Positions 1 to 64,000 of a stretch of 64,000 bases of DNA are shown here, piece after piece (positions within the stretch are counted from its first letter, which is position 1; every line of letters starts with the position of its first letter). The notes beneath the pieces were generated by a model that made no database searches, was not told the origin of the DNA, and saw nothing but the letters and a program-made list of their open reading frames with translations. Location of the stretch: contig CAYWEW010000004.1 of assembly GCA_964457775.1 (NCBI GenBank), positions 24,705-88,704 on the forward strand, in the 5' to 3' direction. The position numbers and the translations under genes were made by a program. This stretch comes from an uncultured Candidatus Saccharibacteria bacterium (lineage in GTDB: Bacteria > Patescibacteriota > Minisyncoccia > Phycocordibacterales > UBA5272).

Positions 1-447
1 CAGAGACCAATTAGAGTTGATTTAGCGGAAGTTCTTATTGTTAAATTAAATATTCCTCCTGTATCAATAACTATTATTGATGGACCTTTTACTACACTTG
101 TGCCGACTGGAAACAAAAACGAATTCACTCTCTATCATGTTACAGAATCAATACTTGATCGATATGTGCCCAAAAATGGCTTAATTAAAAAGGATTGGAA
201 GAGATTGTCGAATCAAGAATCAATTATTAAAGAGAGTCAAAAATTCTTACCAATACTAAAAGATGCTGTTGTCACCGAATCAAGAATAGTGCATCGTGGT
301 GTAGAGGCGTATCGTGAACATGATGATTCTAGAGTTGTTGACCTTGTTGAACACGGCTTTGGGTGTTTTTCAATATTAAGTGGGAAAATATTAAGCAGTG
401 TAACTACTGGCAAAAAAATTGCTAACATTATTAAAAAAAATAAATAA
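1..447 (+). CDS. C-terminal fragment of an unidentified protein; gene begins upstream of the window
   Basis: The reading frame is open from position 1 with no stop until 447. The listed ORF start at 100 is internal. No recognisable motif. Confidence 0.4.
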   Translation, partial: QRPIRVDLAEVLIVKLNIPPVSITIIDGPFTTLVPTGNKNEFTLYHVTESILDRYVPKNGLIKKDWKRLSNQESIIKESQKFLPILKDAVVTESRIVHRGVEAYREHDDSRVVDLVEHGFGCFSILSGKILSSVTTGKKIANIIKKNK

Positions 448-449
448 GC

Positions 450-1181
450 TTATTTTTTTAAATTAGACAGGTATAGAAGAGTGGCATCTAGTGCATCTAA
501 ATTTCCAGTATCAAGCCAAACAGAATATGGCACCCATGTGAAATCTGCCCCTCTTTTAATCATTTCATCTAAAATTGGCACATCTGAAATTTGAGAATCG
601 TTTGGATTATTTTTATAAATTTGTTCCAAGATTTCCCAATACATTTTATAATCAAAAATACCATCTAATCCTATATGAATTGAATCAAATCCTAAAATAC
701 CTCTTTCGTTAAAGTGAAGTATTCTATTGTTCTTTATTGAGTGAGTTCTATAGTGTTCAAGTGGTAATTTACTAACATTCCAATCCTCAACATACCCACC
801 AATCCAATTGTGATCAGGTTCTGGAATTTTCTCAACAAAAATACCATCACATGCATGAAATATAAACGGGCACTGCAAATTGTCTTTTGCCTTTAACATA
901 GAATACCCAAGACTACTCCCCTCTCCTTCGTATTTATCAACCCAAACAAATTCAAAAATTCTTTCAGGATATTCTTTTTCAAGAAAGTCTTTAACGGATT
1001 GCCCTAAATATCCTAAAGTTATAACTATCGGGATATTAAATGGATAAGAGTCTAAAAGATAACAAATAGTTGCTCTACCATTTAACGGAACTAGTGATTT
1101 ATTTACTGTCTTTGTAATTTCTCCTAACCGTGAACCAGTCCCTGATGTTGGAATTAAAACTTTATACTTTAAACTACTCAT
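450..1181 (-). CDS. sugar-phosphate nucleotidyltransferase (NTP_transferase fold)
   Basis: N-terminal KVLIPTSGTGSRLG glycine-rich loop. Paralogous to the N-terminal domain of the 2628-4226 gene. Last gene of the minus-strand operon. Confidence 0.65.
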   Translation of the reverse strand: MSSLKYKVLIPTSGTGSRLGEITKTVNKSLVPLNGRATICYLLDSYPFNIPIVITLGYLGQSVKDFLEKEYPERIFEFVWVDKYEGEGSSLGYSMLKAKDNLQCPFIFHACDGIFVEKIPEPDHNWIGGYVEDWNVSKLPLEHYRTHSIKNNRILHFNERGILGFDSIHIGLDGIFDYKMYWEILEQIYKNNPNDSQISDVPILDEMIKRGADFTWVPYSVWLDTGNLDALDATLLYLSNLKK

Positions 1182-1195
1182 CTAAATTTTTGATA

Positions 1196-1606
1196 CTACT
1201 CCTCTCTAACAGAATCAACTACTGCGTGCTCACTTTCGATTTTTCCATCTGGTCTTTGGGTATCATCTTCTAAACGTACCACATCATCAACCTCAGGGGT
1301 AGAAACCTCCTGAAGAATAATGTCAGTAATAGCAATAACACGATGCTTCTTAGGTGGCGCAACATTGAAAAAGTCTCCTGCTGTCATCTGGAATTTCTCC
1401 ACAACACCATTGTCATTTTCAAGCCAAACTTCTGCTTCTCCAGCAATAATAAAGTTAGTTTCAATTTTTTTATTATGATACTGATAACTTGTACGTGTTC
1501 CTGCGTTTATATAAATACGCTTATAACAATAATGGTCATTTAACTCAAGCCAAACTTCCTTTCCCCATGGCTTTGTAACTTCTTTGAATGGTTTACTCTT
1601 GTACAT
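1196..1606 (-). CDS. stand-alone cupin, mannose-6-phosphate-isomerase type II C-terminal-domain-like
   Basis: KPWGKEVW...YQYHNKK...F motif pattern mirrors the cupin end of the ManC encoded at 15069-16496 (KPWGEYEVL...QRHKRR). Confidence 0.55.
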   Translation of the reverse strand: MYKSKPFKEVTKPWGKEVWLELNDHYCYKRIYINAGTRTSYQYHNKKIETNFIIAGEAEVWLENDNGVVEKFQMTAGDFFNVAPPKKHRVIAITDIILQEVSTPEVDDVVRLEDDTQRPDGKIESEHAVVDSVREE

Positions 1607-2612
1607 AGTGATTAATTACATCTGATATAGTATTAATAATTGTTTCCTTTATATCTTCACGCTTAGAAAGTTCATTAATAAGCGCTAAATATGCTGGCTT
1701 TCCAAAATGATAATGTCCTGCGATTACTGAACATAACATTTTATTTTCTGCTGTATTTTTATTCATCCACTTTTTCCACTTACCTCCTTGATAAACTTCT
1801 TCTAGAAAATCATCAACTGGTATTCCGTAAACAAGGCACTTTGTGAGAACGATTTGTGTTTGAATAACGCCTAATTGTGGAGCAATATTAAGAGCATCAA
1901 CTATACCTCTTCTCATATTTATATCATCCTTTGGAAGATAATCTGCATTGTGTTCCTTTAACTTAAGTCCTTTGCTTTGCAACATCTTCGCAACCTTTTC
2001 AACAAAAGGCTTATTAAATGAGCCCGCTTGATTAATCTCCTTAATCACAGTTCCAGTTTGCACAACGTAAAACTCTGGATTACAAAAACTCTTAAAGAAA
2101 TCTATTTCCCTCTCCCATTCTGCCAAGTTAGGTAAGCTGTAATTTGTCCCAGTGTTTTCATCAGTACCAATCTCAAGCTCGATTTTTGGATTTAATTCTA
2201 AACAATGTAGTATCGCCTTCTTAGTTGCCTCTAATCTTTCACTATTAGTTCCTTTAAAGTGACAAAAGTCTATATGGATGAGATCAAAACCATTTTTTAT
2301 GTCATCTTCAATGGTTTTGTAAGTATCGTCTAAGTCAAAGTCACCATTAAAACCAGGACCACAATGATCTCGACAAATCTTAACTTTGGCAAGAGGGTTA
2401 TGTTTTTTCATATCCACCACAAATTCCATATATTCTTTAGTGGTCCAGTTGTTTACATAACCACCTTTGTAATCAATTTGATTTTTTGAAGCAATAAGCA
2501 TTAATGGCTTACGATGAAAATGGGAATATCTAAAAGTTGCCTCAACAATCTCCGGACTCATCGGACCAAGTGCAATTGATATAGAATTTGTGCTGTTTTT
2601 AAGTGAAATCAT
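1593..2612 (-). CDS. GatZ/KbaZ-family TIM-barrel protein (tagatose-bisphosphate aldolase accessory / ketose-phosphate epimerase family)
   Basis: LMLIASKNQIDYKGGYV...ICRDHCGP...LIHIDFCHF...EIGTDE aligns with GatZ motifs LIEATSNQVNQFGGYT...LGGDHLGP...IHLDCS...IGTEVP. Confidence 0.6.
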   Translation of the reverse strand: MISLKNSTNSISIALGPMSPEIVEATFRYSHFHRKPLMLIASKNQIDYKGGYVNNWTTKEYMEFVVDMKKHNPLAKVKICRDHCGPGFNGDFDLDDTYKTIEDDIKNGFDLIHIDFCHFKGTNSERLEATKKAILHCLELNPKIELEIGTDENTGTNYSLPNLAEWEREIDFFKSFCNPEFYVVQTGTVIKEINQAGSFNKPFVEKVAKMLQSKGLKLKEHNADYLPKDDINMRRGIVDALNIAPQLGVIQTQIVLTKCLVYGIPVDDFLEEVYQGGKWKKWMNKNTAENKMLCSVIAGHYHFGKPAYLALINELSKREDIKETIINTISDVINHYVQE

Positions 2613-2627
2613 AATTGTGATATTTTA

Positions 2628-4226
2628 TCACACCTTCAATGATTTATGAAGCATACTTCTTCCGAGACCGTGTAACAAATTATCAAACGGCGCATTATGA
2701 AGTGGTGCCATATTTAAGAAAATCAATGAAGTAATAATCTTAATCTTTCTTAAATCATAATTATTATCTAGCAAAAACTGCTCGTAATGTTCTTTTACTT
2801 CTAATAAATCACTTTTTACAAAATAATCATAATACGCATGGTCCCCAGAAACACTTGCTGAAAACATGCCGTCCTTAATCAATGGGTAAGATAGTATTGT
2901 TCCACCGTATAGTTTTGCAAGATCATAATATAAGTCACCTACATGAACCAATCCACCGAACTCATGCCTCCAATCAAGAAGTAAGAATTTATCCTTTTCT
3001 GATGATTTATTTTTTGAAATTAAAATATTATCAAATTGCAAATCACCGTGAAAATTTGATGGTGTCCCGCCTGCAATGTAATCCCAATCAATTTTTGCTA
3101 ATAATTCTTTTGTTGTTGGGACTTCTACCCCATTAACAAAACGACTTTCTTCTTCTGTGTTTGCTTTATCGGCATACATTTTAAGACGCTTTTCTGTTTT
3201 TGTTTTATAAAAATCTAGACAAGCTTTACTAAAATCATCTTTTTCTTTTTCAGATAATTTTGTATTTTTCCATAAGTATGTTTTTGCCCACTCCAAAAAT
3301 TCTCCTGCGACTTTTTGATTAAGTGCACTATATACAGTTTGCCCATCAACCATTTTGTATGAATAAAAATGATTTCTATGCCCTTCTATTTCTGGGGAAA
3401 TACCTGATAGGGCATTGTTTGCTCTGTGATTTCTTTTTTCTGTTACTGTTTTGTCAGCAAAAAACTTAATAACTCTACCGTTAACAAAATAAAGGAATTC
3501 ATCATCTTTACTGAAATCAAACTTGTGCCCTCCCCCTGAGAAATTAATATTTGTTTCTATATAGTTATCCTTAGACCCTGTATCAAACCAAGTGAAACCA
3601 ATTGGGACCAGCTTCTTTTCAATAAGCCCCTTGAAACCATCTGTCATTTGAAGCTCGTTTGCTTTTATTTCATTACTTTGCTCCAAGGCTAAGAAAAAGT
3701 CTTTATAATCACGAATTCCTGCCAATCCAATAAAAGCAAATTTATTATCGGTTTTAACTTTAGTATCTAGTTGGCATACAAGATTATTTTTTATTTTAAC
3801 AGTACAATATTGTTCTGTTTCATGAACTGGTGCAATACCTAACCAGTTTTCATCAATCTCTGGAATATCCTCAAGAACTATTGTGTCCGCTGTACAAAAA
3901 ATAAAAGGTGATTGTAAATGTTTCTTACAAGCCAAAAGTGAGTAACCTGGTCCACTGCCTGGTCCACTATATTTATCAACTTCAACAAAAGTAAACTTTC
4001 TATCTGGATATGCAAGTGTGAGATAGTCAACAACTGTATCCTTTTTATGCCCAACTGCTATTATTATTTCGGTATCTTCAGGAAACTTTTCGATAATATA
4101 AGAAATAACCGCCTTATTATTAACTGGTAAAATTCCTCTGTTGATTGAATCAGTGAAGTGACTTTCTTTTGGATCAACACCCGCTGCCAATATACAAACT
4201 TTATATTTATTATCTCCTATTTTCAT
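2628..4226 (-). CDS. bifunctional sugar-phosphate nucleotidyltransferase (N-terminal) / APH-choline-kinase-like phosphotransferase (C-terminal)
   Basis: N-terminal VCILAAGVDP...GPGYSLL nucleotidyltransferase fold. C-terminal HGDLQFDNILI Brenner kinase motif and DLYYDLAKL. Confidence 0.65.
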   Translation of the reverse strand: MKIGDNKYKVCILAAGVDPKESHFTDSINRGILPVNNKAVISYIIEKFPEDTEIIIAVGHKKDTVVDYLTLAYPDRKFTFVEVDKYSGPGSGPGYSLLACKKHLQSPFIFCTADTIVLEDIPEIDENWLGIAPVHETEQYCTVKIKNNLVCQLDTKVKTDNKFAFIGLAGIRDYKDFFLALEQSNEIKANELQMTDGFKGLIEKKLVPIGFTWFDTGSKDNYIETNINFSGGGHKFDFSKDDEFLYFVNGRVIKFFADKTVTEKRNHRANNALSGISPEIEGHRNHFYSYKMVDGQTVYSALNQKVAGEFLEWAKTYLWKNTKLSEKEKDDFSKACLDFYKTKTEKRLKMYADKANTEEESRFVNGVEVPTTKELLAKIDWDYIAGGTPSNFHGDLQFDNILISKNKSSEKDKFLLLDWRHEFGGLVHVGDLYYDLAKLYGGTILSYPLIKDGMFSASVSGDHAYYDYFVKSDLLEVKEHYEQFLLDNNYDLRKIKIITSLIFLNMAPLHNAPFDNLLHGLGRSMLHKSLKV

Positions 4227-4230
4227 ATAT

Positions 4231-5067
4231 TTATTTTTGTTTAATAATCTCCTTTACGTATTTCATCATCATACTAAGTGGCGCTTCTTTTCCAGTATAC
4301 AGTGTAAACTGAGCTGCTGCTTGATGGAAAGACATAACATAACCTGGAACAATTATCTTTTTTTCTTTTTTTGCTGTCTGTATTAATTTAGTGTTAAGTG
4401 GTGATACAACTACATCCATTATCACATCATACTTTTTTATATCATCTTTATTAATAACCATCTCATTAATATTTGGTGACATTCCAACTGGTGTAGCGTT
4501 AATAAAAATATTAGCTTTTATTTCTTTTGTTTTATTATTTGGACAGTATGTAATATTAAACTCACTAGAAACTTTTTTAGATTTTTTGTCATCACGTGAG
4601 GACAAAATTATTTCTTTACAACCTTCTTTTTTAAGAGCTACGATTGCTGCTCTTGCCGCTCCACCTGCTCCAACAATATGAGCAGTTTTTCCTTTTGCTT
4701 TATATACACTGATCAGTGCTTTTTGCACACCTATAACGTCAGTATTGTAACCAGTTAAGATACCATCATTATTAACTACGGTGTTTATTGCCCCTATCTC
4801 TTTTGCAACCACATCAACTTTGTCTAAATATTTACCTATAACAGTTTTATGAGGCATAGATACACCACAACCTTTTATATGAAGAACTCTAACTGCGTCA
4901 ACTGCTTTCGATAAGTCTTTTGGCATTACCTGAAATGGTTTATATATATAATCCATCGACAATGACTTGAACACCTTGTTAAAAATAAGACTACCGAAGT
5001 TACCCGGAGCAATTGCAATAGAAATACAACATGTTGTGTCTTTTGTGATTTTAATATTTTTTTTCAT
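4231..5067 (-). CDS. shikimate/quinate dehydrogenase family oxidoreductase (AroE-like)
   Basis: SMPHK, GAINTV, GYNTD, GAGGAARA and NATPVGM motifs. Confidence 0.7.
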   Translation of the reverse strand: MKKNIKITKDTTCCISIAIAPGNFGSLIFNKVFKSLSMDYIYKPFQVMPKDLSKAVDAVRVLHIKGCGVSMPHKTVIGKYLDKVDVVAKEIGAINTVVNNDGILTGYNTDVIGVQKALISVYKAKGKTAHIVGAGGAARAAIVALKKEGCKEIILSSRDDKKSKKVSSEFNITYCPNNKTKEIKANIFINATPVGMSPNINEMVINKDDIKKYDVIMDVVVSPLNTKLIQTAKKEKKIIVPGYVMSFHQAAAQFTLYTGKEAPLSMMMKYVKEIIKQK

Positions 5068-5072
5068 AATTT

Positions 5073-5576
5073 TTATAGTATATTTTTAATATTCTCGGGT
5101 AATTCAAAAAACTTTTCCATTATATGTAAACATGCTTCCCCTACCGCCCCTTCCCCCGCATTTGTTTGAGTAACATAGTCCGCATGTTTGCGGGCAAGAT
5201 AAAAGGCGCTTGCTGGTGCAATACTATATCTTATGTGATTAAAAATAATAGCATCATGTATACCATCCCCCATATATATAGATTCTTCTAAATCAAAATT
5301 TTCCTGCAACCAAGAAAGCCTACTCGCTTCACTAACTAGTGTTAAATTTAACCCCATGTCTTCTGCTACTCTTTTTCTACTTATATCGAAACCTCTTTTG
5401 TCGGCAGATATAGCACAAACATTTATAAACTTACTGAGCATTTTTATTCCATCATTATCATGTGGGCCAAAAACTTTAGCTAATTTACCATCCTTAGTGT
5501 ACAAAAACTGTCCTGTTGTTAACACCCCATCAACATCCAAAATTAAGTTTTTTATACTTTTTTGTGAAATATTCAT
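5073..5576 (-). CDS. KdsC-family HAD phosphatase (3-deoxy-sugar-phosphate phosphatase-like)
   Basis: LILDVDGVLTTG motif I and GDGIHDA motif. First gene of the minus-strand operon. Confidence 0.7.
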   Translation of the reverse strand: MNISQKSIKNLILDVDGVLTTGQFLYTKDGKLAKVFGPHDNDGIKMLSKFINVCAISADKRGFDISRKRVAEDMGLNLTLVSEASRLSWLQENFDLEESIYMGDGIHDAIIFNHIRYSIAPASAFYLARKHADYVTQTNAGEGAVGEACLHIMEKFFELPENIKNIL

Positions 5577-5634
5577 TAAGTGATTATAGTCTATAAAACT
5601 AAACTTTGCAAAAATATTACAACAAATAAATAAT

Positions 5635-6840
5635 GTGATATATACTACAAAAATGATTTTATACTTCGACAGCTACATTACAGATATACCCTTAAATGGT
5701 CAACATTCTACAATAAACGATGTTGTTAGATACGGTTGCAAAAACTACGCAATGCCAAAAAAAACTGAGATTGCAAAATACTCATTAGCAAGTTATGCAG
5801 TTTACCCTTGGAGTCATGTACTTATACGCTATGAACTTGATAACAAAGACGAGTACGAATCCTTCGATGCTTTCATTTTAAAATTATTCCCGAAGGCGGT
5901 TATTATGCACGAAAGAAGTGACAGCCAAGCTGATTATAGAAAGTCAGTAGAAATATTGGACACTTTTGATGATGATTGGATTTTCTATTCTCCAAACAAT
6001 GACCACCCAATGATGACGAATGATATATCAACAATAGATAAACTTATAGAAAAAGCAAACACTTACAAAGATAAATATGAATTTATCTCTATTTATTATT
6101 CTCATTTTAGTGAATTTCTAAATATATCAAAAAAGAAAAACCCTTTTAATGCTACTTTTGGAAAAGATACTAGAACATTAGAAGAAGATGACTTAGCAAT
6201 AACCATAGTGCGTAATGATGGTGACAACACTGCTGTTCAAATAGTTAACAAAAATCTCTTTAGACACTGGTTCGACTCTAAAGAATTAGGTGGTGGCAGA
6301 ATTATTAGATCAGAAGATGTTAGAAATTATTTTATTACACATAATCAATTAATTATAAATCCAAAAAAAGAGATTTGTGCTCATTTTGATGGTTACCCTC
6401 ACACAATAACTGCAAGACATGAAATTCTCCCAGAAGAAGTCCCTCCTCTTTTTGTTCCTCTTGGTTTTTTTGAAAATAATATAAAAATAAGATACGGGTA
6501 TGACGCTTATAAAGAAGGTTGGACAAATATAAATCCAACCTTAAAAAACTATAGTTTTAAAGACACAGAAACTGGAACAGACCTCAAATGGACACTTGAT
6601 GATATACCGTTATTTTGGAAAGAAAAAATATCTGAAATAGATGCGAATCCTTATCTAGACAAAAATACCATGCAGAAAGCAAGGGATGAAAATTATGAGC
6701 TGATTAAGAACCCTTGGAGTAACGAGTGGTATTATCTTCGTCAAGCCGCATATTTTATATTGGACATAATATATTACAACCCTAAACAAAAATTCCTTAT
6801 TAAAAAAAGTGAGTGGCTAAAGAATAAATCAAAAAAATAA
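5635..6840 (+). CDS. hypothetical protein (401 aa, soluble) within the polysaccharide island
   Basis: Long ORF with no recognisable motif. Start choice uncertain (second ATG at 5653). Confidence 0.4.
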   Translation: MIYTTKMILYFDSYITDIPLNGQHSTINDVVRYGCKNYAMPKKTEIAKYSLASYAVYPWSHVLIRYELDNKDEYESFDAFILKLFPKAVIMHERSDSQADYRKSVEILDTFDDDWIFYSPNNDHPMMTNDISTIDKLIEKANTYKDKYEFISIYYSHFSEFLNISKKKNPFNATFGKDTRTLEEDDLAITIVRNDGDNTAVQIVNKNLFRHWFDSKELGGGRIIRSEDVRNYFITHNQLIINPKKEICAHFDGYPHTITARHEILPEEVPPLFVPLGFFENNIKIRYGYDAYKEGWTNINPTLKNYSFKDTETGTDLKWTLDDIPLFWKEKISEIDANPYLDKNTMQKARDENYELIKNPWSNEWYYLRQAAYFILDIIYYNPKQKFLIKKSEWLKNKSKK

Positions 6841-6842
6841 GT

Positions 6843-8429
6843 TTATTTTTTTATACTTAATCTTTTTAACAGCAAAGAAGAAAAGCGTTCTACGTCATTC
6901 CAATCTTCTTGCTCAAAAAATCCAAAAAATTTATATATAACAATATAAAGAATAAAAGATATACCTCCTGCTATAAGAAGTGTAAATAGGTTAGAAATAA
7001 TATGTGAAACAAAAATATTATTAATTATTCCGACCAAACAACTTGTAACAATAGTTCCAGAAATTATTTTTATATAATATTTTTTTCTATTTAATAGATC
7101 TAAGTATCTAGTTTCAACATAATAAAATAGGTAAAAAATAGGGAGCACAGAAATAAGATATGCCCACGCTGCTCCCTTTATTCCAAAAAAAGGTAATAAT
7201 ACTACAAGTGCTACAACATTTAATAAAGCCATACCAACAGAAGATATTGTTAAAAATTTAAGTTTACCTAAACCTAAAAGAAAACTAGAGAGTGGTACAA
7301 AAAGTGCCAAAATAAAATTAGTTAAAGCCAAAATAACTAAAACGCTTGAAGACCTTTCAGCAAAATCTAAACTAAGCCAATATTGCAAAACCTGATAAGA
7401 AAAAGAAATTGTTGTTATGGTTAATGCCCCTGCAATTATAGTAATTAAACGAAATGTCCTAACATACATAGTCTTCATTCTTAATATTTCGTCACTTCCA
7501 GTAAACTGAGAGGTAAGTGGTAGCATGCCAACACTTAGTGCACCTGAAATACCAGGTATTCTTGTTGCCACATTCCCCGGCATACTATAGTAGGTCAAAT
7601 TACTTGGCCCTGCAAAAAATGGAATTATTAATTTATCCAATGAACTAAGTGATGTGCTGGCAAAATTATTTATGAATGCAACAATTCCAAATCTGTAGCA
7701 CTTAATTATTTCTTCTTTATACCAACGCAACTTAAATGTTGCTATCGGTAAAATGTTTTTTGCATTATAAAAAACAATCAGTGAAAAAATGGCAGTAATT
7801 AATAGTTGAGTAATAAAAATTTCTAATAAAGACCCCCCCAACTTAACAACAAGCAACATACCTAAACTAGAAAGTGTGGTTGATGCAATACTTATTTTAT
7901 TTATAATATCAAATCTCTGTATTGCTTGTAATATTATGTTATATGTCGAAGTTATTGTTGCGAAAAAAATGGCACCGCCAGAAAATATAAAGAGTTTTGA
8001 ATATTTTTCATATTCTGAAAAAGATGCAGGTAAAAAAGAAGTCCCTATTAAAGTAATACTCAATGAAACTAAAAGATAAAATGAACCTAATATAAAAAAT
8101 AGCAAATTAGCTGAATGTATCAAACGTATCATTGCTCCCTCATCCTTCTTCCCGAAATAAAATGAAAGATCTTTAAGTACTGCTAGTGACAAACCAAATT
8201 CCAGCAAACCTAGTAAACCCATTGATGTACTTATAAACAAATAGATACCGTATTCTTTCACCCCTAATGTGAATATAATTATGGGTGTTACTAATAAAGT
8301 AAAAATAATAGGCCAGAGATGCCCGACAATACTATATGAACTATTTTTAAAAGCTTTGTATGTAAGTGATTCTTTTTCCATTTTAGTCCTTTTTATTATA
8401 CTATCATGATAATACAGAACAGTCTTCAC
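6843..8429 (-). CDS. oligosaccharide flippase (Wzx/MOP superfamily)
   Basis: Twelve or more predicted TM segments and Wzx-like composition. Start may be an internal Met. Confidence 0.65.
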   Translation of the reverse strand: MKTVLYYHDSIIKRTKMEKESLTYKAFKNSSYSIVGHLWPIIFTLLVTPIIIFTLGVKEYGIYLFISTSMGLLGLLEFGLSLAVLKDLSFYFGKKDEGAMIRLIHSANLLFFILGSFYLLVSLSITLIGTSFLPASFSEYEKYSKLFIFSGGAIFFATITSTYNIILQAIQRFDIINKISIASTTLSSLGMLLVVKLGGSLLEIFITQLLITAIFSLIVFYNAKNILPIATFKLRWYKEEIIKCYRFGIVAFINNFASTSLSSLDKLIIPFFAGPSNLTYYSMPGNVATRIPGISGALSVGMLPLTSQFTGSDEILRMKTMYVRTFRLITIIAGALTITTISFSYQVLQYWLSLDFAERSSSVLVILALTNFILALFVPLSSFLLGLGKLKFLTISSVGMALLNVVALVVLLPFFGIKGAAWAYLISVLPIFYLFYYVETRYLDLLNRKKYYIKIISGTIVTSCLVGIINNIFVSHIISNLFTLLIAGGISFILYIVIYKFFGFFEQEDWNDVERFSSLLLKRLSIKK

Positions 8430-8456
8430 ATTTCTAAAATGTTATACTAAATAAAA

Positions 8457-9230
8457 ATGAAATTTACTGTTATAACTCCAACTTACAAAAGAGCAAATAA
8501 ACTGGTTAGAGCTGTTAATTCGGTACTTAGCCAAACATACACTGATTGGGAAATGATAATTGTAAATGATTCCCCGCATGATAATACATATCAAGGTTTT
8601 GCCTCATCAATCAATGACTCACGTATTCACTACCACATAAATGATACAAATCGTGGAGTAAATTATTCTAGAAATTTTGCTATGGACAAAGCATCTTCTG
8701 GTAGTGATTGGACTATATTTTTGGATGACGATGATTACTTAGCGCCTGATTCACTACAAACCTTCCATGATCTTATTTTGCTACATAGTGGAAAAAAGTG
8801 GTTCATCACAAATCGTGCATATGTAGATGGGAAACCAGTCACTCAATTTCCTGCCCCAGAAGCTGAATATTCTTATATATGGGACTGCTTAATTCTTAAG
8901 AGAGGAAAGGGTGATGTGACTCATTGTATAGAAACAAAATTACTCACAACAAACCATATTAGATATTCTAGACATATAAAACAAGCCGAGGAGTGGATCT
9001 TTTACTATCAAATTTCACTTTTAGAAAAATTATTTTATCATGACCACAATAGTACAATTACGGATGGTTATGATATAGAAAATGGTCTCAACTTTAGAAA
9101 AAGAACTCGGGAGGAGCAATTTAACACTCTTATGAAATTTGTACACGAAGGTCAACATTTAAAACTAATTGGGCGTCCAACGTTTATTTTGTACTTATTT
9201 ATGAGATTAATTAGATTATTAATAAAATAA
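8457..9230 (+). CDS. family 2 glycosyltransferase
   Basis: FTVITPTYKRANKLVRAVNSVLSQTYTDWEMIIVNDSP and FLDDDDYLAPD (DxD). Confidence 0.75.
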   Translation: MKFTVITPTYKRANKLVRAVNSVLSQTYTDWEMIIVNDSPHDNTYQGFASSINDSRIHYHINDTNRGVNYSRNFAMDKASSGSDWTIFLDDDDYLAPDSLQTFHDLILLHSGKKWFITNRAYVDGKPVTQFPAPEAEYSYIWDCLILKRGKGDVTHCIETKLLTTNHIRYSRHIKQAEEWIFYYQISLLEKLFYHDHNSTITDGYDIENGLNFRKRTREEQFNTLMKFVHEGQHLKLIGRPTFILYLFMRLIRLLIK

Positions 9231-9231
9231 G

Positions 9232-10158
9232 CTATATTTTATTATTAACAATATCTTCAATATAATTCTTAATGCTTTTTTTAGCCTTCCAACCTAGTTC
9301 GCGCTTTGCTCTAGAAACATCCACAACTGTATTCATTCTATTACCTTTACGTTCTGGCAACATAACGATTTCTAATCCGAACATTTTTGCTATTTCAAGA
9401 ATACTAAATCCTTCTTCAGCTCCAAGTCCGTAATCATCCCCTTCTCCTTTTTCCCCAACAAGAACAAGGCCTTTAACAATATCATCTATATGGGTAAAAT
9501 TTCTAACTTGTAGTCCTGGACTTACCACATTTATAGATTTTTTATTTTTAAAATTCTCTTTAAAAATACCAATAACTGTTGCATACGATCCCTTTGAAAT
9601 TTCTCTTGGTCCATATACATTATAAAAATAAGTAATTGCATATTTGAGCCCAAACCACTGACTGTAATTACGAACAAGTTCTGTATTACTTGCTTTTGTC
9701 CACGCATACGGACTTTGATCACGACCAATACCGCCATCAGCAAATTTAGTACTTGAACCAGCATAAATAAGTTTTACATTATTTATTCGACAAAACTCGA
9801 GCACTGCGAATGTTCCATTTTTATTATAGTCCCAAACTATATCCAAATCATCAAAACTTTTTTCTACTCGAGAATATTCACCTAAATGAAAAATAATGTC
9901 TGGGATTTTAGTAACATGTTTTTTAATGTTTTTTGTGTGTCCTTTTATATACGTTGCCCCTTTTATGTGATTTTCTTCTTTTCCAGTAAAATAATTATCT
10001 AATGAATAAACATCATATGAAACATCTTTAACAAGAGCTTCAATTAAGTGGGAGCCTATAAATCCAGCACCGCCTGTAACTAGTACTATTTTTTTGTTTG
10101 TTTTTGGGGATTTAGTCATGTAAGTATTCATAATACAATAAATAGATAATGAATACAA
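9232..10158 (-). CDS. NAD-dependent epimerase/dehydratase (extended SDR)
   Basis: VLVTGGAGFIGSHL Rossmann motif. Start probably the internal Met before TKSPK. Confidence 0.65.
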   Translation of the reverse strand: MYSLSIYCIMNTYMTKSPKTNKKIVLVTGGAGFIGSHLIEALVKDVSYDVYSLDNYFTGKEENHIKGATYIKGHTKNIKKHVTKIPDIIFHLGEYSRVEKSFDDLDIVWDYNKNGTFAVLEFCRINNVKLIYAGSSTKFADGGIGRDQSPYAWTKASNTELVRNYSQWFGLKYAITYFYNVYGPREISKGSYATVIGIFKENFKNKKSINVVSPGLQVRNFTHIDDIVKGLVLVGEKGEGDDYGLGAEEGFSILEIAKMFGLEIVMLPERKGNRMNTVVDVSRAKRELGWKAKKSIKNYIEDIVNNKI

Positions 10159-10171
10159 AATTTAACTTACT

Positions 10172-11113
10172 TTATTTATTACTAAAAAATTTCTTATAAT
10201 ATTCTGCTGTTTTCATTAATCCATCTTTAAGGCTAGTTTTTTTATCCCAACCTAAACTCTTTATTTTTGTACTATCAAGCGCGTGTTCCCTGGTCTCTGA
10301 AGCGTGTGACATTTCCACAATTTCAACACCTCCTTCATATCCAGCCACTTCACATATACTTTGCGCAACTTCATAAATAGTATGCTGTTGACCACCTATG
10401 CAATATATATCGCCTGGAGTTGCTTTTTCTTGCAAAAGCAACATTGCATCAATTAGGTCATCTATATAAATAAACTCTCTCAAACTATCTTTAAAAGAAG
10501 AGTAGACGACAGGTGCTTTGTTATCATAAACATGGGAAAATGACTTCGGTATTAATCTTGTACTATTTTGGTCACCTGGTCCATAGACATTAACAGTTCT
10601 AAAAATAATTACTGGAACTTTAAAACTTCTAAAATAATCTTGAGCTATAAAATCCTGACAAGCTTTTGCTGTTTCGTAAGTATTGCCAGGTAAAAAATGT
10701 GTTTCTTCATTGTATGGTGGTTCGGATCTTCCATATACTTTGTACGATGTACTTATAATAACCTTTTGAACTTTTACCTTGGAAATTCTAACTGCCTCAA
10801 GTAACGACGTTACTCCATAAACTGTATTTAGATACGAGGTTCTTGGATTTTTTGTATATTCAGAAACAATTGCCTCTCCGGCCAAATGATATATGTGAGT
10901 AACTTGGTGAGTTTGAAGAATATAAACCAAAAGTTCTACATTATTTATGTCCCCAACAACCGGAATAATTCTCTCTGAATTACCAAGATATTCGAAATTA
11001 TTACTTCTAGAAAGAAGGATGACTTTAGTTCTATCAGAATTAGATAACACTCTTTCAGTTAATGATCTACCTATAAAACCTGAAGCACCTGTTATTAGTA
11101 TAGTATTTGTCAT
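10172..11113 (-). CDS. NAD-dependent epimerase/dehydratase (4,6-dehydratase/reductase-like SDR)
   Basis: ILITGASGFIGRSL, SYKVYG (YxxxK) and C-terminal LGW motif. Start trimmed to MTNTIL. Confidence 0.6.
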   Translation of the reverse strand: MTNTILITGASGFIGRSLTERVLSNSDRTKVILLSRSNNFEYLGNSERIIPVVGDINNVELLVYILQTHQVTHIYHLAGEAIVSEYTKNPRTSYLNTVYGVTSLLEAVRISKVKVQKVIISTSYKVYGRSEPPYNEETHFLPGNTYETAKACQDFIAQDYFRSFKVPVIIFRTVNVYGPGDQNSTRLIPKSFSHVYDNKAPVVYSSFKDSLREFIYIDDLIDAMLLLQEKATPGDIYCIGGQQHTIYEVAQSICEVAGYEGGVEIVEMSHASETREHALDSTKIKSLGWDKKTSLKDGLMKTAEYYKKFFSNK

Positions 11114-11213
11114 TTTTAATATATGAAACTTATTATATATAAATACTAACACATTATTATAATTAATAACTAAAATGTACTTTGTTTTTAAATAATAGTA
11201 GAATAAATATTAT

Positions 11214-12176
11214 ATGAAACTACTAATTACTGGTGGGGCGGGGTTCATAGGCTCAAATTTTGTTCATTATATTTTTAATAAATATCCTGAATATGAAATT
11301 ATTAATCTTGATGCTTTAACTTATGCTGGCTGTAAAGAAAATTTAGAAATTTTTGAAAAAGATAGTAGGTATACATTTGTTCATGGTTCTATATGTGACA
11401 GATTGCTTGTTGATAGTCTAATGCAAAAAGTAGACGCAGTTGTTCATTTTGCAGCTGAATCTCATGTTGATAGGTCTATAGAAAATCCACAAGATTTTAT
11501 CATAACAAATATCGTAGGTACACATACACTTCTTCAATCTGCTTTACACAATGGGAATAAACGTTTTCATCATATTTCAACCGATGAAGTGTTTGGGCAA
11601 CTATCGGATACTGATGAGCCATTTTCTGAAACAACACCATATGACCCAAGAAGTCCATACAGTGCCTCCAAAGCTAGTTCAGACCATTTAGTTAGGTCTT
11701 ACTTTCATACATATGGTTTACCTATAACTATTTCAAATTGTTCAAATAATTACGGACAATATCACTTTCCAGAAAAGTTAATACCGCTTGCTATTACAAA
11801 TATTCTTAATAATAAAAAAGTTCCTATTTATGGCGATGGCATGCAAATAAGAGACTGGTTGCATGTTGAAGACCATTGTCGAGCAATTGATTTTATTTTA
11901 CATAAAGGCATTATAGGTGAAACATATTGTGTTGGAGGAGATAGTGAATACACCAATAAAGATCTTCTTCGCATTATTCTAAAGATTATGAATAAGGATG
12001 AGAGTCTTTTTGAATATGTAAAGGATAGGGCCGGACACGATAGGCGCTATGCTATTAATTTTTCCAAAATCGAAAAAGATCTTGGCTGGAAACCAATAAT
12101 TGATATAAAAACTGGACTAGAGAATACCATAAAGTGGTACAAAGAAAACGAAAAGTGGTGGAAAAACAAAAAGTAG
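11214..12176 (+). CDS. rfbB: dTDP-glucose 4,6-dehydratase
   Basis: ITGGAGFIGSNFV, HFAAESHVDRSI and YSASKASSDHLVRSY, full length. Confidence 0.9.
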   Translation: MKLLITGGAGFIGSNFVHYIFNKYPEYEIINLDALTYAGCKENLEIFEKDSRYTFVHGSICDRLLVDSLMQKVDAVVHFAAESHVDRSIENPQDFIITNIVGTHTLLQSALHNGNKRFHHISTDEVFGQLSDTDEPFSETTPYDPRSPYSASKASSDHLVRSYFHTYGLPITISNCSNNYGQYHFPEKLIPLAITNILNNKKVPIYGDGMQIRDWLHVEDHCRAIDFILHKGIIGETYCVGGDSEYTNKDLLRIILKIMNKDESLFEYVKDRAGHDRRYAINFSKIEKDLGWKPIIDIKTGLENTIKWYKENEKWWKNKK

Positions 12177-12212
12177 GTAAATGTGGTATAGTAATTAAAT
12201 AACTTGAATAAT

Positions 12213-12938
12213 ATGAAAGGAATTATTTTATCTGGCGGAGCAGGAACAAGACTTAGTCCATTAACCAAGGTAACATCTAAGCAACTTTTGCCTATATATA
12301 ATAGACCAATGATTTTTTATCCACTTAATACACTTATTAAAGCGGGTATAAAAGAAATTTTGATTATTGTAGCACCAGAAAAGGCCGGTGAATATCTGAA
12401 TCTTCTTGGTTCTGGTAAAAAGTTTGGTGTAAAATTTACATATGAAGTTCAAGACAAACCAAAAGGGCTACCTGAAGCATTTATTATTGGGGAAACTTTT
12501 TTAGGTAATGACGACGTTGTAATGATTCTTGGAGATAATATATTTGAAGAAGATTTATCTAAACACATAAGTTCATTTAAGAAAGGTGCACGCGTAGTCG
12601 CAAAAAAAGTTTCAGACCCTGAACGTTCTGGTGTTGTTGAGTTTGATAAAAATATGAAAGTTTTATCGATAGAAGAAAAACCAAAAAAACCAAAAAGTAA
12701 TTATATCATTCCTGGTTTTTATATTTGTGATTCTCGTGTTATTTCAATAGCAAAATCACTAAAACCTAGCAAGAGAAACGAGCTTGAGATTACTGATATC
12801 CTTAAACACTATTTGAAACTTGGAGAACTTGATGTTAGAAAAATAAATAAAAAATGGATTGATGCTGGAACGTTTGATTCTTTATTGAGTGCAAACATTC
12901 TTGCTCAAAAAAAACTACACAAAGATTTGATAATATAA
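12213..12938 (+). CDS. rfbA: glucose-1-phosphate thymidylyltransferase (short form)
   Basis: MKGIILSGGAGTRLSPLT, LGDNIF. ATG at 12213 (the listed 12204 is a TTG). Confidence 0.8.
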   Translation: MKGIILSGGAGTRLSPLTKVTSKQLLPIYNRPMIFYPLNTLIKAGIKEILIIVAPEKAGEYLNLLGSGKKFGVKFTYEVQDKPKGLPEAFIIGETFLGNDDVVMILGDNIFEEDLSKHISSFKKGARVVAKKVSDPERSGVVEFDKNMKVLSIEEKPKKPKSNYIIPGFYICDSRVISIAKSLKPSKRNELEITDILKHYLKLGELDVRKINKKWIDAGTFDSLLSANILAQKKLHKDLII

Positions 12939-12977
12939 ATAGTGTGGATTTAGGGAATATGATATATTGAATATATC

Positions 12978-14045
12978 ATGAAAAAAGCAATTATAACTGG
13001 AATAACAGGACAAGATGGGGCGTATTTAGCAAGGTTGCTTTTAGAAAAAGGCTATGAAGTGCACGGAATAAAACGCCGTAGCTCATTATTCAATACTGCT
13101 CGAGTTGATGACATATATGAAGACCAGCACACCGCCACACGATTCAAAATGCATTTTGGTGACCTGTCTGATACAAGTAGTTTGGTCCAAATCATAAAAG
13201 CAATACAGCCGGATGAAATTTATAACCTTGCTGCGCAATCACATGTAAAAGTTTCTTTTGAAATACCTGAATACACTGCTGATGTAGTTGCTGTTGGAGT
13301 GTTAAGAATATTAGAAGCTGTTCGCATTTGTGGCTTAGAAAAAACAACACGTATCTATCAAGCTTCTTCTTCTGAGATGTTCGGTGAGGTTCTCGAAACT
13401 CCACAAAAAGAAACTACTCCTTTTAATCCACGTAGTCCATATGGAGTTGCAAAAGTTTTTGGTTTTCAAATTATGAAAAATTATCGTGAGAGTTATGGTA
13501 TGTTTACCTCAAATGGAATACTTTTTAACCATGAAAGTCCAATGCGTGGTGAAACATTCGTAACAAGAAAAATTACTCGTGCTGTTGCGCGCATTTCACT
13601 TGGATTAGAGGAAATACTTTATCTTGGTAACTTAGATGCTAAACGCGACTGGGGTCATGCAAAGGATTACGTAGAGGCTATGTGGCTTATATTGCAACAT
13701 TCGTCCCCTGATGATTTTGTCATTGCAACTGGAGAACAATACAGTGTTAGAACTTTTGTTGAATTAGCTTTCAAGCATATTGGAGTTGATATTGTTTGGG
13801 AGGGAAAAGGTGTTGATGAAATAGGTAAAGATAAAAAAACTGGAAAGGTTGTTGTAAAAGTTGATGAGAAATATTATCGCCCAGCGGAAGTAGAAACACT
13901 TCTTGGGGATGCAACTAAAGCAAAAAAATTACTTGGTTGGACCCCAAAAATTAGCACCAAAGAATTACTTACAGAAATGATGATATATGACCTTGAAGAA
14001 GCAAAACGTGAAAAACACATAATTGATGGTGGTTTTAAAAAATAA
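12978..14045 (+). CDS. gmd: GDP-mannose 4,6-dehydratase
   Basis: [33 protein letters not shown] and [17 protein letters not shown]. Confidence 0.9.
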
Positions 14046-14058
14046 CATAACTTTAATT

Positions 14059-15006
14059 ATGGATAAAAATTCTCTTATTTATATAGCAGGACATAATGGA
14101 ATGGTAGGTAGTGCTATTGTTCGAGATTTAAAAGAAAAAGGTTTTACTAATATCATTACAAAAAAAAGAAATGAGCTTAATCTTCTTAGTCAATCAGATG
14201 TAGATTCTTTTTTTGAAAAAAATAAACCAGAATATGTTTTTCTTGCTGCTGCAAAAGTAGGAGGCATTATTGGTAATAGTGAATACCCGGCAGATTTTAT
14301 ATATGAAAATCTAATGATTGAATCAAATGTGATTAATGCTTCCTATAAAAATAAAGTGAGGAAATTACTCTTCCTTGGTTCATCGTGTATTTATCCAAAA
14401 TTCGCACCACAACCTATGACTGAGGATGTTCTTCTTACAAGTTCACTTGAACCTACAAATGAATATTATGCAGTAGCAAAAATTGCTGGTATAAAACTAT
14501 GTGAAGCTTATCGTCGTCAATATGGGTGTGATTTTATTTCTGTCATGCCAACTAATCTATATGGTAAGGGTGATTCTTATAATTTAAATAATTCTCATGT
14601 TATTCCTGCAATGATTAGAAAATTTCATGAAGCTAAAGAAAACAAATCCCCTACAGTAACTATTTGGGGAACAGGCAAACCAATGCGTGAATTTTTGTAT
14701 GCAGATGACTTAGCAAATGCATGTACATTCTTGATGGAAAATTACAGCGAAGAACAACACATAAATATTGGGACTGGTGTTGATGTCACTATAAAAGAAC
14801 TTGCGGAAACAGTTGGTGAGGTTATTGGTTATGAAGGTGAAATAATTTTTGACACAACTAAACCTGATGGAACTCCAAGAAAATTACTAGATGTAACAAA
14901 ATTACACAACCTCGGGTGGAAGCACACTATTGAATTAAAGGATGGACTTAAAATGGCATATAATGAATTCTTAACAGAATTATCAAATTCTTCTCTGCGT
15001 AGTTAG
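14059..15006 (+). CDS. fcl: GDP-L-fucose synthase
   Basis: [23 protein letters not shown] and [11 protein letters not shown] at 14059 chosen to avoid overlap with gmd. Confidence 0.85.
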
Positions 15007-15068
15007 TGTTATATTAGTTAAATATGTATTAGTATCTATTTTATTTTAACTCTGTTAAAATAAAATAA

Positions 15069-16496
15069 TTGTCTATGAAAAACATTATTTATCCTGTTAT
15101 TTTAGCTGGTGGTTCAGGCACAAGATTATGGCCACGCTCTAGAGAAAAGAGTCCTAAGCAATTCATTCCTCTTATTGAGGGAAGAAGTTTATTCCAAGAA
15201 ACATGTTTACGTTTTTCTGATAGAGGAATGTTTGCCTTTCCAACAATCATAACTCACGAAGAACATCGTTTTCTGGTACGAGATCAATTAAAAAAACTTG
15301 GCATTATTGATGCTAAAATTATCACAGAACCAGTTGCTAAAAACACATTAGCCGCCTGCTTATCTGCATCATATTTTTTAAAAAACACAGTTGGTAATAT
15401 TCCTATGCTGTTTACTCCTGCTGATCATATTACTTCTGAAGATGAACACCTATTAAATACACTTATGAACGCTCTACCCTTTGTTTTGGATGGGGCTATT
15501 TGTATTTTTGGAATTAAACCAAACACACCTAATACTGGTTATGGTTATATAACAAAAGGTAGTATTGTTAATAAAAATATATACAAACCCTCTTTGTTTA
15601 TAGAAAAACCAGAAAAGGAAAGGGCTATTGAACTTATAAAAGATGGAGCTCTATGGAATTCAGGTTTGTATTTTTGTACTCCAGAAACTCTTGAAAGTGA
15701 AGCGACTAAGTATGCGCCTAATTTACAAAATTTATTAGGTAACTTTTTCTTAAAATTAAAAGAAAATACCCATGGTTTTAATGTTATCAATAAGGATGTT
15801 TATGATTCAATTATTCCAATTTCTATAGACAAAGGTATAACTGAGAAAACTGATAGATTAATTATTGCAGAAACTCCTATCATTTGGAATGATCTTGGCT
15901 CTTGGAAATCACTTCATGATCATTTCGACAAAAACGAACATGGAAATGTGATACGTGGAGATGCTGTCTTGCTTGAAACTAAAAATTCATACGTGGAAAG
16001 TACGAGTCGACTTGTTACTATTTTTGGAGTTGAAAGTATTGGTGTTATAGAAACATCTGATGCTGTTTTAGTATTTAACCTTAAAGAAAGTGAGTCGGTT
16101 AAGAAAATTGTTGAAAAATTAAATGAAGACAAGAGAGCGGAGCTTGATGTCCACACTACAGTACAAAAACCATGGGGAGAGTATGAAGTACTTGGAGACG
16201 AAGAACATTATAAGGCAAAGAAATTAACAGTTTATCCAGGAAGCGGAGGACTGAGCATTCAAAGACATAAAAGACGTGCTGAGCACTGGATTGTTGTTAG
16301 TGGCATAGCAACAGTAACATTAGACGATAAAGTTTTTGAACTACAAAAGAATGAATCGGTATTTATTCCTATGGGATCACTTCATCGACTTCAAAATAAT
16401 CATAATGAGGTACTTCAGCTCATTGAAGTTCAAACTGGGGATTATTTTGGCGAAGATGACATTGAAAGGTTTGGTGACACGTACGGAAGGTCTTAG
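15069..16496 (+). CDS. manC: mannose-1-phosphate guanylyltransferase / mannose-6-phosphate isomerase (bifunctional)
   Basis: PVILAGGSGTRLWP N-terminus plus C-terminal cupin KPWGEYE...QRHKRRAEHW. Confidence 0.85.
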   Translation: MSMKNIIYPVILAGGSGTRLWPRSREKSPKQFIPLIEGRSLFQETCLRFSDRGMFAFPTIITHEEHRFLVRDQLKKLGIIDAKIITEPVAKNTLAACLSASYFLKNTVGNIPMLFTPADHITSEDEHLLNTLMNALPFVLDGAICIFGIKPNTPNTGYGYITKGSIVNKNIYKPSLFIEKPEKERAIELIKDGALWNSGLYFCTPETLESEATKYAPNLQNLLGNFFLKLKENTHGFNVINKDVYDSIIPISIDKGITEKTDRLIIAETPIIWNDLGSWKSLHDHFDKNEHGNVIRGDAVLLETKNSYVESTSRLVTIFGVESIGVIETSDAVLVFNLKESESVKKIVEKLNEDKRAELDVHTTVQKPWGEYEVLGDEEHYKAKKLTVYPGSGGLSIQRHKRRAEHWIVVSGIATVTLDDKVFELQKNESVFIPMGSLHRLQNNHNEVLQLIEVQTGDYFGEDDIERFGDTYGRS

Positions 16497-16507
16497 AATA
16501 TAACTTA

Positions 16508-17860
16508 TTATTTATTTCCGAATATTGATTTAAAGAAAGCAATTAATCTTGTATCTTTAACTAGTTTAGTATGTGTTAAATTAGTAGATGTTGAATTTAT
16601 ACTATTTTTATTAGTACTTGTTGACACTTCGATAACACGACTACTTATTTTCTTTTGAATATTATTAACTGCTAATTTTGTAGAAGATAATACTTTATTT
16701 ATTTCTTCTCGACCGGATTGCACAACAATTCTTTGATTATCCTCTGTTACATTTTCCTCAATAACATATCTAGTTACTTCTTCCATTGTTGGAAAAAGTA
16801 TTTTAATAATTGTGCTGGTGCTTATAGTTGTACTTGCAAAGCCCATAGCCATGCTTGATATATGTGTCACACTATTACTAGCAAGTACAGTATTTTTAGG
16901 AAATGAAAAATTTGCTCCATCAACAGAAAGTTTCCATTGAGATAAGTCTAATTCGTAATTATTTGAATTTGAAATATCAATATATTTTCCGTATTTACCT
17001 GTGCCAATTTTTGCAATTGAAATTTCTGGTGTAACAACTCTAACCAACATTCGACCAGTACCTGTTACATATCCGTTTGTTCCTTCTACCGAAACAACAT
17101 ATTTCCCTGGATAAGCATATCTATATATCGTTGAACTACCTACCCCTTGCCCTCCATCACCATATGCCCATGTGTATGTAAGATTATCAATATTTTTCCC
17201 AGCATGATTTAGACCAAAAACTGAAAAATTTGTATCTGCTCCAGCAATTACAATTTTATCTTGAGGTAGATAAAGTACTATGTCTGCAAGTGGAGCCGAC
17301 ATCTGTGCTACTGTTGCTTGAGTATTTGTTATCGATACAGACGAAGATGTTGTACTATATTCTAATACTGATAACTGATTAGTATTTCCAGGAGTTGCAC
17401 TACCTCTTACCCACACACTATCTATTTTTGATAATGTACTTCCGTCATTATTACCACCAATAGAAACAGTATAATTAGTAGCATCTACTTCTTGACCACT
17501 AGAAGTCTGCTTAAGTGAGACGTGTTCACCAGAATTAGAAAGTGAGAAGGCACTGTCGTAAATAATTCCAGAATAGTTTGGATTGTCTTCTAGAAATTTT
17601 GTCGGATTATCTACAATGACGGCATAACCGCCTACTGGTAAAATTGACCCGCCTGAATAACTTGCAATGCTGTGATTTGTGTTACTTTCAAAAAACTTCC
17701 ATGAAGTAATATCTACACCACCACTCGTGTCATTGAATATTTCTATCCATTCACGTGAAGTATCAGACCCTAAAGGGTCATACATTACTTCAGAAATATA
17801 AATTGCCTCAACTTGAGAAACGTAACTTATTAATGAAAAAATAATAAGTAGTTTCTTCAT
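16508..17860 (-). CDS. secreted protein with lamin-tail-domain (LTD) and PKD-like domain
   Basis: Signal peptide MKKLLIIFSLISYVSQVEA. ISEVMYDP..EWIEIFN LTD signature. YTWAYGDG...YAYPGKYVV PKD-like stretch. Confidence 0.55.
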   Translation of the reverse strand: MKKLLIIFSLISYVSQVEAIYISEVMYDPLGSDTSREWIEIFNDTSGGVDITSWKFFESNTNHSIASYSGGSILPVGGYAVIVDNPTKFLEDNPNYSGIIYDSAFSLSNSGEHVSLKQTSSGQEVDATNYTVSIGGNNDGSTLSKIDSVWVRGSATPGNTNQLSVLEYSTTSSSVSITNTQATVAQMSAPLADIVLYLPQDKIVIAGADTNFSVFGLNHAGKNIDNLTYTWAYGDGGQGVGSSTIYRYAYPGKYVVSVEGTNGYVTGTGRMLVRVVTPEISIAKIGTGKYGKYIDISNSNNYELDLSQWKLSVDGANFSFPKNTVLASNSVTHISSMAMGFASTTISTSTIIKILFPTMEEVTRYVIEENVTEDNQRIVVQSGREEINKVLSSTKLAVNNIQKKISSRVIEVSTSTNKNSINSTSTNLTHTKLVKDTRLIAFFKSIFGNK

Positions 17861-17863
17861 AAA

Positions 17864-19771
17864 TTACTCCTCAATCAATTTTCTGAGAATATCTTCCGCC
17901 ACCTCCTTTCTTCTCTTTTCTTCTTCTTTATGTTTAATATTATTTTCTACTGATACCCTTTTAACTTCTTCTTGTTTCTTGTTTATTGAATCATCACTCT
18001 TATCCTTAACCTCTTCTTTTATTGGAGAATTTTCACTCAAAGCTTTTGCCAGAGCATCTTTAAGAGACATGGCTGGCTTATCATCAAATTGTGTTGTTTG
18101 TGGAGTTGTTTTTTGTGCAAATGTTTTTGAGTTATTTATCTGATTGTTGGTGTGAGTATGCTTTGAATATGAATTATGAGTGGATTTGTCTACATTTATT
18201 TTAACTTCTGTTTGTATAATTGGTTGAGTAACTTCAATTGCTACTGGCTTTATTTCTTGTTTAATAACCTCAACCACTTCTGGTTTCTTTTCAATTTCTA
18301 TCTTTTTTACATCATCATATCTTTTTAAATTATTATCAAATCTCTTAAGATTATCACTACGTTTTGGTGGGTAAGGATTATCGTTTTTATATTCATTAAC
18401 TTTCAAAAACTTTCCATCAGGCAAAGCCGTTTCTACTTTTGGTTTATCAACTTTTGGAACTGGTTTGTAGAATTCTGCAACCTCATCTTCAACCATAAAC
18501 TTTGGTTTTGCGTATGTTGTACGTGAAAAATTTATCACCGCTTGCATGTGCGACTGAACAGGTTTTTGTATTGGTGGAAGTGTCTTAGCAGAAAATGGTT
18601 TTGACCCCTGTCCATCAATCATAAGTCGTATATAAATTTGATAAGCTGACAGATTAACAAAATCATCTAGTATAAAAAATGGCGCGAATTCTTTCTCAAA
18701 TACTTCAGCGTCTGTAGCTCCAACACGAAATGTAATCATTGTTCCCACGTTTCCAAACACCGCAGCCTTAACATCATCGGTCATCTGCTCTATATATTGA
18801 TGTGCGACAGTAAGTGCAAGTTTATATTTTCTTGCCTCTGAAAGAATACTTGCGAATGATTCATTGGCAAAGTTTTGAAATTCATCCACATAAAAATAGC
18901 ACGGAGGTAATTTTTCTTGAGTAGTTAAATCGACATCTGCTCGTGACATTGCAGCCAAGTATATTTTAGTTATCAAAAGTGACCCGAGTAAATTAGCGTT
19001 CCCTTCTCCCACTTTTCCTTTAGAAAGATTCACAATAAAAATCTTCTTCTCGTCCATCATTTTACGTGCATCAAATGATGTCTTCTTTTGTCCAATAATA
19101 TTTCTAATTAATGGATTAGAAATAAACTGACCGATTTTATTTTGAATTGATGGTGCAAGTTCTTGTGCCGTTTTATCCGTATAATTTGCATATTCATTTA
19201 CCCAAAAATCTTTTACGGTTGGGTCAGTTACATTAGAAACAATAAATTTTCGATACTCTTTATCAAACAACATTCTGTTTACACCAAGAAGAGTTTGTCC
19301 GTCATTCTCCAGGAGGGCAAGGATAATATTATTAAGCACATACTCCATACGAGCAGAAAATGTTCCTTTACCGTCACCATCAGTAAATATTTTCTTAAAT
19401 GCTGACATCATACCGTTTGCAAGAAGATATCTTTTTTCTGCTGGAACTTTTTCTAACATATTAAGACCCATCGGAAACTCACCATCAAATGGCGCAAAAT
19501 AAACAACATCCTTAATACGTGACTCTGGAATATGGTCGAGCAACTTTTCAGCAAGTGAACCATGTGGATCAATAACGAAAACACCTTCACCGTTATTTAT
19601 ATCTTGTATAACTAAGTTTTCAATAAGAACAGATTTACCCATACCGGACTTACCAATGATATAAGAATGCTTTGTTCTATCTATTTCTTTGATACCAAAT
19701 GTAAGCTGTTTATTACGATAATCAATTTTGCCTATATAGGTAACTTTTTGTGATGGACGATCGTCTGACAT
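17864..19771 (-). CDS. DUF87/HerA-FtsK superfamily P-loop ATPase, TraG/VirD4-like, with Lys/Glu-rich low-complexity C-terminus
   Basis: HSYIIGKSGMGKSVLI..GVFVIDPHGS Walker A context. Conserved LTVAHQY...FGNVGTMITFRVG. Confidence 0.5.
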   Translation of the reverse strand: MSDDRPSQKVTYIGKIDYRNKQLTFGIKEIDRTKHSYIIGKSGMGKSVLIENLVIQDINNGEGVFVIDPHGSLAEKLLDHIPESRIKDVVYFAPFDGEFPMGLNMLEKVPAEKRYLLANGMMSAFKKIFTDGDGKGTFSARMEYVLNNIILALLENDGQTLLGVNRMLFDKEYRKFIVSNVTDPTVKDFWVNEYANYTDKTAQELAPSIQNKIGQFISNPLIRNIIGQKKTSFDARKMMDEKKIFIVNLSKGKVGEGNANLLGSLLITKIYLAAMSRADVDLTTQEKLPPCYFYVDEFQNFANESFASILSEARKYKLALTVAHQYIEQMTDDVKAAVFGNVGTMITFRVGATDAEVFEKEFAPFFILDDFVNLSAYQIYIRLMIDGQGSKPFSAKTLPPIQKPVQSHMQAVINFSRTTYAKPKFMVEDEVAEFYKPVPKVDKPKVETALPDGKFLKVNEYKNDNPYPPKRSDNLKRFDNNLKRYDDVKKIEIEKKPEVVEVIKQEIKPVAIEVTQPIIQTEVKINVDKSTHNSYSKHTHTNNQINNSKTFAQKTTPQTTQFDDKPAMSLKDALAKALSENSPIKEEVKDKSDDSINKKQEEVKRVSVENNIKHKEEEKRRKEVAEDILRKLIEE

Positions 19772-19795
19772 AATAAATAGTATATCAAAACTAGA

Positions 19796-19821
19796 GACTA
19801 GGTGTTAGGGACTAGGTGTTA
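19796..19821 (-). promoter_or_regulatory. tandem direct repeat (GACTAGGTGTTA x2) upstream of the DUF87 ATPase start
   Basis: gactaggtgtta ggg actaggtgtta lies 25-50 nt upstream of the start at 19771. Candidate operator. Confidence 0.3.
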
Positions 19822-19834
19822 AATAAATAATGCA

Positions 19835-19870
19835 AAAGTAAAACGCCATCTTGCGATGGCGTTTGAAAAA
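19835..19870 (-). terminator. Rho-independent terminator
   Basis: AAACGCCATC-ttgc-GATGGCGTTT followed by a T-run on the minus strand. Confidence 0.6.
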
Positions 19871-19901
19871 ATTCATCAACAGAAAAGTTTTTATTTTACT
19901 T

Positions 19902-20158
19902 TTATGCAACTTCTGTTTCTTGAACTTTTTTATTGGGACAATTTTTCTCGAGTGCAATGAGAATCAATTTCCTCAACTCTTCACGACGAACGAATAGGTT
20001 CTTTGAAAGCCCGAGACTAACTCCCGTCCTCGGGTCTTTTTTGTCCGCCAAACCAGCGTCAAGGAAAAGAAATTGCGTGAACACTTCTCTTGCATTCAAT
20101 TCGTTCACAGGAAGACTGAAATTTGGGCGGTGAAAACGGAGCAACTCTCTCGAACTCA
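19902..20158 (-). CDS. hypothetical small protein (85 aa) in the GC-rich island
   Basis: AGGGGA Shine-Dalgarno 7 nt before the ATG at 20158. The longer listed ORF start is unlikely. Confidence 0.4.
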
Positions 20159-20242
20159 TTTGTATTCCCCTTTTTAAGAACATACAGCCGAGACGGCCGA
20201 AACTATACACTACCATTTTTCTCAAAAATTGCAAACAGTATA

Positions 20243-20296
20243 AAAATAAAAAGACCCCCATCTCGCATGACATTGTCATTTGATTTGGGGGTCTGA
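20243..20296 (-). terminator. Rho-independent terminator of the SPFH gene
   Basis: AGACCCCCA...TGGGGGTCT stem with a nested ATGACAaTGTCAT palindrome, followed by TTTTATTTTT on the minus strand. Confidence 0.55.
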
Positions 20297-20311
20297 CCAA
20301 TTACGGTCTTG

Positions 20312-21256
20312 TTATGCAGCCTTCAGGCCAGCAGTCTTGCCGGCCTCGCTCGTCGTCGCCTTTACAGCTGCGACAGTGTTGATCAAGTCACCGGCTGAAC
20401 GTGTGTCGACGATGACCATGTTGCCGTGAGCAGCCGCATTCGAAATGGTATCCAGACGATTGGTCTCGTTTAGGAACTGCATCGCTTCTTGCGAAGTGAG
20501 TCCAGCTTTTGTCATCGTTTCCATCGCTTGCTCGAGACCCCTGGCCATTGCTTCACGCATCTTAGCCATACCTTCACCTTGAAGTCGCTTGCTTTCCGAC
20601 TCTGCTTCTGCAACACCAACGAGTTTGATACGCGCAGCTTCTGCTTCGTTCACAGCCGCTTCTTTGAACCTCTTTGAAGCGATGACGCGGTTGAATGCGT
20701 CACGTACATCGTCGCTCGGCTGCGGTTGGTCAACAAGAACATTCTCGATGATATAGCCATAGCGTTCAAACTGCGTACTCAGAGCCTCTTTCACCTGCCC
20801 TTCCAGCAACTCGCGATTGACGTAAAGTTCCACCATGTCCATACCCGACGCCGTCTGACGAACGTTGTTGAGTACGTATGAAGTGATCTGCACTTCTGGT
20901 TTCTCGAGTTCGTAATGTGCCTTAACGGCACCCACCGAATCATCGCTCGCACGATACTGCACCTTAACGGGAAGTGTCATGAAGGCGTCGTCCTTGGTCT
21001 TGACACTTACATTGGTCTTTGTTTCTTGTTGTTGCAAGTTGACGAAATGTCTAACCGATGTTATCGGCCAAGGCATCTTGAACTGTAGACCAGGCAAACG
21101 TGCACGTGCGTGCGGTTTCCCGAAGGTCTCGAGGATACCTGCCGTCTTTCCACGAACGATGAAGATCGAGGTGAAAATAAGCCAGAACGTAACGAGAACC
21201 ATGACCATTTTCCACGAGAAGATGAAACCGACGATGTTGCTTAGGATGATTTCCAT
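20312..21256 (-). CDS. SPFH/band-7 domain protein (stomatin/HflC-like)
   Basis: N-terminal TM segment, then ...DAFNRVIASKRFKEAAVNEAEAARIKLVGVAEAE. RBS-supported ATG at 21256. Confidence 0.75.
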   Translation of the reverse strand: MEIILSNIVGFIFSWKMVMVLVTFWLIFTSIFIVRGKTAGILETFGKPHARARLPGLQFKMPWPITSVRHFVNLQQQETKTNVSVKTKDDAFMTLPVKVQYRASDDSVGAVKAHYELEKPEVQITSYVLNNVRQTASGMDMVELYVNRELLEGQVKEALSTQFERYGYIIENVLVDQPQPSDDVRDAFNRVIASKRFKEAAVNEAEAARIKLVGVAEAESESKRLQGEGMAKMREAMARGLEQAMETMTKAGLTSQEAMQFLNETNRLDTISNAAAHGNMVIVDTRSAGDLINTVAAVKATTSEAGKTAGLKAA

Positions 21257-21306
21257 TGATTGAACTCCTGTAGTGGTTGACAAAAAACATCTATATAAAC
21301 AGATGT

Positions 21307-21335
21307 ACTATATCATGATTATAATATTTTGTCAA
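21307..21335 (-). promoter_or_regulatory. sigma70-like promoter of the SPFH gene
   Basis: On the minus strand: TTGACA, 17-nt spacer, TATAGT, then GGAG RBS and ATG. Confidence 0.4.
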
Positions 21336-21352
21336 GCAAATTTTATCCGAAT

Positions 21353-22561
21353 TTACTGAGCTTTAAGAGCGGTCTGGGTGTATTTATTCGAAGGATCCCA
21401 CAGCATCCAGGATTTTATTCCTAAACGTTCACCGGCGCTAATTTGAGCTCTAACCATTTCCGCAGTATAAACCCCTCCCATATCAAAATCTTGATACCAT
21501 GGGCGATATTTTGCCCTTATAGTAGATGTTGACTGTCCTGTACTACTTGCCACTTCATCAGCAATTTCAATACCTAATTTCATGGAATAAGTAATGATTT
21601 CTCCTGGGTGTTGGGCTGGTTTTTGATAGCCTGCTGTTCCTGGATAAAAGTGTGAGGGATATATCATTGGAGCAACATAATCAAAAGTTTGAAGAGCGGC
21701 ATGCATATCTTGTCCAAGCACAGCAATGTCCACTTTTGTAACCATAATAATTCCGAACAAATCCCCTGACACAGGAATACCATCTTTTCTTAATGAGTCA
21801 GTAATATAATGATAAAAATCAGAAATTATAGCAGGCTTGTTTACATGTACCCCTCCTTTACCACTAATTGGAAATGACATGTCAGCTAATGCTCCATCGG
21901 TAGGGAATCTTATGTAGTCCAAATTAACTTCATCAAATCCTCGTGCGTAACTTTCTTTAGAAAGATCTTCAATGTATCTCCACATCTTTCTTGAGCCAGA
22001 GTCTACCCATGGTATGCCTTTATGATCCTTCCAAACTCCTCCCGTTTTTTTTGATAATACTGCTTCTTCTGGATGAAGTTTCACATAAAGCGGATCTTGA
22101 AAGGCAGACACGCGCGCAATAACATAAATATTTTTACTATGAAGCTCATCGATAAATTCGTTTATGTCTCGTGCTCGACCATCCCATGTAATTACTCCAG
22201 TATTATCTTTGACATCAATAACAACTGCGTTTAATTCAGTATCTTCAATCAGCTTCACAAGACGTGAGCGAATAGATGGACTACCAGCAACCCAACTCGA
22301 CATATATACCGCCTTCACATGCTCTGGTGTTTTGATATGAGTAACAATTCTTGGTGTTGTTGTTGCATTAACACTCTTTGAATTATTTTCTTTTTTTGAA
22401 ACACTACCAACAATACTAGAAGAGGTTGTAGCCTTTTCTTCTGCAAGAACATATTCCTCTGTTCCAAAATTCTTTACTATGGAAACATGTTGATACCCAC
22501 TATACATTATCCAAAAAAAAACTAAACTAACTAATGTTATAAACGCCCCGATTATTTTCAT
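21353..22561 (-). CDS. membrane-anchored putative glycoside hydrolase (GHL/DUF4015-type TIM barrel)
   Basis: N-terminal TM anchor. FDEVNLDYIRFP motif typical of GHL families. Confidence 0.5.
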   Translation of the reverse strand: MKIIGAFITLVSLVFFWIMYSGYQHVSIVKNFGTEEYVLAEEKATTSSSIVGSVSKKENNSKSVNATTTPRIVTHIKTPEHVKAVYMSSWVAGSPSIRSRLVKLIEDTELNAVVIDVKDNTGVITWDGRARDINEFIDELHSKNIYVIARVSAFQDPLYVKLHPEEAVLSKKTGGVWKDHKGIPWVDSGSRKMWRYIEDLSKESYARGFDEVNLDYIRFPTDGALADMSFPISGKGGVHVNKPAIISDFYHYITDSLRKDGIPVSGDLFGIIMVTKVDIAVLGQDMHAALQTFDYVAPMIYPSHFYPGTAGYQKPAQHPGEIITYSMKLGIEIADEVASSTGQSTSTIRAKYRPWYQDFDMGGVYTAEMVRAQISAGERLGIKSWMLWDPSNKYTQTALKAQ

Positions 22562-22800
22562 GAATTAACTTTGTGTTCGATTACAGGATTACTTTCTGTT
22601 TCTTGATGATCAGGACTATGCACAACCTTCTTGCGTAAATCGAGTGTACTAATATACAAAAATACACCAGCAATAATAAAAACAACATCTTTAAAAATAC
22701 TTGGGATAAAAATCCAAGGAGATAATACAAGGAGCACTGCAACAAAGCGTTTAATTCCGAGTGGTGACATAGTTAATACAGTATACAGTTTTTGTTTCAT
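22558..22800 (-). CDS. small two-TM membrane protein
   Basis: ATGA overlap with the downstream gene. Start trimmed to MKQKLY to avoid the upstream terminator. Confidence 0.35.
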   Translation of the reverse strand: MKQKLYTVLTMSPLGIKRFVAVLLVLSPWIFIPSIFKDVVFIIAGVFLYISTLDLRKKVVHSPDHQETESNPVIEHKVNS

Positions 22801-22821
22801 AGTTTCCAGTTTTAACAAACA

Positions 22822-22859
22822 TAAAAAGAAAACGAGCAAAACCTTCGGTTTTGCTCGTT
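22822..22859 (-). terminator. Rho-independent terminator
   Basis: AACGAGCAAAACC-gaa-GGTTTTGCTCGTT then TTCTTTTT on the minus strand. Confidence 0.6.
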
Positions 22860-22869
22860 ACAGTACCAA

Positions 22870-23409
22870 TCACGATGTTTCAAAGAGACGACGTTCCCAT
22901 GCATCAATAATCTTCAAACACAAATCACGTGACATGGTTACGCCCCCAGAACGACGACTAACAGAATAACGATTAATAGAAATCCTGTTTACGATAAACC
23001 TAAATTCAGACAAATCTGTTTCATTTGGGAAAATCACATACCCACCCAACCTATCGAAAGTGTCATCATTAGATCTAGCCGACTCCGTTATTGCTATCGG
23101 CAAAACAATTTTCATATGTTGCCCAACTTCACCGACCGGCCACTCACGCTGTTCTCCTTTGTCGCATATAGGCATACGGACATGAAACAATGGCGCCCTT
23201 CTACGCAATTCCTCAAAGGTGCTTGCAAAGTGACAATGCTCCAACGCTTGTAGATTTGGTCCATCTCCAATTGTCCTAACAATAGTGCTTATCTTTTGTG
23301 GAGGAAAAACGGCTTCATACTTTTCTAGATCAAGAAACAACTTCCATTCATCTTTGGGCATACACCCTCCGTTACAAAGAACACCTTTGTAGTAGTGCAA
23401 AGGTAACAC
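22870..23409 (-). CDS. hypothetical protein (179 aa), about 43% GC
   Basis: AAAGGGAAG RBS 7 nt upstream of the ATG. No recognisable motif. Confidence 0.45.
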   Translation of the reverse strand: MLPLHYYKGVLCNGGCMPKDEWKLFLDLEKYEAVFPPQKISTIVRTIGDGPNLQALEHCHFASTFEELRRRAPLFHVRMPICDKGEQREWPVGEVGQHMKIVLPIAITESARSNDDTFDRLGGYVIFPNETDLSEFRFIVNRISINRYSVSRRSGGVTMSRDLCLKIIDAWERRLFETS

Positions 23410-23518
23410 TCTTCTTCCCTTTCGAGACGACCTGGTCCATACGGATACAGGAATTACAACAAATCTAACATAGATAATTTTTAATTTCTAGTATTCTTTT
23501 TTTCAAACAAATAATCTC

Positions 23519-24211
23519 CTAATGTCCCTCAACAATCACCACAAATTCCCCTCTTATATGGTCTTTATTCATTTCAAAATACTTTTTTATTTCTTCAACT
23601 CCACCTCTTATGACTTCCTCGTGCATTTTGGTTAGCTCTCGTGCAATAACAATTTGTCGTTTATCATCAAGATATTTTGCAAGTGACTCAAGTGTCTTTT
23701 CTATACGATGTACTGATTCATAGAAAACTGAAGTCATTTCACTTTCAGTAATTATTTTGAATAATGTCTCACGTCCTTTCTTGTGTGGCAAAAATCCATA
23801 AAATGTAAAATTGGCTGACGATATTCCTGAAGCTGACAATGCTGTAATAAGAGCGGATGCTCCGGGCAAGGCAATCACGTCCACATCTTTCAATTCATTT
23901 CGTACTTTATCAACAAGAAGAACTCCGGGATCAGAAATAGTTGGAGTCCCAGCATCAGACACAAGAGCAATTTGTTTACCCTCTTCTAACATCTCCATGA
24001 TTTTTTCAATATTCTTCACCCCTGTCTGCGCATAAAAAACAGATGTCTTTGTTGTAATATCATATTCCTTAAATAATCTCTGAGTAACTGATGTGTCTTC
24101 ACACAAAACTAAATCGACTTCTTTCAAAATACGAAGTGCTCGAAGTGTTATATCTTCTAGATTACCGATTGGTGTTGGCACAACATACAACTTTCCAAAA
24201 TTGTCATTCAT
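23519..24211 (-). CDS. rsmI: 16S rRNA (cytidine1402-2'-O)-methyltransferase
   Basis: LYVVPTPIGNLEDITLRAL..LVSDAGTPTISDPG. Confidence 0.85.
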   Translation of the reverse strand: MNDNFGKLYVVPTPIGNLEDITLRALRILKEVDLVLCEDTSVTQRLFKEYDITTKTSVFYAQTGVKNIEKIMEMLEEGKQIALVSDAGTPTISDPGVLLVDKVRNELKDVDVIALPGASALITALSASGISSANFTFYGFLPHKKGRETLFKIITESEMTSVFYESVHRIEKTLESLAKYLDDKRQIVIARELTKMHEEVIRGGVEEIKKYFEMNKDHIRGEFVVIVEGH

Positions 24212-24320
24212 AATCGTATCCTATCACACAAAAGAAAAAGTCCCGACATCGCGCCGAGACTTCTGAAATCATGCCCACATTACAAACAAATAATTTATAA
24301 TCACAAACCATGTCCAAAAA

Positions 24321-24656
24321 CTAGAAGTTACCTTCCACTTCAATGGAGTCAATAGAAAAAAGAAATCCCTGCCTATGCTCGCTATACACAACTAGCCAAT
24401 AATTTGGAGGGACACCCTCTTCAAGAGAAATTTTTACAAACAAAAAACTTGCCCCCATTTTGCTTCGTTTCGATTTCAATATTTGTTCCGGCACAAAAAT
24501 CTGAACAGGTTTACTATCCTCTCCGACACAAAAGACCTCTGTCGTGTCCGTCAAATTGGTATGCTGTCTCAAAGTCATAGCTTTCGGACAATCAATAAAA
24601 TGACGAAGGGCTTTAGGTAAGAGCAAAGAGAAATCAAATCCATTGTCCACTTTCAC
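24321..24656 (-). CDS. hypothetical protein (111 aa)
   Basis: ORF only. Confidence 0.3.
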   Translation of the reverse strand: MKVDNGFDFSLLLPKALRHFIDCPKAMTLRQHTNLTDTTEVFCVGEDSKPVQIFVPEQILKSKRSKMGASFLFVKISLEEGVPPNYWLVVYSEHRQGFLFSIDSIEVEGNF

Positions 24657-24743
24657 TTCACTTCCCCTTTATTTCAAAAGAACAACAAAATCAATATAGA
24701 TTTGGAAGTTTATATATTAGCACAAATAACAATACGTACAAAT

Positions 24744-25748
24744 TTATTCCACAAAATTTACTTCTCTTTCTAATCGAATACCTGTATCTTGTTCTATCTT
24801 TTGTACAATCATTCCAGAAAATAAAATCACATCCTGATAAGTTGCATTCCCGTAATTCACAATTACAAGAGGTTGATTAGGCCATGTTCCGACATCGCCC
24901 ACGCGTACACCTTTCATTTGTGCTATATGTTCTATAAGCCAAGCTGCAGGAATTTTATATCCACCTTCAGTTTCATGAAGTGGAATGTCTTCATATTTAT
25001 TTCTTAATGATTCTCCTTTTTCTTTTGTAATTATAGGATTTTTAAAAAATGACCCCGTGTTCGGATAAACATTATAATCAGGTAATTTTTCTTTTCTAGT
25101 TTTGATAACAAGTTCTCTAACTTCTTTTGGGTTAATATTTTCTTTTCCAATTAAAATGTCTAATGGTTTATATGTAAGGATTGGATTTGAAATTTTTGAA
25201 AGTTTTATTGTAACAGAAGTAATCACATATCTCCCTTTCTCTTCTTTAAAAATTGAACTACGATAACCAAAATTGCACTGTTCATTTAATAATTCCATAA
25301 AATCATCTGTGACCGTGTCGTATACTCGTAAAGAAATAAGCGTGTCCTTCAATTCACTTCCGTATGCACCAATGTTTTGTACAGGGGCCGCCCCTACTGT
25401 ACCTGGAATGTATGATAGATTTTCTATTCCCCACCAATCTTTACTAACTACATAATCAACAATATCGTCCCATGTTTCACCTGCTCCAATTACAAGCAAA
25501 ACATTATTATCTGATTCCTTAACGTATGTTCCTTTTATTTCCATTTTCAAAAAAAGCACATTCTGAATTGTGTCATTAAAAAAAGAGTTAGTCCCTTCAC
25601 CCAAAACAGATACTTTTATATTACGAGCTTTTGCACATGAAAAAGCTTCACGAAGTTTTTCTTCAGTATCAACAACAACAAGATTTGCCTCACCTCCTAT
25701 ACGAAGTGAGGAGTAATCCTTCATTAATACTTTTTGTATATCTTTCAT
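24744..25748 (-). CDS. murB: UDP-N-acetylenolpyruvoylglucosamine reductase
   Basis: FAD-binding N-terminus, GSFFKNP and AAWLIE motifs. Confidence 0.85.
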   Translation of the reverse strand: MKDIQKVLMKDYSSLRIGGEANLVVVDTEEKLREAFSCAKARNIKVSVLGEGTNSFFNDTIQNVLFLKMEIKGTYVKESDNNVLLVIGAGETWDDIVDYVVSKDWWGIENLSYIPGTVGAAPVQNIGAYGSELKDTLISLRVYDTVTDDFMELLNEQCNFGYRSSIFKEEKGRYVITSVTIKLSKISNPILTYKPLDILIGKENINPKEVRELVIKTRKEKLPDYNVYPNTGSFFKNPIITKEKGESLRNKYEDIPLHETEGGYKIPAAWLIEHIAQMKGVRVGDVGTWPNQPLVIVNYGNATYQDVILFSGMIVQKIEQDTGIRLEREVNFVE

Positions 25749-25770
25749 TAATTACTTTGTAGTATATAAC

Positions 25771-25800
25771 AAAACCCGAATCAATTAATTCGGGCTTTGT
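25771..25800 (-). terminator. Rho-independent terminator between the tRNA locus and murB
   Basis: CCCGAAT-caattaa-ATTCGGG flanked by A- and T-runs (works on either strand). Confidence 0.5.
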
Positions 25801-25806
25801 TATTTT

Positions 25807-25903
25807 GTGCGCGGTCCTGGATTCGCCTCTCGCATTGCTATGCTCGAAACCTACGTCCTCTCTTCGAGGACTGCGGCCCGCGGTTCGAATCCAGGACCGC
25901 ATT
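25807..25903 (-). repeat. tRNA-trailing structured element, degenerate copy A
   Basis: 15-bp terminal inverted repeat GCGGTCCTGGATTCG...CGAATCCAGGACCGC (acceptor-like plus T-stem-like). Internal GTCCTC-tcttc-GAGGAC hairpin. Not a canonical tRNA. Confidence 0.4.
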
Positions 25904-25940
25904 AAAAATAAAAAGGTGGCAGGGGTCATTTTCATCATCT

Positions 25941-26068
25941 TTTTATTGCTGTGCGCGAACCAAGATTCGGTCACCTCGTCTCGTTTCAAGATTACTTGAA
26001 ACAGGAGACTCCTCGACCCCTATTCGAATCTTGATGGAAATGACGCAGGTCATTTCCTGTTCGCGCAC
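25941..26068 (-). repeat. tRNA-trailing structured element, copy B (downstream of tRNA-Ile)
   Basis: The acceptor strands GCGCGAA/TTCGCGC are identical to tRNA-Ile. H1 hairpin GGAAATGAC-CTGC-GTCATTTCC. P1 CAAGATTCG/CGAATCTTG encloses AATAGGGGTCGAGGAG and a TTTCAAG-taat-CTTGAAA hairpin. Confidence 0.55.
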
Positions 26069-26113
26069 AGAATACAAAAAGCTAAGGATACTTCCTTAGC
26101 TTTTTGTATTCTG

Positions 26114-26186
26114 TGCGCGAACCAAGATTCGAACTTGGGACCGCTCGAGTATCAGTCGAGTGCTCTACCAGCTGAGCTATTCGCGC
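26114..26186 (-). tRNA. tRNA-Ile (anticodon GAT)
   Basis: Manual fold. Acceptor GCGCGAA/TTCGCGC, D-arm GCTC-AGCTGGTA-GAGC, anticodon loop CTGATAC, T-arm CCAAG-TTCGAAT-CTTGG, discriminator A. Confidence 0.8.
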
Positions 26187-26341
26187 CTATTTTATTTTAC
26201 TACCTACACACTATGTGCACGTTTTAATATAAGCTACCAGCCGGGTCGTCCGTCTGCTGACTCCCTACATCTTCGAAGCCAAGCTTCTCGAGCTACCCAC
26301 GCTTATGTTACAAAATACTAACATAAAAAATAGCATAAGAA

Positions 26342-26371
26342 AAGCCGACATCGTTTGCACGATGCCGGCTT
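26342..26371 (-). terminator. Rho-independent terminator
   Basis: AAGCCGaCATCG-tttgca-CGATGCCGGCTT with a T-run on the minus strand. Confidence 0.5.
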
Positions 26372-26390
26372 TGATAGATTTGACATAGAT

Positions 26391-26759
26391 TCAATAAAAC
26401 AACCTATCCCAAACCCCCTTCACGAGGAAACGTTTCAGTTTGTCGTTCGGTCGAATGGAAATTAATCCGACAAACAAAAGAAACAGGAATCCAAAAGTGA
26501 TGCAATATCCGTACAGGTAGATCTCACTAACTTGTTGCATCATCATCCTTGAATCAGCGATTGAGAACCACATACCTACGACGATTACCATCGAGATGAG
26601 AACAACGATTATCGCGAAGTTATTAATAATTAGGTCTCTCCTTACCGCTTTAGTTTCAGCGCAAAACACATAGGAATCACTAGCTTTTTTGATGTACAAT
26701 TTTGTCCCCTTGTGAGTTAATCCGCAGTAAACTATATCACATATTGTGTCATGAGTCAA
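26391..26759 (-). CDS. hypothetical membrane protein (122 aa)
   Basis: Two hydrophobic segments. Confidence 0.35.
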   Translation of the reverse strand: MTHDTICDIVYCGLTHKGTKLYIKKASDSYVFCAETKAVRRDLIINNFAIIVVLISMVIVVGMWFSIADSRMMMQQVSEIYLYGYCITFGFLFLLFVGLISIRPNDKLKRFLVKGVWDRLFY

Positions 26760-26850
26760 GTATTGATTCTGATATACTTTTGCAAAAACAAAAAATACCC
26801 AGTAATGGGTATTTTTTAAAACACTCTACTACAAATTTTAATTTGCAAAA

Positions 26851-27321
26851 TTACCAAGCAAAATGCGCAAAGGCTTTGTTAGACTCTGCCATTCTATGTG
26901 TATCTTCCTTCTTCTTCACAGCACTTCCTTCGTTATTTGCTGCAGCCATAAGCTCATCAGCTAACTTAAGACGCATTGCCTTTCCTTTCTTTGCATTAGC
27001 TGCATCAAGAATCCAACGTAATGCGAGCATGAAACGACGATCTTCACGAACTTCGCGAGGAACTTGGTAGTTTGCTCCACCGATACGACGTGAACGTACT
27101 TCTGTAACTGGTCCAGCATTACGAAGAGCTGCTTCAAAAGTTTCCATAGGATCCTCGATTTTAAGCTTTTCCTTAATAACATCAAAAGCACCGTACACAA
27201 TATCACGTGCTGTGTTTTTCTTTCCACCCTCCATCACATAGTTAATAAACTTAGATACTTTAAGTGAATTATACTTAGCATCTGGCCCAACCATATTTCG
27301 ATTTTTAACTTTTCTACGCAT
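26851..27321 (-). CDS. rpsG: 30S ribosomal protein S7
   Basis: Full-length match, including [12 protein letters not shown] and [13 protein letters not shown]. Confidence 0.9.
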
Positions 27322-27545
27322 GTATTTAGTTGCCGTTGATCGTTAGGACGTTATTCGTTAGTCGTACAAAATACTTTACCAGTATTACATGTATTCCCTA
27401 ACGAAGAACGAACAACTAAGAACGGGGTTCTTGTGTTTTCCGTTCCCCGAAGCAATGGGTACTTCACAAGTGTTTAATTTCAGTAAGTGCTTCAATACTT
27501 GATAAACAAGTGCTATGTATACTACAACAAAATCACCAAAAAAGC

Positions 27546-27572
27546 AAAAGCTCGACCTTTGGTTGCGCTTTT
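27546..27572 (-). terminator. Rho-independent terminator after the YiiX-like gene
   Basis: AAAAGCTCGACC-ttt-GGTTGCGCTTTT followed by TTTTTTGG on the minus strand. Confidence 0.45.
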
Positions 27573-27573
27573 C

Positions 27574-27598
27574 TTTTACTTCTTTGCTATTACTCCTG
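27574..27598. repeat. 25-nt direct repeat DR1 (copy of the rpsL 3' end)
   Basis: ttttacttctttgctattactcctg matches ttttacttctttgctactgctcctg at 30841-30865 at 23 of 25 positions. Confidence 0.6.
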
Positions 27599-29377
27599 TA
27601 ATGTTGAATACTTCGGACGATTAAGAGTGGTTATAAAATCTTTAACGTCAGCACTGAAGGCTTGTTTTGTTGTTTCACTTGCGTCCAAAAAATACACAAA
27701 TTCTGTCTCTTTTGTCGGAGTATCGAATTCACTCACGAATTTTTCGACAATAGCATTCGGGGTAACAATTGTTCTTCCAGAAATAATCGCCTTCGGGAAA
27801 GTTACTCCGCCATTTTTACTTGTCTTAAAATATGCATCATATACAAGTTCGGAACAATATATTTCATTTTTTGTGTCCAAATCAAATGCATAATCATAAG
27901 GCTGACCATAATGTCCAAAAGCAGTTATTAATGCTTCCAGTTTTTCTTGTTTTGTTAATCTTGTTCTTGTGACCGCAACATAATCCACTGAAGCAGAACT
28001 TTCAACTGACTGAATTAGTGTCCCGTGTGTTTGGCTTTCTACAACCGAAGGAGAAAATCCTTTTTCATCCTTTTCACTCAAAACTTTATAAGCTTTTGGA
28101 TTTTCTGATTGTAGTAACATACTCATAGAAGAATATCCTCGATATGGGAAAACTTCTTCGAAGAAATTATCCATATCTTCTAAACTTCCAGTGTACATAC
28201 CTGCATGTGTCCAAAATCCTGGAATACCCAAGTTACTTGCATACCAATTCTTACGATAGACCATAATATCTCCAGGCTCCATTAACTTTTTCATCTCCTC
28301 GATTTGTTCTATTGTAATAAACTTCGAGGTTCTGTCACCAACATGTATATTACCTATCTTGTCTGTAATTACTGTCTTTTGAATTGGAAGCCACGTCTCA
28401 AATGCTTTTCTATCAAATAAGTTTTTATATACGACACTTCTGTGTGTAATTTGAGAAAATGCATTCTTAAAAATGTAATCATAACTTGTGCGAGAAACCT
28501 CAAGAAGTGACGCGTAGTTTGGTGAAACATATGTACTGTCTTCTGGTACTTTCAACTGATAATAAAGATAACCCAAGTTTCTTCTAAGGAAAGAATTTGA
28601 TGCGAAGAATCTAGCAGTAACATCATCATACAAAAAACCAGCACCTAAAGTGTCACTATATTCATTGAAAATTTTTATAGCAACAGGATTTTCACTAGCC
28701 TTCGAAATCACTTTATGGAAAATTTCAAATTTCTTAATATACAGTGAATAAGCAATGATAAATGACTGTGTGTGAGTTTCTTTGTTGTTAAACATAGAGA
28801 TTTGGTGGAAATACCTATGTCTATCTGTCATTTCTTCGGTCTCTATCGACGCAACAAGAAAAGACTCCCAATCACGCTTAAGTGACAATCCTTCTTCATA
28901 AGAAAGTTCGTTTTTTAAAATACCAGGATTCATTAAAAGCTTTTCTCCTGAAAGAATTAACTTGTCCAAAAGAACGGCAGCAACTTCAACATCTTCTTGT
29001 ACAATTTCTATTTGTTGTTCAGTTGTAAGTGGAGAAAAAACTTCCTTTTCATTTGGTATAACACTAGAAACCACATACCAAATAACAACAATAAATATTA
29101 GTACGGAGATAGCAATCTTGTGTCCTTTGGTAATTTTCTTTGTTGTATTAATGTATTTTTGTAAACTTTTACTAGTCCCATAATTAACAAAAATATTTTT
29201 AATTTTACGATAAACCACGTACAAAATCCCTAATGATATTACAACATGAAGAGGATCGAGTAGTTTTGTTACATAAGCAAATAGTGCAACTATAAGTAAC
29301 AAGACAATCGATATAATATTTATTAATAAACTAAACACACCTACAGATTGCTTGTTACTAGTATTTTTTTGTTTCAT
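27590..29377 (-). CDS. membrane-anchored protein with C-terminal YiiX/DUF830-like permuted papain-fold hydrolase domain
   Basis: N-terminal TM helices. C-terminal PGDIMVYRKN...FWTHAGMY...GQPYDYAFDLDTKNEIYCSELVYDAY (His and Cys motifs). Confidence 0.5.
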   Translation of the reverse strand: MKQKNTSNKQSVGVFSLLINIISIVLLLIVALFAYVTKLLDPLHVVISLGILYVVYRKIKNIFVNYGTSKSLQKYINTTKKITKGHKIAISVLIFIVVIWYVVSSVIPNEKEVFSPLTTEQQIEIVQEDVEVAAVLLDKLILSGEKLLMNPGILKNELSYEEGLSLKRDWESFLVASIETEEMTDRHRYFHQISMFNNKETHTQSFIIAYSLYIKKFEIFHKVISKASENPVAIKIFNEYSDTLGAGFLYDDVTARFFASNSFLRRNLGYLYYQLKVPEDSTYVSPNYASLLEVSRTSYDYIFKNAFSQITHRSVVYKNLFDRKAFETWLPIQKTVITDKIGNIHVGDRTSKFITIEQIEEMKKLMEPGDIMVYRKNWYASNLGIPGFWTHAGMYTGSLEDMDNFFEEVFPYRGYSSMSMLLQSENPKAYKVLSEKDEKGFSPSVVESQTHGTLIQSVESSASVDYVAVTRTRLTKQEKLEALITAFGHYGQPYDYAFDLDTKNEIYCSELVYDAYFKTSKNGGVTFPKAIISGRTIVTPNAIVEKFVSEFDTPTKETEFVYFLDASETTKQAFSADVKDFITTLNRPKYSTLQE

Positions 29378-29445
29378 ATTCTATTAAGTATGTCATTCAT
29401 TACTGACCATTACCATAGAGAAATACACAATTGGAGGGAAATAAC

Positions 29446-30351
29446 CTATTCCTTAAGATTCATAACTACCATCGCATGATCACTTCCAATAATTTCTTCA
29501 TCTAATGGTATATTGCTGTAACATTTTAAATCTTGATTAAGTACCGATACATTATCTATTAAATTAGATATTTCCTTAGATACAACCATGGTGTCAAATG
29601 TAAGTGGATTATTATCATGTATATGCGTCGTTAGATTCCCTTTATAACCGATTAGGACATCTAGTAACACCTTACTCTCTTCATTGCTTGCTTTCAGGAT
29701 ATCAAAACCACTACTATTATTATGTTCATTAAAATCACCGAGTAAAATAATTTCCCTCTTTTCATCGAGAGTCTTATCTGCAAAGGCTCTCAGCCCTCTC
29801 ATCTCCATTAATTTATAAAAAATACACCTAAACTTCGCATCTGTATATATTTGTTGACTAGAATTATAATCTTGTCCTTCCAAAAACATTGGCAGAAAGC
29901 TCTTTAAGTGGAAAGTGACTATTCTTAATTTTTTGCCACGATAACTATCTATATCAATTACAAGAATATCTCTTCTTTGTTTTATAGGTAATAAGTTATT
30001 TGTATCACCAATCTCTTGAATACTTGGTATAAATAAATCACCCAAAGAAACACTTTTGCAAGTAATATTTTGGGTTAGTGATTTTTTATACATAACAGCC
30101 ATACGAATTCCACGACTATTTGGCTTTGCAAAAAAACAATTATACCCAAGTTCTTCACTGATTATTGATACACCTTTTTCTCCTCCAACTTCTTGAAGAC
30201 ATATAATATCTAAGTCTTCTTTTTTAAATATTTCCTTAAAATAAGTAATTCGCTTGTTAAAAAACTCTTCATGGACCACATCTTCTGCCTCATCATCAAT
30301 TCGTGTCCCTGCATCATAAAAGTTCCTAAGATTATACGTCGCTATCTTCAT
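29446..30351 (-). CDS. endonuclease/exonuclease/phosphatase (EEP) family protein
   Basis: ATYNLRN, ICLQEV, LLGDFN and GSDHAMV motifs. Confidence 0.7.
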   Translation of the reverse strand: MKIATYNLRNFYDAGTRIDDEAEDVVHEEFFNKRITYFKEIFKKEDLDIICLQEVGGEKGVSIISEELGYNCFFAKPNSRGIRMAVMYKKSLTQNITCKSVSLGDLFIPSIQEIGDTNNLLPIKQRRDILVIDIDSYRGKKLRIVTFHLKSFLPMFLEGQDYNSSQQIYTDAKFRCIFYKLMEMRGLRAFADKTLDEKREIILLGDFNEHNNSSGFDILKASNEESKVLLDVLIGYKGNLTTHIHDNNPLTFDTMVVSKEISNLIDNVSVLNQDLKCYSNIPLDEEIIGSDHAMVVMNLKE

Positions 30352-30373
30352 ATAGAGAATTGTAACATGGCAA

Positions 30374-30405
30374 CAAAAATGCGCGACACTTGGTCGCGCT
30401 TTTTG
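30374..30405 (-). terminator. Rho-independent terminator (GCGCGAC...GTCGCGC family)
   Basis: GCGCGAC-acttg-GTCGCGC with T-runs on both sides. Confidence 0.55.
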
Positions 30406-30420
30406 AATTTTAGTTTTACT

Positions 30421-30750
30421 TCAAGTTTTGAGAGGGGTTACTGGTAAAGAGTAACGAACAACATCGACTCTTCTTCCAACTATTATTCTGTGGTTAATCT
30501 CCTTGCAAAGTTTACCTTCCTTATGTAGTTGCTCAAGGGCCATTCTTACATTTTTATCAGAAATATCTCTCCTGCCAGATGTTCTTTCCTTAATTATTTC
30601 AGCAATTTCAGGAACAGTAAACTTTCCATCTGGTGAGAAAAAACGAAGGAGCTCTTCGTAATTTTGATTATTTTCAAAGCCTACCCTTGTTAAATACGCA
30701 TTAATCAAAAGAGCAAAAACAACCAAAAAAACAATGCCGAGCCAATGCAT
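30421..30750 (-). CDS. membrane-anchored winged-helix (PadR/BlaI-like) protein
   Basis: N-terminal TM segment. ...SDKNVRMALEQLHKEGKL wing-helix pattern. Confidence 0.4.
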   Translation of the reverse strand: MHWLGIVFLVVFALLINAYLTRVGFENNQNYEELLRFFSPDGKFTVPEIAEIIKERTSGRRDISDKNVRMALEQLHKEGKLCKEINHRIIVGRRVDVVRYSLPVTPLKT

Positions 30751-30811
30751 GATAATTTCCTTTTTTAGAAAGATCTACAATTAAACTATATTAAAAAATA
30801 AATAAATGCAA

Positions 30812-30840
30812 GAAAAAACATCGCTTTCGCGATGTTTTTG
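30812..30840 (-). terminator. Rho-independent terminator directly after rpsL
   Basis: AACATCGC-gaaa-GCGATGTT followed by TTTTTCTT on the minus strand. Confidence 0.55.
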
Positions 30841-30865
30841 TTTTACTTCTTTGCTACTGCTCCTG
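30841..30865. repeat. 25-nt direct repeat DR2 (native rpsL 3' end)
   Basis: Covers the last rpsL codons (AGAVAKK-stop) and 2 nt beyond. Confidence 0.6.
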
Positions 30866-31274
30866 CCTTTGGACGCTTTGCTCCGTAGAGTGAGCGTGCT
30901 TGACGACGCTTATCAACTGGAGTTGCATCCAATCGTCCGCGAACGATGTGATAACGTACACCGGCCAAGTCCTTCACACGTCCACCACGGAGGATTACCA
31001 CTGAGTGCTCCTGCAGCTTGTGTCCTTCTCCTGGGATATATGCTGTTACTTCCATACCATTAGTAAGACGTACACGAGCAATTTTACGGAGAGCTGAGTT
31101 CGGCTTCTTTGGTGTTGTCGTTGTAACTTTTATACATACACCACGCTTGAAAGGTGAATCATAAAAATTAGGCTTGTTCTGAATTGCATTGAATCCACGA
31201 GTCATAGCAATAGAACGTGATTTCTTCACTGTTGTAGAGCGGGACTTCTTTACGAGTTGATTGATTGTTGGCAT
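30843..31274 (-). CDS. rpsL: 30S ribosomal protein S12
   Basis: MPTINQL..., [16 protein letters not shown] and GGRVKDLPGVRY-like segment. Confidence 0.9.
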
Positions 31275-31338
31275 AACTTAAATAGTAGTAGAATACTAAC
31301 AGAGAACACACTTTTTTGCAAGTAATCTATTTGCTAGA

Positions 31339-31866
31339 TTATTCAGATTTCTTCATTGCTACGATGGTATTATTCCTCAAATCATAGATAACTGCCACTC
31401 TCTGGTACATGATAATATAATCACCCACTTTCACATTTTCATAAAAACTGTTCTGTTTCTTGAGTATTTCAGCATCTTCTACACGCACCACGTCCTGTGG
31501 ATCCTCATTAGGTAGTGCCACGAGCTTCGAAACCCTATCGACTATTTCTGATTTTGAGACAACTACATCATTTAGAAGTGTCGTGTGAAAATATGAATAA
31601 GCCCCGTATAAAGTAGCAACTGTAATCGAAACACTTATAAAAATTCTGAATGCTGAGTGGAATATCTTAGAAAGAAGTATTTTTTTTAATGTTTGTTTGC
31701 TATATCTTTTTGTAGAATGAACAACTCTTGAAAATGAAGTAGTTTTATTATTCTTTAACAACGAAGAAGTTTGCAAATTCGGTCTTTTAATTTTATGTTG
31801 GGCAGAATGCTTCATATTAAATACATTATACCTTAAAAGGACAAAGATTAAGGACATCAAGGACAA
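31339..31866 (-). CDS. hypothetical membrane-anchored protein (175 aa)
   Basis: ORF with one TM segment. Confidence 0.35.
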   Translation of the reverse strand: MSLMSLIFVLLRYNVFNMKHSAQHKIKRPNLQTSSLLKNNKTTSFSRVVHSTKRYSKQTLKKILLSKIFHSAFRIFISVSITVATLYGAYSYFHTTLLNDVVVSKSEIVDRVSKLVALPNEDPQDVVRVEDAEILKKQNSFYENVKVGDYIIMYQRVAVIYDLRNNTIVAMKKSE

Positions 31867-31880
31867 TACCTGTGGACAGA

Positions 31881-32510
31881 CTACATCAATATAGTTCTTA
31901 CTAAATTAAATATATGTGGCATAAACATACCATAAATCATTGATGCTCCGATAATCGCTCCAATCATATAAATTGGATTATAAATTATACCTGAATTTAT
32001 ACGCATTCTTGGGAAAAGTGATTGTATGATTGCCATTCCATCAAACGGTGGGATTGGAATGAGATTAAAGAAAGCTAGTGAAACGTTTATTTTTATAATA
32101 GTAAACAATGCAGTTCCAACACCTATACTCAAACTCCCATAATTAGCCATAACTTTAAAAACAATCCCTGCCATAAATGCTATTAAAAGATTAGTAAGTA
32201 TTCCAGCTGAAGCTACAAAAGCTTCTCCAATCCTTGTTCTTATGTTGTAAGCGTTGTATGGAACAGGTTTTGCCCATCCAAAAAATGTACCAGCCATCAG
32301 AAACGCAAATAACGGCACAATGATAGATCCCATCATATCAATATGAGGGAGAGGGTTTAGTGTTAGACGCCCAGCCCTATTTGCAGTCTCATCTCCTTGT
32401 ATATACGCAGCATAACCGTGTGCAATTTCATGCAAAATAATAGAATATATGATAATAATAAAAGGAAATATTCCTTGTGAAATGGTCATGGCCTCGTTCA
32501 TATGAAACAT
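31881..32510 (-). CDS. M50 family (site-2-protease-like) zinc metalloprotease
   Basis: HEIAHG zinc motif inside a TM helix, downstream FDG. Confidence 0.6.
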   Translation of the reverse strand: MFHMNEAMTISQGIFPFIIIIYSIILHEIAHGYAAYIQGDETANRAGRLTLNPLPHIDMMGSIIVPLFAFLMAGTFFGWAKPVPYNAYNIRTRIGEAFVASAGILTNLLIAFMAGIVFKVMANYGSLSIGVGTALFTIIKINVSLAFFNLIPIPPFDGMAIIQSLFPRMRINSGIIYNPIYMIGAIIGASMIYGMFMPHIFNLVRTILM

Positions 32511-32602
32511 AATACCACATAGATACTTTTTGTTTTAATTGATATATTTTAGTTGCAAAAGGCACTTTTACGTGATAGTATATGACAACTAACTAGAAAT
32601 CT

Positions 32603-32806
32603 ATGGCAAACATCTGTCCACTATGCGAAAAAGGTTCAAGAGTCGTTGGAAAATATAGCAACTCTGTTCGTGCTACCAAGTTCAACCCAGCGGGAGACCG
32701 TCGTGTATACCCGAACCTACAATGGGCTCGTATTCCTAATGGTCCTCGTATAAAGATTTGTACAGGATGTATGAAGAAAGGAATTCATCTCCAAATCAAG
32801 CTATAA
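32603..32806 (+). CDS. rpmB: 50S ribosomal protein L28
   Basis: CPLCEKG...SVRATKFNP..PNLQ...RIKICTGCMKKG. Confidence 0.75.
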   Translation: MANICPLCEKGSRVVGKYSNSVRATKFNPAGDRRVYPNLQWARIPNGPRIKICTGCMKKGIHLQIKL

Positions 32807-32833
32807 CAATAAGCTTCTAGCTGTTGTTTTTAA

Positions 32834-32868
32834 CAAAAAACGCGACCTGAGTCGCGTTTAATTATTTT
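32834..32868 (+). terminator. Rho-independent terminator of rpmB
   Basis: AACGCGAC-ctga-GTCGCGTT followed by taattatttt. Confidence 0.55.
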
Positions 32869-33212
32869 AACCTTTTAACTGAAGGTACGGTCATATCATG
32901 AATCTTTAAACCAAGACCAGTAAGACCGACGAAAGCCATCATTTGCATCAGAGGGTGTCCTACCAAATTATGCATCGCCCAGACATGCCTCTGCCATTTA
33001 ATAGATGGCAAACCCTCTACTGCGCTCGGTTTAAACAAAAGAGTTATTTCTAGAGCATCTATTCCTTCTGCCAAATATACACCCCCTTCCTTTGTTGTAA
33101 TCTGTATCTCAAGAACATCTAAATCTTTATAATCTATACCCACAACAGAGTCTGTAGATATTACGACTGCGCCTGTTTTAATGAAACGAGGATAGATCTT
33201 AGGAAATAGCAT
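32862..33212 (-). CDS. hypothetical protein (117 aa)
   Basis: Start trimmed to MLFPKIY. 14-nt overlap with the upstream gene. Confidence 0.35.
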   Translation of the reverse strand: MLFPKIYPRFIKTGAVVISTDSVVGIDYKDLDVLEIQITTKEGGVYLAEGIDALEITLLFKPSAVEGLPSIKWQRHVWAMHNLVGHPLMQMMAFVGLTGLGLKIHDMTVPSVKRLK

Positions 33213-34443
33213 AGCCACCACTCTTCTCCATGAGATTAAAATTACGTTCAATAAAATCAATAACTCGAAATGATGGAACCCGTCTATTGTAAACAATATT
33301 CGGACCATGATTATCCAAATACACCGCAAAGATTCCTGGCTCTATTTCACGAATACCTCGAGACGTATTTGCTCCGCACTCATGACTCCCACATTCAAAC
33401 TCTCTTTGAGAAACAATAGGGACGAGAGAGTCTGTTTTTATTGTGCTATGAAAATGAACAATACAATCCAGATCAGCATGCTCGTTAAAAATAATTCGCT
33501 GTGACTGACCGCCCACCGATGGCTTCGCACCATGGGCAATCACTTGTCGATCATCAACAGAATCAATTTTAACTAGGCCAATATTAGCAAGGTCATTAAA
33601 GTTTCTTTTTCTTGGAGAGGTCAGGAATTCACCTTCTTTAACCTTAACAGCAAAGTGTCCGGCTGTTACTCCACGAAAAGTCTTATATGCTCCTTGATCT
33701 ATACAGTAATCAACAACCTCTCTAAGAGAATCCGGAACGTAAGGGGACCGCCATGGCGTCATCACATCATCAACAACAACACTTTTTGTAAAAGTGAGCT
33801 CTGACCGATGCAAGACCATATCAACCAAATTACGCAGAACGTGTTCTCTATCTTTACTTTCGTGATACACAGCTTCTTCTGGTGCGACAATCATATTCGT
33901 CCTTGTCACAACATCATTTGCCAAAACAAGGTTCACACTTGAGGCTTTCAACATATTAAGAGCCTGCTTATATGATTCCTCACTTGTAGCATTACATGTC
34001 GTCTTAAAACCAACAAGAAAAATATCTTTTCTAGCATTTGCGCCTGCACGAACACTGCTGATGATTTTTTGTGCCGGAAAAAGTAACATGCTATCTATTC
34101 CGTCTGAGGTCTTCAAACGTGGAGCATACTTGCCACCCTCGACCCCATCAACAGTCCCAACAAAATCAGTAAGCGCGATATTCATAAAGATAATCTTAGT
34201 TGCCTTATCGTTACAAATATCCCTCACCAACCCAGCAACGTCATCATTTGTAACCAAACTGCTTGAACTATCAGCCATCTTGGTTAAATGAAGACGCACT
34301 TCGTACTTGTCTTTGTCAAAGACTTCTTCACAAAGCTTTGCGATCTGCCTTGCAGTGTTACCGAATGCTGGTGCAGACAACGCAAGGTGACTACGAACAT
34401 GATTGAATGTTCCACCTCCCAAAACATGTATTATTGATTTCAT
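33199..34443 (-). CDS. fusion protein: CoaB-like (DFP-family ligase fold) N-terminal domain plus class II aldolase/adducin C-terminal domain
   Basis: N-terminal VLGGGTFNHVRSHLALSAPAFGNTARQIA, KIIFMNIALTDF and FLVGFKTT...LVLANDVV resemble CoaB. C-terminal KPSVGGQSQRIIFNEHADLDCIVHFHS is an aldolase_II signature. Confidence 0.5.
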   Translation of the reverse strand: MKSIIHVLGGGTFNHVRSHLALSAPAFGNTARQIAKLCEEVFDKDKYEVRLHLTKMADSSSSLVTNDDVAGLVRDICNDKATKIIFMNIALTDFVGTVDGVEGGKYAPRLKTSDGIDSMLLFPAQKIISSVRAGANARKDIFLVGFKTTCNATSEESYKQALNMLKASSVNLVLANDVVTRTNMIVAPEEAVYHESKDREHVLRNLVDMVLHRSELTFTKSVVVDDVMTPWRSPYVPDSLREVVDYCIDQGAYKTFRGVTAGHFAVKVKEGEFLTSPRKRNFNDLANIGLVKIDSVDDRQVIAHGAKPSVGGQSQRIIFNEHADLDCIVHFHSTIKTDSLVPIVSQREFECGSHECGANTSRGIREIEPGIFAVYLDNHGPNIVYNRRVPSFRVIDFIERNFNLMEKSGGYAIS

Positions 34444-34551
34444 GATAGATCCTTTGGTTAGGTTTGATAAAAAGAACTGCTGTTCCTTTTACAGAATACA
34501 GTGGGTTGTGTTTTAAGACAATGTGTGTTTATAATAATATATAAACATACT

Positions 34552-35322
34552 ATGACTCGCCTAGCAAAATTACTTCTTGATATAGGATTAACAGACACAG
34601 AGACTGCTGTCTTTGACCATCTCTATCACAATGGTAAAAATACTGCTTCTACAATTAGCCTCACTCTATCTAAAAATAGAGCAACAATATACCATGCACT
34701 ACACTCATTGAAAACAAAAGGTCTTCTATGTGTAGAAAATGAAAATGGCACTAATCATTTCAGTGTTCCAAATAAAGAAATTTTTTCATCATACTTTGAG
34801 CACAAGGAAGAGATGATACATAAGCACAAAAAAGAAGTTGAGGAATACATGTCCAAAAAAAAGCCTCTGATTAAAAAATCCGAGGAAACCACAGAATTCT
34901 ACACTGGGGACGAAGGTATTCGCATGGCATTAGAAAAAGCCTTTCGCTGTAAAACAAAAAGGTGGGATATCATTGCTCCCAGAAACAATTTTTTTACTAG
35001 TGCAAACGAAGAATTTGCTGATTACTATATGCACAGTAGAAAAAAATACAAAATACTTTCACGTAGTTTATGGGAAAAGACAAAAAACGAACCACTTCTA
35101 GTAACAAAAATATTACAAGAAGAAAGAAACCCTAGATATTTGGACGAAAAGGCAAGTAATACTTTTAGTTCAATCCTTATACTTTATGATGACTCTGCTT
35201 TATGCATTTCTTCACACAAAGAGCGTACCGCAATAATAATCCAGTCTGAAAGTATGCACAGCATTCTGAAAATGCAATTTAATTTACTCTACGATAGTGC
35301 AATCAGGCCAGAAATAAAATGA
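34552..35322 (+). CDS. TrmB-family transcriptional regulator
   Basis: LGLTDTETAVFDHLYHNGKNTASTISL..IYHALHSLKTKGLL wHTH. Confidence 0.65.
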   Translation: MTRLAKLLLDIGLTDTETAVFDHLYHNGKNTASTISLTLSKNRATIYHALHSLKTKGLLCVENENGTNHFSVPNKEIFSSYFEHKEEMIHKHKKEVEEYMSKKKPLIKKSEETTEFYTGDEGIRMALEKAFRCKTKRWDIIAPRNNFFTSANEEFADYYMHSRKKYKILSRSLWEKTKNEPLLVTKILQEERNPRYLDEKASNTFSSILILYDDSALCISSHKERTAIIIQSESMHSILKMQFNLLYDSAIRPEIK

Positions 35323-35418
35323 ATGGTCCTCGTGTAAAGATTTGTATTTGATGTAATAAACATATCAAATTAAGTACATAAAATAAGAAATTTAATGAAA
35401 TAGTATATACTTTATTAT

Positions 35419-36564
35419 ATGCAAACATTTAATTTTAGTGAACTTATTCTTCTTATTGGGGTTTATTTGTTAATAATGACAGTGTTGTACGCTTATAAAT
35501 TTATAAATAGTAAAGATGTTATTAGAGCTTGGTACAAAAAAAGATTAATTATAAATTGTGTTTCCATTTTTGTTTTACTTTTACTTTGGGCTTTTACCGC
35601 TATGCAACGTACTGTTATGTATGGCATAGGTCAAGGTGGGTCAGTACCAATTCCAGGTATGGCTTCATCAATGAATTCTAGAATGATAAATATTCCAAAT
35701 TATTATAATAACAATAACGGAGACATAACTGACACAAGAGAGTTCATAAAAAAGACTTTTTCAGCAAATCTAAAAACGAGGGAGGTAGAAGATGTCGCGA
35801 AGAAAGTTGAACTACTTATTAAAGGACTTGGGGGGCGTATAGATAACTCAAATATTACGAACACATATGCTACTTTTAGTTTTGTAATTCCAAAATCAAA
35901 CTTAGATGACTTTGAATCTCAAATAAGATCTTATGTTCATAAAAAATTCTATTCCCAGACAATTACCTCCCAAAACCTTCTAGGGGAGAAGCAAGACCTT
36001 GAGCGTAATCAGGATTCCACAAAAGATTCAATTGATTCTCTTACAACACAAAGACAACAAGTACAGAATGATTACACAAAAAATGCAAATACTATAAAAT
36101 CAAAAATAGAAACTAAAAGTTCTCAATTAAAAACCGTACGTGATAATATCCTAAAAAAAGAAAACGAACTTAGTGTAGCCACAAATACAAATATAATAAC
36201 TGAAAAAAATCAGGAATTGAGGACTCTACGAAATTCTGAAAGTAATCTAAACCAAGGAATCACAACTTTAGTTTCAGAATTTAATAATTTGTCTAATCTT
36301 TTCAAGTCTCAAATGTCTAATCTTGGGGCGTCATTAGAAGACCAAAATAATGTGCTTATTAGTTTGGACAAACAGACCGATTCCTTCTTGAACAAAGTAG
36401 AAACTGTTCAAGGGACTATATATATTAGTTTCGTTTCAGTTTGGGCAATTATCGATATCTTCTCTCCTATAAACCCAATAATAATATTATTTGTTGTATT
36501 TATAATTATTAGATTGATATTTTTAAACAAACAAGAGAAGAAGTTACTTGAATTACAGAAGTAG
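35419..36564 (+). CDS. membrane protein with central coiled coil (DUF4349-like architecture)
   Basis: TM at both ends. Q/N/S-rich coiled-coil middle. Confidence 0.4.
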   Translation: MQTFNFSELILLIGVYLLIMTVLYAYKFINSKDVIRAWYKKRLIINCVSIFVLLLLWAFTAMQRTVMYGIGQGGSVPIPGMASSMNSRMINIPNYYNNNNGDITDTREFIKKTFSANLKTREVEDVAKKVELLIKGLGGRIDNSNITNTYATFSFVIPKSNLDDFESQIRSYVHKKFYSQTITSQNLLGEKQDLERNQDSTKDSIDSLTTQRQQVQNDYTKNANTIKSKIETKSSQLKTVRDNILKKENELSVATNTNIITEKNQELRTLRNSESNLNQGITTLVSEFNNLSNLFKSQMSNLGASLEDQNNVLISLDKQTDSFLNKVETVQGTIYISFVSVWAIIDIFSPINPIIILFVVFIIIRLIFLNKQEKKLLELQK

Positions 36565-36610
36565 TAAGTGCGTAAATAGCTGCTGAACTAAACACTAATT
36601 AAACAGCAAG

Positions 36611-36642
36611 AAAAGCGCGCTTAAAATCGCGCTTTTGCTTTT
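36611..36642 (+). terminator. Rho-independent terminator (GCGCG-stem family)
   Basis: AAAAGCGCG-cttaaaat-CGCGCTTTTGCTTTT. Confidence 0.55.
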
Positions 36643-36694
36643 ACACATATCTTATTGTAGGATTACGACATCTCAATCACTAAAGGAAGAGATC

Positions 36695-37099
36695 ATGTCG
36701 TTCTTTATTAATGGAATTTTTTGGCAGGAAGGAATGTTCCCATACATTGGTCATGCTCCAATAATTGGTGAAGTGGTAATGATTGGTGAAGCACAAGTCG
36801 AAGCTGTCTTCTCAGGAATGATTGGTGAAAGAATTATCAACAAAATATCTGATGGCTTCTTGGTTGATGTGTACGGGCAATCCGAGCTCACCGATTTTGA
36901 AGTTCGAGAAAAAAACATGCAATTCACGAAACGCTACTTTCATCGAGACGATGAAATTCTCTACGACTTCAAAAAGTCCGAAGGTGGAGTCTGGGTCGGC
37001 AGGTGGCATGGCAAACGAGTTGGTGAAGGTGGAACGAAATGCATTCTCACCGAAATTCCTGAAACATTTTTCACGCAACAATTTCCAAACAAAAAATAA
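36695..37099 (+). CDS. cassette 1: hypothetical protein (134 aa)
   Basis: AAGGAAG RBS and ATG at 36695. Preceded by the conserved TAGGAT-containing upstream element. Confidence 0.4.
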   Translation: MSFFINGIFWQEGMFPYIGHAPIIGEVVMIGEAQVEAVFSGMIGERIINKISDGFLVDVYGQSELTDFEVREKNMQFTKRYFHRDDEILYDFKKSEGGVWVGRWHGKRVGEGGTKCILTEIPETFFTQQFPNKK

Positions 37100-37120
37100 T
37101 TTATATGTACAATTATTGTG

Positions 37121-37152
37121 AAGCGCGACCTACAGTCGCGCTTTTCTTTTTT
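37121..37152 (+). terminator. Rho-independent terminator (AGCGCGACC...GGTCGCGCTTTTC family)
   Basis: AGCGCGACC-taca-GTCGCGCTTTTCTTTT. Confidence 0.6.
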
Positions 37153-37199
37153 ATTTCACATGTTAGGATATGATTATAGTTCATTCACAGGAGAAAATA

Positions 37200-37355
37200 A
37201 TGAAAAAAAGCAGGGGTAGAAAAGGAAGGGTAGTTAAACCTGTGTCGCGTATCCCTGAAACATACAGGGATCCTTTGACAGGTGTATATGCTTTCCCAGC
37301 AAGTTTCGGAGAAAGTTTTGCCGAGAGAATCAGGATACGTTTCGCAAAAAAGTAA
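37200..37355 (+). CDS. cassette 2: small basic protein (51 aa)
   Basis: AGGAG RBS and ATG at 37200. Same upstream element and terminator as its neighbours. Confidence 0.35.
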   Translation: MKKSRGRKGRVVKPVSRIPETYRDPLTGVYAFPASFGESFAERIRIRFAKK

Positions 37356-37358
37356 CTT

Positions 37359-37388
37359 AGCGCGACCTTTGGTCGCGCTTTTCTTTTT
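37359..37388 (+). terminator. Rho-independent terminator (same family)
   Basis: AGCGCGACC-tttg-GTCGCGCTTTTCTTTTT. Confidence 0.6.
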
Positions 37389-37440
37389 ACCCTAAAATGC
37401 TAGGATACGATTATTGCTCATTACATGAAAGGGTATATAA

Positions 37441-37692
37441 ATGAAAAATGTCCTAAGAGGAGGAGCTCCTTTTACTCTTCCGCAAATTCGAAAACAGCTA
37501 GGCATGAGTCAGGATGGCCTTGCTACTTTGCTTGAGGTGTCAACTGATACTATTCAAGCATGGGAGAATGGTAGAAAAAAACCAAGTAGCACATCAAGGT
37601 TACTCCTTGAGATGCTTGCGGCAGATCAAAAAAACACAATCCGTTTGATAAAAAAATCTGCTGGATTTTTCTTCCAACCAAACCCAAAATAA
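37441..37692 (+). CDS. cassette 3: HTH XRE-family protein (HigA/MqsA-like antitoxin-type C-terminus)
   Basis: LPQIRKQLGMSQDGLATLLEVSTDTIQAWENGRKKPS helix-turn-helix. Confidence 0.65.
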   Translation: MKNVLRGGAPFTLPQIRKQLGMSQDGLATLLEVSTDTIQAWENGRKKPSSTSRLLLEMLAADQKNTIRLIKKSAGFFFQPNPK

Positions 37693-37711
37693 ATAGGTAA
37701 AATTTTTGAAT

Positions 37712-37742
37712 AAGCGCGACCGAAGGTCGCGCTTTTCTTTTG
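37712..37742 (+). terminator. Rho-independent terminator (same family)
   Basis: AGCGCGACC-gaag-GTCGCGCTTTTCTTTT. Confidence 0.6.
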
Positions 37743-37770
37743 CAATTCATTCGCACTTATCTTTACATAT

Positions 37771-38697
37771 CTATTTGTCTGTCTTAACCTCCATCATCCT
37801 ACCGTCAGTCACAAAAGAAATACTTCCTCTGTCTATTGTGCTTATAATTTCTTTTGTGTATTTTTGTAATCTGTCAATCGTCTCTACATTCGGATGTCCG
37901 TACTTATTATTTTTTCCTGCACTCACGACTGTGTACTCGGGTTTGATGTAACTTAGCAACTGCTCTCCACTTGATGTCTTACTTCCATGATGCCCTACTT
38001 TGTACACTGTCACATTTTTTGGAAGCGCACCACTATCGAATAATTTATTTTCTTTTGCTGTTGGTAAGTCTCCAGTTAACAAAAAACTTTGTTCTCCGTA
38101 TGTGATGACCATACTCACTGATGCATCATTCGTATCATTTTTCTTTTCTTGATAATTTTTTTGTGGGTACAAAATTTGTGCAGTTACTCCATCATGAAAA
38201 TCAATCACATCTCCTGTACGTGCGACATACATATCTGCATGTTCGACATCGATATGTTTATCTAACTCACCAAAAACTTTTGTGTCACTATGTACTGGTG
38301 ATTCTATAATTGTATGTGCTTTATATTTTTCTAAAACTGGAATTAATCCAGTCACATGATCTGCATCCGGATGAGTTGCGACTATCACATCTATCTCACG
38401 ATCAAAGTATGACATTTCAGAATCTAGTCTAGATAAAATTATATTCGTCGGACCACCATCTATAAGCATTTGTTTTCCACTTGGAGTTTGTACAAAAATT
38501 GCATCACCTTGTCCAACATCGAGAAAAGAAACTTTGAGTTTTTGTGGTGTGATTAATTTGTATATCACAATTGCTGATATCAAAATAATAAATAATGAAA
38601 TGAAAACAAAAGTAACTTTTCCATAATTATGAATAAAATCTTTTGTGCTTTTTCTCACATTTTCTCTCCACTCATTCATATGATAATAGTAACACAA
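37771..38697 (-). CDS. ComEC C-terminal metallo-beta-lactamase domain protein (split comEC, part 2)
   Basis: FLDVGQGDAIFVQTPSGKQMLIDGG..., HPDADHVTGL. Confidence 0.6.
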   Translation of the reverse strand: MCYYYHMNEWRENVRKSTKDFIHNYGKVTFVFISLFIILISAIVIYKLITPQKLKVSFLDVGQGDAIFVQTPSGKQMLIDGGPTNIILSRLDSEMSYFDREIDVIVATHPDADHVTGLIPVLEKYKAHTIIESPVHSDTKVFGELDKHIDVEHADMYVARTGDVIDFHDGVTAQILYPQKNYQEKKNDTNDASVSMVITYGEQSFLLTGDLPTAKENKLFDSGALPKNVTVYKVGHHGSKTSSGEQLLSYIKPEYTVVSAGKNNKYGHPNVETIDRLQKYTKEIISTIDRGSISFVTDGRMMEVKTDK

Positions 38698-38785
38698 GCG
38701 GAACCTTTGGTTCTGTTTACCCTATTTGTATTTGCTAAAATCTACCAACTAAGAGCTAACAGTTGTTTGTTGTATACTATACCCC

Positions 38786-39358
38786 ATGATCGACTTACAC
38801 ATAATAATTTCCTCCTGGTCATACCTAGCCATCTTTATATTAATGTTCACCAACGGTGTCGGGAATTTTCCTTCTTCGCAATTCCTTTATCTTATTTGTG
38901 GTTACTTCATTAGTACAGGTAACTTACTTTTTGTCCCAACTATTCTTGTAGGAACGATAGGCAACGCCTTGGGAAATATCACAACTTTTTTTCTCATAAA
39001 AAAATACGGCGAATCCTTTGCTCGAAAGTTGTTTATGCTTGATGAGGAAAAATTTAGAAAAATTTACTCGGCTCTTCACAGCACTTTTCAAGATAAAGGT
39101 TTGTGGTGGTTATTCTTAGGAAAATTAACTCCTTCGATAAAAGCCTTCGTTCCTATGGTCGCTGGTTTAGCAAATACTGAGAGTAAAATTACCTCTTTGA
39201 TATTTTTTGTAGGATCTCTCCTTTGGGCAATTATGGTTACTTCGATTGGTTATTTCTTCGGTGAACACATCTCACTCACCTCTCTCACGGCCGTTTCACT
39301 GACTGTAGGTTCTATCATTATCTTTATTGTTTATAAGAAAGTTTACAAAAACCTATAA
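38786..39358 (+). CDS. DedA/TVP38 family membrane protein
   Basis: Multi-TM protein. DedA-type re-entrant loop region (FPSSQFLYLICGYF). Confidence 0.55.
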   Translation: MIDLHIIISSWSYLAIFILMFTNGVGNFPSSQFLYLICGYFISTGNLLFVPTILVGTIGNALGNITTFFLIKKYGESFARKLFMLDEEKFRKIYSALHSTFQDKGLWWLFLGKLTPSIKAFVPMVAGLANTESKITSLIFFVGSLLWAIMVTSIGYFFGEHISLTSLTAVSLTVGSIIIFIVYKKVYKNL

Positions 39359-39368
39359 CAAAATTCTT

Positions 39369-40925
39369 TCAGTAGGAAATTATGTCGGTGAGATTTCCAT
39401 TCTCTCTTGTTGCACGCGTTTCATTATTATATTTTCTTAAAATTAATATCATTAGAATAGAAACGAAAAGATAAATAAAACACATCGTTTTAAATGAAAC
39501 GTTAAGCATAACTGTCGAGTAAGGAAATAATTCTATTGTTCTTGCTACCCATATCATGACCCCAATTAGTACTGAATCTATGTATCCAATAAGTAGTGAT
39601 AATGTGTGTGAAATGTATGAAAAAAATACAACCAAGAATGAGAACAACATCGCAATTGGTACAAATGGAACGACAAGCACATTCGCTATGAGGGCGTACA
39701 CTGACACTGTCCCGAAGGTGTACATAACATAAGGCAATGTCGCGAAGTAGGCAGACAAGGTAGTAATGAAGAGTTCTCTTAAAGAGAGTGGCGACACGTA
39801 AGAGAAATATTTTTGAAATAACAATGTAAGTGGTTCACTCATATACACCAATCCAACCGTTGCGAGAAACGAGAGATGAAGTGATACATCGTGCATGAGC
39901 GCATATGGTTCATACATCACAATTATAAATAACGAAATTATCAAAGCTTGCTTCGCTACATATTGACGACCGACCAACATTGCGAGTAACGCGATGAACG
40001 CCATCAGAGTTGCACGTATAACACTCGGACTACCCCCTACCATAATTACAAAAAGTACTACTGAAATTGAAGCGAACACAATACGCAAAGTAAGTGGAAG
40101 AAACGCGAGTGCAAACAAAATAGAAGCAATTACAATTACTATATTGAAACCAGAAAGAACCACAATGTGAGATAGTCCTGCAGAACGAAATGTCTGAGTT
40201 AATTCTTTGGACATTGATGATGCTCCGAACAACATCCCGCTTGCAAGTGATGACGCGGGTGATGAAACATAAGTATCAATTCTTGTAGTTAAATTTTCTT
40301 TCAGACGACCCAACACATCTCTTATAGCATGAGCCTCACTATCAATCCCCTCCACACGGGGGTACATCATTTCACTTCCAATATTTTTGGTCAGTAAGTA
40401 TGAAGCGTAATCAAATCCTTTTTCTTTGATCTCGTTATGAGAATAAATAATTTTTGGAACAGTAACTTTTCCAGAAAGTTTGAGCGTCTCGCCTATTTCA
40501 TATTTTGGATAAAGCGGTGTGCGAACTTCTACCGCAAGTGCTTCAACATCTTTGACAATCGGCTCTACTGAAAAAATTTGATACTCATTTTTTGTCTCTG
40601 GTGATGTAACAATTACAGCATTGAATGTACAACTACTCTCACATACAAAATTATTTTTCTCCTCAACTAATTGTACACGGATGATTCCGATAAATAGTCC
40701 GAGACAAAAAAGTGAAGTGACGAGCGGAAAAGGAAAATGATGAAGGATGTCGAAGATGTCCTTCATCATTTTTCTTTTCCGCTCCCAACCATACAACCCC
40801 AACTGTATCACCCCGAGCACCACTGCTAGCACCCCCACCTCACTTCCATACACAGACATCTCTCCAATCACAATTCCTAACAATGCTCCGACTACGAATA
40901 TAACTGTCTTTGCATGTGTTGTCAT
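39369..40925 (-). CDS. ComEC/Rec2 N-terminal membrane 'Competence' domain protein (split comEC, part 1)
   Basis: SVIRATLMAFIALLAMLVGR...LHLSFLATVGL competence-domain signature. Confidence 0.6.
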   Translation of the reverse strand: MTTHAKTVIFVVGALLGIVIGEMSVYGSEVGVLAVVLGVIQLGLYGWERKRKMMKDIFDILHHFPFPLVTSLFCLGLFIGIIRVQLVEEKNNFVCESSCTFNAVIVTSPETKNEYQIFSVEPIVKDVEALAVEVRTPLYPKYEIGETLKLSGKVTVPKIIYSHNEIKEKGFDYASYLLTKNIGSEMMYPRVEGIDSEAHAIRDVLGRLKENLTTRIDTYVSSPASSLASGMLFGASSMSKELTQTFRSAGLSHIVVLSGFNIVIVIASILFALAFLPLTLRIVFASISVVLFVIMVGGSPSVIRATLMAFIALLAMLVGRQYVAKQALIISLFIIVMYEPYALMHDVSLHLSFLATVGLVYMSEPLTLLFQKYFSYVSPLSLRELFITTLSAYFATLPYVMYTFGTVSVYALIANVLVVPFVPIAMLFSFLVVFFSYISHTLSLLIGYIDSVLIGVMIWVARTIELFPYSTVMLNVSFKTMCFIYLFVSILMILILRKYNNETRATRENGNLTDIISY

Positions 40926-40934
40926 ATACAGACC

Positions 40935-41441
40935 TTAGACTTGAAAAAAGTAATCCTTTTTCGGCCCTCTATATAATTGCAAATCATTCGCATCATCTGC
41001 GCACATCGTTGCTATAGTATCTGCTCTTTCATTCATTGTTATTCCCACATGAGCTTGTACATATGTCCACACAACTTTTATACCTTCTCCTTTCAATCTA
41101 TCTTCTTCTTTTTTCAACATCTCCCACAAGTCTTGATTGAGTACTGGCTTCTTGGTTGACCCTTTCCACCCCTTTCTAATCCATCCATCTATCCATTCAG
41201 TCATTCCCTTTTTCACATACTGACTATCGGTACACACTTCCACTTCTTTAACTTTTGTCGCACTTATATCTATTTCTTTTAGTCCATGTATCGCGCCCAA
41301 CAATTCCATTCTGTTATTCGTGGTCAAATTTTCTCTCCCCCCTAGCTCCATAACCCCATCCTCTGTCATCACTATTGCTGACCATCCACCTGGACCAGGA
41401 TTCCCCCTTGAACTTCCATCAGTATAAATCTTAATTTTCAT
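40935..41441 (-). CDS. rnhA: ribonuclease HI
   Basis: IYTDGSSRGNPGPGGW, TNNRMEL, D/E catalytic set. Confidence 0.85.
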   Translation of the reverse strand: MKIKIYTDGSSRGNPGPGGWSAIVMTEDGVMELGGRENLTTNNRMELLGAIHGLKEIDISATKVKEVEVCTDSQYVKKGMTEWIDGWIRKGWKGSTKKPVLNQDLWEMLKKEEDRLKGEGIKVVWTYVQAHVGITMNERADTIATMCADDANDLQLYRGPKKDYFFQV

Positions 41442-41476
41442 TTTCTAAGTATATCAAATTAAACAACTAAATATTT

Positions 41477-42835
41477 CTAGCGTAATGGTGTAGACTTTAT
41501 TCTTTCCTCAACTGCCTTTATAAGAGAAGTATTTCTAATATTTTCTCTTAAATCTTTTTTGAAAGTAGAACTATTTATATCAATATTTGGCGTGACCCCT
41601 CTTCCTTCTATTGGAATATTATCATCACGAAGGGTTAAGCTATTCACCAAGAAAAGCGAGAACTTTTCATCTTCACTCATTTGAGTTAGAAGTGGATACG
41701 TATTCTCTACCGTACCCCAACCTCGTGTAACACTACCAACAACTATTGCCAACTTTAGGCGCTTGAATACTGCTGCAGTCAATTCAGCCGTTGATTGTGT
41801 CATGTTATCAGTGAGTACAACTATTTCTTTGTATCGCGCGAGTGGTTCGAACTTAGGAATTTTAGTACGCTCTACCTGGAATTCCCCTTGATGTAATAAA
41901 TCGAAAGCGAATTGATTCTCTCCAATAAACGCCCCTAGGAATATTTGAAGGAAGTCCAGCGCTCCACCAATATTTCCTCTAAAGTCGATTATCAAACTAT
42001 CCAATCGCGGAGTCGTACTAGCATTATCAATAATAGTTGCGAACTCACGTAATGTGGTGGGAGAAATTTTACTTATTGATAAATAAACAGTAGTGCCCAT
42101 AATCATCCCCGATATTGTCGGTTCTATCTGACTACTGTCATATAACTTTTTGTTATTCTCATCTGTCAAAACTTTTCTTGCATAAGTTATTTTCTTCAAC
42201 TCTTCTATTGCCTCTGGGTTAGTAGACTTCGATAGAATAACTTCTTTTTCTTTATATGCCTGTTCCACCACGGCGACCGTCGCCCCCTTCTCTACTCCCA
42301 AGTCTTTGTACAAATCTTTTTCTTTATTGATATTGCTCACATTGTCTCTCAGCGCAACTTCCTGTTTTTTGGAATACAAACCATTTCTTCCCATTGGCTC
42401 TAGGTTGTATGTTGCCACGTTTACTATATCGATTACCATTTGTTTTTTGGAAGATGTTCCATTAACCGACATCAATGCTTCATTTATCATTTTAGAAACA
42501 TCAGCTCTACTATTACTTATCAGTGTTGGTGGTGTTAACTGTGTGTTCACCTTCTGTATAGACAGCTGAAACAGCTTCGCCATGTCTTCCTCTTTTACTT
42601 TTGCCCAATAATTTTTGGAAATAGAATCATACACCTCCATTACGAAGCGCACATATACATCTTTCTCTTCAGGTGTTTGATATACAACCACATCAGCTTT
42701 TTTTTCAAAAAAATAATTGTATGTGTAATACGCCGAAGAAGAAAGCAGAATTGCGACACATATTGCAATCCCAACTTTTAACAAAAAGATTTTTCGTGTA
42801 TGTTTTATTTTTAAAATATTTTTTAGTGAATTCAT
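41477..42835 (-). CDS. S41-family C-terminal processing peptidase
   Basis: FRGNIGGAL, TQSTAELTAAVF (Ser) and TRGWGT (Lys region). Confidence 0.55.
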   Translation of the reverse strand: MNSLKNILKIKHTRKIFLLKVGIAICVAILLSSSAYYTYNYFFEKKADVVVYQTPEEKDVYVRFVMEVYDSISKNYWAKVKEEDMAKLFQLSIQKVNTQLTPPTLISNSRADVSKMINEALMSVNGTSSKKQMVIDIVNVATYNLEPMGRNGLYSKKQEVALRDNVSNINKEKDLYKDLGVEKGATVAVVEQAYKEKEVILSKSTNPEAIEELKKITYARKVLTDENNKKLYDSSQIEPTISGMIMGTTVYLSISKISPTTLREFATIIDNASTTPRLDSLIIDFRGNIGGALDFLQIFLGAFIGENQFAFDLLHQGEFQVERTKIPKFEPLARYKEIVVLTDNMTQSTAELTAAVFKRLKLAIVVGSVTRGWGTVENTYPLLTQMSEDEKFSLFLVNSLTLRDDNIPIEGRGVTPNIDINSSTFKKDLRENIRNTSLIKAVEERIKSTPLR

Positions 42836-42892
42836 ACAAATATACTATTACTTAGTATCTCAAATAATTTATATATTACCTATATGAATAAG

Positions 42893-44215
42893 TTAAAGAA
42901 ACAACAAGCCCCTATCCAATTCATCCGCGTCTGTCCCGCCTAATTTTTCTTTGTGTTTGAGCGCGCCTTGAGTGGAGGCGAGGTGCACGACTCGTTTGCC
43001 GAACTTGTTCTCGAGAGTGTCTAACTGTTTATGTATCGCTTCGAACTTATCCGCTCTATCTGAGTTACCGAACAAGTCTCCCTGCACCACAGCGCCTTGT
43101 GCCAGGTCTTGTAATGTCACCCCTGTTGTACGATACATCACACCTCTCTTATGCATCGCGTCCAATCGTTCGGAAGCCAAAGAGATAATAGTCTCAGGTG
43201 CATTCGTTGGTGAAGATAATTGTATGAGTGCCGTTGTGAATTGAAAGTTTTGGTCTTTCAAAAAAATAGAAATCTTCTTAGGTGTCAGTTTATAATGTCT
43301 CGCCTTCGCACATGCATCCTCAATGTTTTTGGATAATTGTGAAAGAAGAAATGCTTTGTCATTTGTTGTAGGGAAAAATGTTTTCGTCTTCTGTATAGAA
43401 TCGTATTCAGTTTTTGGTTTTGTGTCGAGCTCTATTATCACTTCGCCGTGGAGCTCTCTCCAGATACTCTCATATGGTTTCGACAATGTACTATGTATCC
43501 ATTCCAAGTTTTGATTAGCGAAATCCCCTGCAGTATGTATTCCCAATCTTTTTAATTTCTCTACTGTCTTCGGACCTATGCCCCAGATTTTATCTATTGC
43601 GAATTTATCCAAGAATTCCTGCGCATTATCTTTTGTAATCACAGTCAGACCATTTGGTTTCACCCACTTAGACGCTACCTTTGCCAATACTTTATTCGGA
43701 GCCAGACCAATCGTAACCGACAGTCCCAACTCCTCATTCACTTCTTTCTTGATTCGCTCTGCGATTTCCAAGTAACTCATCTTCAGTGGCTTATCCAATC
43801 CCGTTAATTCCGCGAAGCATTCATCGATACTGTATTCCTCTACATCATCAGCATATCTTCTTACAATGTCGAACATCATACTCGAATACTTCGCATATGA
43901 TTGATAATCCCCTGGAAGCACAATCACTTGAGGGAAATCTTTTTTGATTTTGAATATCGGCATACCACGAGTTATACCGAGTGCTTTTGCTTCATATGAA
44001 AAAGCAGACGCAATACCACGCTCCTCCCCCGTCACTACTGGCAACCCTTTTAATTTCGGATTCTTCGCCACCTCCACCCCCACAAAAAAAGCATCCCCAT
44101 CCATATGAAAAATCACCCGCTCGCGTACGAACTTTCGAATCAGCGAATTCGCGGCTGTGCCGTAAATAGATTGGTTTTCCTCACTCATTCCGCCATTGTA
44201 TCCTCTCACAAACAA
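42893..44215 (-). CDS. dinB: DNA polymerase IV (Y-family)
   Basis: IFHMDGDAFFVGVE, YSIDECF, GIGPKTVEKL. Confidence 0.85.
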   Translation of the reverse strand: MFVRGYNGGMSEENQSIYGTAANSLIRKFVRERVIFHMDGDAFFVGVEVAKNPKLKGLPVVTGEERGIASAFSYEAKALGITRGMPIFKIKKDFPQVIVLPGDYQSYAKYSSMMFDIVRRYADDVEEYSIDECFAELTGLDKPLKMSYLEIAERIKKEVNEELGLSVTIGLAPNKVLAKVASKWVKPNGLTVITKDNAQEFLDKFAIDKIWGIGPKTVEKLKRLGIHTAGDFANQNLEWIHSTLSKPYESIWRELHGEVIIELDTKPKTEYDSIQKTKTFFPTTNDKAFLLSQLSKNIEDACAKARHYKLTPKKISIFLKDQNFQFTTALIQLSSPTNAPETIISLASERLDAMHKRGVMYRTTGVTLQDLAQGAVVQGDLFGNSDRADKFEAIHKQLDTLENKFGKRVVHLASTQGALKHKEKLGGTDADELDRGLLFL

Positions 44216-44252
44216 AAATTCTATAGAACGGAATACAAATGTGTTATATAAA

Positions 44253-46028
44253 TTAAATAACCTTAAACCCTATTTCTTTTAAATATTCAAAAGTAGAATT
44301 ATAAAAATCAGGATTTCGTGTTGGATCATTTTTATCACCATCAGGTATAACAATTACCATTCCTTGTCTTGCTCTAGTTAAAAGAACTCTGTAAGCATTT
44401 TTAAGATAGTTTTGTCGTTCTAACTTTCTGATATGATTCCAACGACTACCAACAAATGACCAATGTTCCCAACCATTATTGGTATATCTAAAATCTGCAT
44501 CCCAAATTACACAAGACCAATCTAGTTCAAGACCTTGAACATGAAACTCTGTTGCAACATCTTCGAGGTAATAAGATGAACGTACATCATCCTTTCCATC
44601 TAAAAACCAATGAATTGGATCAACTGGAGATTTAACATCTATAGCATATGGTTTTAATCTTTCTGCTTGAGAAGAAACCATAATTCCGTAACGTTCCGAA
44701 CCCCTCGCCTGCTCTTTTAACCATTGTTTCGCTTTGGAAACATCTCGAGTAATAACCATTGGGTATTTATTTTTTATATTATTTAAAGTATCTTGTGCGT
44801 CATTTAATTTAATATCAAGCAATTGTTTAAAAAGTAGAGAGACGTGCTCAGCACGAAATGAACGCATAGAAACATCAAGATGTAACTCATCTCTAGTTAC
44901 AACTAGAGGGTTATATTTTAATTCATCCAATACTTTTCCAGCTCCATACTCACTATCAGTTAGTCTAGAAGAAATATAAATATGCCAATCTGGAAAAGAT
45001 CTATTCATGGACTCAATCCATTCACTAATACCAGCTTCTCCGGTATTAATCTCTTGACCCCCACCAACAAGACAAACAACAACGGCCCAATCTTGATGTC
45101 TATCTAAACACGATATAAGAAACTCGGGTTCTGATTGTTTAAAATTAGGCATACCCTTTTTCCTATGCATAAAATTTACTGTTTGTTGTAAATCCCATGC
45201 ACGTTGTGATTCATCAAATAATACAACGTGCTCAATTGGTGGTTTTTCAAAATCAACCAAACATTCATCACGAAAATTATGAACGTTCTGAATAAACATT
45301 TTAACATTACTCATTACTTCTCCTTTTTTAATTTTATGACCTCGTTCCTTTTCATGTCTAACCTTATCTCGTGTTAGTGCTTCACGTAAGATTGCAACAA
45401 GTGGTCCATTACCAGAAAGAAAAACACTATACAAATCATTATCTTTATCTATATGTTTAGTTGCAATATTTAGTCCGACTAATGTTTTACCAGCACCTGG
45501 TACACCAGTAACAAAACAAATTGATTTATGTGATTTATTTTTAGATAAATTTATTATTTCTGAAACTGTTTCTGATGTTTTAGTTAAATTAACTGCGCCA
45601 GCATCACTACGAGATATGTTAACCACCGAATGACCATTGTACAAAGACATCGCCGCTTCAATGATTGTTGGTGTAGGGCAATACCTACCCATCTCCCATT
45701 GTTTTATATCAATATCTTTATCCTCAACAAATATTAAAATATTATTTATTGCTTGATTAAGTAATTCACTGTTACACATCACAGGAATAAGCAGCTTATC
45801 GTTTTGTAATGTAGTAGAAACAACAGTAACAGCACTCTTTGATTTAGTAGCTATTAGTACTGGAGCAATATAATGTTCATGACTTGACTCATGAAAGTTT
45901 TTTAAATCTAAAGCATAATCCCAAACTTGATCTATAGATGATGATAAAAATTCTTTATCGCCAACTTTAAATTCAAGTACAAATACTACTGGTCCAATAA
46001 GTAATACAACATCAATTCTTTTTGCCAT
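44253..46028 (-). CDS. DUF2075-type protein: PD-(D/E)xK-like N-terminus plus SF1-helicase-like ATPase
   Basis: IDVVLL...VLEFK (D...ExK), [34 protein letters not shown]. Possible frameshift at the 5' end (see findings). Confidence 0.55.
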
Positions 46029-46387
46029 ACGAGGAATTGAATACTCAAAATAAATAGAACCCTTAAAGTTAACTAAAGTATTTTTTAAAATCTCTATTTC
46101 TTCAACCCATGCATCACGTTGATTTTGACCAAGATCAAAATCACTATTTTTTGTTAAGACACCAAGAATTTCATCTGATTTCGTTTTAGGAAATTAGATA
46201 TCGAATCAGAATAATATTCTCGTTTCATATATATTTTATAATTCTACCACCAACCAAAGTTAAAGCGAAAGTAAATTAAAAAGCAAGAAAAGGTTTTAGA
46301 TACGAGGAGCAAGGGATTTTTATGAGGAGACGTACGAGTAGTACGTTGACGATTAAAAATCCCTTGTGACAAAGTAGATGAGACCTT

Positions 46388-46678
46388 TTATGGCTTTTTA
46401 CCACCTTTTATATCCAACATTTGTAGTGGACTCTCTACCCCCGGAGTCCAATCTGCTTTTATTTCACCAAATCTTTTTTCGAACTCTGCGATATTATACG
46501 CGAGTGACTGACTCAATCTCTTCGCATGTTGTGGAGTGAGTGCATATGTCATCGCATTCTCACCGGATAACATAGCAAGTATAAAAAATTCTGGAGTAGC
46601 TCCAATGTTCACGTTTTCACAAAACTGTTTTGGTATTTTTTTCAAGTCCATATCATAAGAGTATACACCAAAAGACAA
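46388..46678 (-). CDS. DUF3467-like small protein
   Basis: ...ENVNIGATPEFFILAM pattern. Confidence 0.4.
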   Translation of the reverse strand: MSFGVYSYDMDLKKIPKQFCENVNIGATPEFFILAMLSGENAMTYALTPQHAKRLSQSLAYNIAEFEKRFGEIKADWTPGVESPLQMLDIKGGKKP

Positions 46679-46679
46679 A

Positions 46680-46712
46680 ACAAAAACGCGCCAACCTTAG
46701 CGCGTTTGTAAT
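46680..46712 (-). terminator. Rho-independent terminator
   Basis: AACGCGC-taaggttg-GCGCGTT followed by TTTTGTTTTG on the minus strand. Confidence 0.55.
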
Positions 46713-46723
46713 TGCGTTGCCTA

Positions 46724-47065
46724 TCAATTAAAGTCGAGCAACATGGCCTTCGCAGGACAGTGGTCGAAGCTAATCGGCGAGTCCCCTTTTATGCCGGTCA
46801 GGTAATAATCCCTGATTTGCCTCGGGTAAAAGTCGGCGGTTATTGGACCACCTCCCTTTTCGCGCAAATTCATGGTGAGAATCACCCTTTCGTTCTCCCG
46901 GTCGAATTTCGCTTTGACGACTCTCCCGAAAATACTGACCCCGGGGAAATTATCAAGCGAAACCGCCATTCTTCCGCGATAATCCAGAAGCGCTTCTTTG
47001 AGTGCTCTCAAATGCGCATGCTCCGGAATACCCAGAACCTTCTGACTTCTCTTGTCTCCAATCAT
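46724..47065 (-). CDS. hypothetical protein (113 aa) in a segment of about 50% GC
   Basis: AAGGGGGTG RBS 4 nt before the ATG at 47065. Terminator immediately downstream. Preferred over the antisense TTG-start ORF. Confidence 0.4.
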   Translation of the reverse strand: MIGDKRSQKVLGIPEHAHLRALKEALLDYRGRMAVSLDNFPGVSIFGRVVKAKFDRENERVILTMNLREKGGGPITADFYPRQIRDYYLTGIKGDSPISFDHCPAKAMLLDFN

Positions 47066-47150
47066 ATTCACCCCCTTTGTACAGATACTTGTCGAATAAC
47101 AAGAACATCCAATTATCATTCTACAACTATTTAACTATTTGTCAAACTTT

Positions 47151-47426
47151 TTAAAACAAATCGTTATGTGTCCCAATATCAATAAGAACTAAAACTAACT
47201 CATTCTTAATTATTTGATACACCAAAAGCAAATCTCCTTGTATATGACATTCTCTGTACCCACCATATTCTCCATGCAATTTATGGTCACGGTATTTTAT
47301 AGGAAGAGATTTACCGTTTGCAATCAAATCAATTACAACATCAACATCTAGCAATTTTACCTTGCCATTTTTTACAAGTTTTTTAATCGATTTCTTGTAA
47401 TCTTTTGAAAAATAAACTTGATACAT
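47151..47426 (-). CDS. yafQ: type II toxin YafQ (RelE/ParE superfamily mRNA interferase)
   Basis: ...KYRDHKLHGEYGGYRECHIQGDLLLVYQI..LVLIDIGTHNDLF. Confidence 0.75.
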   Translation of the reverse strand: MYQVYFSKDYKKSIKKLVKNGKVKLLDVDVVIDLIANGKSLPIKYRDHKLHGEYGGYRECHIQGDLLLVYQIIKNELVLVLIDIGTHNDLF

Positions 47427-47428
47427 AA

Positions 47429-47701
47429 TTAGCCAAAAATTGCTCTGTGCATCTCTTCTGCATTCTTATACCCTTTTGTTTTTAAAGCTTCTTTTACTTG
47501 TTTATCCCACTCTGCTCGAATTTGCTTCGGTGTTCTTGATGGCTTAAATGGTATCCCCTGTTCAATCACAACCTGATTAAGAAACATCTTCACAGCACTC
47601 GACAAATCAAGCCCCAAAGCTGATAAGGTCTTACTTGCATCTCTTTTTGTTTTTTCTTCAATTCTTATACTTAATGTAGTCATGGTATAAGTGTAGGACA
47701 A
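47429..47701 (-). CDS. dinJ: type II antitoxin DinJ/RelB family
   Basis: LSIRIEEKTKRDASKTLSALGLDLSSAVKMFLNQVV ribbon-helix-helix. 2-nt gap to yafQ. Confidence 0.7.
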   Translation of the reverse strand: MSYTYTMTTLSIRIEEKTKRDASKTLSALGLDLSSAVKMFLNQVVIEQGIPFKPSRTPKQIRAEWDKQVKEALKTKGYKNAEEMHRAIFG

Positions 47702-47734
47702 TGTACGTACAATGTCAATACACTATTTTTACCC

Positions 47735-49588
47735 TTATTTTACAATATCTTTTATCCTCAACCGGAGCTCCGTCTTTCCTCTAAACACTGACTTCTCAAT
47801 ATGTGCGAGTAATGTATGCTTCTTCTTTGTTTTTTCTTCTAATTCTTTTGATGCAAAAAATATAATTGCTTTCACCTCATCAAATTTTGAACCACCACCC
47901 TTTGGATAAATAACTTCCAAATGTTCCCCTTTCTTGCCGAACCACCTTACAGATAATGGTTCCACATCTTTAAAAGCAAACAAGGGTTTTGGATTACCAA
48001 CACCAAATGGTGCGAGAACGTTGACGGCATTGTGCGTTATAAGATTCACATCATTCAAATTCAAACTAGCATGAACCACTGTCACATCACTTCCCAATTC
48101 TTTTATCTCAACATGCTTAATCGATTCATTAAGTGCGTCTGATAATTCTCCAACTCTGTCTATTGCACAAGAAAATCCCCCTGCCTGTTCATGACCACCA
48201 GCATGTGTAATAACTCCTGGAAATAATTCCATACATCTTGTCATCAGTTCTACAACGTGCACGTCACCTCTCGAACGACAGGACCCTTTGACCGAAGTCT
48301 TATCGTCCCCTTGTCCATAAACAAAAGTCGGCTTCCCTGTTTCATCAATAATTTTCTGTGCGATCAATCCCAATATCCCTGGCCCCCAAGATAAATCTCC
48401 AACAACAATGACGCTGTTACTATAAACACTATGATCAAAATCAATCCCCTCTGTTATATCCTTCACTCCTTGCTTCCTTTCTATATTCAAAGATTCCAAA
48501 TCATCAACATATTTTTGTGATTTAATATTATCTTTCTCATACAACATATTATGTGCCTGTATCGGATCCCCCATTCTTCCCGCTGCATTTATTCTCGGTG
48601 CAATAGTAAAAGCAATATCATCTTCTGTTAAATGTTCCTTCGACACTCCTTGATTACGAAAGATATGATTGAGTCCATGACGTTTCGTCATTCGAAGAAC
48701 TTTCAATCCGAAATATGCGAGAGCACGATTCTCCTTCACTAATGGAACCATATCCGCAACAGTTGATATCCCAACAAGATCAAGTAACCATTTCTCATAA
48801 CCTTCCTTCAAGGTTGCGACAGTATCCAATACTTTTTTCCAGGAATCACCTTTTGCTTTTATCTTTTTCTTTTCGTTTATTTCTTCCTTTAATTTTGAAA
48901 GCAAAGCGCATGACAACTTCCACGCCACGGCACAACCACACAACATATCATCATGATAATTACACACATCCTGCTTAGAGTTAATCACTGCAACCGCATC
49001 TGGTACTACTTGTATGTATTTCTTCGCATTCTTCCCGCTTTTAACTTTTGACTTTACACTTTCGACTTCTTCCGTAACCGGAAGGTGGTGGTCGGTTACA
49101 ATAATATCAACCCCTTTTTCTTTCGCATATTTCACCTCATCAATATTCGTAATCGCCAAATCCACTGTAATAATAAGCGTTACACCCTGCTCTTTTAGTG
49201 AATCAATCGCATGATTATGCAATCCATAACCTTCATTATGTCTATGTGGCACATACATCAAAATCTTTTCATATCCAATATCATTAAAAAATGTACGAAG
49301 TAGTACTCCACCAGGAATACCATCACAATCATAATCACTATATATAGCAATCGTTTCATCATTCTTCATCGCATCAATAGTTCTCTTAACCGCATCACTC
49401 ATACCATGAATATCAAATGGATTCCCAATATCTATATCATAAGAAGGATTAATGAAACGTTCAGCTTCCCTTTTGCTCTCTATTCCACGTTGAACGAGTA
49501 ATTGTGCAGTAAGTGGATGAATGTCCATACCCTCGAACAATTCATGTATTTTTTCTTGAGAAATATGTTTTATTACATCATGTGACAT
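47735..49588 (-). CDS. recJ: single-stranded-DNA-specific exonuclease RecJ
   Basis: DHH motifs IAIYSDYDCDGIPGG, DLAITN, VTDHH. DHHA1 region. Confidence 0.85.
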   Translation of the reverse strand: MSHDVIKHISQEKIHELFEGMDIHPLTAQLLVQRGIESKREAERFINPSYDIDIGNPFDIHGMSDAVKRTIDAMKNDETIAIYSDYDCDGIPGGVLLRTFFNDIGYEKILMYVPHRHNEGYGLHNHAIDSLKEQGVTLIITVDLAITNIDEVKYAKEKGVDIIVTDHHLPVTEEVESVKSKVKSGKNAKKYIQVVPDAVAVINSKQDVCNYHDDMLCGCAVAWKLSCALLSKLKEEINEKKKIKAKGDSWKKVLDTVATLKEGYEKWLLDLVGISTVADMVPLVKENRALAYFGLKVLRMTKRHGLNHIFRNQGVSKEHLTEDDIAFTIAPRINAAGRMGDPIQAHNMLYEKDNIKSQKYVDDLESLNIERKQGVKDITEGIDFDHSVYSNSVIVVGDLSWGPGILGLIAQKIIDETGKPTFVYGQGDDKTSVKGSCRSRGDVHVVELMTRCMELFPGVITHAGGHEQAGGFSCAIDRVGELSDALNESIKHVEIKELGSDVTVVHASLNLNDVNLITHNAVNVLAPFGVGNPKPLFAFKDVEPLSVRWFGKKGEHLEVIYPKGGGSKFDEVKAIIFFASKELEEKTKKKHTLLAHIEKSVFRGKTELRLRIKDIVK

Positions 49589-49706
49589 AGCTCGAAGTAT
49601 ACAGCATCACTCTGTTACACATCTAAATCATAATTAAACACACATGTCCTTTATAAAGGACATGATATTCAAACATAATATTTAAAGGGTTTTATAAAGG
49701 ACAAAT

Positions 49707-51212
49707 CTACTTAACTTTGAATTGCTTACGTATTTCTTTAATTTGTTCTTTGTTTTTCTCTTCCATCTCTTCTTTTCCTGCTTTGCCTAGCAATCTGAGC
49801 TCAATATCTGATAATTTAATCAATTCTAGTGCGCGTTTATCTAGATATTCTTCAGTATTTTTCTCTGGATTATCAAGCACTTCGTCGAATAATGCATGTA
49901 AAACAAAGCCAATCTTCGGCCCAGCCGTTTCTTGTGTAACGTCCATGATTCGTTTCCCGTCAGTTTTTAGCATTTTTAGTGTAACTGGATCCTGTATCGC
50001 TTGTTCTACCATTGATTCATACATTCTCAGTCTATATGGCTCTTCTTTTGGCCTTCCAGTGCCCACTCTGTCGCAAATGCGTAGATTGATCAAATCCCAT
50101 ATATTATCCTTGCCTACGTTCGTAATTAGGCGTCTAACAGCTGATATAGTTATCTGCTCAGTGTCGGAAAAGAACATATGCCAACGCACGAACATGGACA
50201 CTCTGTCTGTCATCTCTTTTGGAAACTTTAGTCGCTCCAATATTTCACGTGAAACACGCCCACCAACAACATCGTGGCCATAAAATGTATAATCTCCTTT
50301 CTCTTTTGAGAAACGGCGTGTTTCTGGCTTGGAAATGTCGTGTAACACTGCTGACAAACGTATATGTAACGGCCACTTCTTATCAGCGGCATGCTGTAAT
50401 GTGCGAAGATTGTGCTCCCAAACATCGAAACTGTGAGCCTGATTCTGCATAACCCCTATTCCACGCTCTAATTCTGGCACCACATATTTCAAAATATCCA
50501 CGTCTTTCATGATAACAATACCCCTCATCGGGAAATCAGTCATCAAAAGCTTGATAAATTCATCTTTTATCCTTTCACATGAAACGTTTCGCAAAAGATG
50601 GGCGTTTCTCTCGATACTTTCACGTGTAACGCTATCAATATCAAAGTCCAATTGGCTCATAAGTCTAATTCCTCTCATAAGTCGTAAAGCATCTTCGTTG
50701 AAACGCACATCTGGATTGCCGACCGCTCTTATGATTTTCTTTTGTATATCTAACTGTCCTTCGAAAGGATCGATTATTTCTCCAGTCATTGGATTGTAGG
50801 CAATGGCGTTACACGTGAAATCTCGACGCTTCAAATCATCTTCTATGTCCTTGCTCCACTTCACTTCATCTGGATGTCTGTTGTCAGAATATGTGGTTTC
50901 TAAACGATATGGTGTAACTTCAACAATCTTAACCGTTTCATCACTGCAAGCGGGTAAATTCTCCTCCCCACAAGTGACAACCCCTACGGTGCCATAAGTA
51001 TTTTCATAAAAAGTCTTTGGAAATAAGGCGATTATTTCCTCTGGGGTGGCGTTTGTTGTAATATCAAAATCTTTTGGTTTATTCCCCATAATTAAATCAC
51101 GAACACAGCCACCAACAAGAAACGCTTCGAATGAGGCGTTTTGAAGCACAGCAAGTACCATTGTTACTTCTTTTGGTATTCCTGTCCCTATTTTTTGCTG
51201 TATTTGTGTCAT
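49707..51212 (-). CDS. cca: CCA-adding tRNA nucleotidyltransferase with HD domain
   Basis: GGCVRDLIMG..DFDITT polymerase-beta head. HD motif HSFDVWEH...LLHDISK. Confidence 0.8.
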   Translation of the reverse strand: MTQIQQKIGTGIPKEVTMVLAVLQNASFEAFLVGGCVRDLIMGNKPKDFDITTNATPEEIIALFPKTFYENTYGTVGVVTCGEENLPACSDETVKIVEVTPYRLETTYSDNRHPDEVKWSKDIEDDLKRRDFTCNAIAYNPMTGEIIDPFEGQLDIQKKIIRAVGNPDVRFNEDALRLMRGIRLMSQLDFDIDSVTRESIERNAHLLRNVSCERIKDEFIKLLMTDFPMRGIVIMKDVDILKYVVPELERGIGVMQNQAHSFDVWEHNLRTLQHAADKKWPLHIRLSAVLHDISKPETRRFSKEKGDYTFYGHDVVGGRVSREILERLKFPKEMTDRVSMFVRWHMFFSDTEQITISAVRRLITNVGKDNIWDLINLRICDRVGTGRPKEEPYRLRMYESMVEQAIQDPVTLKMLKTDGKRIMDVTQETAGPKIGFVLHALFDEVLDNPEKNTEEYLDKRALELIKLSDIELRLLGKAGKEEMEEKNKEQIKEIRKQFKVK

Positions 51213-51242
51213 AGATTGTGTTAATATACCCTTTGTAAATAA

Positions 51243-51314
51243 GCTTCCGTAGTGAAATGGATATCACAACGGTCTTCGGAACCGTCGTTCTGGGTTCGAA
51301 TCCTAGCGGAAGCA
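51243..51314 (+). tRNA. tRNA-Arg (anticodon TCG)
   Basis: Manual fold. Acceptor GCTTCCG/CGGAAGC, anticodon loop CTTCGGA, T-arm CTGGG-TTCGAAT-CCTAG. Confidence 0.75.
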
Positions 51315-51520
51315 CAAAAATGTGAGTGAAACGAGTATTTTTGTGCTTCCGCAGAAAGTGACCTGCGTCACTTTCGTTAGGATTCGAATGAAAAACCGGT
51401 ACACGAGATTCGCGGAGCGAATACTTGTCGGTTTTTCCGGGGTAGCGAAACAATATTTTTATCGAGTCCGTAGGACGAGCTGAAAAATATATGTTTGGTG
51501 ACCGAGTCCTAGCAAATCCC
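51315..51520 (+). repeat. tRNA-trailing structured element, copy C (after tRNA-Arg)
   Basis: Inverted repeat GGAAGCACAAAAAT...TATTTTTGTGCTTCC regenerates the tRNA 3' end. H1 GAAAGTGAC-CTGC-GTCACTTTC. GGATTCGAATGAAAAACCGGTACAC. CTTGTCGGTTTTTCCGGGGTAGCGA. GGTGACCGAGTCC. Confidence 0.5.
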
Positions 51521-51964
51521 TACCCCTCCCAAATTGTACCACCCTCCCTCATTTTATTTAGTGACTACTCCACTTTCTTCGTTCCCTGTTTTTATAAATT
51601 GCTGTGACTGCAATTACGGCCATTACTCCAAGTAGAATATAAATTATTCTTAATGATGAAGTTTTAATGTATGTTTTTCCTGGTCCACAAGCAGAACTAG
51701 GTGTTTTGTTTGTATGAATAAGTGTGTACTCATCTATGTTTGTGTAAACTGGACCAAGTAAATTAGTCTTAATTATCAAGTCTTTTGCTTCAAACTTCAT
51801 TGGTGGTAATAATGATGGGGAGCATGCACTAGCAACGTTTATTTGAAGAAGTATTAAGGACAATATAATTAATGGTGATATTACTTTATGGGACATGGTT
51901 ATTTATAAATAATAACACATAATACGCTTTGTTGTAGAACGTTTTACGGAGAATCGGTCACCAC

Positions 51965-52171
51965 TACGGCTCGCTTTAAAAAGCTTTGCTTTTCTCATCT
52001 CGCACGTAGTCGCGACCCCGGGAAAAACCGACAAGCAATTCATTCAAAAAATTAATGACCCCTATTTTTTGATTGAATTCTTGTGTACCGGTTTTTCGTT
52101 CGATTCTCCACAGACATGTCGCAGGTCATGTCTTTACACCACACAAAATACTCACTACGTTCCTATTTTAG
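51965..52171 (-). repeat. tRNA-trailing structured element, copy G (after tRNA-Gly-GCC)
   Basis: Collinear with copy C. H1 AGACATGAC-CTGC-GACATGTCT. GGAGAATCGAACGAAAAACCGGTACAC. AATAGGGGTC. CTTGTCGGTTTTTCCCGGGGTCGCGAC. Confidence 0.5.
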
Positions 52172-52242
52172 TGCGGCGTAGGAGAATCGAACTCCTGTCT
52201 CAACCTTGGCAAGGTCGTGTTCTACCACTAAACCAACACCGC
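52172..52242 (-). tRNA. tRNA-Gly (anticodon GCC)
   Basis: Manual fold. Acceptor GCGGTGT/ACGCCGC, anticodon loop TTGCCAA, T-arm AGGAG-TTCGATT-CTCCT. Confidence 0.75.
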
Positions 52243-52550
52243 ATTGAGAGCAATTGTAACACGACAAAAGCATAATGAAAAGATGTGATTCTAAGAAAGC
52301 GTTATATACTAAACACTAGGCGTTTCTTGTGAAAAGGTCATGTTGACAACATATAGAAATCTGGGGATAAACCTGTGAGTAGTGGGTATAACGGACATAC
52401 AAATTACTCTAGGTCAAATCAATTATGCTATGGCCTTTATACCAAAAAAGACTTGTTAAATATAGGTTTTTTAAGGTCAGAGACTTTTAATTAGACAAAT
52501 AAAATAAGGACATCTGTTTCACGTGAAACGAATCAAATATATAGTAAATT

Positions 52551-52940
52551 ATGGCAGAACATAATGAAATTGGAAAAATTGGAGAGAATATAACAAAAAC
52601 GTTTCTTATGAAACACGGTTTTTCTGTTGTTGATATAAACTATAGGACCAAATATGGGGAAATTGACATTATAGCTAAAAAAGACAACGTAGTTAGATTT
52701 GTTGAGGTTAAGAGTGTGAAAGTCAGAGACTTTGAGAGTATTAGTAACTTGGCAGTGAAGCCAGAGGACAATTTAACAAATGACAAATGGTCAAAACTTG
52801 TTGTTTCATGCGAAACGTATTTGAAACATAAAAATATTTCACATGAAACTAAATGGCAGATTGATCTTGCTTGTGTTTATATTAATACTGAAATAAGGGA
52901 GGGGAAGGTGGTGTTGATGGAGAATGTGAGTAGGGGGTAA
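52551..52940 (+). CDS. yraN: YraN/UPF0102 family endonuclease-like protein
   Basis: GENITKTFLMKHGFSVVDINYRTKYGEIDIIAKKDNVVRFVEVKS. Confidence 0.6.
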   Translation: MAEHNEIGKIGENITKTFLMKHGFSVVDINYRTKYGEIDIIAKKDNVVRFVEVKSVKVRDFESISNLAVKPEDNLTNDKWSKLVVSCETYLKHKNISHETKWQIDLACVYINTEIREGKVVLMENVSRG

Positions 52941-53018
52941 TGAAAGTTTGATTGATTACTATAACTACATGCATATTTCAGAATATATGCTAGAATGTTC
53001 AATACGTTTACTTAATAT

Positions 53019-53091
53019 CGGAATGTGGTGTAACGGCTAACATCCCTGGTTTGGGACCAGGTGACTCCGGGTTCGAATCCCGGCATTCCGA
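53019..53091 (+). tRNA. tRNA-Pro (anticodon TGG)
   Basis: Manual fold. Acceptor CGGAATG/CATTCCG, anticodon loop TTTGGGA, T-arm CCGGG-TTCGAAT-CCCGG. Confidence 0.75.
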
Positions 53092-53245
53092 CAAATTGTA
53101 AAATCACACTTGTAATCAAGTGTGATTTTACTTTGGAGGATGCAGTGAGTGAACTGCTTCACTCACGTCGGCGATTCGAATAGGGGTCGCGAGAGCTATA
53201 TTTCGAGCACGCGAGAAATAGACCTTGTGACCGAATCCCGGCATG
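53092..53245 (+). repeat. tRNA-trailing structured element, copy D (after tRNA-Pro)
   Basis: Hairpin AAAATCACACTTG-taatc-AAGTGTGATTTT. H1 GTGAGTGAA-CTGC-TTCACTCAC. P1 GATTCG/CGAATC encloses AATAGGGGTCG. The 3' end CCGAATCCCGGCAT copies the tRNA-Pro T-stem/acceptor. Confidence 0.5.
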
Positions 53246-53266
53246 ACTATATGCTAAACTTGATTA

Positions 53267-53497
53267 ATGAATACACCACAAACAGGGGAGATATGGCAAC
53301 ATTATAAAACGAAAGGGGAATATGAAATTATTGGTCTTGGTCAACTACAAACAAAAGTAGAGTCTCTTGATATGAAAGAGTGTGTTATTTATAAATCACC
53401 AGCTGGCACACTGTGGGCACGACCACTGGCTGATTTTGTAGAAGATATTAAGAATGAAGAAGGGGAGATGACACCAAGATTTAAAAAAGTAAGATAA
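53267..53497 (+). CDS. DUF1653-like small protein
   Basis: GEIWQHYKTKGEYEIIG...LWARPLADF pattern. Confidence 0.45.
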   Translation: MNTPQTGEIWQHYKTKGEYEIIGLGQLQTKVESLDMKECVIYKSPAGTLWARPLADFVEDIKNEEGEMTPRFKKVR

Positions 53498-53512
53498 AAG
53501 AAAAAGACGTCG

Positions 53513-54076
53513 TTAGACGTCTTTTGCAAGAAGGTATTTCAAGCAATCTTCACAATATGGGGATTCTCTTTTGTATCTGGAAGAGGCTCTTTTAGTCCAT
53601 ATCGAATCAGACTCATCTTCACTCATTACACAATTGTTTAGGCAGTGACCTGTGCCGTTAGTACTAATACTTAGTCGGGCGCGATGCTTATTTATTAAAC
53701 CCATTGAATGACCCAGCTCGTGCAGGATTAAGTCCCAAACTTTTGCAGACCATTTCATGGAGTTGTTTCTAGGAATATCTTTTACGCCTATCACACACCT
53801 GTCGGGTAATGATAGGCCAAAAACTCTTTTTCTTCTCCACGTTAGATTCGCATTAACAATATAAAAGGTAAAACCTTTACAAAACATATGTACTTTTCTT
53901 TGAAAAATTACTGATGTTGGTACTGTTTCCCTTTCAGAAAGAATGGAGAGATCTTCATTTGACTCAACTGAGTACGTTACGTCAGTGAATATTTTTCTCA
54001 AATCTCTGACAACTCTGCGAATAACCTTGTTTGTGCCGTGTGGGACGAATGGATCTAAAACGAAACGAATGTACAT
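53513..54076 (-). CDS. archaemetzincin-like zinc metalloprotease (M54-type)
   Basis: HELGHSMGLINKH plus GHCLNNCVM and CEDC cysteine cluster. Confidence 0.55.
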   Translation of the reverse strand: MYIRFVLDPFVPHGTNKVIRRVVRDLRKIFTDVTYSVESNEDLSILSERETVPTSVIFQRKVHMFCKGFTFYIVNANLTWRRKRVFGLSLPDRCVIGVKDIPRNNSMKWSAKVWDLILHELGHSMGLINKHRARLSISTNGTGHCLNNCVMSEDESDSIWTKRASSRYKRESPYCEDCLKYLLAKDV

Positions 54077-54174
54077 GATACCCTCCCTTTATTGTTTCTA
54101 TTAATATACTATCAGAATTTTATACTAATCAAAACTAGAAAAGTCTAATCAAATATGATAGGATATATTTCACA

Positions 54175-54245
54175 AGCGGTGTTGGTTTAGTGGTAGAATG
54201 CCTGCCTTCCAAGCAGGAGACAAGAGTTCGATTCTCTTACGCCGC
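54175..54245 (+). tRNA. tRNA-Gly (anticodon TCC)
   Basis: Manual fold. Acceptor GCGGTGT/ACGCCGC, anticodon loop CTTCCAA, T-arm AAGAG-TTCGATT-CTCTT. Confidence 0.75.
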
Positions 54246-54442
54246 ACAGAAATATAAAATCCTGAAACAAATTGTTTCAGGATTTTATATTTCTGTGCGG
54301 CGTAAGCAAGACAACTGCTTGTCTTGCATAGAGAATCGAATAGGGGTCGAGGAGCCATTTGTTTCTTGTAATCAAGAAACTGGCGAGGTGACCGATTCTC
54401 TTGAAGACTTATTTGTCGGTTTTTCCCGAGGTCGCGACTAGG
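54246..54442 (+). repeat. tRNA-trailing structured element, copy E (after tRNA-Gly-TCC)
   Basis: 30-bp inverted repeat regenerating the tRNA 3' end. H1 GCAAGACAA-CTGC-TTGTCTTGC. P1 AGAGAATCG/CGATTCTCT encloses AATAGGGGTCGAGGAG and TTTCTTG-taat-CAAGAAA. TTTGTCGGTTTTTCCCGAGGTCGCGAC. Confidence 0.55.
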
Positions 54443-54575
54443 AGTGTTTTGTGAATAACAAAGTTATGAAACAAAACACTCAAAGTAATGACCGATTCTC
54501 TTACAATCGTTTGTCCAATTCTGTATTTCTTTATATAATACCCAAAGAAGTTCAACTACCCCCAAGGAGAAAATC

Positions 54576-54821
54576 ATGCCGTGCGAATGCAAGTGCCAAT
54601 GTTCTTGTCATCATAAGGATATTCCTTTTTCGGAGATGTCGAAAGCAGATCAAGCAAAACTGAAGAGGGAAGCAGGTTACGGTTTATCAAGAAAGCTTTT
54701 GGGTAAAGAGAGTCTGGCTCATCGTGAAAAACTAGACCACTCTCTATCATTAGATGAATCAAGAAGAAGACAAACACAGCGAGCTTTTGAAGCCTTTAAC
54801 GATAGTTTCGGCAAAGGATAA
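54576..54821 (+). CDS. small protein with Cys-rich N-terminus (MPCECKCQCSCHH)
   Basis: AAGGAGAAAATC RBS. Terminator at 54836-54868. Confidence 0.4.
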   Translation: MPCECKCQCSCHHKDIPFSEMSKADQAKLKREAGYGLSRKLLGKESLAHREKLDHSLSLDESRRRQTQRAFEAFNDSFGKG

Positions 54822-54981
54822 AAAATAGAAAAACAAAAACCCCGAGCAAACTTTCTGCTTGGGGGTTTTACTTATCACTCTATGAAAAATAACTATGTGC
54901 ATATAGTTGCTAATTTTATATTTAAAGAGTGATATTATTATATAAGATACTTAACTGCTCTTTAATTTAAGGAGAGATGTC

Positions 54982-55338
54982 ATGAAGCTTGTAAAATTTG
55001 ACAGTGTGAAGAAAGATGAATTCCAACTAGTAAGATTAAACAAGCTTTTGAGTCACTTTCTCAAGATGATTGGTGATGTTGACGCAAGAATACAATCAAC
55101 TGAAACAGAGGAGACTGAAAGAATCATTCTGGAAGAAGATAAGAAGTTTTTCTTGGAGGAATATTCCAAGACCAAAGAAGAGTTGGATCTCATGCTCCAC
55201 AATCTTGGTCTGGATAGACGGGGTGACTGGATACTTTGGAGGGGGAGGTTGCGCAGGGGTCTGAAGGTAATTTCTGGTAATAGGGGAGTTGGAATAACCA
55301 ACCGAGTTGAGAGTTGTCTTAAGTTGGTGCAAAAATAA
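54982..55338 (+). CDS. hypothetical protein (118 aa)
   Basis: TAAGGAGAG RBS. Perfect palindromic terminator at 55342-55372. Confidence 0.4.
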   Translation: MKLVKFDSVKKDEFQLVRLNKLLSHFLKMIGDVDARIQSTETEETERIILEEDKKFFLEEYSKTKEELDLMLHNLGLDRRGDWILWRGRLRRGLKVISGNRGVGITNRVESCLKLVQK

Positions 55339-55393
55339 TAAAAGGTGCGATCATAGTCTATGATCGCACCTTAATATTTATATATTTAATATA

Positions 55394-55855
55394 CTACTTC
55401 AAGTATTCAATCACTTCCTTTGCATGTTCCTTTGGCTTCACCTCTTCATATATCTTTTTTATTTTACCCGTCTTGTCTATTAAAAAAGATTGTCTAAGTA
55501 CACCCATATATTCGCGGCCCATAAACTTTTTCTTTGCCCATACACCATATAACTCACACACTTTATGATCAGTGTCAGATAATAAAGTGAAAGGAAGTTT
55601 ATACTTTGTTTTGAATTTATTATGTGACTTGTTGTTATCAGGGGAGATACCTAATACAACCAAGCCTAGCTTCTCCATCTCTTTGTAATTATCTCTTATC
55701 TCACAAGCTTCTGTGGTGCAACCTGGTGTATCATCTTTTGGATAAAAATAAATTAAAACTTCTTTACCTAGGAAATCTGACAACTTATAATCTTTGTTAT
55801 CATCCCCGAGCAATTTAAAATCTGGTGCTTTATCTTTTTCTTGTAATTTTTTCAT
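55394..55855 (-). CDS. bcp: thiol peroxidase Bcp (peroxiredoxin)
   Basis: APDFKL..., FYPKDDTPGCTTEAC. Confidence 0.8.
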   Translation of the reverse strand: MKKLQEKDKAPDFKLLGDDNKDYKLSDFLGKEVLIYFYPKDDTPGCTTEACEIRDNYKEMEKLGLVVLGISPDNNKSHNKFKTKYKLPFTLLSDTDHKVCELYGVWAKKKFMGREYMGVLRQSFLIDKTGKIKKIYEEVKPKEHAKEVIEYLK

Positions 55856-55961
55856 AGGTTCATTATATACCCAACAAAACAACAAAACAAAAACAAGGCC
55901 GAAGGCCTTGTTTTTGTTTTAAGAATTAAGTATCAGTAAAGACTGACTTATTTACTTCAAA

Positions 55962-56234
55962 CTATTCAACTGCATCCTTAAGAGCCTTTGCTGCTGAGAA
56001 CTTTGGCACTTTCTTTGCTGGAACCTTAACTGTTTCACCAGTCTTTGGGTTACGAGCTTCACGAGCCTTACGTAGCTTTACTGAGAATTTTCCTACACCA
56101 GCAATAGCTACCTCATCTCCCTTAGAAAGAGTTTTAACGATTGTACCGAAAACTGCTTCTACTACTTCTTCTGCTTGCACTTTTGTTGAGCCAAGTACTG
56201 CGTGTACTGCTTCAATAAGACCTGCTTTGTTCAT
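55962..56234 (-). CDS. hup: DNA-binding protein HU
   Basis: MNKAGLIEAV...GFGKF-like arm RNPKTGETVKVPAKKVPKF. Start trimmed to the canonical Met. Confidence 0.8.
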   Translation of the reverse strand: MNKAGLIEAVHAVLGSTKVQAEEVVEAVFGTIVKTLSKGDEVAIAGVGKFSVKLRKAREARNPKTGETVKVPAKKVPKFSAAKALKDAVE

Positions 56235-56444
56235 ATGAGTGAATGTTATTGATGTTGTGTTTCCTAGGACAGCAACATCAAAAAATAAATTTATTAATTC
56301 CTTTGCATGCATACCGCATACGATAGGATAAAATAAGTATATACTGCCATGTTTTTTACGCAAGTCATAAAACAATAAATTACACTTTTGTCAAAATTTA
56401 ATTTATGATGTAGAGTTAGGACTATCCAAACAAAGGAGACTGCT

Positions 56445-56714
56445 GTGTTCAACTTTTTTAGGCGTTTGACTGAGGTGATTTTTGGAGTAAGAATACTAGT
56501 TGTCCTTGGAGAAAAGTTTGACCAAGATGACCCAAAAAACCACTTGATAACCTATCTTCCTGTCGTACCAAGAACTGGTGAGAGTCTTGTTCTGTGCATA
56601 TACGGACAAGTCCGTCTCACCAAACACAAGGTAAATGACGTCCAACACTCACCGTACGGCAAATATGCAAAAATCTGCATCTTTGTCGAAGAAAATGGTT
56701 CAGCGGATTACTAG
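56445..56714 (+). CDS. hypothetical protein (89 aa, GTG start)
   Basis: AAGGAGA RBS before a GTG. Confidence 0.3.
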   Translation: MFNFFRRLTEVIFGVRILVVLGEKFDQDDPKNHLITYLPVVPRTGESLVLCIYGQVRLTKHKVNDVQHSPYGKYAKICIFVEENGSADY

Positions 56715-56822
56715 AGGGGAGTAAGACGTTTATTGTTTGGAGATCGCAGAGCCACCCGGTTTTGCGATTTTCTTTTTAGAGCTATATAAACAATAAATCC
56801 ATCAATAAAAATATATTTCAAA

Positions 56823-57587
56823 TTATGGCTTTATCCCACTTGTTTCCCATAAAACATCAAAATGTAACTTCATCAAATCTGCAAAATCTTTTGAATGAAC
56901 AATAAAACCAAAAATTTCCTTATGTGAAGATATAAAAGATACCTTGTCGCCGTATATTGTATAGCCCATTGAAATCGAGGAATTATCCTTTAAATACTTT
57001 CTTTTTATTAAGTTATCTTTACCTTCCCAAATATAATCACTTGATGGTTTATTCTTTTGTGGCCAGAGTGCATGTATGGTTATTTTCTCCTGTATTCTTC
57101 TGTTATTAAAACGAATTAATGACTCCTTCCCTAAGACAGAAAGCATTTCATTATAAGGCCACATAGTATAAATTGTTTTACCTTTATTCCATAAAATATC
57201 ATTCAAAAGATGGCTGAGTCCTAACTTACCTTCAAAGAACTTGATTGTTGGGTTTTCGGTTCTTGTTGAATTTAACAAGTCAGGAAGCATTTTTAGAAAC
57301 ATTTCTTTTTTCTCTGAAAGAGACTCTATGTTTTCTTGTAGCACTTCACCAACTTGTCTTACATCATCCAGTGCAAAATATGATTTGTTATCTAATTTTC
57401 TTTCAACAATTAGTCCTTTCTTTTTAAGTAATGACAAGTGGTCATAAGTAGACGGACGAGTGAGCGATAAACGCTCGGATAACATTCTTGGTGTTGCTTC
57501 TCCATTTTCCAACAGCTCTTTATATATCTTTTGTGAAGAAGGGGGAAGGTTTAGACTTTTTAAAATGTCTTCTAGGTTATATTTCAT
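56823..57587 (-). CDS. TrmB-family transcriptional regulator
   Basis: LPPSSQKIYKELLENGEATPRMLSERLSLTRPSTYDHLSLLKKKGLI. Confidence 0.6.
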   Translation of the reverse strand: MKYNLEDILKSLNLPPSSQKIYKELLENGEATPRMLSERLSLTRPSTYDHLSLLKKKGLIVERKLDNKSYFALDDVRQVGEVLQENIESLSEKKEMFLKMLPDLLNSTRTENPTIKFFEGKLGLSHLLNDILWNKGKTIYTMWPYNEMLSVLGKESLIRFNNRRIQEKITIHALWPQKNKPSSDYIWEGKDNLIKRKYLKDNSSISMGYTIYGDKVSFISSHKEIFGFIVHSKDFADLMKLHFDVLWETSGIKP

Positions 57588-57696
57588 AAATTAGATATTT
57601 GTCGAGTTTCGTCGACAGTTTAACATATTGCTATTATGGGTGTAAAGTTCACTCAGTAGTTCGTTACATCAACCAAAACAAAAGAAAGGAAACATC

Positions 57697-58239
57697 ATGA
57701 TCACCAGAATCAAGAAGTCGCTGGCTTATGTCCCAGCGTCGCTTTTGGAAGCCACCAGCTTCCTCGTCTCCATCGGTCAGAAGCAACGCGAGATTAATCG
57801 TCTCAAGCGTGAAGCCAAACAAAAAGTGGAGGCGATCAATCTCGCTACCAAGAAGTCGGTCGATGAACTGACAAAAGAACGTGATACGTTCTTCACGGCT
57901 CTGTTCGCCTTCGCTTCTCCAAGGAAGGCTGAGCTGACGAAGGTCACCCGTTCGCAAAAAACGAACGCTGGAACCTTCGGTTGGCGCTTCACCACTCCTT
58001 ATGTCGATATCGCAGAAGGCAAAAGCGATCAAGACATAATCGCAACACTGAAGAAAGCTGGTCTCACTGACTACATCCGCGTCATCGAAGAAGTTGACCG
58101 CGAGGCAATGCTTCGTGATCGTCCGGAAGTGAAAGGTGTTTCCTATTCCAATCGTGACGAATTCTTTGCCAAGCCCAAGCTTGCAAAAGAAGATGGTCGT
58201 GCAGAAGAGCTCGTCAAAACCGAAGCGATTGATGTTTAA
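57697..58239 (+). CDS. Mu Gam-like host-nuclease inhibitor / DNA-end-binding protein
   Basis: AYVP, IGQKQREINRLKRE, FGWRFTTPYVDI...LKKAGLTDYIRVIEEVDREAML are collinear with phage Mu Gam. About 50% GC. Confidence 0.6.
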   Translation: MITRIKKSLAYVPASLLEATSFLVSIGQKQREINRLKREAKQKVEAINLATKKSVDELTKERDTFFTALFAFASPRKAELTKVTRSQKTNAGTFGWRFTTPYVDIAEGKSDQDIIATLKKAGLTDYIRVIEEVDREAMLRDRPEVKGVSYSNRDEFFAKPKLAKEDGRAEELVKTEAIDV

Positions 58240-58257
58240 TCGTTTCTGGTAACCCTT

Positions 58258-58294
58258 AAGCTGGATTCACTTCGTGAATCCAGCTTTTTATTTA
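58258..58294 (+). terminator. Rho-independent terminator of the gam-like gene
   Basis: AAGCTGGATTCAC-ttcg-GTGAATCCAGCTT followed by TTTTATTTAT. Confidence 0.65.
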
Positions 58295-58295
58295 T

Positions 58296-59018
58296 CTAAA
58301 TTCTTTTATATAGAAGTTTAAATATTTCTTTCTGAAACTGTGCGAGATTTTTATTTTCAATAATTACACCTTGTAACTGACCAATATCAATGAAAGCAAC
58401 TTTATTACCATAAATTAATTGTATGCAATCTTGATTAAAAATAGATTCATTCTTTGGAATAACTTTTGTGGCACGCTCCAATCGTTTCTGTTTTATTTCA
58501 GCAGAAGACCAATTAGAAATAACAAAGCGCTCCAACTGTTTCTTGTCACGTATAGCTCTATAATCTTTTGGTAAAAACTTATTAACGTACTCAGTATCTG
58601 TTTCTGATGTATACCTATAGAAAATTCCTCCTTTCTTTAGAGATTCAACAAGGTCAGAAAAGATAGAAGTGACTCCGGACTTTCCTTGCACTGTTTTGAT
58701 AACTGTTTCTAAGTGAGGAGAGCTATACTCTTCGCTAAGAATATCAATACTTGCGTGTGTTTCTTCGTAAATTTTTTGTGCACGTTTTTTTAGAGCATCC
58801 GGTGATAGGGGGATATACACTTTTTTCGAACCAGATGAGCCTCGTGTGACTAATCCTTTCTCTAGAAGAGAGTCTATTGTTCTATAGGCATAAGGTCTGT
58901 GCAACTTAGTTCTGCTTACTATATCACTAATACTAAGAGGTCCACACTTAATAAGAAGTATATATACGTCTGACTCTTTATCATTAAGTCCCAAAAAAGT
59001 TAGAAAATTGTAATTCAT
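58296..59018 (-). CDS. TrmB-family transcriptional regulator
   Basis: LGLNDKESDVYILLIKCGPLSISDIVSRTKLHRPYAYRTIDSLLEKGLV. Confidence 0.6.
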   Translation of the reverse strand: MNYNFLTFLGLNDKESDVYILLIKCGPLSISDIVSRTKLHRPYAYRTIDSLLEKGLVTRGSSGSKKVYIPLSPDALKKRAQKIYEETHASIDILSEEYSSPHLETVIKTVQGKSGVTSIFSDLVESLKKGGIFYRYTSETDTEYVNKFLPKDYRAIRDKKQLERFVISNWSSAEIKQKRLERATKVIPKNESIFNQDCIQLIYGNKVAFIDIGQLQGVIIENKNLAQFQKEIFKLLYKRI

Positions 59019-59189
59019 GTACTAATAATAGTACATTGTTACATTTATGTAAAGTACTTATAAAATAATACTTAAATAACATTCATGAATATACATATTA
59101 CAAAAAATACACAAAATAATACATGAATAATTATTATTTGATAAAGTTACCCCGGAAGAAGTTCATTGAAACAAACAAAGGAGAAAATC

Positions 59190-59405
59190 ATGAAGGTTAT
59201 TAAGGCAAAATCTTGGATGATATACGAATGCGGTGGATGTAAGTCTAAGTTAGAGGCTGATATAGGTGATGTGTGGTGCTCAGCAGGAACAGATATAAGC
59301 GGTACATATGACGAAGATTATTATATAACCTGTCCTGTATGTGGAACAAATAGACATCTTTCATATAAAGAAGTCCCACCAAAAGCAAAGAAAGACCACT
59401 ACTAA
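59190..59405 (+). CDS. small zinc-ribbon-like protein (CxxC...CPVC)
   Basis: AAGGAG RBS and ATG at 59190. Paralogous to the next gene. Confidence 0.4.
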   Translation: MKVIKAKSWMIYECGGCKSKLEADIGDVWCSAGTDISGTYDEDYYITCPVCGTNRHLSYKEVPPKAKKDHY

Positions 59406-59415
59406 GGGAATCAAC

Positions 59416-59664
59416 ATGAAACTAATCGAAGAAGGTAATTGGAAAATTCCTTGGTCAATGGAAGTGGTCTGCGTAGAAAAAGGATGTGGTGCAAAAGTTC
59501 TGATTGAAGAAAAGGATGTAAAGCCTGTCGATTATGATGCATATAATTATTATGCAGACTGCATGATTTGTGAGAGGAAAATACTTATTTCAGAAAAGGA
59601 TGTGCCGCAAAGAATGAAAAATGTGCTTGATAAAAAAAGGAAACATCGAGACTCTGACTGGTGA
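59416..59664 (+). CDS. small zinc-ribbon-like protein, paralogue
   Basis: AAGGGAA RBS and ATG at 59416. C..GC...C.IC spacing parallels the previous gene. Confidence 0.4.
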   Translation: MKLIEEGNWKIPWSMEVVCVEKGCGAKVLIEEKDVKPVDYDAYNYYADCMICERKILISEKDVPQRMKNVLDKKRKHRDSDW

Positions 59665-59710
59665 TAATCTTACTAACCAACTTCATCTTTTCAACAACAA
59701 GGAGATAATC

Positions 59711-60688
59711 ATGAAACAAGACAACTTCATCCCTGAAATATCTAAGGTTGAATTATATAGGCGTGCAAAATATATTAAACCAATAGTCTCATTTAATGGA
59801 GTTCAACACTACATTAAAGATGTAGACTTAGAAAATGTTTCGTATATTTGGGATGCTAAAAAAGAAAAAGAAGTTACAGGATTGATTTTATTGGGTCAAA
59901 GAATTACATATCACACATTCGGTTATTATCTTCTTTTTAAGCCATCAATTGCTGAAGTGCTTGCGCAAATACCTGAAGAGTATTTGGAAGAAGTGGTGGC
60001 GTTTGAAATTGTAGCGAAACCTCAAGATGCAGATGACTTAAATAGGTACACAGATATTACAAACGCTGGTTATCATATGGCGATTACACATTTCTACAAA
60101 AGAAAGGAAAAGGTCATGAAAGTCATCAAAAAAGGCCCCGTGAATTCGGCCTTGAAAAAAATGAAGGTGCTAAAAGATAAGCCTGAGAAACTCTCAATTG
60201 GTGATGTCGCTGATTTTCCAAAAAAAGGAATTATGTTCAAAGATATATCTCCTTTACTTGCTAATCCAGAGGAGTTCAGTGGTCTGATTAAGCACCTTGC
60301 AAAAAGTTGGAAAGGTAAAGTTGATAAGATTGGTGGATTCGATGCTCGGGGATTCATCTTTGCCTCTACTCTTGCTTATGAAATGAAACTTCCGTTCTTC
60401 ATGCTTCGGAAAAAAGGGAAGCTTCCCGGTGAGACCATCTCGGTTAAATATGGTCTTGAATACGGTGAAGCATCACTTGAAGTAGGGAAGAGTGCAGTGA
60501 GTGCTGGCGATAAGGTTCTTCTTGTGGATGATGTTCTTGCAACCGGAGGAACGGCAGAGGCAGGGTGCAAACTCGTTGAGGAATTGGGAGGTGTTGTTAT
60601 TGGTGTCCAATTTGTTCTCGAGCTTGAATCTCTTTCTGGTCGGAATCTTCTTAGTGGTTATGATGTGCATTCAGTTGTTATCTCGTGA
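59711..60688 (+). CDS. apt: adenine phosphoribosyltransferase fused to an N-terminal domain of about 150 aa of unknown function
   Basis: C-terminal FPKKGIMFKDISPLL, FDARGFIF, VLLVDDVLATGGT (PRPP motif). AGGAGA RBS and ATG at 59711. A possible internal start near 60115 would make two genes. Confidence 0.55.
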   Translation: MKQDNFIPEISKVELYRRAKYIKPIVSFNGVQHYIKDVDLENVSYIWDAKKEKEVTGLILLGQRITYHTFGYYLLFKPSIAEVLAQIPEEYLEEVVAFEIVAKPQDADDLNRYTDITNAGYHMAITHFYKRKEKVMKVIKKGPVNSALKKMKVLKDKPEKLSIGDVADFPKKGIMFKDISPLLANPEEFSGLIKHLAKSWKGKVDKIGGFDARGFIFASTLAYEMKLPFFMLRKKGKLPGETISVKYGLEYGEASLEVGKSAVSAGDKVLLVDDVLATGGTAEAGCKLVEELGGVVIGVQFVLELESLSGRNLLSGYDVHSVVIS

Positions 60689-60695
60689 GACTATC

Positions 60696-61091
60696 ATGAG
60701 ATACAGTGTGGATGCCATTATGAGATATAAAGATGGGTTCGTTATCATTGAGCGACTATCTTTTCCTTTTGGCCTTGCTCTTCCTGGTGGTGGTATTGAA
60801 GAAGGGGAAGACAAGACCACTGCGGTTATAAGAGAAGTCGAGGAAGAAACAGGTCTTCTGTTTAAAATAAAATCCTGGCTTCCAAAAACTTATAACGAGG
60901 ATAACCGTGATCCGAGGTGGCCAGCAACTTCATTTGTTGCAGAAGGTATGGCAACTGGAGATATTCGCAACGAACCAGGAAAAACAAAAGTGATTCTCCT
61001 TTCTAAAGATGAGATAATAATTAACGCTGATAAATTTGCGTTTGATCATTATCAAATCTTTTGTGATTATTTGTTGCTTATACAAAAGTAA
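60696..61091 (+). CDS. NUDIX hydrolase
   Basis: GGGIEEGEDKTTAVIREVEEETGL Nudix box. Confidence 0.7.
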   Translation: MRYSVDAIMRYKDGFVIIERLSFPFGLALPGGGIEEGEDKTTAVIREVEEETGLLFKIKSWLPKTYNEDNRDPRWPATSFVAEGMATGDIRNEPGKTKVILLSKDEIIINADKFAFDHYQIFCDYLLLIQK

Positions 61092-61092
61092 C

Positions 61093-61123
61093 AAATGGGC
61101 GACACCTTCGGTGTCGCCCATTT
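61093..61123 (+). terminator. Rho-independent terminator (works on either strand)
   Basis: AAATGGGCGACACC-ttc-GGTGTCGCCCATTT. Confidence 0.65.
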
Positions 61124-61135
61124 TTATTACCCAAA

Positions 61136-61393
61136 CTACTTTACGAACTTAACTGTTAAATAAGTGCCAATGAATGATCCAATGACAAGTGGAATTAAGT
61201 ATAAATAATTTTTTGTATAAGAAATAACTGTGAAAGCGGTGAGTATATGAATAAGTGAACCATATGAAGCAGCAAGAAACGGGGCCTTAGCTGTAACTTT
61301 AATCATATAAAGAGCCCATAAAGCGTCAGTGACCAAAGTCGCTACTAATACTAAAAAGAAAATGGCAGGAGACATATTAAAATAATTATACAC
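61136..61393 (-). CDS. small membrane protein (85 aa)
   Basis: Two TM segments. Confidence 0.3.
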   Translation of the reverse strand: MYNYFNMSPAIFFLVLVATLVTDALWALYMIKVTAKAPFLAASYGSLIHILTAFTVISYTKNYLYLIPLVIGSFIGTYLTVKFVK

Positions 61394-61464
61394 TACAAAA
61401 CCAGTCTATTTACACAAAGTAAAAATAAAGTAGAGTAAAAATAGACTGTTCAAAGGAGAGCAAG

Positions 61465-61587
61465 ATGAAATTAGACGATGAAGCAATAGCAAGAATGAAA
61501 TTATCCAATCTTTTTCTTAAAATCGCAATACCTCTTGCAATTGTGTTGTTGTGGATAGTTATGCCGATATTTCTCTTATCCAAGTAA
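61465..61587 (+). CDS. small hydrophobic peptide (40 aa), not in the ORF track
   Basis: AAAGGAGAG RBS 5 nt before ATG. MKLDDEAIARMKLSNLFLKIAIPLAIVLLWIVMPIFLLSK. Followed by terminator AAAAGCTACCC...GGGTAGCTTTT. Confidence 0.3.
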   Translation: MKLDDEAIARMKLSNLFLKIAIPLAIVLLWIVMPIFLLSK

Positions 61588-61749
61588 ACAAAAGCTACCC
61601 TATACAATGGGTAGCTTTTCTATTTAGTGCGATTATTTTATTCTCCACACTTTCGCATATTCATTATAGATGACCATAAGATAAATGTAGTGGACCTACG
61701 TTGACCAAATAAAATTTTGTAGCGATAAAGCTTATAGAATAATTTTAAA

Positions 61750-63264
61750 CTAACGGGCAAATTCTATCATGCGACTTTCGCGAATGACGTGAATCTTTAT
61801 CTCCCCTGGGAATCTCAACTCTTGTTCAACTCGAAGCGCAATATCACGTGCAAGTGTTCGTGCTTCCAAATCATTCACAAGAAGAGGGGAAACGAATATT
61901 CTTATTTCTCGTCCTGCTTGTAGCGCATACACACGCTCAATGCCCGTAAATGACATTGCTAGGGCCTCTAAGTCCTCAAGACGCTTAATATATCTATCCA
62001 CTGTGTCTCTTCGTGCTCCAGGGCGTCCTCCACTTATAGCGTCTGCAACCTGAACAATAACACTCTCAGGTGTTTCATATGGATATTCTTCATGATGAGC
62101 TTGCATTGCGAGTATGACTCTCTCATCGACTCCATACTTCATTAATATCTTGCGACCAATCTCAACATGAGTACCTTGTATTTCATGATCAACAGCTTTT
62201 CCAATGTCATGAAGAAGTGCTCCTGCCTTTGCAACGTGTACATCTACACCTAGTTCTGTTGCGAGCACTCCTGCAATGTGAGCCATCTCTATTGAATGAT
62301 CCAAAACATTTTGCCCGTAACTTGTTCTAAAATAAAGTCGTCCTATAATCGGTATCAATTCTTCAGGAATAGAAAGTAATCCGCAAGCAAGCACTGCTTC
62401 TTCTCCTTTCTTTCGCATAAACACTCCAATTTCTTTTTTTGCTTTTTCAAGACACTCTTCAATCTTCACTGGTTGTATACGACCGTCCTTGATTAACATC
62501 TCGAGCGCATTCACTGCAATTGCGCGACGAACCGGATCAAAACATGAAATAACTATTCCATTAGGTACTTCATCAACCAAAACTTCTACCCCCGCAAGTC
62601 TTTCAAAGGTTTTGATATTGCGCCCCTCTTTGCCAATTACTTTTCCTTTTATCTCATCATTCTCTATTTCAACTGTTGCTGTCATGAATTGTGCAATTTG
62701 ACCATTGGCAATACGATATATACTACTGACCAAAATATCTCGAGCTTTTTCTTCTAACTTTATTTCTCCATCACGTGCGAGTTTGAGTGTGCGTAATTGC
62801 AAATCATCATGAGCTTCTCTTTCTATTTTGTTAAGCAACAATTCTTTTGCTTCATCGGTTGATAATCTTGCAACATTCTCTAATTCTTTTGATATTTCTT
62901 TTTCTTTATTTTCAATTTTCTCTTTAAGATTTTGAAGTTCCTTTCCTTTTTCTTTAATTGAAATTACTTCTTGAGACATTTCGTTATCGCGACGAATCAA
63001 ATCTTGTTCGCGTTTGTCTAACCTTTCTTCTTGTTTAAGAATACGCTCTTCCGCTCTTTTCATTTCATCACGAATAGCACTTGCTTTTGTAAGTGCTTCA
63101 TCTTCGATTGTGCGTGCTTCACGTTTTGCTTTCAACAGCTTCTCTTCTATATCGGCTTCTATTGAGCCACGACGAGAAATAGCAACATAATGGCGTATAA
63201 CATACCCAACTAAACCACCAACTATCATTACGATGGCTCCTTCTATTAGAAGTATTGTGTTCAT
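61750..63264 (-). CDS. rny: ribonuclease Y
   Basis: N-terminal TM, KH domain GKVIGKEGRNIKTFE, HD domain HSIEMAHIAG...LLHDIGK. Confidence 0.85.
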   Translation of the reverse strand: MNTILLIEGAIVMIVGGLVGYVIRHYVAISRRGSIEADIEEKLLKAKREARTIEDEALTKASAIRDEMKRAEERILKQEERLDKREQDLIRRDNEMSQEVISIKEKGKELQNLKEKIENKEKEISKELENVARLSTDEAKELLLNKIEREAHDDLQLRTLKLARDGEIKLEEKARDILVSSIYRIANGQIAQFMTATVEIENDEIKGKVIGKEGRNIKTFERLAGVEVLVDEVPNGIVISCFDPVRRAIAVNALEMLIKDGRIQPVKIEECLEKAKKEIGVFMRKKGEEAVLACGLLSIPEELIPIIGRLYFRTSYGQNVLDHSIEMAHIAGVLATELGVDVHVAKAGALLHDIGKAVDHEIQGTHVEIGRKILMKYGVDERVILAMQAHHEEYPYETPESVIVQVADAISGGRPGARRDTVDRYIKRLEDLEALAMSFTGIERVYALQAGREIRIFVSPLLVNDLEARTLARDIALRVEQELRFPGEIKIHVIRESRMIEFAR

Positions 63265-63276
63265 TTTATTTTAAAT

Positions 63277-63864
63277 CTACTTTGAAACTTTTGGCTTAAG
63301 TATTTGATCTACGATTCCATACTTCTTAGCCTCATCAGCACTCATCCAATAATCACGGTCACCATCTTTTTCAAGTTGTGCTTTTGTTTTACCGGTTGCA
63401 AGCGCAAGCATGGTATACAACTTATCTTTAAGAAGAAGAATATGCTTTGATGTTATTTCAATATCAGAAGCCTGACCTTCAACACCAGTAAGTGGTTGAT
63501 GAATCATCACTTCAGAATTTGGAAGTGAGTAACGCTTTCCTTTTGCTCCTTGTGAAAGAATAATCGCACCCATGGACGCTGCCATACCTACACAGACAGT
63601 AGCAACTGCAGGTTTAATATGATTCATCGCATCAACGATAGCAAGACCTGATTGAATTTGACCACCAGGGGAGTTGATATATAGTGTGATGTCTTTTTTT
63701 GGATCTTCACTTTCAAGAAAAAGAAGCTGAGCAATGACAATGTTGGCTACATTATCATCAATTGGACCTGCTAAGAAAATAATACGTTCGCGAAGTAGTC
63801 GTGAGTAAATATCATATGCACGCTCACCAAATTGGCTTTTTTCAATAACTGTTGGGATTAACAT
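63277..63864 (-). CDS. clpP: ATP-dependent Clp protease proteolytic subunit
   Basis: [26 protein letters not shown] (Ser), IHQPL (His). Confidence 0.9.
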
Positions 63865-64000
63865 AATAAGTAGTTACTAGTTGGTAGTTTTAAGTTGATG
63901 GTTTCGTACAAACAATACAACTAATTTCTAACAACGATAAATAATAAATAATTTAGAACAAAAACAAATTTCAATAACACAAATGCGGTTCAAAAACTTT

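Follow-up and report, generated by a model that had tools for sequence, protein, structure and literature searches.

Short non-coding units behind tRNA genes of CPR bacteria carry antisense copies and a second sense copy of the tRNA 3' end

tRNA-targeting tyrosine integrases leave direct repeats of the tRNA 3' end that start in the T loop. The att repeats of tRNA-associated islands and phages run from the T loop to the tRNA 3' end, build up in tandem, and the displaced 3' end decays. In the attC sites of integrons and in attP(+) of the CTX phage, imperfectly complementary arms fold a single strand into a duplex recombination site; the inner box is conserved, some bases are bulged or extrahelical, the terminal hairpin varies, and mismatches mark one strand. 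REP, BIME and REPIN-RAYT sequences and the IS200/IS605 group include short protein-less palindromes that lie in intergenic regions downstream of genes; their hairpins have adjacent 'guide' bases which pair with the flanking cleavage or target site, and some copies terminate. Stable hairpins directly behind the tRNA, on its strand, are also formed by terminators, by structured 3' trailers and by non-coding RNAs linked to tRNAs, such as 3' external transcribed spacers and tRNA-like elements of the mascRNA type. Here we analysed a 64-kb stretch of DNA, which as a whole is called the window, and found behind its tRNA genes a unit that shares traits with all four groups, in part by its predicted fold. 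As in attC and attP(+), the outer 3' arm of the unit would come from the target after insertion and, as in the REP and IS200/IS605 group, the unit would move in trans and some copies may act as terminators.

The same unit architecture follows all five tRNA genes of the window, those for Ile, Arg, Gly-GCC, Pro and Gly-TCC (Table 1). The units are 150-250 nt long, non-coding and without an internal ORF, and are read in the order tRNA, terminator-like or mini hairpin, AA, H2, AT, core hairpin (H4) and S2. AA is an antisense copy of the acceptor 3' strand of the tRNA, AT is an antisense copy of its T loop and T stem, and H2, a 9-bp hairpin with a CTGC loop, lies between them. S2 is a second sense copy of the tRNA 3' end, which starts at C56, and the copy inside the intact tRNA is termed S1. 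The core hairpin has the conserved sequence …TCGAA-TAGGG-GTCGCG…TGTGAC; the consensus boxes of units with this core, termed type A, are TCGAA-TAGGG-GTCGCG / TGTGAC-CGA. A long variant of type A exists, and type C is a second core family. Each of the five genes has, no more than 150 nt downstream, an 11-nt stretch that is the reverse complement of its own T arm; the match is exact at Arg, Gly-GCC, Gly-TCC and Ile, while 10 of 12 positions agree at Pro. In the predicted single-strand fold, an AT:S2 helix is followed by a 7-nt bulge (AATAGGG), the conserved base of H4 and a variable tip. The sense copy is predicted to pair with both AT and AA, and H2 would branch off exactly at the junction of T stem and acceptor stem, giving a Y-shaped three-way junction that would rebuild the acceptor and T arm of the tRNA gene as a duplex. 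Folding z-scores were -10.2 for the Arg unit and -8.5 for the Gly-GCC unit.

Table 1. Positions of tRNA genes and unit elements in the 64-kb window
Feature	Position	Strand	Description and evidence
tRNA-Arg(TCG)	51243..51315	+	ARAGORN; Rfam tRNA, 64.4 bits
Arg S1	51297-51315	+	last 19 nt of tRNA (C56 to A73 plus C); segment copied in unit
Arg H1	51306..51352	+	acceptor 3' strand and trailer 51306-51321 pair with AA 51337-51352; 16-nt, 100% complementary inverted repeat including tRNA 3' end; fold
Arg H1 loop	within 51306..51352	+	GTGAGTGAAACGAGT
Arg H2	51354..51375	+	GAAAGTGAC-CTGC-GTCACTTTC, perfect 9-bp stem; model R1 positions 3-24
Arg AT	51378..51388	+	TAGGATTCGAA, exact reverse complement of tRNA-Arg positions 54-64 (T loop and T-stem 3' strand)
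Arg extra nested hairpin (modules iii and iv)	51390..51437	+	base GAAAAACCG/CGGTTTTTC and ACGAG/CTTGT, variable tip
Arg core hairpin H4	51439..51502	+	GGGGTAGCGAAAC, variable tip, then GTTTGGTGAC
Arg S2	51503..51519	+	CGAGTCCTAGCAAATCC, from C56; 10 of first 11 nt match, decayed further on
tRNA-Gly(GCC)	52171..52242	-	ARAGORN; Rfam tRNA
Gly-GCC S1	52171-52189	-	
Gly-GCC H1	52135..52176	-	CCGCACTAAAATA (52164-52176) pairs with AA TATTTTGTGTGGTGTA (52135-52150); two G.T pairs, one bulge
Gly-GCC H2	52112..52133	-	AGACATGAC-CTGC-GACATGTCT, 8 of 9 positions paired, one A.A mismatch
Gly-GCC AT	52098..52109	-	GGAGAATCGAAC, exact reverse complement of the tRNA's GTTCGATTCTCC, 12 nt, 100%
Gly-GCC AT, T-arm part	52099-52109	-	GGAGAATCGAA, exact reverse complement of own T loop and T-stem 3' strand
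Gly-GCC extra nested hairpin (modules iii and iv)	52022..52097	-	47-nt variable tip
Gly-GCC core hairpin H4	51957..52020	-	CGGGGTCGCGAC, variable tip, then GTGGTGAC
Gly-GCC S2	51940..51956	-	CGATTCTCCGTAAAACG, from C56; first 9 nt equal S1
tRNA-Pro unit	53093..53247	+	plain type A; R1 match 78.5 bits; 13-nt exact direct repeat
Pro terminator-like hairpin	53100-53134	+	
Pro AA	53135-53143	+	
Pro H2	53145-53166	+	
Pro AT	53169-53180	+	
Pro H4	53186-53231	+	
Pro S2	53232-53247	+	
tRNA-Gly(TCC) unit	54248..54509	+	R1 match 85.4 bits; three direct copies
Gly-TCC H1	54236-54306	+	long palindrome
Gly-TCC H2	54307-54326	+	
Gly-TCC AT	54330-54340	+	
Gly-TCC H4	54346-54392	+	
Gly-TCC S2	54393-54408	+	
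Gly-TCC second unit	54412-54492	+	truncated
Gly-TCC S3	54493-54509	+	third copy
tRNA-Ile unit	25949..26112	-	R1 match 86.7 bits
Ile H1	26059-26122	-	30-bp perfect palindrome, overlaps tRNA end
Ile H2	26036-26057	-	
Ile AT	26023-26033	-	
Ile H4	25970-26017	-	
Ile S2	25949-25969	-	21-nt exact repeat of tRNA 3' end
Type C unit	25807..25900	-	no tRNA directly upstream; antisense arm, CCGCGGGCCGCA, hairpin, GTAGGTTTCGAG, hairpin, CGAGAGG, sense arm; relatives found
Terminator-like hairpin after type C unit	25768-25801		

The initial annotation had described four modules (i to iv) shared by the trailers of tRNA-Arg and tRNA-Gly(GCC). We located all of them in the places assigned to them, and the two tRNAs indeed have one homologous, collinear non-coding architecture in common; what had been missed is that each trailer repeats its own tRNA's 3' end, in antisense as well as a second time in sense orientation. 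The 9-bp CTGC hairpin occurs in both trailers but is a perfect stem only behind tRNA-Arg and not, as the initial annotation implied, in both; one of the nine pairs is an A.A mismatch behind tRNA-Gly(GCC). Modules iii and iv were recovered exactly in both copies; however, they are not separate elements but the two arms of a single hairpin nested in the core (GAAAAACCG/CGGTTTTTC plus ACRAG/CTTGT, with a variable tip). The extra nested hairpin of the Arg unit recurs at the equal position in loci L024, L026, L048 and L076. In place of the terminator-like hairpin, the Arg and Gly-GCC units have a mini hairpin only. Both units lie only 400 nt apart in opposite orientation, as local duplication of one trailer would leave them, but their unit-specific segments match their own tRNA and their variable hairpins differ. 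Recent duplication of one locus is ruled out for the pair because the copy-specific segments match the respective tRNA, and with more than 100 sites from many independent assemblies, local duplication, chance resemblance or an assembly artefact is hardly credible as a source of the units.

The feature extends beyond tRNA-Arg and tRNA-Gly(GCC), the two tRNAs of the initial annotation: it is genome-wide and clade-wide and accompanies most tRNA genes. A covariance model (R1) made without the Arg and Gly-GCC copies from 48 other units gave only five matches in the 64 kb, which are the five tRNA trailers. Applied to 82 related CPR loci, it yielded 142 matches, 112 of them behind tRNAs of the same strand (98 at a distance of at most 150 nt and 14 at 151-450 nt downstream); no hidden tRNA was found upstream of the 'orphan' units, where cargo genes and then a diverged tRNA 3' end lie instead. 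Conversely, 102 of the 162 tRNAs in these loci carry a unit (15 amino-acid identities), the share of tRNAs with a unit being 63-75%, and the unit lies on the tRNA strand immediately downstream. Type C cores are unrelated to type A and follow the same antisense-core-sense logic behind tRNAs. The architecture recurs at more than 100 sites in many independent assemblies and studies, and the hosts of the family form a clade within the CPR bacteria (Paceibacteria / Nomurabacteria-like). Odd 'partial tRNA' fragments and long palindromes that turn up beside tRNA genes in CPR genome bins are accounted for by the units.

With Rfam 15 at gathering and permissive thresholds, only tRNA reached threshold in the window and eight related loci, and at E-values up to 10 only generic long-hairpin (miRNA-type) matches overlapped the units. 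Viral contigs and phage and plasmid records held no copies, and in the literature we found no description of such an architecture. Known self-cleaving ribozymes, H/ACA-like and T-box-like RNAs, a retroviral-type primer-binding site, retrons and tmRNA were considered and dropped, there being no Rfam match, CCA complement or adjacent reverse transcriptase.

Occupancy differs at orthologous tRNAs: Arg-TCG, Pro and Gly-TCC are filled, empty or followed by a remnant in different MAGs, the genomes being about 85% identical or less. Truncated remnants and tandem and nested copies occur, and the units mark hot spots of genome rearrangement. The various types of trailer, H2, H4 base, H4 tip and extra stem recombine with hardly any dependence on tRNA identity or genome, and where the flanks are 85% identical the distal modules can already no longer be aligned. 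Within one genome, the copies share invariant junction sequences but differ greatly in their stems, which looks like long-term purifying selection on a structured molecule and not like a recent burst of transposition.

At informative (G.U) sites, AA and AT represent the complement of the tRNA 3' strand in 44 of 49 cases and a copy of the 5' strand in 2. A degenerate second tRNA gene, in which AA and AT would be copies of tRNA 5' strands, is thereby ruled out. S1 and S2 flank the unit as direct repeats, the left border of which is always C56. Repeat lengths range from 9 to 50 nt with clusters near 10 and near 19-23 nt, the upper end being reached in tandem arrays, and in many units the acceptor portion of S2 has decayed or is missing. 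S1 and S2 agree with the tRNA at hand, but AT moves together with its unit: an AT of the Lys-TTT type is found in Lys-CTT units and one of the Gly-TCC type in Gly-GCC units. An alternative is an origin without dedicated machinery, in which replication would switch template at the terminator hairpin and the palindromic TTCGAA of the T loop to give the copies, ectopic gene conversion would spread the cores, and quasi-palindrome correction would perfect the stems. In its favour, each turning point falls on a hairpin or palindrome (the trailer hairpin in one case, TTCGAA in the other), S2 has no fixed right border, the stems consist strictly of Watson-Crick pairs and show no intermediates, and behind tRNA-Ile an older type C unit has drifted away from the tRNA sequence with its pairing intact. 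However, such an origin leaves unexplained the invariant junctions, the insertion of H2 exactly at the 65/66 junction, the existence of two unrelated, equally organised core families and their conservation across distant genomes, and we judge it quite unlikely. Breakage at restriction sites (T^CGA) and hairpin telomeres, as origins of the inverted copy, leave the conserved cores unexplained.

We put it at somewhat short of an even chance that the units are a family of small, protein-less insertion modules that act at the DNA level at tRNA 3' ends, duplicate their target and are complementary to it; mobility is suggested by the comparative patterns. Such a module would recognise or retain its target by the complementarity of AA and AT, enter at the TCGA of the T loop and duplicate the part of the target that is paired; the existence of two length classes of S2 would follow from this. 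The module would be moved or copied by machinery encoded elsewhere, since no enzyme is encoded beside the units, and after insertion its stems would be kept as perfect palindromes at the DNA level. As a side effect, many units would give the tRNA gene a terminator-like hairpin with the same reading on both strands. The insertion reading gives no account of how a unit gains antisense and sense segments that match an unrelated tRNA. If it is true, most tRNA genes of a large clade of ultra-small bacteria carry an undescribed element with a reverse-complement and a second direct copy of its insertion target, target recognition by long base pairing occurs in nature without an enzyme encoded alongside, and there is a new way to parasitise, or to insulate or terminate, tRNA genes.

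Insertion modules of this kind would differ from the described ones in several respects. Unlike attC, the units lack GTTRRRY/RYYYAAC core sites and arrays of ORF cassettes, and neither IntI nor Xer is encoded nearby; their arms are copies of tRNA 3' ends that differ from tRNA to tRNA, and the putative target is the T loop and not attI or dif. In contrast to REP/REPIN and IS200/IS605 elements, they lack a GTAG/CGTC head and a nearby Y1 transposase motif, their complementarity to the target covers 10-20 nt instead of 4, they duplicate the target, their stems differ widely inside one genome and the association with tRNA 3' ends is strict. The duplication of 9-50 nt, which is variable, and the strong differences between stems of one genome also set them apart from MITEs, whose target-site duplication is short and of fixed length and whose copies are nearly identical, and no parent IS was found by neighbour clustering and a Pfam scan that covered 148 of the 316 cluster representatives of neighbouring ORFs. 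A more far-reaching proposal, which we regard as doubtful, sees in the units a homing element of a new, nucleic-acid-guided class or else a small RNA, likewise new, with catalytic or guide function. AA and AT, split by H2, would then act as a bipartite guide of 10-20 nt that pairs with one particular tRNA, at the 3' end of its gene or transcript, and the invariant junctions (those of type A with its long variant and those of type C) would be the site of activity or protein binding, with insertion, copying or cleavage at T-loop position 55/56. Each of two well-defined motifs is represented by dozens to hundreds of examples and can be tested as RNA or single-stranded DNA.

That the stems differ in sequence and keep their pairing, as the initial annotation had observed for two trailers, is borne out by the relatives. 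In an alignment of 48 related units, from which 13 units with imperfect H2 were left out, 91.5% of the cells were paired and 21 of 31 pairs showed double changes; the 304 cells changed on both sides were equalled in none of 500 shuffles, and pairing fell to about 40% when the partner columns were slid. All nine pairs of the Arg H2 covary in relatives. Among 496 H2 pairs, 484 are Watson-Crick, 4 are G.U and 4 are A.C, and one-sided changes are absent from 432 H2 cells. The counts of G.U versus A.C are 22 to 15 in H3 and 25 to 14 in H1 (gapped count); in the tRNA stems of the same genes, which served as control, they are 48 to 1. Of the general traits of structured RNA, compensatory changes are present and a large excess of G.U intermediates over A.C is absent.

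These figures weigh on the view that the unit works as RNA, either a structured 3' trailer or a small RNA, co-transcribed or read through, in which the tRNA 3' half, or S2 as a decoy, would be the pairing partner of AA and AT. Candidate roles would be 3'-end processing (e.g. by RNase III on the long H1 duplex), quality control of read-through, regulation of the tRNA or a new ribozyme or guide RNA. The invariable position on the tRNA strand immediately downstream agrees with this view, as do an RNA fold z-score of -8.9 and the combination of invariant junction nucleotides and covarying stems, a classic signature of non-coding RNA. Fixed G.T(U) wobble pairs and tandem G.A motifs occur only on the tRNA-sense strand (G.U at the base of H4, U.G and tandem G.A in type C), the type C hairpin has a GAAGA pentaloop (GAAGA/GAGGA resembles GNR(N)A pentaloops), and hp1 of type C counts 7 G.U to 0 A.C. 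The H4-base wobbles and hp1 are exceptions to the low G.U content, and all of these traits would also fit RNA.

Against an RNA function stands the composition of the variable helices, with about 1% G.U and A.C nearly as frequent, versus 6.5% G.U and almost no A.C in the tRNA stems. Type A loops include neither GNRA nor UUCG; C(GAA)G was found 45 times, CGAAAG 4 times and CTTCGG never. In 30 of 62 units, about half, a purpose-made scan placed a terminator-like hairpin with T tract between the tRNA and AA or the core, and in 6 of 62 after S2, while in 51100-54700 no unit hairpin was called by a stock terminator scanner. When tRNA and unit are folded together, the acceptor and T arms of the tRNA are lost in the predicted minimum-energy structure, and a co-transcribed unit would be predicted to unfold the tRNA. 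Moreover, only 63-75% of tRNAs have a unit, with gain, loss, truncation and duplication among relatives, and the acceptor part of S2 is often missing. The stable 'trailer RNA' that the initial annotation had envisaged is disfavoured, as the G.U signature of RNA helices, seen in the neighbouring tRNAs, is missing from the helices of the units, and a function as RNA of any kind appears possible but on balance improbable. Unlike known 3' trailers and terminators, the units belong to no Rfam family, have helices without G.U and a fold that competes with the tRNA, and their bulk lies beyond the terminator-like hairpin.

The direct repeats of the tRNA 3' end from the T loop onwards are what tyrosine integrases leave, and the units could be attL/attR scars of phages or islands that integrated and excised at tRNAs, S2 being the displaced original 3' end. 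In line with this, on one contig of another sample (about 2.7x coverage) the sequence changes completely exactly at the end of tRNA-Gly-GCC, and in L006, L035, L038, L071, L077 and L080 cargo genes lie between the tRNA and a displaced, diverged 3' end, which is followed by a unit. Scars would not, however, have in common a conserved core of 100 nt, covarying hairpins and a copy of the target in antisense over 15 tRNA identities and dozens of genomes. In contrast to att repeats, the units combine an inverted target copy with conserved structured cores in only 150-250 nt, without genes or integrase, and a crude regex found no tyrosine-recombinase motif in the window or the 82 loci. We give this origin little credence. 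With regard to the insertion reading, neighbour clustering, motif scans and the above Pfam scan (148 of 316 representatives) revealed no recurring transposase or recombinase beside the units, and the HUH-Y motif was absent from the ORFs of the window and the 82 loci by crude regex. Candidate serine recombinases, called from N-terminal sequence or regex only, are present at three loci by clustering and additionally in L077. Cargo candidates, assigned by eye from N-terminal sequence only, include a cytosine-methyltransferase pair, a DUF262-like protein and a serine recombinase, and ORF cassettes between units are seen only in L071.

All four modules that the initial annotation had described behind tRNA-Arg and tRNA-Gly(GCC) are present in the window where it had placed them. 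The hairpin with the CTGC loop, H2, occurs in both copies, although the Gly-GCC stem pairs at only 8 of its 9 positions; the third and fourth modules, likewise present in both, are not separate elements but the two arms of a single hairpin, in which GAAAAACCG/CGGTTTTTC is followed by ACRAG/CTTGT and a variable tip. When the trailers were compared with their own tRNAs, two further tRNA-derived segments per trailer came to light that had been overlooked. AT is the exact reverse complement of the T loop and the T-stem 3' strand of its own tRNA (TAGGATTCGAA in the Arg unit, GGAGAATCGAAC in the Gly-GCC unit). S2, at the far end of the unit, repeats the tRNA 3' end in sense orientation, beginning at C56 of the T loop. 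AA, the first module, is the complement of the acceptor 3' strand plus trailer. A unit thus reads: tRNA (its last 19 nt being S1), trailer hairpin, AA, H2, AT, core, S2. The core after AT consists of TCGAA, a TAGGG bulge and the H4 hairpin (GTCGCG…TGTGAC), directly followed by S2. The Pro, Gly-TCC and Ile units are a simpler version, in which the extra nested hairpin seen at Arg and Gly-GCC is missing. The Ile unit contains a perfect 30-bp palindrome and its S1/S2 repeat is exact over 21 nt, while Gly-TCC carries a truncated second unit and a third S copy. None of the five tRNA genes of the window encodes CCA; each has A73 followed by C and then A or T. The housekeeping genes around them encode the CCA-adding enzyme, RecJ, a UPF0102 protein and an M54-like peptidase.

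Features of the window and related loci that carry cargo
Feature	Position	Strand	Evidence or context
tRNA-Ile(GAT)	26186..26113	minus	ARAGORN, Rfam
tRNA-Arg(TCG)	51243-51315	plus	ARAGORN, Rfam
tRNA-Gly(GCC)	52242..52171	minus	ARAGORN, Rfam
tRNA-Pro(TGG)	53019-53092	plus	ARAGORN, Rfam
tRNA-Gly(TCC)	54176-54247	plus	ARAGORN, Rfam
CCA-adding enzyme gene (PolyA_pol + HD domains)	49707-51212	minus	directly upstream of tRNA-Arg, divergent
Stand-alone type C unit	25807-25900	minus	behind the tRNA-Ile unit
Terminator-like hairpin	25768-25801		accompanies the type C unit
Cargo island, locus L006	4427-6350		
Cargo island, locus L080	1156-3300	reverse	
Cargo islands, loci L077, L035, L038, L071			

A search of a species-representative genome collection with the plain-core pattern (type A) returned 82 stretches, all from CPR MAGs apart from one chance match. 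The MAGs were labelled Nomurabacteria, Paceibacterota or Parcubacteria, and some Saccharibacteria or Gracilibacteria. The sole non-CPR match, from Marinobacterium (L016, 1146-1215), was rejected: it is G+C-rich, has no nearby tRNA and lacks the unit architecture. A same-strand tRNA lay at most 130 nt upstream of 62 of the 91 pattern matches, and all 62 showed the full architecture with tRNA-specific segments. A covariance model was then built from 48 related units, the Arg and Gly-GCC copies not among them. In the window it matched exactly five times, at the five tRNA trailers (86.7, 85.4, 78.5, 38.6 and 26.0 bits). Over 569 kb of loci it gave 142 matches. A same-strand tRNA ended at most 150 nt upstream of 98 of them and 151-450 nt upstream of 14; the others lay at locus edges (12) or were orphans (18). 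The modules are therefore found beside tRNAs in related genomes too, a check that the initial annotation had proposed. Four loci (L024, L026, L048 and L076) have, at the identical position, the extra hairpin known from Arg and Gly-GCC. A unit was present at 102 of 162 tRNAs, covering 15 amino-acid identities, so that the element occurs at most tRNAs, not all. We conclude that the element is conserved and modular, is strongly self-complementary and belongs to tRNA 3' ends: direct copies of the tRNA 3' end lie on either side of it, and the complement of that end lies within. No Rfam family matches the units, no copy was found in viral contigs, phages or plasmids, and our literature search found no paper describing this architecture.

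A second family, type C, has an unrelated core and the same logic of antisense arm, core and sense arm. Its form is TCGAA, then CCGCGGGCCGCA, a hairpin, GTAGGTTTCGAG, a second hairpin and CGAGRGG, then CGA. It was found in 45 metagenome stretches, with a same-strand tRNA end 16-72 nt upstream in 31. The arms of the window copy are similar to the 3' end of tRNA-Ile, and where they differ from it the change is compensated, which suggests that arm pairing is kept even once the tRNA itself is no longer matched.

That the stems vary and yet stay paired, as had been noted from the window, was borne out by aligning the 48 units: pairing holds in 91.5% of cells, whereas shuffles reach 74% and sliding of the partner columns leaves about 40%. 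This alignment is biased by the omission of 13 units with imperfect H2. Two-sided changes occurred in 21 of 31 pairs (304 cells), and H2 showed no one-sided change in 432 cells. The acceptor and T stems of 62 unit-adjacent tRNAs served as control; their 744 pairs included 48 G.U and a single A.C. In the unit helices, G.U and A.C numbered 4 and 4 in H2, 22 and 15 in H3, and 25 and 14 in H1. Among the hairpin motifs, C(GAA)G was counted 45 times, the GNRA-type CGAAAG 4 times and CTTCGG not at all. Of 62 units, 30 had a T-tract hairpin between tRNA and AA but only 6 had one after S2, so that the core often lies beyond a likely transcription stop. Together, these wobble counts, H2 changes, loops and T-tract hairpins indicate that the stems are held as Watson-Crick palindromes, and we infer that the unit is an insertion or repeat module at the DNA level. 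Action of the unit as RNA is a serious rival. Two G.T(U) pairs are fixed at the base of H4; in type C, U.G pairs are fixed too, tandem G.A and a GAAGA loop occur, and the first hairpin counts seven G.U and no A.C. These features indicate that the folded strand is the tRNA-sense strand, and they suit RNA as well as single-stranded DNA; the G.U and A.C counts of H1, H2 and H3, unlike those of the tRNA control, point to DNA. Across 62 units, H2 stem positions 1, 3 and 8 are almost fixed (G, A, A), and positions 2, 4, 5, 6-7 and 9 have few states in free combination, every change being compensated opposite. GCGAAGC and CGAG…CGAG recur at hairpin tips (L029, L062, L081, L082 and many other loci; H4 tips); GCGAAGC is well known as a DNA mini-hairpin of very high stability, and tandem sheared G.A pairs can form from CGAG…CGAG.

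Single-strand DNA folding gave z-scores of -10.2 for the Arg unit and -8.5 for the Gly-GCC unit. A three-way junction is predicted, in which S1 pairs without a break with AT and AA, and the branch point of H2 coincides exactly with the boundary of T stem and acceptor stem. When tRNA and unit were folded together as RNA, the predicted lowest-energy structure drew the tRNA 3' half into the junction and destroyed the acceptor and T arms.

We also considered that the unit might be a degenerate duplicated tRNA. At G.U sites of the tRNA stems, AA and AT matched the complement of the 3' strand in 44 of 49 cases and the 5' strand itself in 2, and we therefore rejected such an origin. The S1/S2 repeat always starts at C56 and ends after about 10 nt (the AT-paired part) or about 19-23 nt (the AT- and AA-paired parts), reaching up to 50 nt in tandem arrays. 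Units of Lys-CTT in three genomes have AT of the Lys-TTT type, and those of Gly-GCC in two genomes AT of the Gly-TCC type, S1 and S2 being of the local type in both. Judged from these sequences, AT is a property of the unit and S a property of the site. In locus L017, tRNA-Pro (+) and tRNA-Gly-TCC (-) are convergent and have a single terminator-like hairpin in common, identical in sequence when read from either strand, so that what follows the hairpin is genuine antisense tRNA; such an arrangement could have been a starting point for the antisense arm elsewhere.

We propose that the folded single strand of a unit would rebuild the duplex form of its own target. Entry would occur at the T-loop TCGA with duplication of the paired segment, the machinery would be encoded elsewhere, and terminators would be an incidental by-product. 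Neighbour clustering, motif scans and a Pfam scan covering 148 of 316 neighbour-ORF cluster representatives found no recurrent recombinase or transposase near units. Closest in logic are folded single-strand recombination sites (integron attC, CTX phage attP) and REP or IS200/IS605-type palindromic elements, and closest in position are the att repeats of tRNA-integrating islands, but the unit lacks the defining sequence and protein features of all these systems. We file it among bacterial palindromic repeat or insertion elements; a categorically new entity, be it a homing element guided by a nucleic acid or a functional RNA of a new kind, seems unlikely to us.

Turnover of the element exceeds that of the flanking genes. 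Orthologues of the Arg/Gly-GCC/Pro/Gly-TCC cluster are filled, empty or remnant depending on the genome, module types differ between filled orthologous sites, and the combinations of trailer, H2 and H4 types are almost independent of which tRNA and which genome they belong to. Among the relatives found, L044 is the closest, with 85% identity over 3.6 kb comprising flanking genes, tRNA-Arg and H1 (the hairpin of tRNA end and AA). This homology ends at 51390, the start of the extra hairpin, and the H2 stem differs from that of the window at 5 of 9 positions, each compensated. Six loci have a small cargo island inserted behind a tRNA, ahead of a diverged copy of that tRNA's 3' end and a normal unit; among the gene products, all recognised by eye from their N-terminal sequences, are a candidate cytosine-methyltransferase (restriction-modification) pair, a candidate large serine recombinase and a DUF262-like protein. 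In L083, from another sample, positions 1-796 are 100% identical to window positions 51375-52170, from the UPF0102 gene to the last tRNA-Gly-GCC base. The sequence past this tRNA end is unrelated, with a 146-aa ORF and then ..GGTGAC followed by TGACTCTTC; at a low coverage of about 2.7x, the break may reflect a chimeric assembly. A 532-aa serine-recombinase candidate (N-terminal motif) in L033 (2005-3603, minus strand) runs up to or into the 3' end of a tRNA-Leu(TAA) that has no unit there, and homologues occur in three loci. Finally, in the unit behind tRNA-Glu in L051, the H2 loop holds a nested insertion (…GCCACCTGCCGATGAGTACATCGCGCCGGGAGGCGTATAGC…), indicating that hairpins are inserted into hairpins.

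Follow-up and report, generated by a model that had tools for sequence, protein, structure and literature searches.

In the window analysed, a stretch of 64 kb, each of the five tRNA genes is followed on its 3' side by one module on the same strand, a small non-coding hairpin unit with arms that repeat the 3' end of its own tRNA, one in antisense and one in sense orientation. On balance, these elements are best explained as non-coding modular repeats that reside in tRNA 3' trailers throughout the Paceibacteria/CPR lineage, with arms copied locally from the tRNA and a design like that of the RtT repeat of E. coli.

From 5' to 3', a module comprises X1 (the last ~20 nt of the tRNA), hairpin 1, A', H1, T', the core hairpin, and T2 or X2. 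A' is the complement of the acceptor 3' strand and the trailer, and T' is the complement of the 3' half of the T loop and the 3' strand of the T stem. These two parts of the antisense copy are usually split by H1, a hairpin with a CUGC loop. The sense copy (T2 or sometimes a full X2) repeats the tRNA 3' end directly and, together with the antisense copy, closes the conserved core hairpin. Altogether, ~10-21 nt at the 3' end of the preceding tRNA gene are copied. The units comprise 130-300 nt without genes, and across them the place of the T loop is taken by a core of 50-145 nt. In the window, copies B, D and E carry type-1 cores (~50 nt) and copies A and C type-2 cores; the modules of tRNA-Arg (A) and tRNA-Gly-GCC (C) follow the same plan as B, D and E with a different core. 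No X copies were found at distances up to 8 kb in a scan for larger autonomous versions; accordingly, all units are smaller than ~450 nt.

The sequence AATAGGGGTCG was found exactly three times in the window (26014-26024 on the minus strand, 53179-53189 and 54339-54349 on the plus strand), with an additional one-mismatch copy at 52056-52066 (minus strand). All of these sites, including the mismatched one, are located 3' of a tRNA on the same strand. All sequences quoted in the original prediction, which had described copies B, D and E, were found at their positions, namely the outer stems (AGAGAATCG/CGATTCTCT in E and CAAGATTCG/CGAATCTTG in B), the hairpins with taat loop (TTTCTTG/CAAGAAA in E and TTTCAAG/CTTGAAA in B) and the H1 stems GCAAGACAA, GTGAGTGAA and GGAAATGAC, each with the CTGC loop. 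The claim that the 3' strand of the outer stem copies the tRNA upstream was likewise confirmed, as this arm matches the tRNA from C56 onward over 21 of 21 nt in B (3 trailer nt included), 13 nt in D and 10 nt in E. Absent from the original description were the A' segment and the hairpin joining it to the real tRNA 3' end, the modules of tRNA-Arg and tRNA-Gly-GCC, a second module in E and the orphan copy F.

Copy B (minus strand) contains the only complete X2 of the window. It follows tRNA-Ile(GAU) at 26113-26186 (ARAGORN, Rfam RF00005), of which the last 21 nt, from C56 to discriminator +3, constitute X1. The pairing of X1 with A' runs on into hairpin 1 (26071-26110), a terminator-like perfect palindrome with an A-tract and a T-tract. 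A' (CTGTGCGCGAAC, 26059-26070) is the reverse complement of the acceptor 3' strand, the discriminator and 3 trailer nt, H1 (26036-26057) has a CUGC loop and 9 bp, all nine of which covary, and T' (CAAGATTCGAA, 26023-26033) is the complement of tRNA positions 54-64. The type-1 core (25970-26022) shows a TAGGGG bulge, a GUCG/UGAC foot with a G.U pair, a purine internal loop and the taat-loop hairpin, and is followed by X2 (25949-25969), the direct repeat of the complete tRNA-Ile 3' end. On the same strand, the orphan copy F (25808-25900) comprises X' (GCGGTCCTGGATTCGAA), a core of 58 nt and X2 (CGAATCCAGGACCGCGCA), without H1, and folds with z = -3.8. No tRNA is adjacent to copy F, and no tRNA matching its arms was found in any locus examined.

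The other four tRNAs, all called by ARAGORN, likewise provide the X1 of their modules. Behind tRNA-Arg(UCG) (51243-51315, plus strand), copy A (51316-51513) consists of an AU stem with a GA-rich tip loop (to 51343), A' (51344-51352), H1 (51354-51375), T' (51377-51388), a type-2 core (51389-51502) and T2 CGAGTCCTAGC (51503-51513); the acceptor part of its X2 is decayed. Copy C (51947-52170, minus strand) follows tRNA-Gly(GCC) (52171-52242) with hairpin 1 (52144-52170), A' UGUGGUGUA (52135-52143), which pairs with the tRNA via two G.U wobbles, H1 (52112-52133), T' (52099-52110), a type-2 core (51957-52098) and T2 (51947-51956). For tRNA-Pro(UGG) (53019-53092, plus strand), the module is copy D (53098-53244), comprising a terminator-like hairpin (53098-53131), a degenerate A' (53132-53144), H1 (53145-53166), T' with one bulged C (53167-53180), a type-1 core (53181-53231) and X2 CGAATCCCGGCAT (53232-53244). 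Copy E (54248-54403, plus strand), behind tRNA-Gly(UCC) (54176-54247), starts with a palindrome (54248-54306), which forms 33 perfect bp and takes in the acceptor 3' strand of the tRNA as well as A', and continues with H1 (54306-54327), T' (54330-54340), a type-1 core (54341-54392) and T2 CGATTCTCTTG (54393-54403). The second module of copy E (54413-54504, plus strand) is truncated at its 5' side and retains the 3' half of a type-2 core (TTGTCGGTTTTTCCCGAGGTCGCGACTA, a hairpin and AATGAC) with a third copy of CGATTCTCTTAC.

The predicted structure was examined by a covariation test, in which an alignment of 40 sequences was compared with 500 shuffles. The amount of paired cells was 93.9% compared to 75.7% in the shuffles, none of which reached the observed value. 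Double compensatory changes were determined at 9 of 9 pairs of H1, and 22 of the 33 consensus pairs were compensatory. G.U pairs at two positions, present in 40/40 and 30/40 sequences, were called invariant; the T':T2 pairing was conserved to 90.7%, and the bulge and the G.U pairs beside this helix are invariant. Covariation is thus strong within H1 and the core, but the originally claimed covariation with the tRNA results from the arms being copies of the 3' end of the gene and not from independent compensations. The strand with the sense of the tRNA folded better in 49 of 51 copies (-46.9 compared to -38.2 kcal/mol), and wobbles in the arms were G.T in 30 cases versus A.C in 11. Such G.T wobbles, as well as tips of the GCGAAGC type, also suit DNA hairpins.

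In the predicted lowest-energy fold of every read-through transcript, X1 is paired with X', and in all five window copies the T and acceptor 3' strands of the tRNA itself are predicted to be sequestered. This fold would be harmful to the tRNA unless processing is fast. Since B, D and E are located behind an apparently efficient intrinsic terminator, read-through may be rare. The palindromes were not called by the consensus terminator scan, which can be explained by the scan counting A/T tracts as stem.

The family is spread through the Paceibacteria/CPR lineage and covers a whole class of bacteria. In 1.24 Mb, comprising the window and 80 related loci, a CTGC-loop hairpin followed by TCGRA was found 53 times, and 44 of these matches follow a same-strand tRNA on its 3' side at a distance of 37-68 nt, in agreement with the linkage originally predicted. 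The relatives of the window are Paceibacteria MAGs. T' was present at 72 of 125 tRNAs (58%) in the close relatives sampled and at 25 of 102 in distant ones. In metagenomes, elements occur behind at least 14 tRNA isoacceptors, and ~28 type-1 copies were found behind Trp, Arg (4 anticodons), Ser, Gly, Val, Ile, Thr, Glu and Pro tRNAs, their arms in each case matching the tRNA concerned. In total, the family includes at least five core types. Copies unlinked to tRNAs, which had been named as an observation that would refute the original prediction, exist in part: besides orphan F, 6 distinct copies (7 loci) of the ~28 metagenomic ones lack an intact tRNA directly upstream on their strand. The family behaves as a modular repeat.

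The comparison of related loci points in the same direction. Among the relatives, the spacer between tRNA-Gly-GCC and tRNA-Arg varies from 10 to 1171 nt. Locus L235 contains one unit more than L219 and L224, next to the tRNA and bounded by the tRNA 3' repeat, and L198 is empty where L214 is filled. Cores of 48 nt recur identically behind different tRNAs even though hairpin 1 and H1 are unrelated there, the homology between the window and L196 ends at the core, and the core type at the same tRNA differs between species. In L276, the Gly-type AATCG is retained behind a tRNA of the TTCGAAT type. The duplicated stretch varies from ~10 to 45 nt, the latter in L314, where it reaches the terminator loop, and the copied arms include trailer bases that are not part of the tRNA.

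Several other origins of the arms and cores were considered and rejected. An origin from a primer-binding site would derive the arms from mature tRNA, but they match genomic trailer bases (ACAG and similar) and not CCA. A direct copy of the tRNA 5' strand does not fit either, since the tRNA has U5.G68 where the complement in A' is of the Watson-Crick type; the Gly-type T', which reads AATCG and not TTCGA, contradicts a direct copy of the T arm. For an empty scaffold receiving cores, no core-less scaffold was found among 99 cases.

The original prediction regarded the element as a tRNA-like shadow with a large insertion in its T arm. The tRNA-derived arms were confirmed, and complete copies (B and the Gly-GCC copy of L224) fold into an acceptor-like stem, H1 as body and a T stem with the core in place of the loop. 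However, an acceptor-like stem from the unit's own two ends is formed in B and ~1/4 of the copies only; in the remaining ~3/4, including A, C, D and E of the window, the acceptor half of X2 is degenerate, so that the shadow is usually incomplete. Features of a cloverleaf (D, anticodon and T arms, T loop) are absent, and the element has a single body hairpin. Of 284 positions at which the tRNA and X2 disagree, the antisense arms pair with the real tRNA at 241, but with X2 at 72, and A' alone is complementary to the real tRNA at 201 of 238 positions compared to 56 of 238 for X2. The acceptor part of X2 has thus decayed, but A' has kept its complementarity to the tRNA. Therefore, a free-standing tRNA-like RNA is only partly supported, and a role for pairing with the real tRNA, beyond that of a passive trailer, is indicated.

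No Rfam family matches the elements. ARAGORN and RF00005 called only the five true tRNAs in the window and none of the elements, and no tmRNA was detected there by ARAGORN or Rfam. Covariance models of HDV-like/theta, hammerhead, twister, pistol and hatchet ribozymes gave no match at E<=10; at this threshold, Rfam returned only chance matches of the miRNA type to long hairpins. The mascRNA model gave one chance-level match inside tRNA-Arg. Group I introns comprise a P1-P9 core, exceed 200 nt and interrupt a gene; no Rfam match to them was obtained, and the units follow an intact tRNA with type-1 cores of ~50 nt. Within 50 window ORFs (48 of the 51 with >=150 aa and two shorter ones, covering the 64 kb), Pfam detected no transposase, integrase or RT domain and no Y1_Tnp/RAYT domain. 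REP/REPIN repeats with RAYT and IS200/IS605 PATE sequences combine a hairpin foot bearing a tetranucleotide (GTAG or target motif) with a Y1 HUH transposase in the genome; in the present family, a conserved hairpin foot was observed. The elements differ from MITEs, with their family-wide terminal inverted repeats and fixed-length target-site duplication, in that the outer arms vary with the tRNA and the duplicated stretch of ~10-45 nt is not fixed. As in att remnants, a direct repeat of the tRNA 3' end flanks the insert; a recombinase in or near the element was not found in the units (<450 nt) or the 50 ORFs scanned. Judged from the sequence, neither of the arms (..ATTCGAA and GACCGAAT..) corresponds to the integron attC boxes R'' (RYYYAAC) and R' (GTTRRRY).

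The window also encodes a CCA-adding enzyme (49707-51212) beside the tRNA cluster, for which no exact protein match is on record, and an RNase Z-like metallo-beta-lactamase. A phage origin, suggested by the many tRNAs, was rejected: megablast of 50000-56000 against phages gave no match, and the Pfam domains MurB, S7, RecJ, DinB, RNase Y, ClpP and ComEC identify the window as bacterial chromosome (Patescibacteria, Paceibacteria). In viral contigs, the 14-mers TCGAATAGGGGTCG and TTGTCGGTTTTTCC gave only chance matches, none beyond 18-21 nt. The organism encodes ComEC, and no element-encoded enzyme was found. The literature search yielded nothing relevant on CPR tRNA trailers, tRNA-linked repeats or miniature integrative elements.

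For the modular repeat favoured here, the following mechanism can be assumed. The arms matching the tRNA are local copies of its 3' end, which arise or are preserved in the DNA during gain, loss and exchange of units, as shown by the insertion polymorphism, the tandem arrays, the module shuffling and the recombination breakpoints inside the T-loop-derived TCGAA/CGAAT. The active form would be a single-stranded nucleic acid of tRNA sense, most likely read-through RNA, that would fold into three hairpins in a row: hairpin 1 (tRNA 3' end with A'), H1 and the core closed by T':T2. The invariant purine bulge and the G.U foot of the core resemble a possible recognition site of a protein or nuclease. 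Since the copied tRNA 3' end gives a tRNA-like end, the trailer may be handled by the tRNA end-processing machinery, as reported for RtT, and T2 could stop T' from invading the T arm of the tRNA. The units would spread and be homogenised through recombination between tRNA flanks, and are probably dispensable for any single tRNA. Against this mechanism speak the templating of the antisense copy for each new tRNA, for which it offers no explanation, the apparently efficient terminators in front of several copies, the sequestering fold predicted for read-through transcripts, the conservation of A' despite the decay of the acceptor part of X2, and the lack of a score with the RtT covariance model.

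A different assignment, which we consider unlikely, is a free-standing tRNA-like small RNA that is cut out from A' to X2 by RNase P/RNase Z, receives CCA from the neighbouring enzyme and acts as a tRNA mimic with three parts (acceptor stem, single body hairpin, T stem with enlarged loop). The complete copies fold in this way with an acceptor-like stem of 7-12 bp (B, L224 Gly-GCC), a complete X2 also exists in L241 Arg, L303 Thr and L295 Val, and H1 occupies the junction from which a tRNA would extend its D and anticodon arms. The adjoining gene of the CCA-adding enzyme, the RNase Z-like protein and the end of the E. coli RtT, which is the ACCACCA of the tRNA, are also consistent with a processed RNA. 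However, the decay of the acceptor half of X2 in ~75% of the copies and the better fit of A' to the real tRNA argue against it, copies A, C, D and E are unable to form the acceptor stem, the T loop, the elbow ruler for RNase P and the CCA enzyme, is swapped for a rod, and neither tRNA, tmRNA nor other Rfam models gave a signal. The direct repeats of the tRNA 3' end flanking each unit could alternatively originate from miniature or decayed integrative elements, for which a recombinase acting in trans would integrate a small circle, with the tRNA 3' end serving as att core (T-loop sublocation). Through its internal antisense copy, the single-stranded form would then fold into a duplex mimicking the tDNA site, comparable to the CTXphi attP hairpin or integron attC. 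This would account for the tandem arrays with an extra unit next to the tRNA, the presence/absence variation among relatives, the continuous rod obtained when a unit is closed at X, and the strand-specific folding with G.T pairs. It seems improbable all the same: the Pfam scan of the 50 window ORFs revealed no integrase, the right-hand limit of the duplication varies from 10 to 45 nt, unlike an att core, the attC R''/R' consensus is absent, and one element type would need a separate pair of att and anti-att for each of at least 14 tRNAs. Moreover, cores can be identical at loci that differ in hairpin 1, which is locus-specific; therefore, a circle containing hairpin 1 is not the mobile unit, and a circular rod element with hairpin 1 was rejected on the same grounds.

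Two further explanations place the function in the pairing with the tRNA itself. The trailers might be tRNA-specific cis-antisense devices, with A' and T' around H1 acting like the two guide arms of a three-way-junction guide RNA on the 3' half of the tRNA from the same transcript, T2 as built-in competitor and the core, with its invariant bulge and G.U pairs, as a switch that binds a protein or ligand, a reading to which we assign little likelihood. A host cis-regulatory device, in which A' and T' reversibly sequester the tRNA 3' half of the same transcript, T2 serves as decoy and the core senses a protein or ligand to tune maturation, appears quite improbable. The X1:X' pairing predicted for the read-through transcripts, the retained complementarity of A' to the tRNA compared to the decayed acceptor part of X2, and the conserved T':T2 pairing with its invariant bulge and G.U pairs would fit such a device, and distinct core types could mean different inputs. 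Nevertheless, 43 of 125 tRNAs in close relatives have no element, whole orthologous sites are empty, and the core type changes at the same tRNA between species. Tandem accumulation and decay are typical of selfish repeats rather than regulators, and no ligand or protein candidate was found.

With at least 14 isoacceptors, several core types and dozens of covarying sequences, a single case turns into a class that can be studied comparatively. An RtT-type design, with antisense and sense copies of the tRNA 3' end closing a conserved trailer hairpin, is now found in an unrelated, genome-reduced phylum and yields testable hypotheses on the processing and regulation of tRNA 3' trailers in CPR bacteria. 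If the cis-antisense reading were true, maturation or destruction of a tRNA would be controlled from its own trailer, and the same logic would explain the E. coli RtT; a related reading would be a mobile element, RNA or ssDNA, whose guide arms are templated anew from every tRNA that it targets. Furthermore, the elements account for the large, fast-changing intergenic spacers and local inversions at CPR tRNA clusters, and they warn of false calls of partial tRNAs or att sites in CPR genomes.

Among known systems, REP/REPIN, ERIC, BOX, Correia and MITE repeats are small non-coding imperfect palindromes with many copies per lineage. Presence/absence polymorphism, covariation that keeps the hairpin and, in BOX, modular composition are shared with the elements described here. 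These repeat families have ends conserved family-wide and are not tied to one gene class, whereas in the present elements each adjacent tRNA supplies the outer arms anew and also sets the orientation, no RAYT or transposase was found among the 50 window ORFs scanned, and the only terminal inverted repeats are those of the hairpin itself. Remnants of tRNA-targeting integrative elements (attL/attR, CIME-like) share the direct repeat from the T loop on and the tandem accretion beside the tRNA; in contrast to them, the present units comprise 130-300 nt without genes or integrase, an extra inverted copy and a variable repeat length. Plant mitochondrial t-elements and mascRNA (MALAT1) resemble the elements in an acceptor/T-stem-like helix that could recruit tRNA end-processing enzymes, but retain an elbow similar to that of the T loop and do not copy an adjacent tRNA.

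By design, the closest known relative is the RtT repeat (RF00391) of the E. coli tyrT-tyrV operon. It directly follows a tRNA gene in the same orientation and forms tandem repeats, with units of 178 nt behind tRNA-Tyr. The last 19 nt of each unit directly repeat the tRNA 3' end (T loop to CCA), and a 10-nt antisense copy (GGGGAAGGAT) is positioned ~100 nt upstream of this repeat. Both copies close a structured core rich in GA/GCGAAG, and in the read-through fold the antisense copy can also pair with the real tRNA. The position 3' of a tRNA, the terminal direct copy and the internal antisense copy were all found in the window units and their relatives. [quoted passage not shown] RF00391 gave no match even at E<=10 in window 51200-54600, window 25700-26300 and L202, compared to 4 matches with 133-138 bits in the E. 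coli positive control L316; hence, the resemblance may be convergent. RtT lacks H1 as well as an anti-acceptor palindrome directly next to the tRNA, and the encoded CCA is part of its copy (ACCACCA end). While RtT was seen in the present tests only behind the two E. coli tRNA-Tyr genes, the CPR family comprises at least 14 isoacceptors and at least five core types across a whole class of bacteria.

The window comes from the chromosome of a candidate phyla radiation (CPR) bacterium and encodes MurB, ribosomal protein S7, RecJ, DinB, RNase Y, ClpP, ComEC, RNase H and a CCA-adding enzyme. In a collection of genomes at species level, the loci nearest to it belong to Paceibacteria/"Nomurabacteria" MAGs, whose CCA enzyme is up to 93% identical. 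ARAGORN and Rfam both identified five tRNA genes, namely tRNA-Ile (26113-26186, minus strand), tRNA-Arg-UCG (51243-51315, plus), tRNA-Gly-GCC (52171-52242, minus), tRNA-Pro (53019-53092, plus) and tRNA-Gly-UCC (54176-54247, plus), none of which encodes CCA.

The motifs quoted in the original prediction were found in the window sequence where it had placed them, and the trailer elements it described proved to be part of something larger: a single plan is present behind all five tRNAs. With X1 defined as the final ~20 nt of the tRNA, which start at C56 in the T loop and run past the discriminator into the first few bases of the trailer, the order 3' of X1 is a first hairpin, A', H1, T', a core and T2 or X2. 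The first hairpin either resembles a terminator or is an A/U stem whose tip is GA-rich. A' (anti-acceptor) matches the acceptor 3' strand and trailer in reverse complement, and together X1, the first hairpin and A' form a single long palindrome, perfect over 33 bp in copies B (tRNA-Ile) and E (tRNA-Gly-UCC). H1 is a CUGC-loop hairpin of 7-9 bp, T' (anti-T) is the complement of tRNA positions 54-65, and T2/X2 repeats X1 directly 3' of the core. Two kinds of core occur in the window. Type 1 (copies B, D behind tRNA-Pro, and E) comprises AAUAGGGGUCG, a hairpin and then (C)GAGGUGAC or YUGUGAC; type 2 (copies A, tRNA-Arg, and C, tRNA-Gly-GCC) comprises the type-1 3' half with an extra hairpin before it, GAAAAACCGG...CGGUUUUUC. 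Copy E carries an additional 5'-truncated type-2 module and a third CGATTCTCTTAC copy at 54413-54504. In the orphan F (25808-25900, minus strand), X' (A' plus T') is contiguous and followed by core and X2; it is without H1, and no tRNA matching its arms was found. The tip of hairpin 1 and many core tips share a GA-rich motif (CGAG-C-GAA-G-CGAG, GUGAAAC, GCAAAGC), for example at 51322-51336 and 53205-53212 and in many relatives. This motif includes GCGAAGC, an unusually stable DNA mini-hairpin.

The window and 80 related loci (1.24 Mb) were scanned on structure alone for CTGC-loop hairpins with TCGRA after them, which yielded 53 matches. Most of them (44) are linked to a tRNA, lying 37-68 nt 3' of it on the same strand; the others were four second array units and five false positives. 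T', scored as present at ≥9/10 pairing, follows 72 of the 125 closer-clade tRNAs and 25 of the 102 from the more distant clade; 43 of the 125 have an empty 3' flank. There are at least five core types, with length clusters of 48-58, 68-75, 86-95 and 141-149 nt, and no Rfam family matches any of them. The linkage extends across many isoacceptors: a 19-nt type-1 motif searched in metagenomes retrieved 40 loci, ~28 of them genuine elements, which follow Trp, Arg (GCG, UCU, CCU, UCG), Ser, Gly, Val, Ile, Thr, Glu and Pro tRNAs, the arms matching the local tRNA in each. In seven of these loci, comprising six distinct copies (L294 equals L296), an intact tRNA is missing immediately 5' of the element on its strand, and an X1 remnant is kept in the two that were inspected, L277 and L294.

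RNAalifold gave 33 pairs for 14 type-1 copies, with double compensatory changes in 22. Across 40 aligned copies, 93.9% of the cells were paired, a value that none of 500 shuffles reached (75.7% after shuffling), which shows the structure to be real, and sliding the partners lowered pairing to 35-45%. In H1, all nine pairs covary and 98.3% are paired. A G.U in the core foot is invariant in 40/40 sequences at one position and in 30/40 at another, and these pairs adjoin the invariant bulge GAWUCGAAUAGGGGUCG. In 49 of 51 copies the fold of the tRNA-sense strand is more stable than that of its complement (-46.9 against -38.2 kcal/mol on average), and G.T exceeds A.C among arm wobbles (30 vs 11). 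Altogether, covariation, shuffles, strand bias and G.T excess show that a single-stranded form in tRNA sense is under selection. RNA explains this form more simply, with ssDNA as a possible alternative. No domain of a transposase, integrase or reverse transcriptase turned up in the 50 window ORFs that were scanned, and there are no distant repeats pointing to a larger autonomous element.

Relatives reveal polymorphism, arrays and module exchange. The convergent Gly-GCC/Arg spacer ranges from 10 to 1171 nt. In L219 and L224 a type-1 unit directly follows tRNA-Gly-GCC, and L235 has an extra type-3 unit between the two; this tRNA-proximal addition has TCTCCTACGCCGCAC(AGAAA) at both edges. The Gly-UCC/Pro interval holds only the shared terminator in L198, and a full unit, X2 and then the terminator in L214. 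Homology between the window and L196, its closest relative, spans tRNA-Arg, hairpin 1, A', H1 and T' and ends at the core; at the Gly-GCC site, a type 2 core in the window corresponds to type 1 in L196. Identical 48-nt cores are shared by units of Trp, Val, Ser, Arg and Gly tRNAs whose hairpin 1 and H1 are unrelated, and copies B and E share a rare core variant despite different tRNAs and a distance of 28 kb. No core-less scaffold was seen. Since T' in L276 keeps the Gly-type AATCG although its tRNA has a TTCGAAT loop, a recombination break lies within the T-loop-derived segment common to all units. Relative to L196, the window has the tRNA-Pro segment in inverted orientation. Across Paceibacteria, cca, tRNA-Arg, tRNA-Gly-GCC, tRNA-Pro and tRNA-Gly-UCC (window 49707-54247; L196-L275) stay clustered, the last two tRNAs switching order and orientation between species; inverted tRNA-derived repeats may drive these inversions.

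Behind tRNA-Glu in L305 (2731-2900), A' TGTGACC happens to match the conserved core end TGTGACC and a second H1-T' lies directly 3' of the first core, which suggests tandem duplication via recombination between the two. The mini-hairpin GATTAGYAAATC, found nowhere in the window, is nested in cores of several types in ten Paceibacteria loci (L196:599, L197:9767, L201:8554, L214:8653, L219:9569, L225:8465, L235:5905 and 7339, L303, L310, L312) and looks like another small insertion module. A 14-nt palindrome GTTAYAYRTRTAAC (mostly GTTACAYRTGTAAC), absent from the window, occurs 26 times in 23 loci between tRNA-Gly-GCC and tRNA-Arg of L196-L241 (e.g. L198:3517, L199:9660, L209:9613), in 17 closer-clade loci in the spacer 3' of the elements; perhaps a protein binds it, or it belongs to a promoter.

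While the observation behind the original prediction was confirmed, its interpretation is supported only in part. The match of arms and tRNA does not reflect independent compensation: the arms are copies, since non-tRNA trailer bases are reproduced too, and the direct repeat in L314 covers 45 nt up to the loop of the tRNA's terminator. At those positions at which X2 and the tRNA now differ, T' pairs with the real tRNA in 40/46 and with X2 in 16/46 cases, and A' in 201/238 and 56/238. Accordingly, A' stays complementary to the genuine acceptor 3' strand, and A':tRNA pairing is preferentially conserved. In roughly three out of four copies (A, C, D and E in the window), the acceptor half of X2 has a random sequence; T2 persists, paired to T' in 90.7% of cells (40 copies). 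For all five window copies, the minimum-energy fold predicted for the tRNA and its element together pairs X1 with X', and this predicted pairing costs the tRNA its T and acceptor stems.

We infer that the active form is an RNA from read-through. The copied tRNA end may let the tRNA end-processing machinery act on the trailer, as reported for RtT of E. coli; T2 would shield the tRNA against T', and the invariant foot is a putative protein site. The units would spread through recombination between tRNA flanks in a host that, having ComEC, is probably naturally competent. Rival explanations are a free-standing tRNA-like RNA, a miniature element of integrative or ssDNA-hairpin type, and cis-antisense regulation of tRNA maturation.

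Several neighbouring genes were noted. A UPF0102/YraN-family protein (52551-52940, plus), of a predicted PD-(D/E)XK-type nuclease family, lies immediately 5' of tRNA-Pro, also in L196. Between copies D and E are two small ORFs (53513-54076, minus; 53267-53497, plus), one of 187 aa with a sub-threshold Peptidase_M54 (archaemetzincin-like) match, the other of 76 aa, unannotated and conserved but inverted in L196. A metallo-beta-lactamase-fold protein of RNase Z-like size (37771-38697, minus), ComEC (39369-40925, minus), RNase H (40935-41441, minus) and a Mu Gam-like protein (57697-58239, plus) have a bearing, respectively, on tRNA 3' processing, DNA uptake and end protection.

The closest known counterpart is RtT, the repeat of the E. 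coli tyrT operon. In MG1655, three units follow tyrV at 178-nt spacing, and Rfam places a fourth copy between tyrT and tyrV; the copies are called RtT (RF00391) with 133-138 bits. Each unit terminates in AATCCTTCCCCCACCACCA, the final 19 nt of tRNA-Tyr, and has its complement GGGGAAGGAT ~100 nt upstream; this pair closes a fold around a core rich in CGAG/GCGAAG motifs. GGGCGAAGCGCGC is present also in RtT cores. A passage in PMC3318445, citing Bosl & Kersten 1991, describes rttR as an experimentally detected product of the tyrT repeats; it is said to take part in processing the tyrT transcript, and possibly in the stringent response, its mode of action being unknown (bioRxiv 10.1101/2024.07.17.603846). 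The RF00391 model found nothing on the CPR elements, yet these have the same design of antisense and sense tRNA 3'-end copies closing a core, to which H1 and the anti-acceptor palindrome are additions. The CPR elements are thus RtT-like tRNA-trailer elements, of a known but obscure kind in a new form, and the finding is of interest mainly because a single E. coli case becomes a broad class, tractable by comparison.

Follow-up and report, generated by a model that had tools for sequence, protein, structure and literature searches.

A chromosomal Gam-family gene paired with a TrmB-like regulator in Patescibacteria, probably a domesticated DNA-end binder

The gene at 57697..58239 of the DNA analysed here, a stretch of 64,000 nucleotides referred to hereafter as the window, encodes what is, by its sequence, a true Gam-family protein and a relative of the Gam protein of phage Mu. 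By analogy with Mu Gam, we consider the product to be probably a domesticated, regulator-controlled, Ku-like DNA-end binder, and the gene to be a long-established chromosomal gene of Patescibacteria (CPR). Mu Gam acts as a homodimer that binds DNA ends and guards linear DNA from exonucleases, and it is related to Ku; its bacterial orthologues are regarded as prophage-derived, and in naturally competent bacteria Gam has been suggested to protect linear DNA (PMC1378119). The DNA-repair equipment of CPR bacteria is poorly known, and a Gam lineage that is fixed, selected and wired to a regulator would clearly exemplify host adoption of a phage end-binding protein. Gam is viewed as a phage protein. 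It is widely used as a tool, both in base editors and to report double-strand breaks, and Mu Gam can reportedly promote end joining with E. coli ligase.

The initial annotation described an orphan Mu Gam-like gene with foreign GC content, which was read as either a prophage remnant or a domesticated end-protection or anti-nuclease factor. As set out below, the evidence favours domesticated end protection and does not favour a remnant. A literature search on Gam in Patescibacteria, Parcubacteria and Saccharibacteria found nothing relevant, and the literature searched yielded no description of a chromosomally fixed, CPR-wide Gam, of its TrmB-type regulator and operator, of its acidic tail or of its codon anomaly. 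The features of the locus are as follows.

56823..57587, minus strand: TrmB-family regulator of 254 aa, divergent from Gam (Pfam TrmB, 36.2 bits, cut-off 25.6)
57599..57625, no strand assigned: conserved element TTGTCGAGTTTCGTCGACAGTTTAACA = TTGTCGAnTTTCGnCGACAGTTTAACA, from an alignment of 11 orthologous intergenic regions
57617..57646, minus strand: putative divergent promoter of the TrmB-like gene, TTTACA-18-TAAACT, from a consensus scan
57620..57648, plus strand: putative sigma-70-type Gam promoter, TTAACA-17-TAAAGT, from a consensus scan; TTAACA and GTAAAGT mostly conserved in orthologues
57697..58239, plus strand: Gam-family gene, a 180-codon ORF with an ATG start, encoding 180 aa (helix, beta domain, tail)
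58258..58294, plus strand: intrinsic terminator with a 13-bp stem, a 3-nt loop and a T run; stem at 58258-58286
58296..59018, minus strand: second TrmB-family gene of 240 aa, convergent with Gam (Pfam TrmB, 50.3 bits)

The homology to Gam proposed in the initial annotation was borne out by profile searches. In a Pfam scan the 180-aa protein matched PF07352 (Phage_Mu_Gam) with 87.1 bits (cut-off 28.3), covering positions 3-149 of the 149 in the profile, and it matched PHROG 491, 'Mu Gam-like end protection', with an E value of 2.5e-24. PDB entry 2p2u, titled 'Host-nuclease inhibitor protein Gam, putative', was matched at E 6.6e-9 with the single sequence and at E 2.2e-13 with the Gam family profile over residues 11-157 of the CPR protein, although the two are distant in sequence and the C-terminal tail of the CPR protein lies beyond the match. 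BLASTP against Mu Gam itself (NC_000929, Mup10) aligned 149 aa at 27% identity (E 6e-13). The two proteins are similar in length and collinear over residues 4-149, as had been claimed, and the named blocks align (CPR protein/Mu Gam: AYVP/AYVP, IGQKQREINRLKRE/IGDLQREASRLETE, FGWRFTTPYVDI/VSWRVRPPSVSI and LKKAGLTDYIRVIEE/LERLGLQRFIRTKQE). Core motifs held in common with Mu Gam are G92, R97, V103, P160 and the FGWR block. Source databases already label related proteins 'Gam family', and GCA_013558375.1, a metagenome assembly, has a contig that encodes an identical protein.

An AF2 model of the protein (pLDDT 83.5) has a helix at residues 16-80 and strands at 86-160, and the predicted order, a long helix and then a beta domain, is that expected for the Mu Gam family. 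Fold searches with the monomer model recovered neither 2p2u nor Ku, and a Ku-like fold is predicted for the protein from sequence profiles and from the literature. At the sequence level, a Pfam scan of Gam at E<=1 gave no match to Ku families, with Phage_Mu_Gam as the sole return. Gam and the bacterial Ku of the Ku-LigD system have been proposed to share ancestry and a homodimeric mode of end binding (PMC1378119); the CPR protein differs from Ku in lacking a Ku-family sequence match and an adjacent LigD-type gene, and no ligase gene of any kind was present in the Gam neighbourhood.

As the initial annotation stated, Gam lies between two TrmB regulators, both on the minus strand. Only the one that is divergent from Gam belongs to the conserved arrangement. 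Its 254-aa product has a TrmBL2-like architecture (winged helix, long helix and PLD-like C-terminal domain), and the AF2 model (pLDDT 85.6) matched TrmBL2 (5bpd) over its full length with an E value of 1e-13, TrmB (3qph) with an E value of 5e-10, and 2f5t with an rmsd of 3.3 A over 146 alignment columns. We assign it to the TrmB family, with a winged helix, a coiled coil and a TrmB-type C-terminal domain. It shares with TrmBL2 and TrmB of the Thermococcales the winged-helix TrmB domain, and with TrmBL2 the fold along its whole length, but it is bacterial (CPR), no sugar-binding subdomain was detected in it, and it is associated with one presumed operator beside Gam instead of sugar-metabolism genes. 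Because only a subset of the related loci has the second TrmB-family gene (it is missing in L010, L013, L016 and L017), this gene is a neighbour outside the conserved module. PADLOC returned weak HTH-level matches and nothing more for the TrmB-family regulators.

Between the divergent genes lies a 27-bp element with the pattern TTGTCG-N5-CG-N-CGACAG-N-TTAACA, which contains the dyad TGTCG-N8-CGACA. In the 11 aligned TrmB-Gam intergenic regions the element is invariant or almost invariant at most positions, and a GTAAAGT block about 17 nt after it is mostly conserved in the same set. The conservation of the element is meaningful because coding synonymous sites are near saturation between the closest genomes aligned. 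The element abuts or overlaps the -35 of the putative Gam promoter; the -10 of the putative regulator promoter overlaps both the element and the Gam -35, with the palindrome just downstream of this promoter. The element is presumed to be the operator of the adjacent TrmB-like protein, and the simplest reading of their co-conservation is that the 254-aa regulator would bind the dyad, regulate its own gene and control Gam.

The distribution of the motif is narrow. It is unique in the 64-kb window, where zero copies are expected by chance, and neither a second copy nor a regulon was found there. It recurs, exactly or with one to three changes, in distant loci with a Gam of only 33-41% identity. 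When 241 million metagenome records were scanned for it, nine loci were returned. In eight of these a TrmB orthologue stands directly beside the motif, with Gam opposite wherever the contig continues; the ninth match lies in a fragment of 62% GC and looks like a chance occurrence. No match to the motif was found in 2.9 million viral contigs.

Gam is organised as a monocistronic unit that has a promoter-like site of its own, an AAGGA ribosome-binding site 6-7 nt 5' of the ATG, and a strong terminator. The hairpin at 58258-58286, with a dG of -22.6 kcal/mol and a z of -8.1 relative to shuffled sequences, agrees with the strong terminator described initially. Nearly all relatives have a hairpin of their own just 3' of the Gam stop codon, the exception being L019, which has a second gene directly behind Gam. 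No credible Rfam match was obtained for 57400-58450 at permissive thresholds. A GTTC block in the 5' leader was considered as a LexA/SOS box, and this was rejected on finding that GTTC-N8-GTTC occurs only in the window and in L008.

Far from being an orphan, Gam is part of a conserved two-gene module with its TrmB-like regulator and operator. A search of 5.8 billion proteins gave 64 Gam clusters at 45-100% identity, nearly all of about 180 aa, and the members of the clade for which a source names the organism are all Patescibacteria (Pacebacteria and 'Patescibacteria group'), to which a profile search adds Moranbacteria. Relatives at 33-92% Gam identity occupy about 22 distinct Patescibacteria loci, and in every one of these loci Gam is divergent from a TrmB gene (about 250 aa). 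At 52-88% Gam identity the gene order is HU, TrmB, Gam, RNase Y and ClpP, with a TrmB, phosphoribosyltransferase or Nudix insert between Gam and RNase Y in some loci; HU and the TrmB-like gene of about 250 aa share a strand and Gam points away from them, and RNase Y and ClpP follow downstream of Gam in convergent orientation. At 33-41% Gam identity the TrmB-Gam pair is kept amid entirely different neighbours (L023, L024, L038, L039 and L040). Complete or high-quality genomes with the module include GCA_017991855.1, GCA_030916895.1 and GCA_028286645.1. When the search was started from the regulator, homologues at 66% and 39% identity had Gam adjacent to them, and one at 38% identity, which is probably a paralogue, did not. 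The one exception to the pairing is L021, in which a 32%-identical Gam without a TrmB neighbour lies on a contig of 55% GC. This contig is labelled Gammaproteobacteria, yet RNase Y, YmdB and ClpP lie beside its Gam.

The rest of the window is that of an ordinary CPR chromosome. Pfam matches among the 35 other ORFs include sugar-nucleotide epimerases, MurB, ribosomal protein S12, ComEC, DinB, RecJ, CCA-adding enzyme, HU, peroxiredoxin, RNase Y, ClpP and a TrwB-like coupling protein; ORF 26851..27321 was taken, on its translation and without a profile search, to encode ribosomal protein S7, and five tRNA genes are present. Consistent with the initial statement that the window holds no other phage genes, no phage structural or Mu-like gene was found among these 35 ORFs by Pfam, nor in the ten of them, six being hypothetical ORFs near Gam, that were also scanned against PHROG. 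The only exceptions were matches to families of unknown function, from the 79-aa zinc-ribbon ORF at 59166..59405 (phrog_2834) and from ORF 2628..4226 (three families). A search for Mu-like genes adjacent to Gam found none in the window, and the 10-kb flanks of Gam relatives contained no phage genes. Two peptide patterns of the window's Gam clade gave no match in 2.9 million viral contigs, and the closest phage Gams share at most 30% identity with the 180-aa protein.

This setting separates the CPR gene from those Gam genes with which it might be compared. It is chromosomal and monocistronic, whereas Mu Gam belongs to a phage early operon, and it differs further in its TrmB-type regulator, its conserved operator and an extra acidic C-terminal tail. 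The prophage-derived Gam genes of E. coli O157, Haemophilus and Neisseria are similar in lying in bacterial chromosomes, and there is a parallel with the naturally competent proteobacteria in that the CPR window also encodes ComEC. However, the proteobacterial copies sit within Mu-like prophage remnants, while CPR Gam stands among housekeeping genes in many species with a dedicated regulator and with no phage-like content at the locus beyond the zinc-ribbon ORF with its PHROG match of unknown function.

In the scheme that we favour, the TrmBL2-like regulator most likely binds the dyad element between its own gene and Gam. Because the element overlaps the promoter of the regulator and touches the -35 of Gam, binding would result in autoregulation and in gating of Gam expression. 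A Gam homodimer would cap double-stranded DNA ends as Mu Gam does, and capped ends would be shielded from exonucleases and could be held for ligation, a service to the cell and not to a phage. End binding, the pairing of regulator and operator, the direction of regulation and the cellular process served are what we infer here; candidate purposes of end capping are repair of chromosomal breaks, restraint of nucleases and interference with linear phage DNA. The 180-aa protein, the 254-aa regulator and the 27-bp operator are each open to direct testing. A more far-reaching version, which we advance tentatively and regard as possible but short of an even chance, is that a phage Gam has become the permanent DNA-end guardian of a broad group of Patescibacteria. 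Gam would then be the stand-in for Ku in these reduced genomes, capping breaks for rejoining by ligase or shielding them from exonucleases; it would be switched by a TrmBL2-like repressor through the operator, and unusually strong, lineage-wide selection on its synonymous sites would act in favour of C-ending codons.

Comparison with the closest sampled relative (L008, 88% Gam identity) gave a dN of 0.072, a dS of 1.2 and a dN/dS of 0.06 for Gam, values of dN/dS and dS similar to those of neighbouring genes. By this measure Gam is under strong purifying selection, which, together with the conserved slot beside HU, RNase Y and ClpP and the lack of Mu-like genes nearby, speaks against the prophage remnant of the initial annotation. 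Amino acid identities of 88% for Gam and TrmB against 66% for ClpP raised the question of recent recombination between the window and L008, which is ruled out by a DNA identity that is uniform (68-78%) across the region.

Across the wider set of loci the genes do not share one history. Mean pairwise identity is 0.61 for Gam and 0.60 for the regulator, and 0.77-0.82 for RNase Y, ClpP and HU. Among ten loci the pairwise identities correlate poorly (Gam and RNase Y, rho 0.30; Gam and TrmB, rho -0.04; RNase Y and ClpP, rho 0.15). In L032 and L034 the regulator, operator and flanks are kept at 61-81% identity, and the Gam in the same slot, which scores 58 bits against Pfam, is only 30% identical. 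By these comparisons the slot is stable and the histories of its contents are not simply vertical; the poor correlations and the divergent Gam of L032 and L034 also make a role in an arms race possible. The discordance fits either alleles exchanged long ago between related CPR lineages or unequal rates of change.

These data speak for an alternative that we think unlikely, though the strongest of those that depart from the favoured scheme: that regulator and Gam form an exchangeable module in phage-host conflict, with alleles swapped between lineages under diversifying pressure. Gam in such a module might cap incoming linear phage DNA and so block its circularisation or replication, or it might restrain a host nuclease. 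In its favour are the discordance in history between Gam, TrmB and the housekeeping genes that flank them, the faster divergence of Gam than of RNase Y, ClpP and HU, the 30%-identical Gam that occupies the slot in L032 and L034, and the occurrence of the TrmB-Gam pair in several unrelated chromosomal contexts. Against it stand the dN/dS of 0.06 in the closest pair and the stable position of the module within the closer clade. In addition, Gam had zero matches to the PADLOC defence-protein models, and no mobile-element genes or flanking repeats were seen, the repeats having been looked for unsystematically.

The C-terminal tail is the part of the protein that sets this clade apart. The last 20 residues (KPKL..DGRAEELVKTEAIDV) are conserved throughout the clade and have no counterpart in Mu Gam. 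Among 149 representative relatives, the acidic T(E)AID(V) tail is confined to the closest 20 or so, and many of the others have a lysine-rich tail instead. Residues 167-180 have a pLDDT below 50 in the AF2 model, and the tail is probably disordered; the conservation of its terminal peptide suggests a docking site for a putative partner protein. Bacterial Ku has a basic tail, which the lysine-rich tails of many Gam relatives resemble, whereas the tail of the CPR clade is acidic.

Such a tail could serve protein contacts if the Gam fold had been recruited away from DNA ends, for example to serve as a nucleoid-associated protein or to work with the TrmBL2-like, chromatin-type protein as its partner or co-regulator. 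The lack of the T(E)AID(V) tail in Mu Gam and in most of the remaining Gam clusters is in keeping with this, as are the constant pairing with a TrmBL2-like protein (the titles of the matched PDB entries describe TrmBL2 as a chromatin protein of archaea) and the presence of HU as a neighbour of Gam in many loci. We nevertheless find it improbable. The core motifs of Mu Gam are retained, and divergent gene pairs with a common operator are usually a regulator and its target, not subunits of a complex. A domesticated end binder under control of the adjacent regulator remains the reading that we prefer.

Gam is also a compositional outlier in the window. The gene has 49.5% GC and a GC3 of 0.536, whereas the window as a whole is 35.5% GC and its genes average a GC3 of 0.288 (z of 3.0 for GC and 2.8 for GC3). 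The figure of about 50% in the initial annotation was therefore accurate for the gene; the 33% given for the background fits the flanking genes (32-33%) and not the window. That the composition is foreign was not upheld. In all full-length relatives measured, the GC of Gam exceeds that of its flanks by 3 to 19 points, in backgrounds that range from 36 to 55% GC; the smallest excess, about 2 points, belongs to the divergent Gam of L032 and L034, for which the aligned segment alone was measured. Since the excess is present across lineages although synonymous sites are near saturation, these comparisons indicate that high GC is a maintained property of Gam and not the leftover of a recent import. 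A dS of about 1.2 in the closest pair means that neutral sites have had time to move toward the AT-rich composition of the genome, so an imported signature should have decayed. A recent prophage remnant or new import from a GC-richer donor, with the high GC as unameliorated foreign DNA, would account for the outlier status of Gam in the window and would agree with the published view that bacterial Gam orthologues come from prophage insertions (PMC1378119), but it is scarcely credible given the GC excess in all relatives, the time available for decay, the same locus and module across many species, related loci that are 65-78% identical in DNA and not near-identical, the lack of Mu-like genes in the window and in the flanks of relatives, and the absence of the clade from the viral contigs searched.

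When Gam was recoded with background codon usage, its GC fell to 37.9% and its GC3 to 0.238, relative to 49.9% and 0.536 observed (z of 9.6), and the excess is therefore nearly all synonymous choice. Amino acid composition was rejected as the source, as it accounts for only about 2 of the 14 points. All relatives have a common pattern in which TTC, ATC and CGY are preferred and ATA, AGR and TTA are avoided, and at four-fold sites C exceeds G in most of them, which looks like selection on codons and not bulk GC pressure. An overlapping antisense gene was also considered as a source of the high GC3, but was discarded because the codon-complementary antisense frame, although free of stops in the window, L008, L013, L021 and L023, is interrupted by one to five stops in the other relatives checked.

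A translational bias of the ribosomal-protein type did not explain the pattern either. A CAI based on S12, ClpP and HU leaves Gam outside the ten highest-scoring genes, and S12, S7, HU and ClpP favour A or T at four-fold sites where Gam favours C or G. In a ranking on codons picked from Gam itself (TTC, ATC and CGY preferred, TTA and ATA avoided), S12, ClpP, S7 and HU come directly after an SPFH gene and Gam. Because the codon bias of Gam differs from that of ribosomal protein genes, a reading of Gam as highly expressed is not established. The case of Gam cautions that GC islands in such AT-rich genomes are poor evidence of horizontal transfer. It is a puzzle that a few genes hold GC-rich or C-rich codons in AT-rich genomes over deep divergence. 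Apart from Gam, the SPFH/Band-7 gene at 20312..21283 has the same composition and codon pattern, and in relatives high GC is also seen in the gene of an uncharacterised membrane protein that lies downstream of ClpP.

Among the window genes other than Gam, the Phage_Mu_Gam-family gene, the only GC outlier was an SPFH/Band-7 gene, listed here with the small ORF that adjoins it downstream.

20312..21283, (-), SPFH/Band-7 (HflK-like) gene; GC 50.6%, GC3 0.562
19902..20300, (-), adjoining small ORF, somewhat GC3-rich; GC3 0.44

The codon pattern of the SPFH gene was the same as that of Gam, with TTC at 92%, ATC at 82%, CGT at 59% and no TTA. Immediately upstream of the SPFH gene, a TrwB/TraG-like type IV coupling protein of 635 aa lies beside a secreted lamin-tail-domain/PKD protein of 450 aa (the pair at 16508..19771, (-)).

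In relatives, an uncharacterised membrane-protein gene found directly downstream of ClpP is likewise strongly GC-rich, with a GC3 of 0.51-0.62, compared to a median of ~0.3. It was located in five of the relatives' loci (L-numbers).

L005, 16240..17145
L010, 13052..13921
L013, 6169..7023
L016, 6891..8129
L017, 6480..7490

This gene gave no credible match in Pfam and no similarity to the SPFH gene was found. GC-rich codons seem to be retained by a small set of genes in these genomes.

At L034 (2303..2857; the same gene is present in L032), the position of Gam is occupied by a family member that is only 30% identical and shows little GC excess. The locus is otherwise orthologous, with the TrmB-family regulator 61% identical, RNase Y 81% identical and the operator, the conserved element next to the regulator, exact. 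The divergent Gam at L034 reflects either replacement in situ or very fast divergence.

In one lineage, L019, the start of a second gene overlaps the Gam stop codon.

L019, 9084..9611, Gam
L019, 9608..10138, 2H-phosphoesterase / 2'-5' RNA-ligase-superfamily gene, likewise GC-rich (GC3 0.55)

These two genes may form an operon. In L021 (CAZNTM010000012.1, 9983..13369), a Gam of 32% identity is present without a TrmB neighbour; the genes beside it are YmdB-like, RNase Y and ClpP, and its proximity to RNase Y recalls the gene order in CPR. The contig is 55% GC and is labelled 'uncultured Gammaproteobacteria', a label that looks wrong.

Comparison of ClpP from the window, L005, L008, L013, L015-L017 and L033 yielded two sequence classes, with identities of 91-96% inside a class and 64-73% across classes. 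Because class membership did not match the similarities of RNase Y and HU, allele exchange or paralogue replacement at the ClpP locus is suggested.

Further features of the window are as follows.

57650..57666, GTTC block within the 5' leader of Gam, kept in all relatives; arranged as GTTC-N8-GTTC in the window and L008, the closest sampled relative
59166..59405 and 59341..59664, (+), two small ORFs with CxxC pairs
44253..46028, (-), Schlafen-group-3-like helicase, 591 aa

The CxxC ORFs (79 and 107 aa by ORF list, 71 and 82 aa by gene calls) are situated between the second TrmB gene and a phosphoribosyltransferase, and the first matches phrog_2834, of unknown function (E 8e-10). The helicase, flanked by DinB on one side and RecJ on the other, scored 283 bits against Pfam SLFN-g3_helicase and 869 bits against the PADLOC candidate defence protein PDC-S41.
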